This document shows, one piece after another, positions 1 to 24,260 of a stretch of 24,260 bases of DNA. The notes below the pieces were generated by a model, which was not told the origin of the DNA, made no database searches, and was given only the letters and a program-made list of their open reading frames with translations. Made by a program: the position numbers and the translations under genes. Position 1 is the first letter of the stretch, and every line of letters begins with the position of its first letter. The stretch comes from Halalkalibacterium halodurans (lineage in GTDB: Bacteria > Bacillota > Bacilli > Bacillales > Bacillaceae_D), in assembly GCF_004376175.1 (NCBI RefSeq), contig NZ_SNUY01000049.1, positions 1 through 24,260 of the forward strand, given 5' to 3'.

Positions 1-293
1 ACTGTCTGACGCTGATATCGCTCTACAAAACAGGCTTTCTCCGCAAACCGCTTCCCGCATCTGCACGCGTACCGGCGCTTTCGATAGAATAGATACACCC
101 ACCGTTCAAAGAGCTTGAGATGTTGAACTTTTTGGATGCGGTAATCATGGATTCTCTCGGTTCTCTCCCCGCAGGATGGGCAACGATGAGGCGTTCGCGG
201 CATTTCTACATGGAGCGCGATAAAGCCCTCTCGTTCCTCCATCTTTGTGACCTTCACACCTTTTAATCCGGGCAAATCCATGGTAAAATTCAT
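1..293 (-). CDS. ISL3-family transposase, N-terminal ~97 aa. It is partial and open to the window edge, so it is absent from the supplied track.
   Basis: Hand translation of the minus strand from the ATG at 293 gives MNFTMDLPGLKGVKVTKMEEREGFIALHVEMPRTPHRCPSCGERTERIHDYRIQKVQHLKLFERWVYLFYRKRRYACRCGKRFAEKACFVERYQRQT. There are no stops. The CxxC...HDYR...RRYxCxxCGKxFxE pattern is the zf-ISL3 N-terminal signature. An AGGAG lies 11 nt upstream. Confidence 0.8.
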   Translation of the reverse strand, partial: MNFTMDLPGLKGVKVTKMEEREGFIALHVEMPRTPHRCPSCGERTERIHDYRIQKVQHLKLFERWVYLFYRKRRYACRCGKRFAEKACFVERYQRQT

Positions 294-414
294 CGTACAC
301 GCAGCTCCTATCCTTTCTTTGTTTCTCGACAATTCAAGGATAATGGATAAAGGAGCCTGCGTGCATTTTTTTTGCCCTCTTTTGTGCAAAAACCCCAACA
401 TTTATTGTAGAGCC
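1..414 (-). mobile_element. ISL3-family insertion sequence, partial. One terminal end lies in the window and the rest runs off the left edge.
   Basis: The transposase N-terminus reads leftward from 293. The minus strand reads GGCTCTACAATAAATG starting at 414, which resembles the GGCTCTT-type terminal inverted repeats typical of ISL3 elements. The exact end is inferred. Confidence 0.65.
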
Positions 415-416
415 AC

Positions 417-462
417 AAAAAAAGGTTCGGATCATTAAGATAAAGTGATCCGAACCTTTTTT
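417..462. terminator. Bidirectional rho-independent terminator, serving halT on the minus strand
   Basis: The stem GGTTCGGATCA (424-434) pairs with TGATCCGAACC (446-456). It is flanked by A7 (417-423) and T6 (457-462). It lies 38 nt downstream of the halT stop. Confidence 0.75.
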
Positions 463-493
463 CTTCCTTTGGGCTAGTTTTGTCCTAGCCTTC

Positions 494-2668
494 TTAAATC
501 GATTGGGGTACCTTTTGTTCTTCTGAATAATTGTTGTAGAATGAAGCATAGTAGCCACTTTGATTTAATAGTTCTGTATGGGTTCCTGTTTCAATTATTT
601 TCCCGTCTTCTAAGACAATAATTAAGTCCGCATTCATGATGGTCGTGAGACGGTGGGCAATGACGATTCGGGTACATTTCATGGCTGATAAATATTGGTC
701 AATCTTTGCTTCATTGACGTGATCTAAAGAGCTTGTTGCTTCATCGAGTAATAAAATTTTTGGTTTGTGCACAAGGGCGCGGGCGAGTGCGATCCTTTGC
801 CGCTGGCCACCAGAGATGTTATGCCCCATCTCAGATACAAGTGTCTCATAGTTCATCGGCATGTTCATAATCTCTTCGTGAACTTGAGCGATTTTTGCGG
901 CTTCGATAATGTCCTCCATGCTCGTATCTGGATTATGGAGGGCGATGTTCTCTCGAATTGACTGATTTAATAGTGTGACGTCTTGAGGGACGACACCAAT
1001 TTTTTGCCGTAATGCTCGCTTGTTCAAATCGTTTAAATTGTATCCATCGTAATAAACCTCACCTTTTGTTGGCTCATACAACCCTAGCATGATTTTAGAG
1101 AGGGTGCTTTTGCCAGAGCCTGATTTACCGACGAGGGCAACCTTTGTTCCTGGTGCGACACGTAGCGATACATCTTTCACGACTTCTTGGCCAAATCGAG
1201 AATAACTGAAAGAGACATCTTTCAAGGTAATTTCACCATGGAGGTTATGAAGGGCCTTGCGATTTTCCCCAATATCCTCCTCTTTTGAGTCAAACACATC
1301 TTGAGCTCTTCCTAAGTAAGCATTTGCTAGTATAAAAGAATTGATCGTATGAACGAGAGAACTACTTAACCCGAAAAATTGCGTAGTCACAGAATAAAAG
1401 GCTACCACTGTTCCCATTGTTACTGCTTGGGCTAGGACTTGATGAGATCCAATGTAAAGAACGATGAGCGGCGCGATCACGGTTAAGAATGTCGTTGCCG
1501 TATTTACGTTATTTAAAATATATTCCTTATTCTTGTAAGCTAAGATGAGCTTATTGAATCGATTCTCCCACTTTTGATACATTGTATCTTCCACACCAGC
1601 TGTTTTAATGCCGAATATGCCGTACATCGTCTCAGTTTGAGTTGCCTGAACTTCCGATTGCTTCATAATCTCTTTTTGATTTGCCTCCGAAATTTTTGGC
1701 CGACTAAAATAGATGATTAGGCCATTTACTGTTGCTAGGAGGAAAACGATTAAAGTAAGCAACGGCGAAAACAGCGTCATGTACGCAAGTATGACCACTA
1801 ACATCCCGATGTCCAATATCCCTTTTAACAGCTGATTGGCAAGTAAGTCTCGAATGACACGCAAGCTGCCTGCGCGAAAGAGAATATCTCCAAACGAGCG
1901 TACCTGAAAAAAGTGGTACGGTAAATTTAATAAGTGACGAAAAAACTTGGTCATCATTTCTCGGTCAAGGTGGTTTTGCATAATGACGAGAGCCCTGCCT
2001 TGAATGAAGACAAAGAAAGCTTGAGAAAAAACATAGCAACTAAGCCCAATTAAGAATACTTGAAGCATCTCTCGGCTTTCTGGTAAAAGAATAAAATCAA
2101 TGACAAACTGGACGAGCAATGGATTGGCGAGCGTAAGTAATTGTAACGTAACGGAAACGGCGATGATGAAAAGGAGCAGCTTCGGCTTTTTAACCATGTA
2201 TGTGAGATAAGGTTTCCAAAGGTTTTTCGGCTTCTGATAGTCTGGCTGCCTTTCTGGATTGCATGTCAAAATGTAGCCTGTATATTTTTGCTGCAACTCG
2301 TCCTGCCTGATTTTCAATCTTCCTAAAGCTGGATCAACAATATAATAGTGGTTTTTTGTTACTTTCTCTAAAACAACAAAATGTTTCCCTTCCCAAAAGA
2401 GAATTGCTGGAAGTTGATGCATGTGCAAGTGCTCTGCTGGTGTTTGATAGACTTTTGCCTCAAAACCTAAATGTTTGGCTAGTTGTTTTAAGTGGAGTAA
2501 CGTCGTACCATCACGCCCATTGGCCATTCGTTCTCTTAGGTAGTGGAGTGAAACATGTCCCTTGTAGTATTTGACAATCATCGCCATACAACAAAGGCCG
2601 CACTCTGTTTGTTGAAGCTGTTCAATGAAGGGTACCTTTCTTCTATGTTTGATCTTATTATCTGTCAT
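494..2668 (-). CDS. halT: Bifunctional lantibiotic ABC transporter with an N-terminal C39 leader peptidase domain (LanT/AMS type)
   Basis: The 724-aa ORF has an N-terminal QTECGLCCMAMI motif (catalytic Cys of C39 double-glycine peptidases) followed by six TM segments. It carries Walker A GKSGSGKST, the ABC signature ISGGQRQR and Walker B ILLLDEATS. Its start overlaps the halM2 stop by 11 nt. Confidence 0.95.
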   Translation of the reverse strand: MTDNKIKHRRKVPFIEQLQQTECGLCCMAMIVKYYKGHVSLHYLRERMANGRDGTTLLHLKQLAKHLGFEAKVYQTPAEHLHMHQLPAILFWEGKHFVVLEKVTKNHYYIVDPALGRLKIRQDELQQKYTGYILTCNPERQPDYQKPKNLWKPYLTYMVKKPKLLLFIIAVSVTLQLLTLANPLLVQFVIDFILLPESREMLQVFLIGLSCYVFSQAFFVFIQGRALVIMQNHLDREMMTKFFRHLLNLPYHFFQVRSFGDILFRAGSLRVIRDLLANQLLKGILDIGMLVVILAYMTLFSPLLTLIVFLLATVNGLIIYFSRPKISEANQKEIMKQSEVQATQTETMYGIFGIKTAGVEDTMYQKWENRFNKLILAYKNKEYILNNVNTATTFLTVIAPLIVLYIGSHQVLAQAVTMGTVVAFYSVTTQFFGLSSSLVHTINSFILANAYLGRAQDVFDSKEEDIGENRKALHNLHGEITLKDVSFSYSRFGQEVVKDVSLRVAPGTKVALVGKSGSGKSTLSKIMLGLYEPTKGEVYYDGYNLNDLNKRALRQKIGVVPQDVTLLNQSIRENIALHNPDTSMEDIIEAAKIAQVHEEIMNMPMNYETLVSEMGHNISGGQRQRIALARALVHKPKILLLDEATSSLDHVNEAKIDQYLSAMKCTRIVIAHRLTTIMNADLIIVLEDGKIIETGTHTELLNQSGYYASFYNNYSEEQKVPQSI

Positions 2669-5630
2669 GAATTCTCAACTCTTTTTCGGTTAATGTAGAA
2701 GAGGGAAGCTCCAGTGCTAAAATCGATGGAACGGTAGGGTTAATATGTCGAAGCAATTGATAGCCAATACCTGTGACCCCTAACATCATTCCTTGCAATT
2801 GATCGCTATGATTTAAGCCCAATTTCCAGCCATATGTGTGCGCTTGGTCGATAGAAGAAATCGCTAATTTTCTTGCTAGTTCTTTTGGCTCGGGATTGTT
2901 CGTATACTGGGCATACAACAGTAAAAGGTCTAAATTTCCGAAATCACCGTGACAGAGACTATGATTATGTCCGAACCCGTCTGATATGGTTTTGTTTAAT
3001 GCAGCATTTAATTCTTCGTGAAGAAGTTCGTCATCGTAGAACTGTGCTAGTAAAAGACGGCTGATCCCAATCCCGGGAGCACCATGGCACCAAAAGGTTT
3101 GATAGGCGTTTCCCTTCCTTAAATCCACCCAATTGTTTTCCTGTTTGTTAAATCGGTTCCGTTCATAGACAAGGTACGAGTGCCCTTGTTTCAAAAGCTG
3201 TTCATCATTCGCAACCGTTCCGTAAGTGAGTAAAGCTAACGCAAATCCTGCGGCTCCATGGCTAAGCCCCGTAAGAACCGTATCTGGCTGTTTAGAATCT
3301 AATAGCACTGACAATCGGCTTGCGGTCGTCTTTGCTACCTCAAAAACTCTAGGCTCGTTTGTCAGTTGATAGATTTTTGTCAGCATATAAAGAACTCCAG
3401 ATAAACCACTGACAAAGTCCGGTGTTTCTTCGTGCTGAACACATTCTTCCAAATGCTTCAAGTATTCATGTGCCTTTTGAATGATGTGTGAATCAGACCG
3501 TTGGAGTCCAAGCACCATAAGGCCATAGAACAGTGACCCTAAACCGAAATAAGCAGAAGATGGCATTAGCTCAGGCTTTAGCTGTTTAAACATTCCTTCC
3601 AACAAAGCATCAGCAGCATGCCGGTAGTGTGTTTCTCCTGTTTGTTGAGCAAGTTGATCGAAAAACAAAACAATTCCTAATGTACCATCATAAATCCCTG
3701 GTGTGAGAGGGGAGACGGTTACGGCTTCATTCATTCCAACACTTACACCAATTAAATAAGCGGCATGCCGATCGTCTTCCCAAATGAGTTGCGCTAAAAT
3801 GTCATCTCCTATGGCTTGGGCTTCTCGCAAAAAGTATCCATCTTCTCGGTCAGCAGAAGCAGGTGACATTGGTGTTTTTTCGTGAGAAGGTGTCCAGTCG
3901 CCATTAGTAAGGGTAGCAAGAGAGCTCTTGATATAGCGAATTTGTCTTGCTTCATCTTCACTCCCTAACTGTTGTAGTCGATGGGTGACTCGTTCAATAC
4001 AAGAGGATTGAAAGAGGTCAGCGATGTCTCTTCCATATCCATCCTTAACGATGGTTCCGCCACAAGTAAGGACAAAATAAGGGATATCATGGTTTTCAAG
4101 TTCTGCTATTTCATGTGGCACGATCTTCTTAAATGGAGCCATTAACGAGGTAATGTTCCAGAATGATTCAAACAGCTTATTCCGCCTAGTCGGTTCCTGC
4201 AAATAGTCGGGGTGAGTGCTAGCCTCCAAAAATTTAGCATAAACATGAGTGGCCCGAAACACATGGCGAATTTGACATGATTCAAAAGCGAAGATAGGCC
4301 CGTTGTGGTCCATTAGTTCATCGATTTCGTTGAGAAAGAGTCGATACATTTTCCGAAAACCATCTGTAACATGGGGGATGTAATTCCCGATATTCGCTTC
4401 TTTCCCGTTAACTGTAGGTTTATTTTGGCTAGATTCGGTTACGTAAGGTTGTTCAACTAACTTCATCTCATCCGTTTTTTGATTGACGATAACCCATGTT
4501 TTAATCTTTTCAGATTGAACGCCTTTTCCCCCGCCGACTGCACTTAGATCGATATCAAGTAATTTGCCACTAGCAATTGTAATCGGAAGCATCAAGGTCC
4601 CAAAGACAGATTGTGTTAGCTCCCTAGCAAGAGCAGGAAATGGAAATGCGCTGTCGTAACAATCCAAATCATTGGTGAATAATGTTTCTAAATCAATTAA
4701 CATCGGGTGTTCTCCGCAGGCGATTAAATTGTCTAAATGAAGATCTGTCGCTCCGAAAAGATAAGCGATAGCCAGATATCCTCCGATTCTTGAATAATAG
4801 CGCTCGATCTCATCCTCCGATGTTGCCTCTTGATGTGGGATAAATTCATACCAGCCGTATGTTTGTCGATCAATGGCTATAGGAATGCGTAATGATGGTT
4901 GAAATCCTTTGGAATTAACCCACTCAATAAACTCACCAAATTGTTTATCAATTGACAGGGAACGGGGCTTGTAGACTACTTTTTGGCCAGAGGCAAATGT
5001 AAGGATGGTCACACATTGACCATTTACATGAGTATCCCCGACGCCGAGCTGAAGGTTCGTTAGTCGTAAGTCTTTCTCTTTAAAAAAATCACTCAACAAT
5101 AGGTAGTCTTTCATATAATGCTGAATGATCTTTTTTACAAAATTGATGGTGCGCAACGTCTCATTTACTACAAGTTTACCTAGAATTGGATATATATTAA
5201 ATAAATTTATTGATTTTGAAGTTTTATTAAATTTATGGTTAAAATCCATATAACGTTCGTGTGGTGTTGATCCGTTTAAGCCTACAGTTAATTTATCAAT
5301 GTGCATTTCTGAAATTAACGTACGATGAGTTAAGTGAAAGAGGCGATGGTGAACAGCTGTTAAGGTTGATTGTAGAAGTGATTGCCGTTCTATGAGCGCC
5401 ATGTCCGTTTTGAAAGTCATAAAATAGTCGGACATTGATTGATATGTAAATTGAAGAAAGGGAGTATAGAAAAAAGAAAACAAATCATTTTCTGCATGGA
5501 AGTATTTCTGGATCTCTTCGGTGACAGGGATCGATAAGATGTCATGAAGTTGTTCTAGCCAATCTGTATCGTTGGTGTGCGGAAGTGTTGTTGGTACGCT
5601 AGGATGCTCACTTGTTAGAGGAGTTTTCAT
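2658..5630 (-). CDS. halM2: Class II lanthipeptide synthetase (LanM), paired with the beta precursor
   Basis: This is a 990-aa ORF. The dehydratase/kinase-like motifs are VYKPRS, DLHLDNLI and IDLETLF. The C-terminal LanC-like cyclase motifs are SHGAAG, WCHGAPG and CHGDFG (zinc ligands). The RBS AAGGAGAGAGG lies upstream of the ATG at 5630. Confidence 0.95.
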   Translation of the reverse strand: MKTPLTSEHPSVPTTLPHTNDTDWLEQLHDILSIPVTEEIQKYFHAENDLFSFFYTPFLQFTYQSMSDYFMTFKTDMALIERQSLLQSTLTAVHHRLFHLTHRTLISEMHIDKLTVGLNGSTPHERYMDFNHKFNKTSKSINLFNIYPILGKLVVNETLRTINFVKKIIQHYMKDYLLLSDFFKEKDLRLTNLQLGVGDTHVNGQCVTILTFASGQKVVYKPRSLSIDKQFGEFIEWVNSKGFQPSLRIPIAIDRQTYGWYEFIPHQEATSEDEIERYYSRIGGYLAIAYLFGATDLHLDNLIACGEHPMLIDLETLFTNDLDCYDSAFPFPALARELTQSVFGTLMLPITIASGKLLDIDLSAVGGGKGVQSEKIKTWVIVNQKTDEMKLVEQPYVTESSQNKPTVNGKEANIGNYIPHVTDGFRKMYRLFLNEIDELMDHNGPIFAFESCQIRHVFRATHVYAKFLEASTHPDYLQEPTRRNKLFESFWNITSLMAPFKKIVPHEIAELENHDIPYFVLTCGGTIVKDGYGRDIADLFQSSCIERVTHRLQQLGSEDEARQIRYIKSSLATLTNGDWTPSHEKTPMSPASADREDGYFLREAQAIGDDILAQLIWEDDRHAAYLIGVSVGMNEAVTVSPLTPGIYDGTLGIVLFFDQLAQQTGETHYRHAADALLEGMFKQLKPELMPSSAYFGLGSLFYGLMVLGLQRSDSHIIQKAHEYLKHLEECVQHEETPDFVSGLSGVLYMLTKIYQLTNEPRVFEVAKTTASRLSVLLDSKQPDTVLTGLSHGAAGFALALLTYGTVANDEQLLKQGHSYLVYERNRFNKQENNWVDLRKGNAYQTFWCHGAPGIGISRLLLAQFYDDELLHEELNAALNKTISDGFGHNHSLCHGDFGNLDLLLLYAQYTNNPEPKELARKLAISSIDQAHTYGWKLGLNHSDQLQGMMLGVTGIGYQLLRHINPTVPSILALELPSSTLTEKELRIHDR

Positions 5631-5692
5631 CGTTACCTCTCTCCTTACTAGTTACTATTCTATTTAAAAAGTTTAAATCCTTTATAGAGGAG

Positions 5693-5716
5693 CAGCCCTC
5701 ATGATCATGAGGGCTG
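5693..5716 (-). promoter_or_regulatory. Perfect 24-nt palindromic hairpin between halA2 and halM2, a candidate partial terminator or mRNA-stabilising element
   Basis: CAGCCCTCATGA/TCATGAGGGCTG forms a 10-12 bp GC-rich stem. It has no immediately adjacent U-tract on the minus-strand transcript, so read-through into halM2-halT is expected. Confidence 0.5.
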
Positions 5717-5762
5717 ATTTATGTCGACACTAAGTAAGTATAAAAATGAAGAGCACGCTACA

Positions 5763-5960
5763 TTAGCACTGGCTTGTACACTTTGTAGTTGGGCACAAGG
5801 CTACGGAGACACCAACTGTAGCGCAAGGCCAAGTTGTTTGTGCATGCACATCTCCTGAACCAGCTAGAGACGAAAGTTCCTTCTCGTTCACCTCGTCAAC
5901 GAATTGTAGACCTTGGGCTTTGCGGAATTCAGGATTACGCAAATCTTTTGAATTTACCAT
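5763..5960 (-). CDS. halA2: Two-component lantibiotic beta precursor peptide (haloduracin beta, HalA2), 65 aa
   Basis: The sequence is MVNSKDLRNPEFRKAQGLQFVDEVNEKELSSLAGSGDVHAQTTWPCATVGVSVALCPTTKCTSQC. The ATG at 5960 is preceded by AGGAGG, so the track's 89-aa extension from 6032 is not needed. The leader is of the EL..xxGS double-glycine type. The core is Ser/Thr/Cys-rich with a CPTTKCTSQC tail typical of beta peptides. It matches my memory of HalA2. Confidence 0.95.
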   Translation of the reverse strand: MVNSKDLRNPEFRKAQGLQFVDEVNEKELSSLAGSGDVHAQTTWPCATVGVSVALCPTTKCTSQC

Positions 5961-6152
5961 TAAAATACCTCCTAATATAAAATTTGTCTCTAGAGACAGT
6001 TTAAATGTATCATAGCTTCCTTTAAAATCCAATATAATTTTTGTGATTTTTTTATTATTTTTTAATTTAGGAAAATTTTAAAAAAATATTGTTGACTAAA
6101 TTTCAACAAAGTGGTAGATTTTAAGTGAATTACATGGAAGGAGGTGAAATTA
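5961..6152. promoter_or_regulatory. AT-rich divergent promoter and operator region between halA2 and halA1
   Basis: This is a 192-bp intergenic region between divergent precursor genes. It contains a sigma-A-like promoter for halA1, a 7-7-7 inverted repeat at 6089-6109 and a 14-bp perfect palindrome at 5985-5998. Confidence 0.6.
6092..6120 (+). promoter_or_regulatory. Candidate sigma-A promoter of halA1-halM1
   Basis: TTGACT (6092-6097) is followed by a 17-nt spacer and TAGATT (6115-6120). A TGn extended -10 lies at 6112-6114. The promoter is about 30 nt upstream of the halA1 RBS. Confidence 0.55.
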
Positions 6153-6362
6153 ATGACAAATCTTTTAAAAGAATGGAAAATGCCTCTTGAGCGTACTCAT
6201 AATAATTCTAATCCAGCAGGGGATATTTTCCAAGAGTTAGAAGACCAAGATATTCTAGCTGGGGTGAATGGTGCTTGCGCATGGTACAACATCAGCTGCC
6301 GTCTAGGTAACAAAGGTGCTTACTGCACACTTACAGTTGAGTGCATGCCTTCTTGCAACTAA
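6153..6362 (+). CDS. halA1: Two-component lantibiotic alpha precursor peptide (haloduracin alpha, HalA1), 69 aa
   Basis: The sequence is MTNLLKEWKMPLERTHNNSNPAGDIFQELEDQDILAGVNGACAWYNISCRLGNKGAYCTLTVECMPSCN. The ATG at 6153 lies 6 nt after GGAGGTG, whereas the track starts at an upstream GTG. The leader ends in a GA double-glycine-type site. The core carries the mersacidin-like CTLTxEC lipid II-binding motif. It matches my memory of HalA1. Confidence 0.95.
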   Translation: MTNLLKEWKMPLERTHNNSNPAGDIFQELEDQDILAGVNGACAWYNISCRLGNKGAYCTLTVECMPSCN

Positions 6363-6375
6363 TACTTAACAAAAT

Positions 6376-6410
6376 AGAGAAAGAGAGTAGTTACGCTACT
6401 CTCTTTCTTT
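6376..6410 (+). promoter_or_regulatory. Hairpin between halA1 and halM1, a candidate leaky terminator or attenuator
   Basis: AGAAAGAGAGTAG (6378-6390) pairs with CTACTCTCTTTCT (6396-6408) around the loop TTACG. Only a short TT follows before the halM1 RBS. Confidence 0.5.
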
Positions 6411-6430
6411 ACATGGACAAGGAGAAGAAA

Positions 6431-9400
6431 ATGAGAGAATTACAAAATGCTCTTTACTTTTCAGAAGTAGTGTTCGGGCCAAATTTGGAGAAAATAGTTG
6501 GTGAGAAACGGTTGAATTTTTGGCTGAAGTTGATCGGGGAGGATCCTGAAAACCTTAAGGAGTTTCTCTCGCGAAAAGGGAATTCTTTTGAAGAACAAAC
6601 GCTCCCGGAAAAAGAAGCGATCGTACCGAACAGATTAGGAGAAGAGGCACTAGAAAAAGTAAGAGAAGAATTGGAATTTCTTAATACATATTCAACGAAG
6701 CATGTAAGAAGAGTAAAAGAACTCGGTGTCCAAATTCCATTTGAAGGCATTCTTCTGCCGTTCATATCCATGTATATAGAGAAATTTCAACAACAACAAT
6801 TGAGGAAAAAAATTGGTCCAATACATGAAGAGATTTGGACTCAGATAGTGCAAGATATTACCAGCAAACTTAATGCTATTCTACACCGTACACTTATCCT
6901 GGAACTGAACGTTGCAAGAGTCACCTCTCAGTTGAAGGGAGATACCCCGGAAGAACGATTTGCTTATTACTCAAAAACCTATTTAGGGAAAAGGGAAGTC
7001 ACCCATCGTCTTTATTCTGAATATCCAGTTGTCCTACGATTACTATTTACCACGATTAGTCATCATATTAGCTTTATAACGGAAATTCTCGAACGAGTTG
7101 CCAACGATCGAGAAGCGATAGAAACAGAGTTTTCACCATGCTCACCGATCGGTACTTTGGCCTCACTCCACCTAAATTCAGGTGACGCTCATCATAAACA
7201 ACGCACGGTCACTATTCTAGAGTTTTCTTCGTCGTTAAAACTTGTTTATAAACCGCGTTCTCTTAAGGTTGACGGGGTATTTAATGGCCTGCTTGCATTT
7301 TTAAATGACAGAACAGGTGAAGTGATAAAAGATCAATATTGTCCTAAAGTGCTACAACGAGACGGATATGGATACGTAGAATTCGTTACCCATCAAAGCT
7401 GTCAATCGCTAGAAGAGGTATCTGATTTTTATGAAAGACTCGGTTCACTTATGAGCCTTTCGTATGTCCTCAATTCATCCGACTTTCACTTTGAAAATAT
7501 TATTGCTCATGGTCCATACCCTGTTTTAATTGATTTAGAGACGATTATTCATAATACGGCCGATTCATCAGAAGAGACATCCACAGCGATGGATAGAGCT
7601 TTTCGGATGTTAAATGATTCTGTCCTTTCAACAGGTATGCTACCTTCGTCTATCTATTATCGAGATCAACCGAATATGAAAGGGTTAAACGTAGGTGGTG
7701 TCAGCAAGAGCGAGGGACAGAAAACACCATTTAAAGTCAATCAAATTGCAAACAGAAATACGGATGAAATGAGAATAGAGAAAGACCATGTGACGCTTTC
7801 TAGTCAAAAGAACTTGCCAATTTTTCAATCGGCAGCAATGGAGTCTGTTCACTTTCTCGACCAAATTCAAAAGGGCTTTACTTCAATGTATCAATGGATT
7901 GAAAAAAACAAGCAGGAATTTAAGGAACAGGTGCGGAAGTTTGAAGGTGTCCCCGTCCGGGCGGTCCTCCGTTCCACGACACGTTATACGGAACTTTTAA
8001 AAAGTAGTTATCATCCAGATTTACTAAGGTCAGCACTTGATCGTGAAGTTCTCTTAAACAGGTTGACGGTAGATTCTGTCATGACCCCATATTTGAAGGA
8101 AATTATTCCTCTCGAAGTGGAAGATTTACTTAATGGGGATGTTCCATATTTCTATACTTTGCCGGAAGAACGCGCCTTATATCAAGAGGCTTCCGCTATC
8201 AATTCAACGTTTTTTACCACATCTATTTTTCATAAAATCGATCAAAAAATAGATAAATTAGGGATAGAGGATCATACTCAGCAAATGAAAATTTTGCATA
8301 TGTCGATGCTTGCAAGTAACGCGAATCATTATGCAGATGTTGCAGACCTTGATATTCAAAAAGGTCATACGATCAAAAATGAGCAGTATGTAGAGATGGC
8401 AAAAGATATTGGAGATTACTTGATGGAATTATCTGTGGAAGGAGAAAATCAGGGTGAACCTGATCTTTGTTGGATCAGTACGGTTTTAGAAGGCTCTAGC
8501 GAAATTATATGGGATATTTCCCCGGTAGGTGAAGATCTATATAATGGTTCAGCAGGGGTCGCCCTATTTTATGCTTACTTGTTTAAAATAACAGGGGAGA
8601 AGCGATATCAAGAGATCGCCTATAAAGCGTTAGTCCCTGTTCGGAGATCTGTTGCTCAATTCCAACACCACCCTAACTGGAGCATAGGTGCATTTAATGG
8701 AGCGAGTGGTTATCTTTACGCAATGGGAACAATCGCTGCTTTATTTAATGACGAGCGTCTTAAACATGAGGTAACTAGAAGCATCCCTCATATAGAGCCT
8801 ATGATCCACGAAGATAAAATCTATGATTTCATTGGGGGTTCAGCAGGGGCGTTGAAAGTATTTTTATCTCTTTCCGGCCTTTTTGATGAGCCTAAGTTCT
8901 TGGAATTGGCGATTGCTTGTAGTGAACATTTAATGAAAAATGCGATCAAGACTGACCAGGGGATAGGATGGAAACCACCATGGGAGGTAACTCCATTAAC
9001 GGGTTTTTCTCATGGCGTATCAGGCGTAATGGCTTCGTTCATTGAACTCTATCAACAGACTGGAGATGAACGGCTGTTATCCTATATTGATCAATCTCTT
9101 GCGTATGAGCGAAGTTTCTTTTCAGAACAGGAGGAAAACTGGCTAACTCCAAACAAAGAAACGCCAGTTGTTGCGTGGTGCCATGGGGCGCCAGGGATAC
9201 TTGTAAGTCGCTTACTATTAAAGAAATGTGGATATCTTGATGAGAAGGTAGAAAAAGAGATTGAAGTGGCCTTGTCTACAACGATAAGAAAAGGTCTTGG
9301 TAACAATCGTTCCCTTTGCCACGGTGACTTTGGCCAATTGGAGATTTTACGATTTGCGGCCGAGGTTTTAGGCGATTCGTATTTACAGGAAGTAGTAAAC

Positions 9401-9610
9401 AATCTCAGTGGTGAGTTGTACAATCTTTTCAAAACAGAAGGGTATCAGTCGGGAACCTCTAGAGGGACGGAATCCGTTGGTTTAATGGTGGGGCTGTCTG
9501 GATTTGGTTATGGACTTTTAAGTGCTGCTTATCCATCTGCCGTTCCTTCTATACTAACGCTAGACGGCGAAATTCAAAAATACCGTGAACCGCATGAGGC
9601 GAATCATTAA
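6431..9610 (+). CDS. halM1: Class II lanthipeptide synthetase (LanM), paired with the alpha precursor
   Basis: The dehydratase motifs are VYKPRS, DFHFENII and IDLETII. The cyclase motifs are FSHGVSG, WCHGAPG and CHGDFG. I place the start at ATG 6431, 6 nt after AAGGAG. ATG 6413 is an alternative. The track start at 6341 overlaps halA1 and is unlikely. Confidence 0.92.
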   Translation: MRELQNALYFSEVVFGPNLEKIVGEKRLNFWLKLIGEDPENLKEFLSRKGNSFEEQTLPEKEAIVPNRLGEEALEKVREELEFLNTYSTKHVRRVKELGVQIPFEGILLPFISMYIEKFQQQQLRKKIGPIHEEIWTQIVQDITSKLNAILHRTLILELNVARVTSQLKGDTPEERFAYYSKTYLGKREVTHRLYSEYPVVLRLLFTTISHHISFITEILERVANDREAIETEFSPCSPIGTLASLHLNSGDAHHKQRTVTILEFSSSLKLVYKPRSLKVDGVFNGLLAFLNDRTGEVIKDQYCPKVLQRDGYGYVEFVTHQSCQSLEEVSDFYERLGSLMSLSYVLNSSDFHFENIIAHGPYPVLIDLETIIHNTADSSEETSTAMDRAFRMLNDSVLSTGMLPSSIYYRDQPNMKGLNVGGVSKSEGQKTPFKVNQIANRNTDEMRIEKDHVTLSSQKNLPIFQSAAMESVHFLDQIQKGFTSMYQWIEKNKQEFKEQVRKFEGVPVRAVLRSTTRYTELLKSSYHPDLLRSALDREVLLNRLTVDSVMTPYLKEIIPLEVEDLLNGDVPYFYTLPEERALYQEASAINSTFFTTSIFHKIDQKIDKLGIEDHTQQMKILHMSMLASNANHYADVADLDIQKGHTIKNEQYVEMAKDIGDYLMELSVEGENQGEPDLCWISTVLEGSSEIIWDISPVGEDLYNGSAGVALFYAYLFKITGEKRYQEIAYKALVPVRRSVAQFQHHPNWSIGAFNGASGYLYAMGTIAALFNDERLKHEVTRSIPHIEPMIHEDKIYDFIGGSAGALKVFLSLSGLFDEPKFLELAIACSEHLMKNAIKTDQGIGWKPPWEVTPLTGFSHGVSGVMASFIELYQQTGDERLLSYIDQSLAYERSFFSEQEENWLTPNKETPVVAWCHGAPGILVSRLLLKKCGYLDEKVEKEIEVALSTTIRKGLGNNRSLCHGDFGQLEILRFAAEVLGDSYLQEVVNNLSGELYNLFKTEGYQSGTSRGTESVGLMVGLSGFGYGLLSAAYPSAVPSILTLDGEIQKYREPHEANH

Positions 9611-9647
9611 CAATGAACATCATTGGGAAGACAGGAGGTTTGTACTA

Positions 9648-9728
9648 ATGGAGTGGAATGTACTAGTTGGCGTAATTATTATTTTTGCAGTGGCAATCGG
9701 TTTGTTTTCAATTAAGAAAAAAAAGTAA
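9648..9728 (+). CDS. Small hydrophobic peptide of 26 aa, with one TM helix and a KKKK tail. Its function is unknown. It is a candidate accessory or immunity peptide.
   Basis: Hand translation gives MEWNVLVGVIIIFAVAIGLFSIKKKK followed by a stop. AGGAGG (9633-9638) lies 9 nt upstream of the ATG. The ORF sits 37 nt after halM1 and before the terminator at 9738-9761, so it is probably co-transcribed. It is below the 60-aa cut-off of the supplied track. Confidence 0.45.
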   Translation: MEWNVLVGVIIIFAVAIGLFSIKKKK

Positions 9729-9737
9729 GAAAGTGGA

Positions 9738-9761
9738 GGGAGGTTCTAGTGAGAGCCTCCC
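9738..9761. terminator. Rho-independent terminator closing the halA1-halM1 small-ORF transcript. It may act in both directions.
   Basis: GGGAGGTTCT pairs with AGAGCCTCCC (10 bp, one G-U pair) around the loop AGTG. ATTTCTTT follows on the plus strand. On the minus strand the hairpin is followed by a T-rich run, the complement of A8 at 9717-9724. Confidence 0.6.
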
Positions 9762-9776
9762 ATTTCTTTATCAAGC

Positions 9777-10070
9777 TTAAAATTTTCGTTGTAAATAAAG
9801 CCAGTAACAAAGCGCACTAATAAGAGTCAAGGAGAACATCGTTGTCGTCAAAGATCGAAATGTTGTATAGGTCATTTCAATCCAACCTGAAATAAGGATC
9901 AAGAACGACAATCCTGCCATGACAAAGAAAAATGAAAAGCGGAACAGACGGTATTGCATCGCCTGTGCTCGTTCATCGTCACCTTCGCGTTTCATTATGA
10001 TCATAAGAACAATAAACACTAAAAAGGTAATGCTGCTGATGGCATTTAAAAAGGGGATCCATGTTTCCAC
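9777..10070 (-). CDS. Small integral membrane protein of 97 aa with about 3 TM segments, translationally coupled to the upstream XRE regulator. It is CylR1-like in size and topology.
   Basis: The GTG start at 10070 lies 2 nt after the regulator's TAA stop. The sequence GAGGAGGAG inside the last codons of the regulator acts as its RBS. Three hydrophobic stretches are visible: ISSITFLVFIVLMII, FSFFFVMAGLSFLILISGWI and MFSLTLISALCYWLYL. Confidence 0.7.
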   Translation of the reverse strand: METWIPFLNAISSITFLVFIVLMIIMKREGDDERAQAMQYRLFRFSFFFVMAGLSFLILISGWIEMTYTTFRSLTTTMFSLTLISALCYWLYLQRKF

Positions 10071-10072
10071 TT

Positions 10073-10297
10073 TTACTCCTCCTCGTCCTGTATGTATTGG
10101 AAAACTTCATGAATATCGGCATTAAGCGCATGTGCGATTTCAAACGCTAACGCCAGTGAAGGGACATATTTATTTTTTTCAATTGAAATGATCGTTTGTC
10201 TTGTAACACCGGCACGTTCGGCCAACTGCTTTTGTGTCATGCTGTTCTCTGCTCGTAAGACGTTAATTCGATTCGAGATCTTCCCCTTTTTCTTCAT
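10073..10297 (-). CDS. XRE/Cro-CI family helix-turn-helix transcriptional regulator of 74 aa, CylR2-like
   Basis: The sequence is MKKKGKISNRINVLRAENSMTQKQLAERAGVTRQTIISIEKNKYVPSLALAFEIAHALNADIHEVFQYIQDEEE, a classic HTH_3 core (Q..LA...GV.RQTI..IE). I chose the ATG at 10297 because GGCGGTGA lies upstream. The track's GTG at 10333 is less likely. Confidence 0.85.
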   Translation of the reverse strand: MKKKGKISNRINVLRAENSMTQKQLAERAGVTRQTIISIEKNKYVPSLALAFEIAHALNADIHEVFQYIQDEEE

Positions 10298-10338
10298 GAA
10301 CTCATCACCGCCCTTCTGATTGTGTAGCCTCACAAATC

Positions 10339-10367
10339 ATACTAAAGAAAAACCTTCTTTGTGTAAA
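10339..10367 (-). promoter_or_regulatory. Candidate promoter of the XRE and membrane-protein bicistron, with an inverted repeat in the spacer
   Basis: The minus strand reads TTTACA (10367-10362), a 17-nt spacer, then TAGTAT (10344-10339). The spacer contains AAAGAA-N5-TTCTTT (10344-10360 on the plus strand). Confidence 0.4.
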
Positions 10368-10542
10368 GTTTATTTTACAGGTTGCTTACTAAAGATAATA
10401 GAACACCTGTTTTAGGATGAAAGATCTTTTTTTGCCATTGCGATTATTGATTTTTTTATATAAAAATGGTATTTTTTTATGATAAAATGAGTGTTATCAA
10501 CGGCTAGTAGGTAATTAATCATAGCGCCATAAGGAGGATGAC

Positions 10543-10914
10543 ATGAGGTATAAGCGGGAAGAAGCGTTTCGGTATGAGTTTCCTACACCGATCATTACGA
10601 CTTTACTCGTCTATGAGGAAGGGGAATTACTCGCGAAAGACGAGCGATGTGAAGTGATCAATATGAGCCTTGGCGGAGCGCGAATTAGAAGCTCCTTAAA
10701 TATAAAAAATCATTCTAGAGTAGAACTTCGATATATGATGGTTCAAAACAACGTCATGCTCATGTTACCTGGAGATATTGTCTGGAAGGAATCTACGTAT
10801 ACACATCAACATTATGGATTAAAGCTCGTCCTTGATGTGGAGGCGGAAGATCGTTTACTAAGGGACTTAAAAGCACGTGCAAAAATTATACAATCTCTTC
10901 CTGATAAGACTTGA
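10543..10914 (+). CDS. PilZ-domain-like protein of 123 aa
   Basis: INMSLGG fits the (D/N)xSxxG PilZ motif. About 30 residues upstream, KREEAFR is only an imperfect RxxxR motif, with one extra residue. The RBS AAGGAGG lies upstream. Confidence 0.5.
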   Translation: MRYKREEAFRYEFPTPIITTLLVYEEGELLAKDERCEVINMSLGGARIRSSLNIKNHSRVELRYMMVQNNVMLMLPGDIVWKESTYTHQHYGLKLVLDVEAEDRLLRDLKARAKIIQSLPDKT

Positions 10915-10976
10915 TATCCTTTATAATGAAAGAAGTTTAAAGGCAGGGTGATCAGTCACTTGAATGGAGGACGAAT

Positions 10977-11300
10977 GTGAAACGCGTATTAAACTATTTT
11001 AGACGAATGAAATTTTTATTGAGGTTTTCGCGGTCGCTTCCGTTTTTTCGTGAGTTCTTCTTTACAAAACAGATTTCAGTGAAAAAAAAGCTTATAGGTG
11101 TAGCTTTGATTGTGGGGTACGCGCTGTTTCCTTATGATCTTATTCCCGACTTTTTGCTTGGGATTGGGATTCTTGATGATGTCTTTGTCGCCACACTTGT
11201 TTTAAATTGGTTTATGAAGCTAGCGCCAGAACAATTAAAGACAAAGTATCAATTAATTGAGAAAAAAGATGATTCATCTGAGAATCCACGCATTAATTAA
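10977..11300 (+). CDS. DUF1232 (YkvA-like) membrane protein
   Basis: FPYDLIPDFLLGIGILDD matches the DUF1232 signature (P.DliPDf.p.lG.lDD). The GTG start at 10977 lies 6 nt after GGAGG. Confidence 0.65.
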   Translation: MKRVLNYFRRMKFLLRFSRSLPFFREFFFTKQISVKKKLIGVALIVGYALFPYDLIPDFLLGIGILDDVFVATLVLNWFMKLAPEQLKTKYQLIEKKDDSSENPRIN

Positions 11301-11313
11301 CGCGTGGATTCTC
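11280..11313. terminator. Near-perfect 34-bp palindrome spanning the overlapping stop codons of two convergent genes. It is a candidate shared bidirectional terminator.
   Basis: GAGAATCCACGC (11280-11291) pairs with GCGTGGATTCTC (11302-11313) around a loop containing TTAATTAA. T-rich sequence follows on both strands. Confidence 0.5.
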
Positions 11314-12415
11314 CTTTTATAAAACGCCAAATCCCATTCAGTACGTTCGCTTGGTACAATGAGAGGAGAAGGACAAGAAGGACGGGCCCGATCACGAGGC
11401 CGAGTACACCGAATAGCTGCAGTCCAGCAAATAGTGAGATTAGTGTCGCAAGTGGGTTTAACCCGAGGCTCGACGAGAGTACCTTCGGCTCGGCTAATTG
11501 GCGAATGAGCACGGTTAAGCCGTAAAGAGCTAAAAGTCCGACGCCAAGAAACAGGTTACCTGTCACAATGCTATAGATCCCCCAAGGAATAAGAATGATA
11601 CCCGTTCCTAAATAGGGGAGCAAATCTACAAGCCCAATAATGAGGGCGATCGTAAATGGATGCTCCACTTGAAGAACGAGCAACCCAATAAAGTTGATGA
11701 GCGCCGTTAAGCTGATGAGAATGACTTGTGCTGTAATGAACCCGAATACTTTCGTTTTTAAATCCTTGATTACATCGAGGGTTCGCCTTCGTACAATAAA
11801 GGGAAGTCTGGTCCTTGCAGCCATTTTAAATTTGTTCCAATCTTTACTGATGAAATAAAGGCCTAAAATAATAAAAACAACAACCGTCAATGTCAAAGGA
11901 AGGGCACTGACAATGTGAGAAAGGCCATTGGCGATTGCTTGTCCTAAATTGCCAAGCAAAGAAGCGAGTTGTCCTCCTAGCTGTTGAATCCCTTCTTCTA
12001 GTGCTCTTTGTTGGGAGGGCTCTAAGCGATCAATGAGACCAAGCCCTTGATTCCAAAGGGGTAAAATTTGTTCGTTCACATAGTTTTGGATCGTCATGGA
12101 AATCCGTTCAATTTGCGTCGGAACCATTAAGGACAAGTAGCGGAATCCATCGATCATTTTCACAATCATGATGGTAACGAGCCCGCCGATTAAGCCAAAT
12201 AGGAGTAACAAACTGACGAGAACAGCCAATGGGCGGGGAAGACGAATATCCTTTTCTAACGTATTCACGATCGGGTTCATGAAAAAAGCAAGCAGCGCTG
12301 CGATGAGAAACGGATATGTGAGAGACAAAAAGAAATATAGCGCATAGAGACCAGTTGCAATAAGCAGGGCAACGATGAGAAGTCGAGCGATCAGTAGTAA
12401 TGTGGGATGATTCAT
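11297..12415 (-). CDS. AI-2E family transporter (UPF0118, YtvI-like integral membrane protein)
   Basis: This polytopic membrane protein has the family-typical N-terminus (LTYPFLIAALLAFFMNPIV) and a central soluble insert. I chose the ATG at 12415, 9 nt after AGGAG. The track start at 12457 overlaps uppP. Confidence 0.75.
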   Translation of the reverse strand: MNHPTLLLIARLLIVALLIATGLYALYFFLSLTYPFLIAALLAFFMNPIVNTLEKDIRLPRPLAVLVSLLLLFGLIGGLVTIMIVKMIDGFRYLSLMVPTQIERISMTIQNYVNEQILPLWNQGLGLIDRLEPSQQRALEEGIQQLGGQLASLLGNLGQAIANGLSHIVSALPLTLTVVVFIILGLYFISKDWNKFKMAARTRLPFIVRRRTLDVIKDLKTKVFGFITAQVILISLTALINFIGLLVLQVEHPFTIALIIGLVDLLPYLGTGIILIPWGIYSIVTGNLFLGVGLLALYGLTVLIRQLAEPKVLSSSLGLNPLATLISLFAGLQLFGVLGLVIGPVLLVLLLSLYQANVLNGIWRFIKGESTR

Positions 12416-12434
12416 GATCATGCGCTCCTTTCCT

Positions 12435-13259
12435 TTAACTGAGCAATGAAAGTACAATCAAGCCAGCGAGCCAACAATAGAGAGCAAAATAGATCAGTTT
12501 CCCGTGTCTCATTATGTTCATAAACCATAGCAATGACACATAGGAGGCGATGAATGAGCCGATAAAAGCAATGGTATAAGGGATCCATAGAGCGGTGAAA
12601 TGTGGATCTTGCACGATGTCGGAAATGGCAAGCACTCCAGAGCCGAGACTGATCGGAATGTACAAGAAAAAGGAAAATCGCAAGGCCGTTTCTTGTCTCC
12701 ATCCCAGTCCCATGGCAGCGACAATAGTGGCGCCAGAGCGACTAATGCCAGGGATGAGAGCAGCTGTCTGTGCTAAGCCGACGAGCAGCGCATCTTTTAA
12801 GGTGATGTCTCCATCTTGTTTTCTTCCATTTAAATGGCGAATGAGCCAAAGAGCCATTCCTGTTATGAGTAAAGCAAATGCAATCACATGAAGCTGCTTT
12901 AATTCTGTTTCAATCCAATCTTTGAACAGCAGCGCGGCGAGGACTGCTGGAACGGTTGCTAACAGGAGATTAAACGAGATCCGGAAATCGCCTTTTCCTT
13001 GCGCATCTTGATACAGTACGTATCGTGCCGATCCTTTGACGAGCTTGAGCAAATCGAACCGATAAATGGCGATGACGGCAAAGAGGGAAGCAAAGTTGAC
13101 CATTACCTCAAAGCTCAGTCCTTCAGTTTCGACGCCAAGAAAATGCTGAAGCAGAACAAGATGCCCGCTTGAGGAAACAGGAATCGGCTCGGTAAAGCCT
13201 TGAAATAGCCCTAATAGTAAATACTTGATTAATAGCCAAAGCTCTTGACTCCACTCCAC
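12435..13259 (-). CDS. uppP: Undecaprenyl-diphosphate phosphatase (BacA/UppP)
   Basis: The two signature motifs are FTEPIPVSSSGHL (E-x-x-P-V-S-S-x-G-H) and PGISRSGATI. The protein is 274 aa with about 8 TM segments and a GTG start. Confidence 0.9.
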   Translation of the reverse strand: MEWSQELWLLIKYLLLGLFQGFTEPIPVSSSGHLVLLQHFLGVETEGLSFEVMVNFASLFAVIAIYRFDLLKLVKGSARYVLYQDAQGKGDFRISFNLLLATVPAVLAALLFKDWIETELKQLHVIAFALLITGMALWLIRHLNGRKQDGDITLKDALLVGLAQTAALIPGISRSGATIVAAMGLGWRQETALRFSFFLYIPISLGSGVLAISDIVQDPHFTALWIPYTIAFIGSFIASYVSLLWFMNIMRHGKLIYFALYCWLAGLIVLSLLS

Positions 13260-13367
13260 TTTCGATCTTCCCCTTTTTCATCAATAGTTAGACATGCTCT
13301 ATCGTATGAGTTTTTAAGAGGAATCATGACCGATTCTCATAAAGTGGGAATGAAAAGGAGGACGAGC

Positions 13368-14324
13368 TTAATTTCGCCAAATGATATAGACCATATACCC
13401 AATGTAAAAGGAAGCGAGAATCAGGCCTTCATATTTTCCGACCGTGTAGCGTGTTCTCGAGAAGACGAGTAGAAGCAGCGTCAGGAAAATAAGCAACAGT
13501 AAGTCGACAACGACGCGGCTATCTACGTGCATCGGGGTGATGGTGGCGGCTGTCCCTAGAACGAAAAAAATGTTAAAGATCGAACTGCCAACAATGTTCC
13601 CGAGTGCGATCTCGCTTTCCTTCTTCAAGGCAGCCGTTAACGAGGTTACTAACTCAGGTAATGATGTTCCAATCGCAACAATCGTTAATCCGACTAACGT
13701 CTCACTCATTCCGTGAGAAAAGGCGATCGCCGTGCTATGCCTAATGACGAGTTCGCCACCGCCAATAATCATGGCAAGCCCAAGAATGGAGAGGAATATG
13801 TTTTTCCCCCATGTTGGCTTGATAGCGAAATCTTGGGCTATTTTCTGTTCACGTGGACTTGTTCGCGCCACCTCAAAAATGTAATAAAGGAAAACGCAAA
13901 AGATCAGTAACAAGATCAACCCTTCGCTGCGGGATAACGTACTTTCCACTGCCCCTTCAATCATTTGGTCATTAATAAATATGTATAGCGCAATGCTTGC
14001 GAGAAGGGTGAACGGAATTTCCTTACGCAATGTCGCGTTTGTCACAATTAATGGTGAGAGGAGGGCGGTAAGCCCAACGACAAGGGTAATGTTAAACATA
14101 TTACTCCCAATAACATTTCCTAAGGCCACGTCAGGATTCCCGTTCAAAGCCGCGATAATACTCGCGGTCGCTTCAGGAGAGCTTGTGCCAAAGGCAACGA
14201 TTGTTAACCCAATTAAAAGAGGTGAGACGTTTAACAAGCGAGCGATAGATGATGAACCATCGACAAAAAAATCGGCTCCTTTGATGAGTAAGGCAAAGCC
14301 TAGCAATAAGAGAACATAGCTCAT
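13368..14324 (-). CDS. CaCA-family cation/calcium antiporter (YrbG-type Na+/Ca2+ exchanger)
   Basis: Two alpha-repeat motifs are present, GNVIGSNMFNI and GNIVGSSIFNI, in a 318-aa protein with about 10 TM segments. Confidence 0.85.
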   Translation of the reverse strand: MSYVLLLLGFALLIKGADFFVDGSSSIARLLNVSPLLIGLTIVAFGTSSPEATASIIAALNGNPDVALGNVIGSNMFNITLVVGLTALLSPLIVTNATLRKEIPFTLLASIALYIFINDQMIEGAVESTLSRSEGLILLLIFCVFLYYIFEVARTSPREQKIAQDFAIKPTWGKNIFLSILGLAMIIGGGELVIRHSTAIAFSHGMSETLVGLTIVAIGTSLPELVTSLTAALKKESEIALGNIVGSSIFNIFFVLGTAATITPMHVDSRVVVDLLLLIFLTLLLLVFSRTRYTVGKYEGLILASFYIGYMVYIIWRN

Positions 14325-14574
14325 TTCATCTCACCTTTCCATTACGTATTGATCAAGGGTTAGCAAAGCGCTCTTATGTAAACTGGTTTTTGGATTTTTT
14401 GACGGTTTGCCTTTAGTATACCTAGTGAATTAAAAATGTGTGTGGGAAAATGATGTAAAATCAAATGACTTTTTGCACTTTATGAAAGCGAATCGGCTAT
14501 TAAAACATTAAAAAAATAGTATGGTCACAGGGCTGTTAGTAAGTATCAGAATAAGAATCGAAAGGAGCCGAGAG

Positions 14575-15079
14575 ATGATTACCATTGAACCTGCAAAAAA
14601 GCAGCATGTTGAGGGCATTGTTCGAGTTTGTTCTGAAGGTTATCGTCAGACCTATAGAGAAACATATTCAACGGAGTACATGGAGCGAGTCATTCGGGAA
14701 ATTTTATGACTACGAACGGATTGAAAAGGAATTAAAAGTGTCGCAAGAATGGGGCGGGTGGTTTGTGGCAATCGATGATGGACAGGTGATTGGTGCTGGG
14801 GCGGGTGGTTTGACTGCTGATCATGTAGGAGAAATCTTCGTCTTGTATATGGACCCTGTCCGGCGCGGGGAAGGAGTAGGCACTGAGTTATTAGAAGCGA
14901 TTACAGCTCAGCAAAAGGAGTTTGGTGCAATGGAACAATGGGTTTCCGTAGCGAAAGGAAACGAGAAAGGCATTCCTTTTTATGAAGCAAAAGGCTTTAT
15001 TTGCATAGATGAGAGGAAGTCGTATGCAACGACTGAAGAGGAAGCGTATACATCGTTACGTTATAAGCGAAGCATATGA
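14575..15079 (+). pseudogene. GNAT-family N-acetyltransferase interrupted by a +1 frameshift near 14699-14705
   Basis: The N-terminal part is MITIEPAKKQHVEGIVRVCSEGYRQTYRETYSTEYMERVIRE, in the frame of ORF 14521-14709. The C-terminal part is FYDYERIEKEL...VLYMDPVRRGEGVGTELLEA...FYEAKGF, in the frame of ORF 14585-15079. The two join if one base is removed from the A3T4 run. The Q/RxxGxG-like acetyl-CoA motif RRGEGVG is present. Confidence 0.6.
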
Positions 15080-15110
15080 AACGAGGAGCTTGATGGCTCC
15101 TCGTTTATTT
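15079..15110 (+). terminator. Rho-independent terminator after the GNAT gene
   Basis: AAACGAGGAGC pairs with GCTCCTCGTTT around the loop TTGATG and is followed by ATTT. Confidence 0.6.
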
Positions 15111-15166
15111 GTGTCCTTAAAATTCCATTCATAGTTGGTGGTAGCGAGCTTTCTGATGGTTAAACT

Positions 15167-15835
15167 TTATAGCCCCTCATCCTCAAATCGCTTCAAATCA
15201 TTTTTATGGCCGATGACAATTAATAGATCACGGTTTTTAATCATTTCATCCGGAACCGGTGAGACATTAATCTCTTCCCCACGCTTAATCGCTAAAATCG
15301 TCACACCATATTTTGCCCGTACGTCTAACTCGATCAATGTTTTCCCAGCTACTTTTTCCGTAGCTAACAATTCCATAATACTGTACTCATCAGAGAGTTC
15401 GATAAAATCAACAACTTTTTCAGATGACAAGCTTTGGGCAATTCGCATCCCCATCTCATATTCAGGATGGATGATCCGGTCTGCTCCAATTTTATCTAAC
15501 ACTTTATGATGGTAATGGTTTTGTGCCTTCACCCAGACATTTTTAATGTCCATTTCTTTCAATAGCAGAGTAGCTAAAATACTTGCTTGAATATCTTCGC
15601 CAATACAGACAATGACATAATCAAAATTGCGGATTCCGAGTGACGTTAGTGCCTTTTCGTCTGTCGCTTCTGCAACGACTGTGTGTGTTGCTGTTGCTGT
15701 AAATTCATTCACTTTATCAGCATTTTTATCGATCGCAAGTACTTCATGTCCCATGCTATATAATTCGCGACATATACTACCGCCAAATCGGCCCAAACCA
15801 ATAACAGCGAACTGCTTTTTCTCCCGCTTTGCCAC
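15167..15835 (-). CDS. ktrA: Potassium uptake gating subunit, KtrA/KtrC type (RCK: TrkA-N plus TrkA-C)
   Basis: The protein has FAVIGLGRFGGSICRELYSMGHEVLAID (a GxGxxG Rossmann fold). It shows strong overall resemblance to B. subtilis KtrA as I recall it (IGADRIIHPE, DEYSI.ELLAT, RAKYG.TILAIK). I prefer the GTG at 15835, 9 nt after GGGAG, over the track's GTG at 15841. No ktrB gene is adjacent. Confidence 0.85.
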   Translation of the reverse strand: MAKREKKQFAVIGLGRFGGSICRELYSMGHEVLAIDKNADKVNEFTATATHTVVAEATDEKALTSLGIRNFDYVIVCIGEDIQASILATLLLKEMDIKNVWVKAQNHYHHKVLDKIGADRIIHPEYEMGMRIAQSLSSEKVVDFIELSDEYSIMELLATEKVAGKTLIELDVRAKYGVTILAIKRGEEINVSPVPDEMIKNRDLLIVIGHKNDLKRFEDEGL

Positions 15836-15926
15836 CGGCACTCACTCCCTATCTATGTTTAAAAGTTATCTAATCCATTCTATATGGGGCCTTTACATTT
15901 GTTTTAGGAATCGTTCATCCTACTTG

Positions 15927-15955
15927 ATCTTACCCGTCCATAATCTGGATGTCAA
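15927..15955 (-). promoter_or_regulatory. Candidate sigma-A promoter of ktrA
   Basis: The minus strand reads TTGACA (15955-15950), a 17-nt spacer, then TAAGAT (15932-15927). The resulting leader is about 80 nt. Confidence 0.5.
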
Positions 15956-16035
15956 CGGAGGAGCCCTGTATCGTATGTAAAGCTACTTATGTCTATTTCC
16001 TAGGAAATATGTTGTCGATAAGTGACTATGGTGCT

Positions 16036-16112
16036 TTTACAATCTTAAAAACATTTACTAAAACTAGAGAATATTAACAATTTTCTAACGTTCAGTTTAT
16101 AGAAGGTTAAAA
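16036..16112 (+). promoter_or_regulatory. Pho-box-like array of TT(A/T/C)ACA-type hexamers upstream of the phn-type ABC operon
   Basis: Four hexamers have exact 11-bp phasing: TTAACA (16074), CTAACG (16085), TTTATA (16096) and TTAAAA (16107). Three more lie upstream: TTTACA (16036), TTAAAA (16045) and TTTACT (16054). The region is AT-rich, so chance matches are possible. Confidence 0.3.
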
Positions 16113-16334
16113 GTGTCCCACTACCATACGAGGTGGAGGAAAAATGAGGTGGAGGGGATTTGAAGTTTATTAAGACTATTCGCCAGTTTAATGCTGCTCA
16201 TGCTGTCGGCTTACAAAGCCGGGGGAACAGGCAGTACGAGCTGCGAAAGAAGTCGAAGGGAATGTCGAAGAAGACACGGTGGATCGGTCAGTTGGGAAAT
16301 TGTTGATGTCTTTAATTAAGAGAGGATGAGTTCA

Positions 16335-17306
16335 ATGAAAAAGTGGTTACAAGGGTTGATGATCGCGGCTGTTGCCGTGGGGATGACGGCGTGTGGAAGC
16401 AGCGAAACGACTGGAGAGGACAAGCAGGCTGAAGGAAATACAGGTGAAGTCGATCATGCAGAAGTGGATCGCTCGAATTGGCCAGAGACGTTTGTGTATG
16501 GCATTTTGCCGACAGAAGATCAGGGGGAGCTGGCCAGCCGATTTGAGGCGCTTGAAGATTATTTGGAAGAAAAGGTAGGCATTGAGTTCGAGTTGTTTGT
16601 CGGAACTGATTATAACGCTTTAATTGAAGGTATGCGTAATGGACATGTGCATGCATCAGGGTTCGGTCCATTTTCCTACATGCTTGCCCATGAGCGAGCA
16701 AACGCTGAAGCCTTTGCGACAGGTGTGTCCGACCCTGAAGATGCGTTTTATTATTCTTGGTTTATAACCCTTGAAGAAACAAACCTGAACGGATTGGAAG
16801 ATTTAGATGGAGCCACCATTGCTTATGCCGATCCAGCTTCCACATCGGGACATATTTTTCCAAAAGGGATGCTAATTACAGAATTAGGGCTGACAATGGA
16901 CAATGTGGATGATTACTTCTCATATGTCACGTTCTCTGGTAGTCATGAAGCGTCGCTCTATTCTGTATTGAATGGTGATGTAGATGTAGCCGGTGTTTGT
17001 AGTTCATGCATTGAAAATATCTACGACCGAGTTGAAGATCATCCGAACTTTGAACAGTTAAAGGTGATCGCTGAGTCCGATCCGATTCCAAATGGCCCAC
17101 AAGCGATCAGTATGGATCTGCCTGAAGATTTACGCGAGCTCATTATTGACGCGTTTTTAACGATGCATGAAGATCCGAGCATGCAAGAATTTCTTGAGTC
17201 CAATGGGTATGATGCAGGTTACATTGAAGTGGATGACAGCATGTATGATGTTGTTCGTGAGACCGCAGAAGCACTAGAGATGAGCGCAGAGGATTTGTTG
17301 AACTAG
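16335..17306 (+). CDS. phnD: Phosphonate/phosphite ABC transporter substrate-binding lipoprotein (PhnD family)
   Basis: The signal peptide has the lipobox VGMTAC. The PhnD-like core is YGILPTED...LEDYLEEKVGIEFELFVGTDYNALIEGMRNGHV. The gene is followed by PhnC and PhnE genes. I prefer the ATG at 16335 over 16326 because of RBS spacing. Confidence 0.75.
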   Translation: MKKWLQGLMIAAVAVGMTACGSSETTGEDKQAEGNTGEVDHAEVDRSNWPETFVYGILPTEDQGELASRFEALEDYLEEKVGIEFELFVGTDYNALIEGMRNGHVHASGFGPFSYMLAHERANAEAFATGVSDPEDAFYYSWFITLEETNLNGLEDLDGATIAYADPASTSGHIFPKGMLITELGLTMDNVDDYFSYVTFSGSHEASLYSVLNGDVDVAGVCSSCIENIYDRVEDHPNFEQLKVIAESDPIPNGPQAISMDLPEDLRELIIDAFLTMHEDPSMQEFLESNGYDAGYIEVDDSMYDVVRETAEALEMSAEDLLN

Positions 17307-17352
17307 TTGGGGCTTCAGTAGGGAGAACCAAAAACGTATGGACAAAGTCAAA

Positions 17353-17380
17353 GGGCCTCGCTGTAGGCCCCTACTTTTTT
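17353..17380 (+). promoter_or_regulatory. Weak hairpin with a T-tract between phnD and phnC, a possible attenuator that raises binding-protein stoichiometry
   Basis: GGGCCT pairs with AGGCCC around a 6-nt loop. CTACTTTTTT follows. Confidence 0.35.
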
Positions 17381-17441
17381 CACGAATAGGTGTATATAAA
17401 CAGCACGTCAAATTTGTTTTTTGAACAGGAGGGTCAGCACG

Positions 17442-18185
17442 ATGGGTGAAATGATCTTAAGGGTTGAAGGGTTGAAAAAAGTGTACCCAGATGGAACCGT
17501 TGGAATAAAAGAGATCAATACATCGATCCGCCGCGGAGAGTTAATTTCCGTTATTGGGCCGAGCGGGGCAGGAAAGAGCACGTTTCTCCGCTCCATTAAT
17601 CGTTTAGTGGAACCAACTTCTGGGGCGATTTTTGTTGAGGGGGAAAATATTTGTAACGCGCGAGGAAAAAAATTACGGCAAATGCGACGGAAAATCGGTA
17701 TGGTGTTTCAACATTATAACTTAATTAAACGATCCTCTGTCTTGCAAAATGTTCTTCATGGCCGTCTTGGGTATATGTCAACCATTAAGGGGGGGCTCGG
17801 TCGGTTTCATGAGTCAGATACGAAACGGGCATTATCGATTTTGAAGAGAGTTGGCCTTGAGGAGCAGGCGTTCAAGCGAGCAGATGAACTTTCAGGGGGA
17901 CAACAGCAACGTGTCGGGATCGCCCGAGCCATTGCGCAAAACCCGACGTTGATTTTAGCGGATGAGCCGATTGCTAGCCTTGATCCGACAGCTTCTGAAA
18001 ACGTCCTCCATTATATGAAGACGATTTGTCAGGAAGAGGGAATTACAACGGTTGTGAATTTACACCAAGTGGAGTTTGCGAAGAAATTTGCCGATCGCAT
18101 GATAGGGATTAAGGCAGGAGAAATTGTGTTCGACGGAACTCCGAGGGAATTAACGGATTACACAGTCGACCAGCTGTATCAATAA
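17442..18185 (+). CDS. phnC: Phosphonate-type ABC transporter ATP-binding protein
   Basis: The protein carries Walker A GPSGAGKST, the signature LSGGQQQRVGIARA and Walker B ILADEPIASLD. The ATG at 17442 lies 9 nt after GGAGG, whereas the track starts at an upstream TTG. Confidence 0.88.
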   Translation: MGEMILRVEGLKKVYPDGTVGIKEINTSIRRGELISVIGPSGAGKSTFLRSINRLVEPTSGAIFVEGENICNARGKKLRQMRRKIGMVFQHYNLIKRSSVLQNVLHGRLGYMSTIKGGLGRFHESDTKRALSILKRVGLEEQAFKRADELSGGQQQRVGIARAIAQNPTLILADEPIASLDPTASENVLHYMKTICQEEGITTVVNLHQVEFAKKFADRMIGIKAGEIVFDGTPRELTDYTVDQLYQ

Positions 18186-18199
18186 GGAGGTGGATGAAC

Positions 18200-19066
18200 A
18201 TGAGTCTACCAGCTGAGCAATTGACAGAGAAGCAACTGTCACGATCAAAAAAACATGAGGGGAAATCGGTCGATCAGCTATTTCAAGATTGGAAGCGGCG
18301 TAAGAAAATGGTCCGCAAAAATCGTATGTTTACGCTCATTGTCTTAGCTGCTCTTATCATTTGGTCTTGGGTTGAGACAGGCTTTCAACTGACGTATTTA
18401 TTTTCAGGTGCTTCGAACATGGCCACTTTTATTTTTGAGGACTTACTCCCTCCGGACATGACTGCGATTGGCTTATTTTTAAAGCCAGCTTTTGATACGG
18501 TCATGATGAGTTACGTAGGAATGGTCATCTCGGTCATCGCTTCGTTGTTTTTTGGTTTTCTTGCCGCGAAAAATTTGAGCTTTCATCCGCTCATTAGCGT
18601 GCTGAGCCGTTCGTTTATTGCTTTTCTTCGCGCGGTTCCGGCGCTCGTCTGGGGAATCGTTATGGTTGCTGCCTTTGGCTTAGGCCCATTTGCCGGGACG
18701 CTTGCGATAGGCTTGTCGGGAGTAGGGATTCTTGCAAAAGCGTATGCGGATATGCTAGAGGAGTTGGATACTGGACAGCTTGAGGCGATTCGGGCAACAG
18801 GAGCAACGTGGTTTCAACTCGTTGGACAAGGCGTTTGGCCGCAATTCAAAGCAGGATTTGTCGGCTGGTCCCTTTACAAAATGGATTTAAATATTCGCGA
18901 GGCCGCTGTCCTGGGCTTGATCGGTGCAGGTGGGATTGGTACAGCATTGCAAAGTTCGATCAGCCTTTTCCAATATCAACAAGCAGCGGTAGGGATCTTA
19001 ATGATTTGGGGTCTTATTCTCATTGTTGAGTTTACTACAGCAAAAATAAGGGAGCGACTATTATGA
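18200..19066 (+). CDS. phnE: Phosphonate-type ABC transporter permease (PhnE family), copy 1
   Basis: This polytopic protein has the EAA-loop-like motif LEAIRATGATWFQLVGQGVWPQ. The ATG at 18200 lies 9 nt after GGAGG. Confidence 0.82.
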   Translation: MSLPAEQLTEKQLSRSKKHEGKSVDQLFQDWKRRKKMVRKNRMFTLIVLAALIIWSWVETGFQLTYLFSGASNMATFIFEDLLPPDMTAIGLFLKPAFDTVMMSYVGMVISVIASLFFGFLAAKNLSFHPLISVLSRSFIAFLRAVPALVWGIVMVAAFGLGPFAGTLAIGLSGVGILAKAYADMLEELDTGQLEAIRATGATWFQLVGQGVWPQFKAGFVGWSLYKMDLNIREAAVLGLIGAGGIGTALQSSISLFQYQQAAVGILMIWGLILIVEFTTAKIRERLL

Positions 19067-19863
19067 GTCAGTGGGCGCAGCAAAAAAATCGAACGACAAA
19101 GCAAATCATTGGTTTTTTAGCAGCCGTTTTCTTTCTATATAGTATGTTTTATCTAGAGATTGTACCCGAGCGGGTGATTCAGAGCTGGGAAAGAAGTCAA
19201 TCGCTTATTTTAGGAATGTTTCCTCCCACATTGGATGAGCCGATTGATGTGTTAGGCGCGGCTCTTGAGTCACTTCACGTTGCGGTTATGGGGACAGTGC
19301 TTGGCGTCATTTTCTCGATCATGCTCGCTTGTTTTGCAGCGAAAAACCTCGCCCCTCATTGGTCGGTTAGCTATTTGGTAAAGGGGTTTGCAGCCTTTGT
19401 CCGTGCGGTGCCAGCCTTGATTTGGGCGTTGCTGTTTATTGTGGCGGTAGGTCTTGGTCCCATTCCAGGGATTTTAGCCTTAGCAGTAAATAGCATCGGC
19501 ATGCTCGTCAAAGTGTATGCGGAAGCCATTGAGGAAATCGACCACGGTGTGATCGAAGCGCTACAGGCGACAGGAGCCAATCGAGTTCATGTTATCATGC
19601 AAGGAGTCATTCCGACCATTATGTCTGCATTCATCTCATGGTCGGTTTTCCGATTTGATGTAAACATTCGTTATGCAGCGGTTTTAGGGATAGTCGGGGC
19701 CGGAGGGATTGGCTGGGAGCTTGTGCGAGCATCTCGAGTGCTTGCCTATGACCAAGTGCTCGGCATTACGCTCGTTATTTTTGCGATGATTATCGTAATG
19801 GAATTTTTGACCCGCTATTTAAAGCAGCGTTCAGATCTCGTGTTAGCGAAAGCGTCCAATTAA
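19063..19863 (+). CDS. phnE: Phosphonate-type ABC transporter permease (PhnE family), copy 2
   Basis: An ATGA start/stop overlap links it to the preceding permease. The EAA-like motif is IEALQATGANRVHVIMQGVIPT. Confidence 0.82.
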   Translation: MSQWAQQKNRTTKQIIGFLAAVFFLYSMFYLEIVPERVIQSWERSQSLILGMFPPTLDEPIDVLGAALESLHVAVMGTVLGVIFSIMLACFAAKNLAPHWSVSYLVKGFAAFVRAVPALIWALLFIVAVGLGPIPGILALAVNSIGMLVKVYAEAIEEIDHGVIEALQATGANRVHVIMQGVIPTIMSAFISWSVFRFDVNIRYAAVLGIVGAGGIGWELVRASRVLAYDQVLGITLVIFAMIIVMEFLTRYLKQRSDLVLAKASN

Positions 19864-19873
19864 GTTTCAATAA

Positions 19874-19902
19874 GGTAGAGGCGCCAATCCTCTACCTTTT
19901 CT
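19874..19902 (+). terminator. Rho-independent terminator of the phn-type operon
   Basis: GGTAGAGG pairs with CCTCTACC around the loop CGCCAAT. TTTTCTCATT follows. Confidence 0.7.
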
Positions 19903-19932
19903 CATTGTTTAGGAAAGTATAAAATATCGACT

Positions 19933-19964
19933 TGTGCATAACGTGTGGATAAAAATGTGGATAA
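19933..19964. promoter_or_regulatory. Cluster of three head-to-tail DnaA boxes
   Basis: TGTGGATAA is the complement of the TTATCCACA consensus. It occurs perfectly at 19944-19952 and 19956-19964. TGTGCATAA, with one mismatch, lies at 19933-19941. Confidence 0.5.
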
Positions 19965-20163
19965 TTATCAGGGTGCTACACATCAAGCGAGATATGTTCT
20001 GAATGATTCATCTATATTTGGAACGTGATAAAAGTCGCGGTAGAGATTTTGTTCTTCGTTTTCAAAAAGGGGATGCATCGTTTTTGCCAACTCTTTGGAA
20101 AAGAGTTATGATCGTTTTGAAGTATGTGTTCGGTTTGAATGGTATATGGAAGAGAGGTTTTTG

Positions 20164-21417
20164 ATGACAAAGTCAGAGCACGCACCTGAATCTAAATCTG
20201 TAAAAGTCGTCGCCCTTGTCACGGCCCTTTGTCTATTAGGGGACTCTCTATTGTATGTTGCCCTGCCGATTTATTATCGAGAAGTGGGGTTACAATCGCT
20301 TTGGGAGGTCGGAATCATTTTATCTTTGAATCGTTTTGTTCGGATTCCGATCAATCCGTTGGTCGGTAAGTGTTACCAGCATGTAACCTTGCGCACAGGG
20401 CTACTCATTGCCGTTAGTTTAACGTTGGTGACAACGATTGGTTATGGAGTCGGTTATGGATTTTTCGTTTGGGTAATTCTCCGGTTGTTATGGGGAATTG
20501 CATGGTCTTTTTTAAGGCTAGGTGGTCTGTTTACGGTGCTAGAGGAAGCTACCGACAGCAATCGAGGCAAGCTGATGGGGCAGTACAATGGATTATATCG
20601 ACTTGGGAGTTTAGGAGGAATGCTTGGAGGTGGGATTCTTGCGAGCTTCATCGGACTCTCGGAAACTGCTATCATTTTTGGGGTGTTAGCGGTGCTCGCG
20701 ATTCCGTATGTGTTACGCTACGTCCCATCGTTGGCACAAGAAAGAACTGGACAACCGGAAGGCGATTCAACTGAAAAGAAACGAAAAGGTTTGTACGGTC
20801 GTCATGCGATCCTTGCCATTAGTAGTGGCTTATTGCTTGCGTTATTTCTGCAAGGTCTGTTCGGATCAACGCTGAGTTTGCTCATGCTAGAGCATTACGG
20901 TGAAACGATTTATATCGTCGGTATGATTGTAGGGGTAACCGCCTTATCTGGGGTACTTCAAGGGGTACGCTGGGTGTGGGAGCCCTTCCTAGCGGTCTTG
21001 TTCGGTCATTGGTCCGACGGGGATCGAGGGCGTTTGCCCCTTTTCATCCTCTTTTTGATCATGACAGCCTTAGGATACGGGGCGATGGTTCTTTCCCTGC
21101 CACTAATAATCTGGTTAGCTGCCGTTATCGTAGTAATGGTCGCTTCAACGGCTTTAACGACCCTAATTGATGCGCTGACCTCTGATGTCGCCAAAGGACA
21201 AGATGCGAATCGGGTGATGACAAGTTACACGGTGTTTCTCGATGTTGGTGCAGCCCTTGGGCCCTTACTAGCCTATTTTCTATTGGACATTGGCTTAAGT
21301 TTGACGTTTGTCTATTTAAGCTCTGCGGTGATTTTTCTACTGCTAGCTGTCCAATGGGGGTGGTGCTACTTGCGCGATCCGTTTTATCGCCATGATTCGA
21401 TGAGGAAAGCAGTGTAG
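20164..21417 (+). CDS. MFS transporter of unknown substrate
   Basis: The protein has about 12 TM segments and MFS-like loops (GKLMGQYNGLYRLGSLGGMLGG). The ATG at 20164 lies 6 nt after GAGAGG, whereas the track starts at an upstream TTG. Confidence 0.75.
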   Translation: MTKSEHAPESKSVKVVALVTALCLLGDSLLYVALPIYYREVGLQSLWEVGIILSLNRFVRIPINPLVGKCYQHVTLRTGLLIAVSLTLVTTIGYGVGYGFFVWVILRLLWGIAWSFLRLGGLFTVLEEATDSNRGKLMGQYNGLYRLGSLGGMLGGGILASFIGLSETAIIFGVLAVLAIPYVLRYVPSLAQERTGQPEGDSTEKKRKGLYGRHAILAISSGLLLALFLQGLFGSTLSLLMLEHYGETIYIVGMIVGVTALSGVLQGVRWVWEPFLAVLFGHWSDGDRGRLPLFILFLIMTALGYGAMVLSLPLIIWLAAVIVVMVASTALTTLIDALTSDVAKGQDANRVMTSYTVFLDVGAALGPLLAYFLLDIGLSLTFVYLSSAVIFLLLAVQWGWCYLRDPFYRHDSMRKAV

Positions 21418-21441
21418 AAGGTAAGGAAAGGAGGAGAACGA

Positions 21442-22116
21442 ATGATCTTTTTTGATATTGACGATACATTGCTCGATCATCAAGGAGCGGAGCGACGAGG
21501 CGCAGCGCAATTTTATCACCAATATAGGCACGAGCTTCCGTATGGAAAGGCTGATTTCTTACAAGCATGGGAAGAGGCATCTGAGCATTTTTATACAAAG
21601 TATTTAACAGGTTGTTTATCGTTTCAAGAACAACGGCGAGAGCGAATTCGTTCTTTTTTTCCAGAATTGCTTGATGTTGAAGCAGACGAGCGATTCCAAG
21701 ATTATCTTGATTATTACGAGGTAAATTGGCGAAGGTTTGATGACGTAAAGGCTTGTTTAGATCGATGGACAAAGGCCGGTCTTTCGTTAGGTGTGATTAG
21801 CAATGGTTCACAGCAACAGCAGCAATCGAAGCTTGAACGGTTAGAAATAAGAGAATTTTTTCGATATGTCGTGACATCAGAAGCAGCGGGGGTTGCCAAA
21901 CCTGACCCGCACATTTTTGCTTATGCTTGTAACCTAGCAAAAGAGGCAGTGGAGAGCTGCTTCTACGTAGGGGATCGGTTGAAAACAGATGCTGTTGCTA
22001 GCCAGCAGGCAGGGCTGACGGGGGTTTGGTTGAACCGACTTGGAAAGGAATTACGTGAAACGGATGTCATCATCATCCGAAGTCTGGATGAATTGGACAA
22101 GTATCTTACCATTTGA
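21442..22116 (+). CDS. HAD-superfamily hydrolase (subfamily IA-like)
   Basis: Motif I is FFDIDDTL, motif II is VISNGS, motif III is the Lys in AKPDPHIF and motif IV is VGDRLKTD. The RBS GGAGGAG lies upstream. Confidence 0.85.
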   Translation: MIFFDIDDTLLDHQGAERRGAAQFYHQYRHELPYGKADFLQAWEEASEHFYTKYLTGCLSFQEQRRERIRSFFPELLDVEADERFQDYLDYYEVNWRRFDDVKACLDRWTKAGLSLGVISNGSQQQQQSKLERLEIREFFRYVVTSEAAGVAKPDPHIFAYACNLAKEAVESCFYVGDRLKTDAVASQQAGLTGVWLNRLGKELRETDVIIIRSLDELDKYLTI

Positions 22117-22147
22117 AAAAGAGACTACCAAGTGGCAGTCTCTTTTT
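22116..22147. terminator. Bidirectional terminator shared by the HAD gene and the convergent lipoprotein gene
   Basis: AAAAAGAGACTACC pairs with GGCAGTCTCTTTTT (one mismatch) around the loop AAGT. The A and T runs give U-tracts on both strands. Confidence 0.7.
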
Positions 22148-22155
22148 AGTATTTT

Positions 22156-22875
22156 TTACGGTTGGAAGGTTTTCAGCATGGCCCAGAAGCTTGGGAGAAT
22201 CCCTTCTTGTGCTTCTTTATTCGGAATGTATAGTTCAAAACGATACGTTTCTCCATTTGGATACGTCTTAGCAACATGGAAAATATTCGTTTCTCCGTCA
22301 TCGCTCGTCACTTTTTCACGTAGAGAAAAGTCCACATCCTCTAAAGGTGTAGGATAGTTGTCCTCGATGGTTCCAGTTGTGTGCTCGATGATGTTGTTTT
22401 TTAACGCGTTCGTGTCAGCACTTGATCCTTCTTGAATAATACGTGTAAAGAAACTTCCGTCGTAATCAGATAAAATGACATCACGGCGCGGCTCCTCACC
22501 TGTTAAAGAAAAGTTCTCAAGAACATAAATAGAATAGCCTAATTCACCGCGATTAAATTGGGCACTGCGCATCTCTTTATCGCCTTCGACCTCGACTTCA
22601 ATCTCTTTTACTTCTGAAGCGTCGCTCGTTTCTTCTGAAGCTTCGTCTTCAGTGGTCTCTTCCTCTGTCGGTTCTTCTTCAGCTGCTTCTTCTTCGTCTA
22701 CAGGCTCTTCTTCAACAGCATCCTCTTCTTCAACAGCTTCGTCTTCAGCGTTCTCCACGTCTTCTACGATTTCCTCTGGATCTTCTCCTTCTGTTCCTGA
22801 AGTTCCTCCTGTACCGCATGCGACAAGCATTACGCTAAGTACACACGTAGATAATCCTAACCATAATTTTTTCAT
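22156..22875 (-). CDS. Lipoprotein with a long acidic low-complexity linker. Its function is unknown.
   Basis: The signal peptide MKKLWLGLSTCVLSVMLVAC has the lipobox LVAC. An E/D-rich stretch of about 70 aa follows (EEEDAVEEEPVDEEEAAEEEPTEEE), then a globular C-terminal domain of about 140 aa. The RBS AGGGGGAC lies upstream. Confidence 0.7.
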   Translation of the reverse strand: MKKLWLGLSTCVLSVMLVACGTGGTSGTEGEDPEEIVEDVENAEDEAVEEEDAVEEEPVDEEEAAEEEPTEEETTEDEASEETSDASEVKEIEVEVEGDKEMRSAQFNRGELGYSIYVLENFSLTGEEPRRDVILSDYDGSFFTRIIQEGSSADTNALKNNIIEHTTGTIEDNYPTPLEDVDFSLREKVTSDDGETNIFHVAKTYPNGETYRFELYIPNKEAQEGILPSFWAMLKTFQP

Positions 22876-22992
22876 CCTAAAGGTCCCCCTCTTTCTGTCT
22901 TTTCATCTATAGAACGTCATTTAAATCATAATTGTTTCATTTTTTTAAGTAAAGAGTCATCCTTTTTTGTTGGAAAGAAAGTAAGGACAACA

Positions 22993-23817
22993 CTAGTTTA
23001 TTGTTAGAAAGTTTTCGTTTGCTTTGGCTTGCTTGTACACCTGTTGCAACTTCCAAAGGATAAACGGCAGGCTTAGTAAGCTTAAGGCGATTCCCACATA
23101 TCCAGTATAATAGAACATTTTCACTGTCAGTTCACTAGTCTCTGGTGTTTCTCCGATAGGCAGGTGAAAGATGACAAGAAGCACCAAATTGTGAAAGGCA
23201 TGGAGAACGATCGGGAGCCAAATATTTTTCGTTGCCATATAAAGAAAACTCCAAAATAAGCCAATCATAAAATGTCCGAGAAACCCAAGATTGACATGAA
23301 GGAGAGCAAAGACAAGTGAGGCTATAATCGCTCCGGTGAATAGCCCATACCTAGCGGCCCACTTTTGCAGCAAGAAACCACGGAAAAACATTTCCTCTAC
23401 GATCGGTGCAATGAGGACTGTGGCTAGAAATCCTCGTATAAACGAGCGATCATGAAGGAACGATGGGTTTGGAATAAAATCAGTAAGTAGGCTCGGAAAA
23501 AGCAATGCCACGAAATACATAAGGACGAAAACAATCGCCATGGAAAACAGAAGAAAGACGAGCTGCCAGCAAGCTAGCTGGGTGAACGAGTTAAACGAAG
23601 GAAACCCTTCACGGAAAGTAAGCCATGTGCGCAATGATACACCGTGCGTCTTTAAGCGCCACCAAAGGGTAAAAACCGCTACTAGTGGCAGAAACTCAGC
23701 AACATAGCTTAACACATCAAGGGAAAAAACAATGCTGACTAGAGCAAGAATGAGCATCGCTATGAGTGAGGTCGCCACACACCATAAAAGAGTACGAACG
23801 ATAGGTACATGATTCAT
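22993..23817 (-). CDS. CPBP-family intramembrane glutamic endopeptidase (Abi/CAAX protease-like)
   Basis: The three signature motifs are EEMFFRG (EExxxR), FALLH (FxxxH) and HAFHN (HxxxN), in a polytopic protein. I prefer the ATG at 23817 over the TTG at 23820. Confidence 0.85.
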   Translation of the reverse strand: MNHVPIVRTLLWCVATSLIAMLILALVSIVFSLDVLSYVAEFLPLVAVFTLWWRLKTHGVSLRTWLTFREGFPSFNSFTQLACWQLVFLLFSMAIVFVLMYFVALLFPSLLTDFIPNPSFLHDRSFIRGFLATVLIAPIVEEMFFRGFLLQKWAARYGLFTGAIIASLVFALLHVNLGFLGHFMIGLFWSFLYMATKNIWLPIVLHAFHNLVLLVIFHLPIGETPETSELTVKMFYYTGYVGIALSLLSLPFILWKLQQVYKQAKANENFLTIN

Positions 23818-23919
23818 CAAATGTCACTTCCAGTATAGTTGAGAGAATATAAGCTATGGTAAAATGAGGGAGTGAAACCCTTTTAGGTAAGTGTATCAAA
23901 AATAAGCGTAAGGAGGCGA

Positions 23920-24102
23920 ATGATGACGATTTCTCTTCGTAAGCTTAGTGACCGAGTGTACTACCTTACGACAAACAGTGATTTACATACAGCACGAGCC
24001 CTTTATGAGAAATTTGGATTTGCGATCGTTCATCAAGTGAAAAAGCAATATTCTGGGTATGAGCTAGTAGATGAAACATGGGAGCGTTCCTTACTCTCAT
24101 AA
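23920..24102 (+). CDS. 60-aa ORF resembling only the C-terminal part of a GNAT acetyltransferase. It may be a gene remnant.
   Basis: ARALYEKFGF is the typical GNAT motif-B tail, but the acetyl-CoA-binding N-terminal part is absent. A strong RBS (AAGGAGG) precedes the ATGATG. The ORF ends 19 nt before the inferred IS3-family end. Confidence 0.4.
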   Translation: MMTISLRKLSDRVYYLTTNSDLHTARALYEKFGFAIVHQVKKQYSGYELVDETWERSLLS

Positions 24103-24120
24103 CCAAAGGAGCGAAAGAAA

Positions 24121-24260
24121 TGTGAATAGGTTACACTTAGTTGGACAGTTTCGTTAAGGTCATATACACTTGATTCAAATAAACTCTGAGGAGAATCAAA
24201 CATGACCAAGCGTCCGAGAAGAAGCTATACAAAAGAATTTAAGGATCAAATCGTTCAACT
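24121..24260 (+). mobile_element. IS3-family insertion sequence, with the left end and the start of orfA. It runs off the right edge.
   Basis: The sequence starts TGTGAATAGG...TTGGACAG, with a TG terminus typical of IS3-family inverted repeats. About 80 nt later comes an orfA-like start. The boundary is inferred. Confidence 0.55.
24202..24260 (+). CDS. IS3-family transposase OrfA, first 19 codons (partial)
   Basis: MTKRPRRSYTKEFKDQIVQ matches the common IS3/IS150-type OrfA N-terminus (R..yt.EFK...V). GAGGAG lies 8 nt upstream. Confidence 0.65.
   Translation, partial: MTKRPRRSYTKEFKDQIVQ

Follow-up and report, generated by a model that had tools for sequence, protein, structure and literature searches.

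The window analysed here, a 24,260-nucleotide stretch of Halalkalibacterium halodurans DNA, carries the haloduracin genes halT, halM2, halA2, halA1 and halM1 and, beside halM1, two short genes that encode an XRE-type helix-turn-helix (HTH) protein and a small membrane protein. The following features were assigned to this pair:

10073-10297, minus strand: XRE-HTH gene, ATG start, 74 aa, equivalent of BH0460, LanR/LicR-type
9777-10070, minus strand: three-helix membrane-protein gene, GTG start, 97 aa, equivalent of BH0459, LanY/LicY family
10075-10068, minus strand: coupling junction TAA-AA-GTG, with TAA at 10075-10073 and GTG at 10070-10068, read directly from the sequence
10076-10084, minus strand: ribosome-binding site GAGGAGGAG for the membrane-protein gene, within the last Glu codons of the HTH gene
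9738-9761: GC-rich hairpin, T-rich on both sides, likely a bidirectional terminator (terminator scan plus sequence)
10339-10367, minus strand: sigma-A-type promoter of the pair, -35 TTTACA, 17-nt spacer, -10 TAGTAT (consensus scan)
10361-10380: candidate operator O1, palindrome TGTAAAATAAACTTTACA (GTAAA-N6-TTTAC), overlapping the -35 element, core 10/10
10340-10359: degenerate remnant of O2, core 6/10
10319-10338: degenerate remnant of O3, core 1/10

The translational coupling of the 74-aa and 97-aa genes, which the initial annotation had described, holds: the junction reads TAA-AA-GTG, the ribosome-binding site sits in the last codons of the regulator, and in orthologous pairs the gap between the two genes is 0-6 nt. 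The NCBI gene call for the HTH gene gives the same 74-aa protein (P0002), and an alternative in-frame GTG at 10333 would extend it to 86 aa. The hairpin at 9738-9761 is likely a terminator that serves both the pair and the halM1 unit convergent with it, so that the unit would hold only the HTH and membrane-protein genes. The pair is divergent from a PilZ gene on its other side and lies ∼3.9 kb from the halA promoters. In strain C-125 an IS remnant stands between the pair and halM1, and the immunity ABC genes of hal are found beyond halT, at the opposite end of the cluster and not downstream of the pair. The pair is not new to the literature, as its likeness to lichenicidin genes was already reported by Dischinger et al. 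2009 (PMC2727956), where BH0460/BH0459 correspond to BLi04122/BLi04121; the BH locus-tag numbering is accounted for by extra ORFs in strain C-125.

The 74-aa protein matches Pfam HTH_3 (E 6e-14) and, by sequence comparison, belongs to the clade that holds CylR2, LtnR and LicR. It is 45% identical to CylR2 of the Enterococcus faecalis cytolysin system over 62 aa (E 9e-19), and CylR2 (1UTX/2XIU) is its second-best match in a PDB search (E 4e-12). The kinship to CylR2 suspected in the initial annotation is therefore genuine, and the CylR2 sequence given there agrees with PDB 1UTX. LtnR of lacticin 3147 is equally close (41% identity over 70 aa, E 2e-18), LicR of lichenicidin is closer (60%), and orthologues encoded away from lanthipeptide loci are 66-75% identical.

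Kyte-Doolittle hydropathy of the 97-aa protein gives three hydrophobic segments, at approximately residues 5-25, 42-62 and 73-93, in line with the three transmembrane segments previously claimed for it. Helix 1 is followed by a charged juxtamembrane loop, KREGDDER, and the C-terminal QRKF is basic, which by the positive-inside rule suggests an N-out/C-in topology with a cytoplasmic DER loop. The protein aligns with four orthologues gaplessly at 41-43% identity. While a word-indexed search reached only its own cluster, an exhaustive phmmer search extended to the cluster holding LanY (Q65DD0_BACLD; E 1.6e-7), and with 32% identity to LicY the protein is placed by sequence in the LicY ("LanY") family. 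A Pfam/NCBIfam search returned no family for it, only recurrent sub-threshold DUF6773 matches over the DER region, and tblastn against plasmids returned chance matches only.

More distant relationships were examined with profiles. Pairwise BLAST gave no signal between the membrane protein and LtnI, but hhalign of the LanY and LtnI families, from small alignments, gave a full-length match at 78% probability (E 1.8e-5, 81 columns, score 33.5), and both families share a G-K-x-DER motif after helix 1. Reversed alignments scored 13-15 and local column shuffles 14.8 ± 3.9 (maximum 28.7), none of 60 shuffles reaching 33.5, which points to a remote homology. For CylR1, a 94-aa protein with three predicted helices and KKDER where BH0459 has KREGDDER, BLASTP was not significant (E 4.9) and hhalign gave a probability of 5% with a score of 19.0. 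That score was reached in 0/60 and 0/30 local shuffles, whose nulls were 10.3-10.4 ± 1.4-1.8. CylR1 relatives outside E. faecalis were absent from the protein collection and the plasmids, so that no CylR1 profile could be built. The match to CylR1 is thus marginal and appears to come mostly from the common DER motif after helix 1. The likeness to CylR1 proposed in the initial annotation stands as regards size, three helices, the DER motif and a score above the shuffle nulls, but not as regards BLASTP or profile probability, and both LicY/LanY and LtnI proved to be closer relatives. A still wider superfamily, taking in partner proteins from pXO1, L. grayi, C. estertheticum and Priestia, was considered and found to be unsupported by profile scores.

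The operator motif was derived by phylogenetic footprinting. Seven orthologous promoters carry three palindromes (GTAAAGT-N2-ACTTTAC) at an exact spacing of 21 bp over the -35/-10 region, with the -35 TTTACA and the -10 TACAAT lying inside O1 and O2, and the H. halodurans promoter is laid out alike. O1 at 10361-10380 is the positional counterpart of the first of these three operators; the register of O2 and O3 was set here by the 21-bp phasing of the orthologues, and core matches were then counted. In the 24-kb window O1 is the sole strong match to the position weight matrix (17.8 bits vs 4.3 for the next best), and the exact half-site GTAAAGT occurs a single time. Because only one of the three operators survives in H. 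halodurans, regulation of the pair may be weak or decaying. The range 9777-10367 given in the initial annotation also covers the -35 element of this promoter.

The hal promoters present a different picture. Across the halA2|halA1 intergenic region (6033-6143), the best matrix score was -0.1 bits, within the shuffle range (95th percentile 7.1 bits), the GTAAAGT half-site was absent, and no palindrome with ≤3 mismatches was found at any spacer length. One further candidate, a palindrome at the halA1 -35 (6089-6109), was rejected as an operator: its sequence differs from the GTAAAGT type, and an equivalent repeat arises in 25% of shuffles. At the lic locus the three operator sites stand before licR only, and at other loci sites of at least 12 bits are confined to the pairs' own promoters. 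The control of the hal promoters envisaged in the initial annotation is therefore not reflected in footprint-derived operators, although weak or indirect control may be compatible with the lack of a consensus operator in that region.

These data bear directly on the idea that the pair is a quorum switch of the CylR1/CylR2 type, in which the HTH protein would repress halA1/halA2 and the membrane protein would sense mature Hal-alpha/Hal-beta, resulting in autoinduction. In the cyl system both regulators are needed for repression, and a mature lantibiotic subunit relieves it. Resemblances to the cyl system go beyond the HTH identity and the shared architecture of the membrane partner. Neither system involves a phosphorelay, and the CylR2-region palindrome in the cyl intergenic region, GTCAAGT-GTC-ACTTGAC, has a half-site almost equal to that of the hal-pair clade. 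LanY-family pairs also adjoin two homologous two-peptide clusters, hal and lic, and a further two-peptide cluster contains BibR1/R2 analogues (bioRxiv 10.1101/2024.08.13.607848). The architecture of the two loci differs, however. The cyl regulators control the toxin promoter because their own promoter overlaps the divergent toxin promoter (PMC3709268), whereas no such overlap with a structural-gene promoter exists in hal, where the pair is convergent with halM1, ∼3.9 kb away from the hal promoters and, in C-125, set apart by the IS remnant. The gene order is reversed as well, as had been pointed out at the outset: cylR1 precedes cylR2, whereas the HTH gene comes first in hal. Cytolysin, unlike haloduracin, is not a mersacidin-type alpha/beta lantibiotic. 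Along with the missing operator between halA2 and halA1, the insignificant BLASTP and low profile match to CylR1, and closest orthologous pairs that lie far from any lanthipeptide gene, these differences render a switch of this type rather improbable, and the pair probably does not act on halA1/halA2 as an autoinducer of the CylR type. Overall, the earlier observation of a coupled HTH/membrane-protein pair is confirmed, and its CylR-type interpretation is partly supported.

The distribution of the pair raises a second alternative. The closest orthologous pairs were found in ∼10 other Bacillales species, among them Anoxybacillus, B. tianshenii, Geomicrobium, Cohnella, B. songklensis, Shimazuella and Paenibacillus, with 66-75% (HTH) and 39-44% (membrane protein) identity to H. 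halodurans. None has a LanM/LanT homologue within 8-10 kb, an outcome that the initial annotation had itself named as refuting its CylR-type reading, and at each of the four orthologous loci where surrounding genes were listed these genes were different. Pairs of a CylR2-clade HTH gene and a downstream membrane-protein gene also occur commonly on plasmids from non-producing bacteria (pXO1, Listeria, Clostridium, Priestia). These stand-alone pairs, on Firmicute chromosomes and plasmids alike, resemble the hal pair in joining a short XRE repressor to a downstream membrane-protein gene. Their own promoters contain GT[A/C]AAG-N4-CTT[T/G]AC palindromes without a tie to any biosynthetic cluster, but their partner proteins (DUF2178 or hypothetical) are diverse and resemble neither the LanY nor the LtnI family at the profile level.

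The pair could accordingly be a generic, autonomous membrane-associated switch responding to an envelope or membrane cue, which came to lie beside hal by island insertion or chance. The recurrence of the same pair with a triple operator in at least ten Bacillales species would fit such a switch, as would the IS remnant at the junction in C-125 and a GC3 of 0.44-0.45, which, for genes this short, is nearer to the flanking core genes than to halM1/halM2 (0.35-0.37). GC and GC3 are nevertheless undecisive on whether the pair is a member of the hal island. Against this, LanY-family members stand directly beside hal and lic and a remote relative is part of the ltn cluster, which makes repeated chance adjacency unlikely. 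The HTH gene, moreover, adjoins hal in 19/19 of the H. halodurans contigs examined that carry it. On balance, a generic switch of this kind is regarded as fairly unlikely. A role unrelated to lantibiotics is possible, because the closest relatives of the pair are not located beside lanthipeptide genes.

In G. halophilum the membrane-protein gene is kept without the HTH gene or an operator and has a dN/dS of 0.165 relative to the paired Geomicrobium copy. This suggests that the membrane protein is functional in its own right, and it is also relevant to a third alternative, a toxin-antitoxin-like or phage-defence pair in which an HTH antitoxin or regulator would be followed by a small membrane-disrupting toxin. 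The antitoxin-first, translationally coupled and autoregulated layout fits such a pair, and the best NCBIfam match of the HTH protein is a Y4mF/HipB-type antitoxin model. The score of 41.9 bits is far under the cut-off of 71.65, however, and retention of the membrane gene alone under purifying selection is hard to square with a toxin. With the characterised relatives LtnI and CylR1 not being toxins either, a toxin-antitoxin role is considered very improbable.

Three alpha/beta two-peptide lantibiotic loci, ltn, lic and hal, each have an HTH/membrane-protein pair, and the closest parallels to the hal pair are found in the other two. LicR/LicY of Bacillus licheniformis lichenicidin (BLi04122/BLi04121, "LanY" in UniProt) are 60% (HTH) and 32% (membrane protein) identical to the hal proteins. 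As in hal, the HTH gene comes first, the genes are overlapping or coupled, and they stand beside a homologous alpha/beta two-peptide cluster with two LanM enzymes; the licR promoter, like those of the orthologues, has the same type of operator phased at 21 bp. The hal pair is thus a LanR/LanY pair, made up of LicR and LicY homologues, HTH first, coupled, and beside a two-LanM cluster. Unlike the hal pair, a stand-alone unit at the cluster edge, licR-licY lies inside its cluster and is continued directly by the licFGEHI ABC genes. In E. coli, lichenicidin production did not require the putative regulatory genes of that cluster (PMC10006061), a result that is neutral on immunity. LtnR/LtnI, encoded on pMRC01 of Lactococcus lactis, likewise consist of an HTH protein followed by a three-helix membrane protein. 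The ltn genes overlap, the ltnR promoter has ACTTTAC-type repeats, and lacticin 3147 belongs, like haloduracin, to the lipid II-binding two-peptide class. LtnI, at 116 aa against 97 aa for BH0459, carries an additional segment at its N-terminus, and homologues of LtnI bear the annotation DUF2178. The ltn operon extends into ltnFE and is transcribed divergently from ltnA1, whereas the hal pair ends at the 9738-9761 terminator. In the accounts given by later papers (PMC4239024, PMC3857288, PMC7476776), LtnR is described as a transcriptional repressor of lacticin 3147 immunity (McAuliffe 2001), and LtnFE(I) as the immunity system, with functional homologues in B. licheniformis and E. faecium (Draper 2009).

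From these comparisons, we consider there to be an even chance that the pair is a LanR/LanY module which represses its own expression, corresponds in type to LtnR/LtnI and has a link to self-protection or membrane sensing. The HTH protein would bind the candidate operator as a dimer and repress its own operon, and the membrane protein would insert N-out/C-in, its DER loop facing the cytoplasm. This membrane protein would be the regulated product and, by analogy with its remote relative LtnI, would contribute to protection against a two-peptide lantibiotic that binds lipid II; as CylR1 suggests by analogy, feedback from it on the repressor may also occur under membrane challenge. Such a module would therefore work like ltnR-ltnI and licR-licY, and not as a CylR1/CylR2-type autoinducer. 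In genomes that lack lanthipeptide genes, the copies would serve as orphan modules for protection or sensing ("immune mimicry").

A broader and more tentative proposal, which we hold to be somewhat doubtful, is that CylR1, which is described as a signal transducer, LtnI, which is described as an immunity protein, and LanY/BH0459 form one family of small membrane proteins with a cytoplasmic juxtamembrane DER loop, partnering one XRE clade that recognises GT[A/C]AAGT half-sites in its own promoters. The signal transfer from CylR1 to CylR2 is still unexplained (PMC3709268), and the van der Donk group noted in 2024 that the spread of the CylR system in other clusters "has not been explored" (bioRxiv 10.1101/2024.08.13.607848). 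The present analysis brings the hal and lic pairs, LtnR/LtnI and CylR2/CylR1 into one frame, with a common HTH clade, operator half-site and DER-loop partner. For annotation, caution is advised against naming BH0460/BH0459 "haloduracin regulators", since the in silico evidence points only to autoregulation. If the one-family reading is true, one mechanism would underlie both "immunity" and "quorum sensing" in two-peptide lantibiotic loci as its two read-outs, in which the membrane protein detects the lantibiotic in the membrane and titrates the repressor, the outcome being set only by which promoters bear the operator. In that case the many orphan copies would serve non-producers as modules for sensing or resisting lantibiotics, and as such may bear on lantibiotic resistance through "immune mimicry".

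The haloduracin locus of Halalkalibacterium (Bacillus) halodurans occupies the window, and the features relevant to the gene pair are as follows:

494-2668, minus strand, halT
2658-5630, minus strand, halM2
ending at 5763, minus strand, halA2
extending to 6362, plus strand, halA1
extending to 9610, plus strand, halM1
9738-9761, GC-rich hairpin, T-rich on both sides, between the pair and halM1, a likely terminator shared by both
9777-10070, minus strand, 97-aa membrane-protein ORF with a GTG start
10073-10297, minus strand, 74-aa XRE-type HTH gene with an ATG start (NCBI call P0002 is the identical 74-aa protein)
10367-10339, promoter-like -35 TTTACA, 17 nt, -10 TAGTAT, upstream of the pair

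Both small genes lie on the minus strand, convergent with halM1. An RBS-like sequence, GGGCGGTGA, stands upstream of the HTH gene, and the gene junction reads ...GAG GAG GAG TAA AA GTG, so that the ribosome-binding site of the membrane gene falls within the final HTH codons. Three hydrophobic segments (residues ~5-25, 42-62, and 73-93) are present in the 97-aa protein, with a charged loop, KREGDDER, after the first. The ORFs, junction, and hydropathy thus bear out the coupled HTH and three-TM pair described in the initial annotation, and the junction likewise its placement of the RBS inside the last regulator codons. By GC and GC3 the pair cannot be assigned either to the hal island or to the DNA around it.

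Counting onward from the strain C-125 locus tags of halT (BH0451), halA2 (BH0453), and halA1 (BH0454), the membrane protein is BH0459 and the HTH protein BH0460. The pair is already in the literature as this LicR/LicY-type pair: Dischinger et al. matched BH0460/BH0459 to BLi04122/BLi04121 of the lichenicidin cluster, and reported a likeness of BH0459 to BLi04121, which is small and has three transmembrane helices (PMC2727956). That likeness was confirmed directly in this analysis, and an exhaustive phmmer search with the membrane protein reached, at E 1.6e-7, a cluster including UniProt Q65DD0, "LanY" of B. licheniformis. At the lichenicidin locus, licR (70 aa) and licY (95 aa) overlap and the licFGEHI ABC genes follow immediately; the HTH proteins of the two loci are 60% identical, the membrane proteins 32%, and HalA1 and HalA2 have homologues in the lichenicidin precursors.

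The pair had initially been likened to the Enterococcus faecalis cytolysin regulators CylR2/CylR1. For the HTH protein this stands: at 45% identity over 62 aa (E 9e-19) it is a genuine homologue of CylR2, which is also its second-best PDB match, and the CylR2 sequence given in the initial annotation was accurate. For the membrane protein, compared with the 94-aa CylR1 from an E. faecalis plasmid, BLASTP gave a nonsignificant E of 4.9 and a profile-to-sequence comparison an HH probability of 5%. The profile score of 19.0 exceeded a null of 10.3-10.4 ± 1.4-1.8, obtained by shuffling CylR1 inside 12-residue blocks, and was reached by 0/60 and 0/30 shuffles. The alignment is anchored by the DER motif directly after helix 1. 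Since CylR1 has no detectable relatives beyond E. faecalis, the comparison cannot be sharpened, and homology of the partner to CylR1 is suggestive only.

A closer parallel comes from the lacticin 3147 immunity operon of pMRC01, which consists of ltnR (79-aa HTH), ltnI (116 aa, overlapping ltnR), ltnF, and ltnE; LtnR is 41% identical to the hal HTH (E 2e-18). An alignment was built from LtnI and four plasmid homologues; an HTH gene lies ahead of each homologue, and three carry the DUF2178 annotation. Compared profile to profile, the LanY and LtnI families align at an HH probability of 78% and E 1.8e-5 across 81 columns that span helix 1 to the C-terminus. The score was 33.5, as compared to 13-15 for reversed alignments and 14.8 ± 3.9 (maximum 28.7) for 60 local column shuffles that kept the helix/loop layout. 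In both families Asn precedes helix 1 and G-K-x-DER-T follows it, and CylR1 has KKDER at the equivalent spot. These profiles point to a remote link between the membrane protein and LtnI. The order and coupling of its genes and the similarity of its partner make the hal pair more like ltnR-ltnI and licR-licY than cylR1-cylR2, and LtnR/LtnI is its nearest characterised analogue. Haloduracin and lacticin 3147 are also alike in composition, each pairing an extended beta peptide with an alpha peptide that is mersacidin-like and binds lipid II, while cytolysin is of a different type (bioRxiv 10.1101/2024.08.13.607848).

The promoters differ as well. In cyl, the regulators control the toxin genes through an overlap of the toxin promoter with their own divergent one (PMC3709268); GTCAAGT-GTC-ACTTGAC lies in the cyl intergenic region, immediately upstream of cylR1. 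The hal pair promoter, by contrast, does not overlap a toxin promoter. Seven orthologous pairs carry three upstream palindromes, GTAAAGT-N2-ACTTTAC, spaced exactly 21 bp apart at about -80/-59/-38 from the start codon and overlapping the -35 TTTACA and -10 TACAAT. A symmetrised PWM from 20 such sites, scanned over the 24-kb window, gave a single strong match (17.8 bits, 10361-10380) over the -35 of the pair, the runner-up (4.3 bits) lying within halM1. In the halA2/halA1 intergenic region no operator was found, the best PWM score of -0.1 bits being inside the shuffle range; a flexible-spacing palindrome scan of the window agreed, and GTAAAGT, the exact half-site, is present only once in the window. 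The lichenicidin locus has three phased sites upstream of licR only, and at the other loci sites of at least 12 bits are confined to the pairs' own promoters. Operators of this type precede CylR2-clade HTHs on pXO1 and on Listeria grayi and Clostridium estertheticum plasmids. DNA recognition is therefore conserved throughout the clade, and this gives weight to the negative result at the hal promoters, though that result is in silico. On the sequence evidence, autoregulation is favored over control of the haloduracin promoters. CylR-type control of the hal genes, which the CylR2 homology would favor, is improbable given the operator-free intergenic region, the separate promoters, and the marginal CylR1 match. 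Only the first operator is intact in H. halodurans, the second and third (10319-10359) matching the core at 6/10 and 1/10 positions; as the seven orthologues retain all three, repression in H. halodurans may be weaker.

A different palindrome, TTGTTGA-N7-TCAACAA (6089-6109), lies across the -35 (TTGACT) of the likely halA1 promoter. It does not belong to the GTAAAGT type, and an equivalent repeat arose in 25% of region shuffles; it is possibly a site for another regulator.

The plasmid HTHs of pXO1 (L031 1380-2039), L. grayi pLGUG1 (L033 1390-2113), and C. estertheticum (L032 3880-4969) are 52-57% identical to CylR2. The promoter of each holds two GT[A/C]AAG-N4-CTT[T/G]AC palindromes, and a gene for a membrane protein lies downstream; in the partners from L. 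grayi and C. estertheticum, DER follows the first helix. Priestia megaterium pFDU301E (L029 1809-3327) carries two XRE and membrane-protein pairs back to back, one with an LtnI-like DUF2178 partner and the other with strong GTAAA-N6-TTTAC sites at 2438 and 2484. The pXO1, L. grayi, C. estertheticum, and Priestia partners did not resemble the LanY or LtnI families in profile comparisons, so a broad superfamily is not established.

The same pair was found away from lanthipeptide loci, an outcome that the initial annotation had set against its own proposal. The nearest HTH relatives (66-75% identity) each have a 97-aa ORF 0-6 nt downstream that gives a gapless alignment with the H. halodurans protein (39-44% identity). 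Their hosts are Anoxybacillus spp., Bacillus tianshenii, B. songklensis, Geomicrobium sp., Cohnella nanjingensis, Shimazuella alba, Paenibacillus sepulcri, a Bacillus MAG, and a record titled Bhargavaea massiliensis. By tblastn, no LanM/LanT homologue lies within 8-10 kb of these pairs, and where neighboring genes were listed, none belonged to lanthipeptide families and they varied from locus to locus. This would fit a generic module that adjoins hal by chance. However, the small LanY family is present at both the hal and lichenicidin clusters, repeated chance adjacency to lantibiotic clusters seems unlikely, and we consider the chance reading doubtful. The HTH gene was beside hal in 19/19 HTH-carrying H. 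halodurans contigs examined.

The pair scores and operator strings of the Bhargavaea record (L018 9688-10285) are identical to those of the Anoxybacillus loci, which suggests that the pair was transferred recently or that the assembly is mislabelled or contaminated. In Geomicrobium halophilum (L012 9992-10291), a LanY-family membrane gene lies downstream of a response-regulator gene with no neighboring HTH and no operator; its dN/dS is 0.165 as compared to the paired copy of Geomicrobium sp. JCM 19038. This unpaired gene lends weak support to a function of the membrane protein independent of the repressor.

Strain C-125 contains ~850 bp of extra DNA, an IS remnant, between the membrane gene and halM1 (L022 10522-11537, as compared to window 9611-9776). 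It holds a transposase fragment (DDE_Tnp_1_6) as well as small ORFs that account for the BH0456-BH0460 numbering. The insert is missing from the window strain and three others, and it marks the pair/halM1 junction as a cluster edge prone to recombination. A 26-aa single-helix peptide ORF (MEWNVLVGVIIIFAVAIGLFSIKKKK; 9648-9728, plus strand), served by an AGGAGG ribosome-binding site at 9634-9639, begins 38 nt past the halM1 stop and ahead of the shared terminator. A 26-aa gene is called at the corresponding C-125 position (L022 11420-11500), and the ORF could encode a small membrane peptide co-transcribed with halA1-halM1. On the other side, a PilZ-domain gene (10543-10914, plus strand; Pfam E 1e-11) diverges from the pair across a common 245-bp intergenic region. 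The promoter-like site of this gene (10455-10483) is clear of the operator, and tblastn found no match to the gene in the comparison loci outside H. halodurans. The undecaprenyl-diphosphate phosphatase gene uppP/bacA (12435-13259, minus strand), ~2.1 kb from the pair and near this lipid II-binding lantibiotic cluster, is conserved in every H. halodurans strain examined and probably has a housekeeping role.

A toxin-antitoxin reading of the pair is very improbable. In the reading we prefer, with middling confidence, the pair is autorepressed and its membrane protein serves LtnI-type protection. An HTH dimer would repress its own two-gene operon, and the membrane protein, predicted to lie N-out/C-in with a cytoplasmic DER loop, would be the regulated output. 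Through its relation to LtnI, this protein would most likely aid protection against a lipid II-binding lantibiotic, and the CylR1 analogy suggests that it may act back on the repressor. CylR1, LtnI, and LanY may possibly be one family sharing one mechanism.
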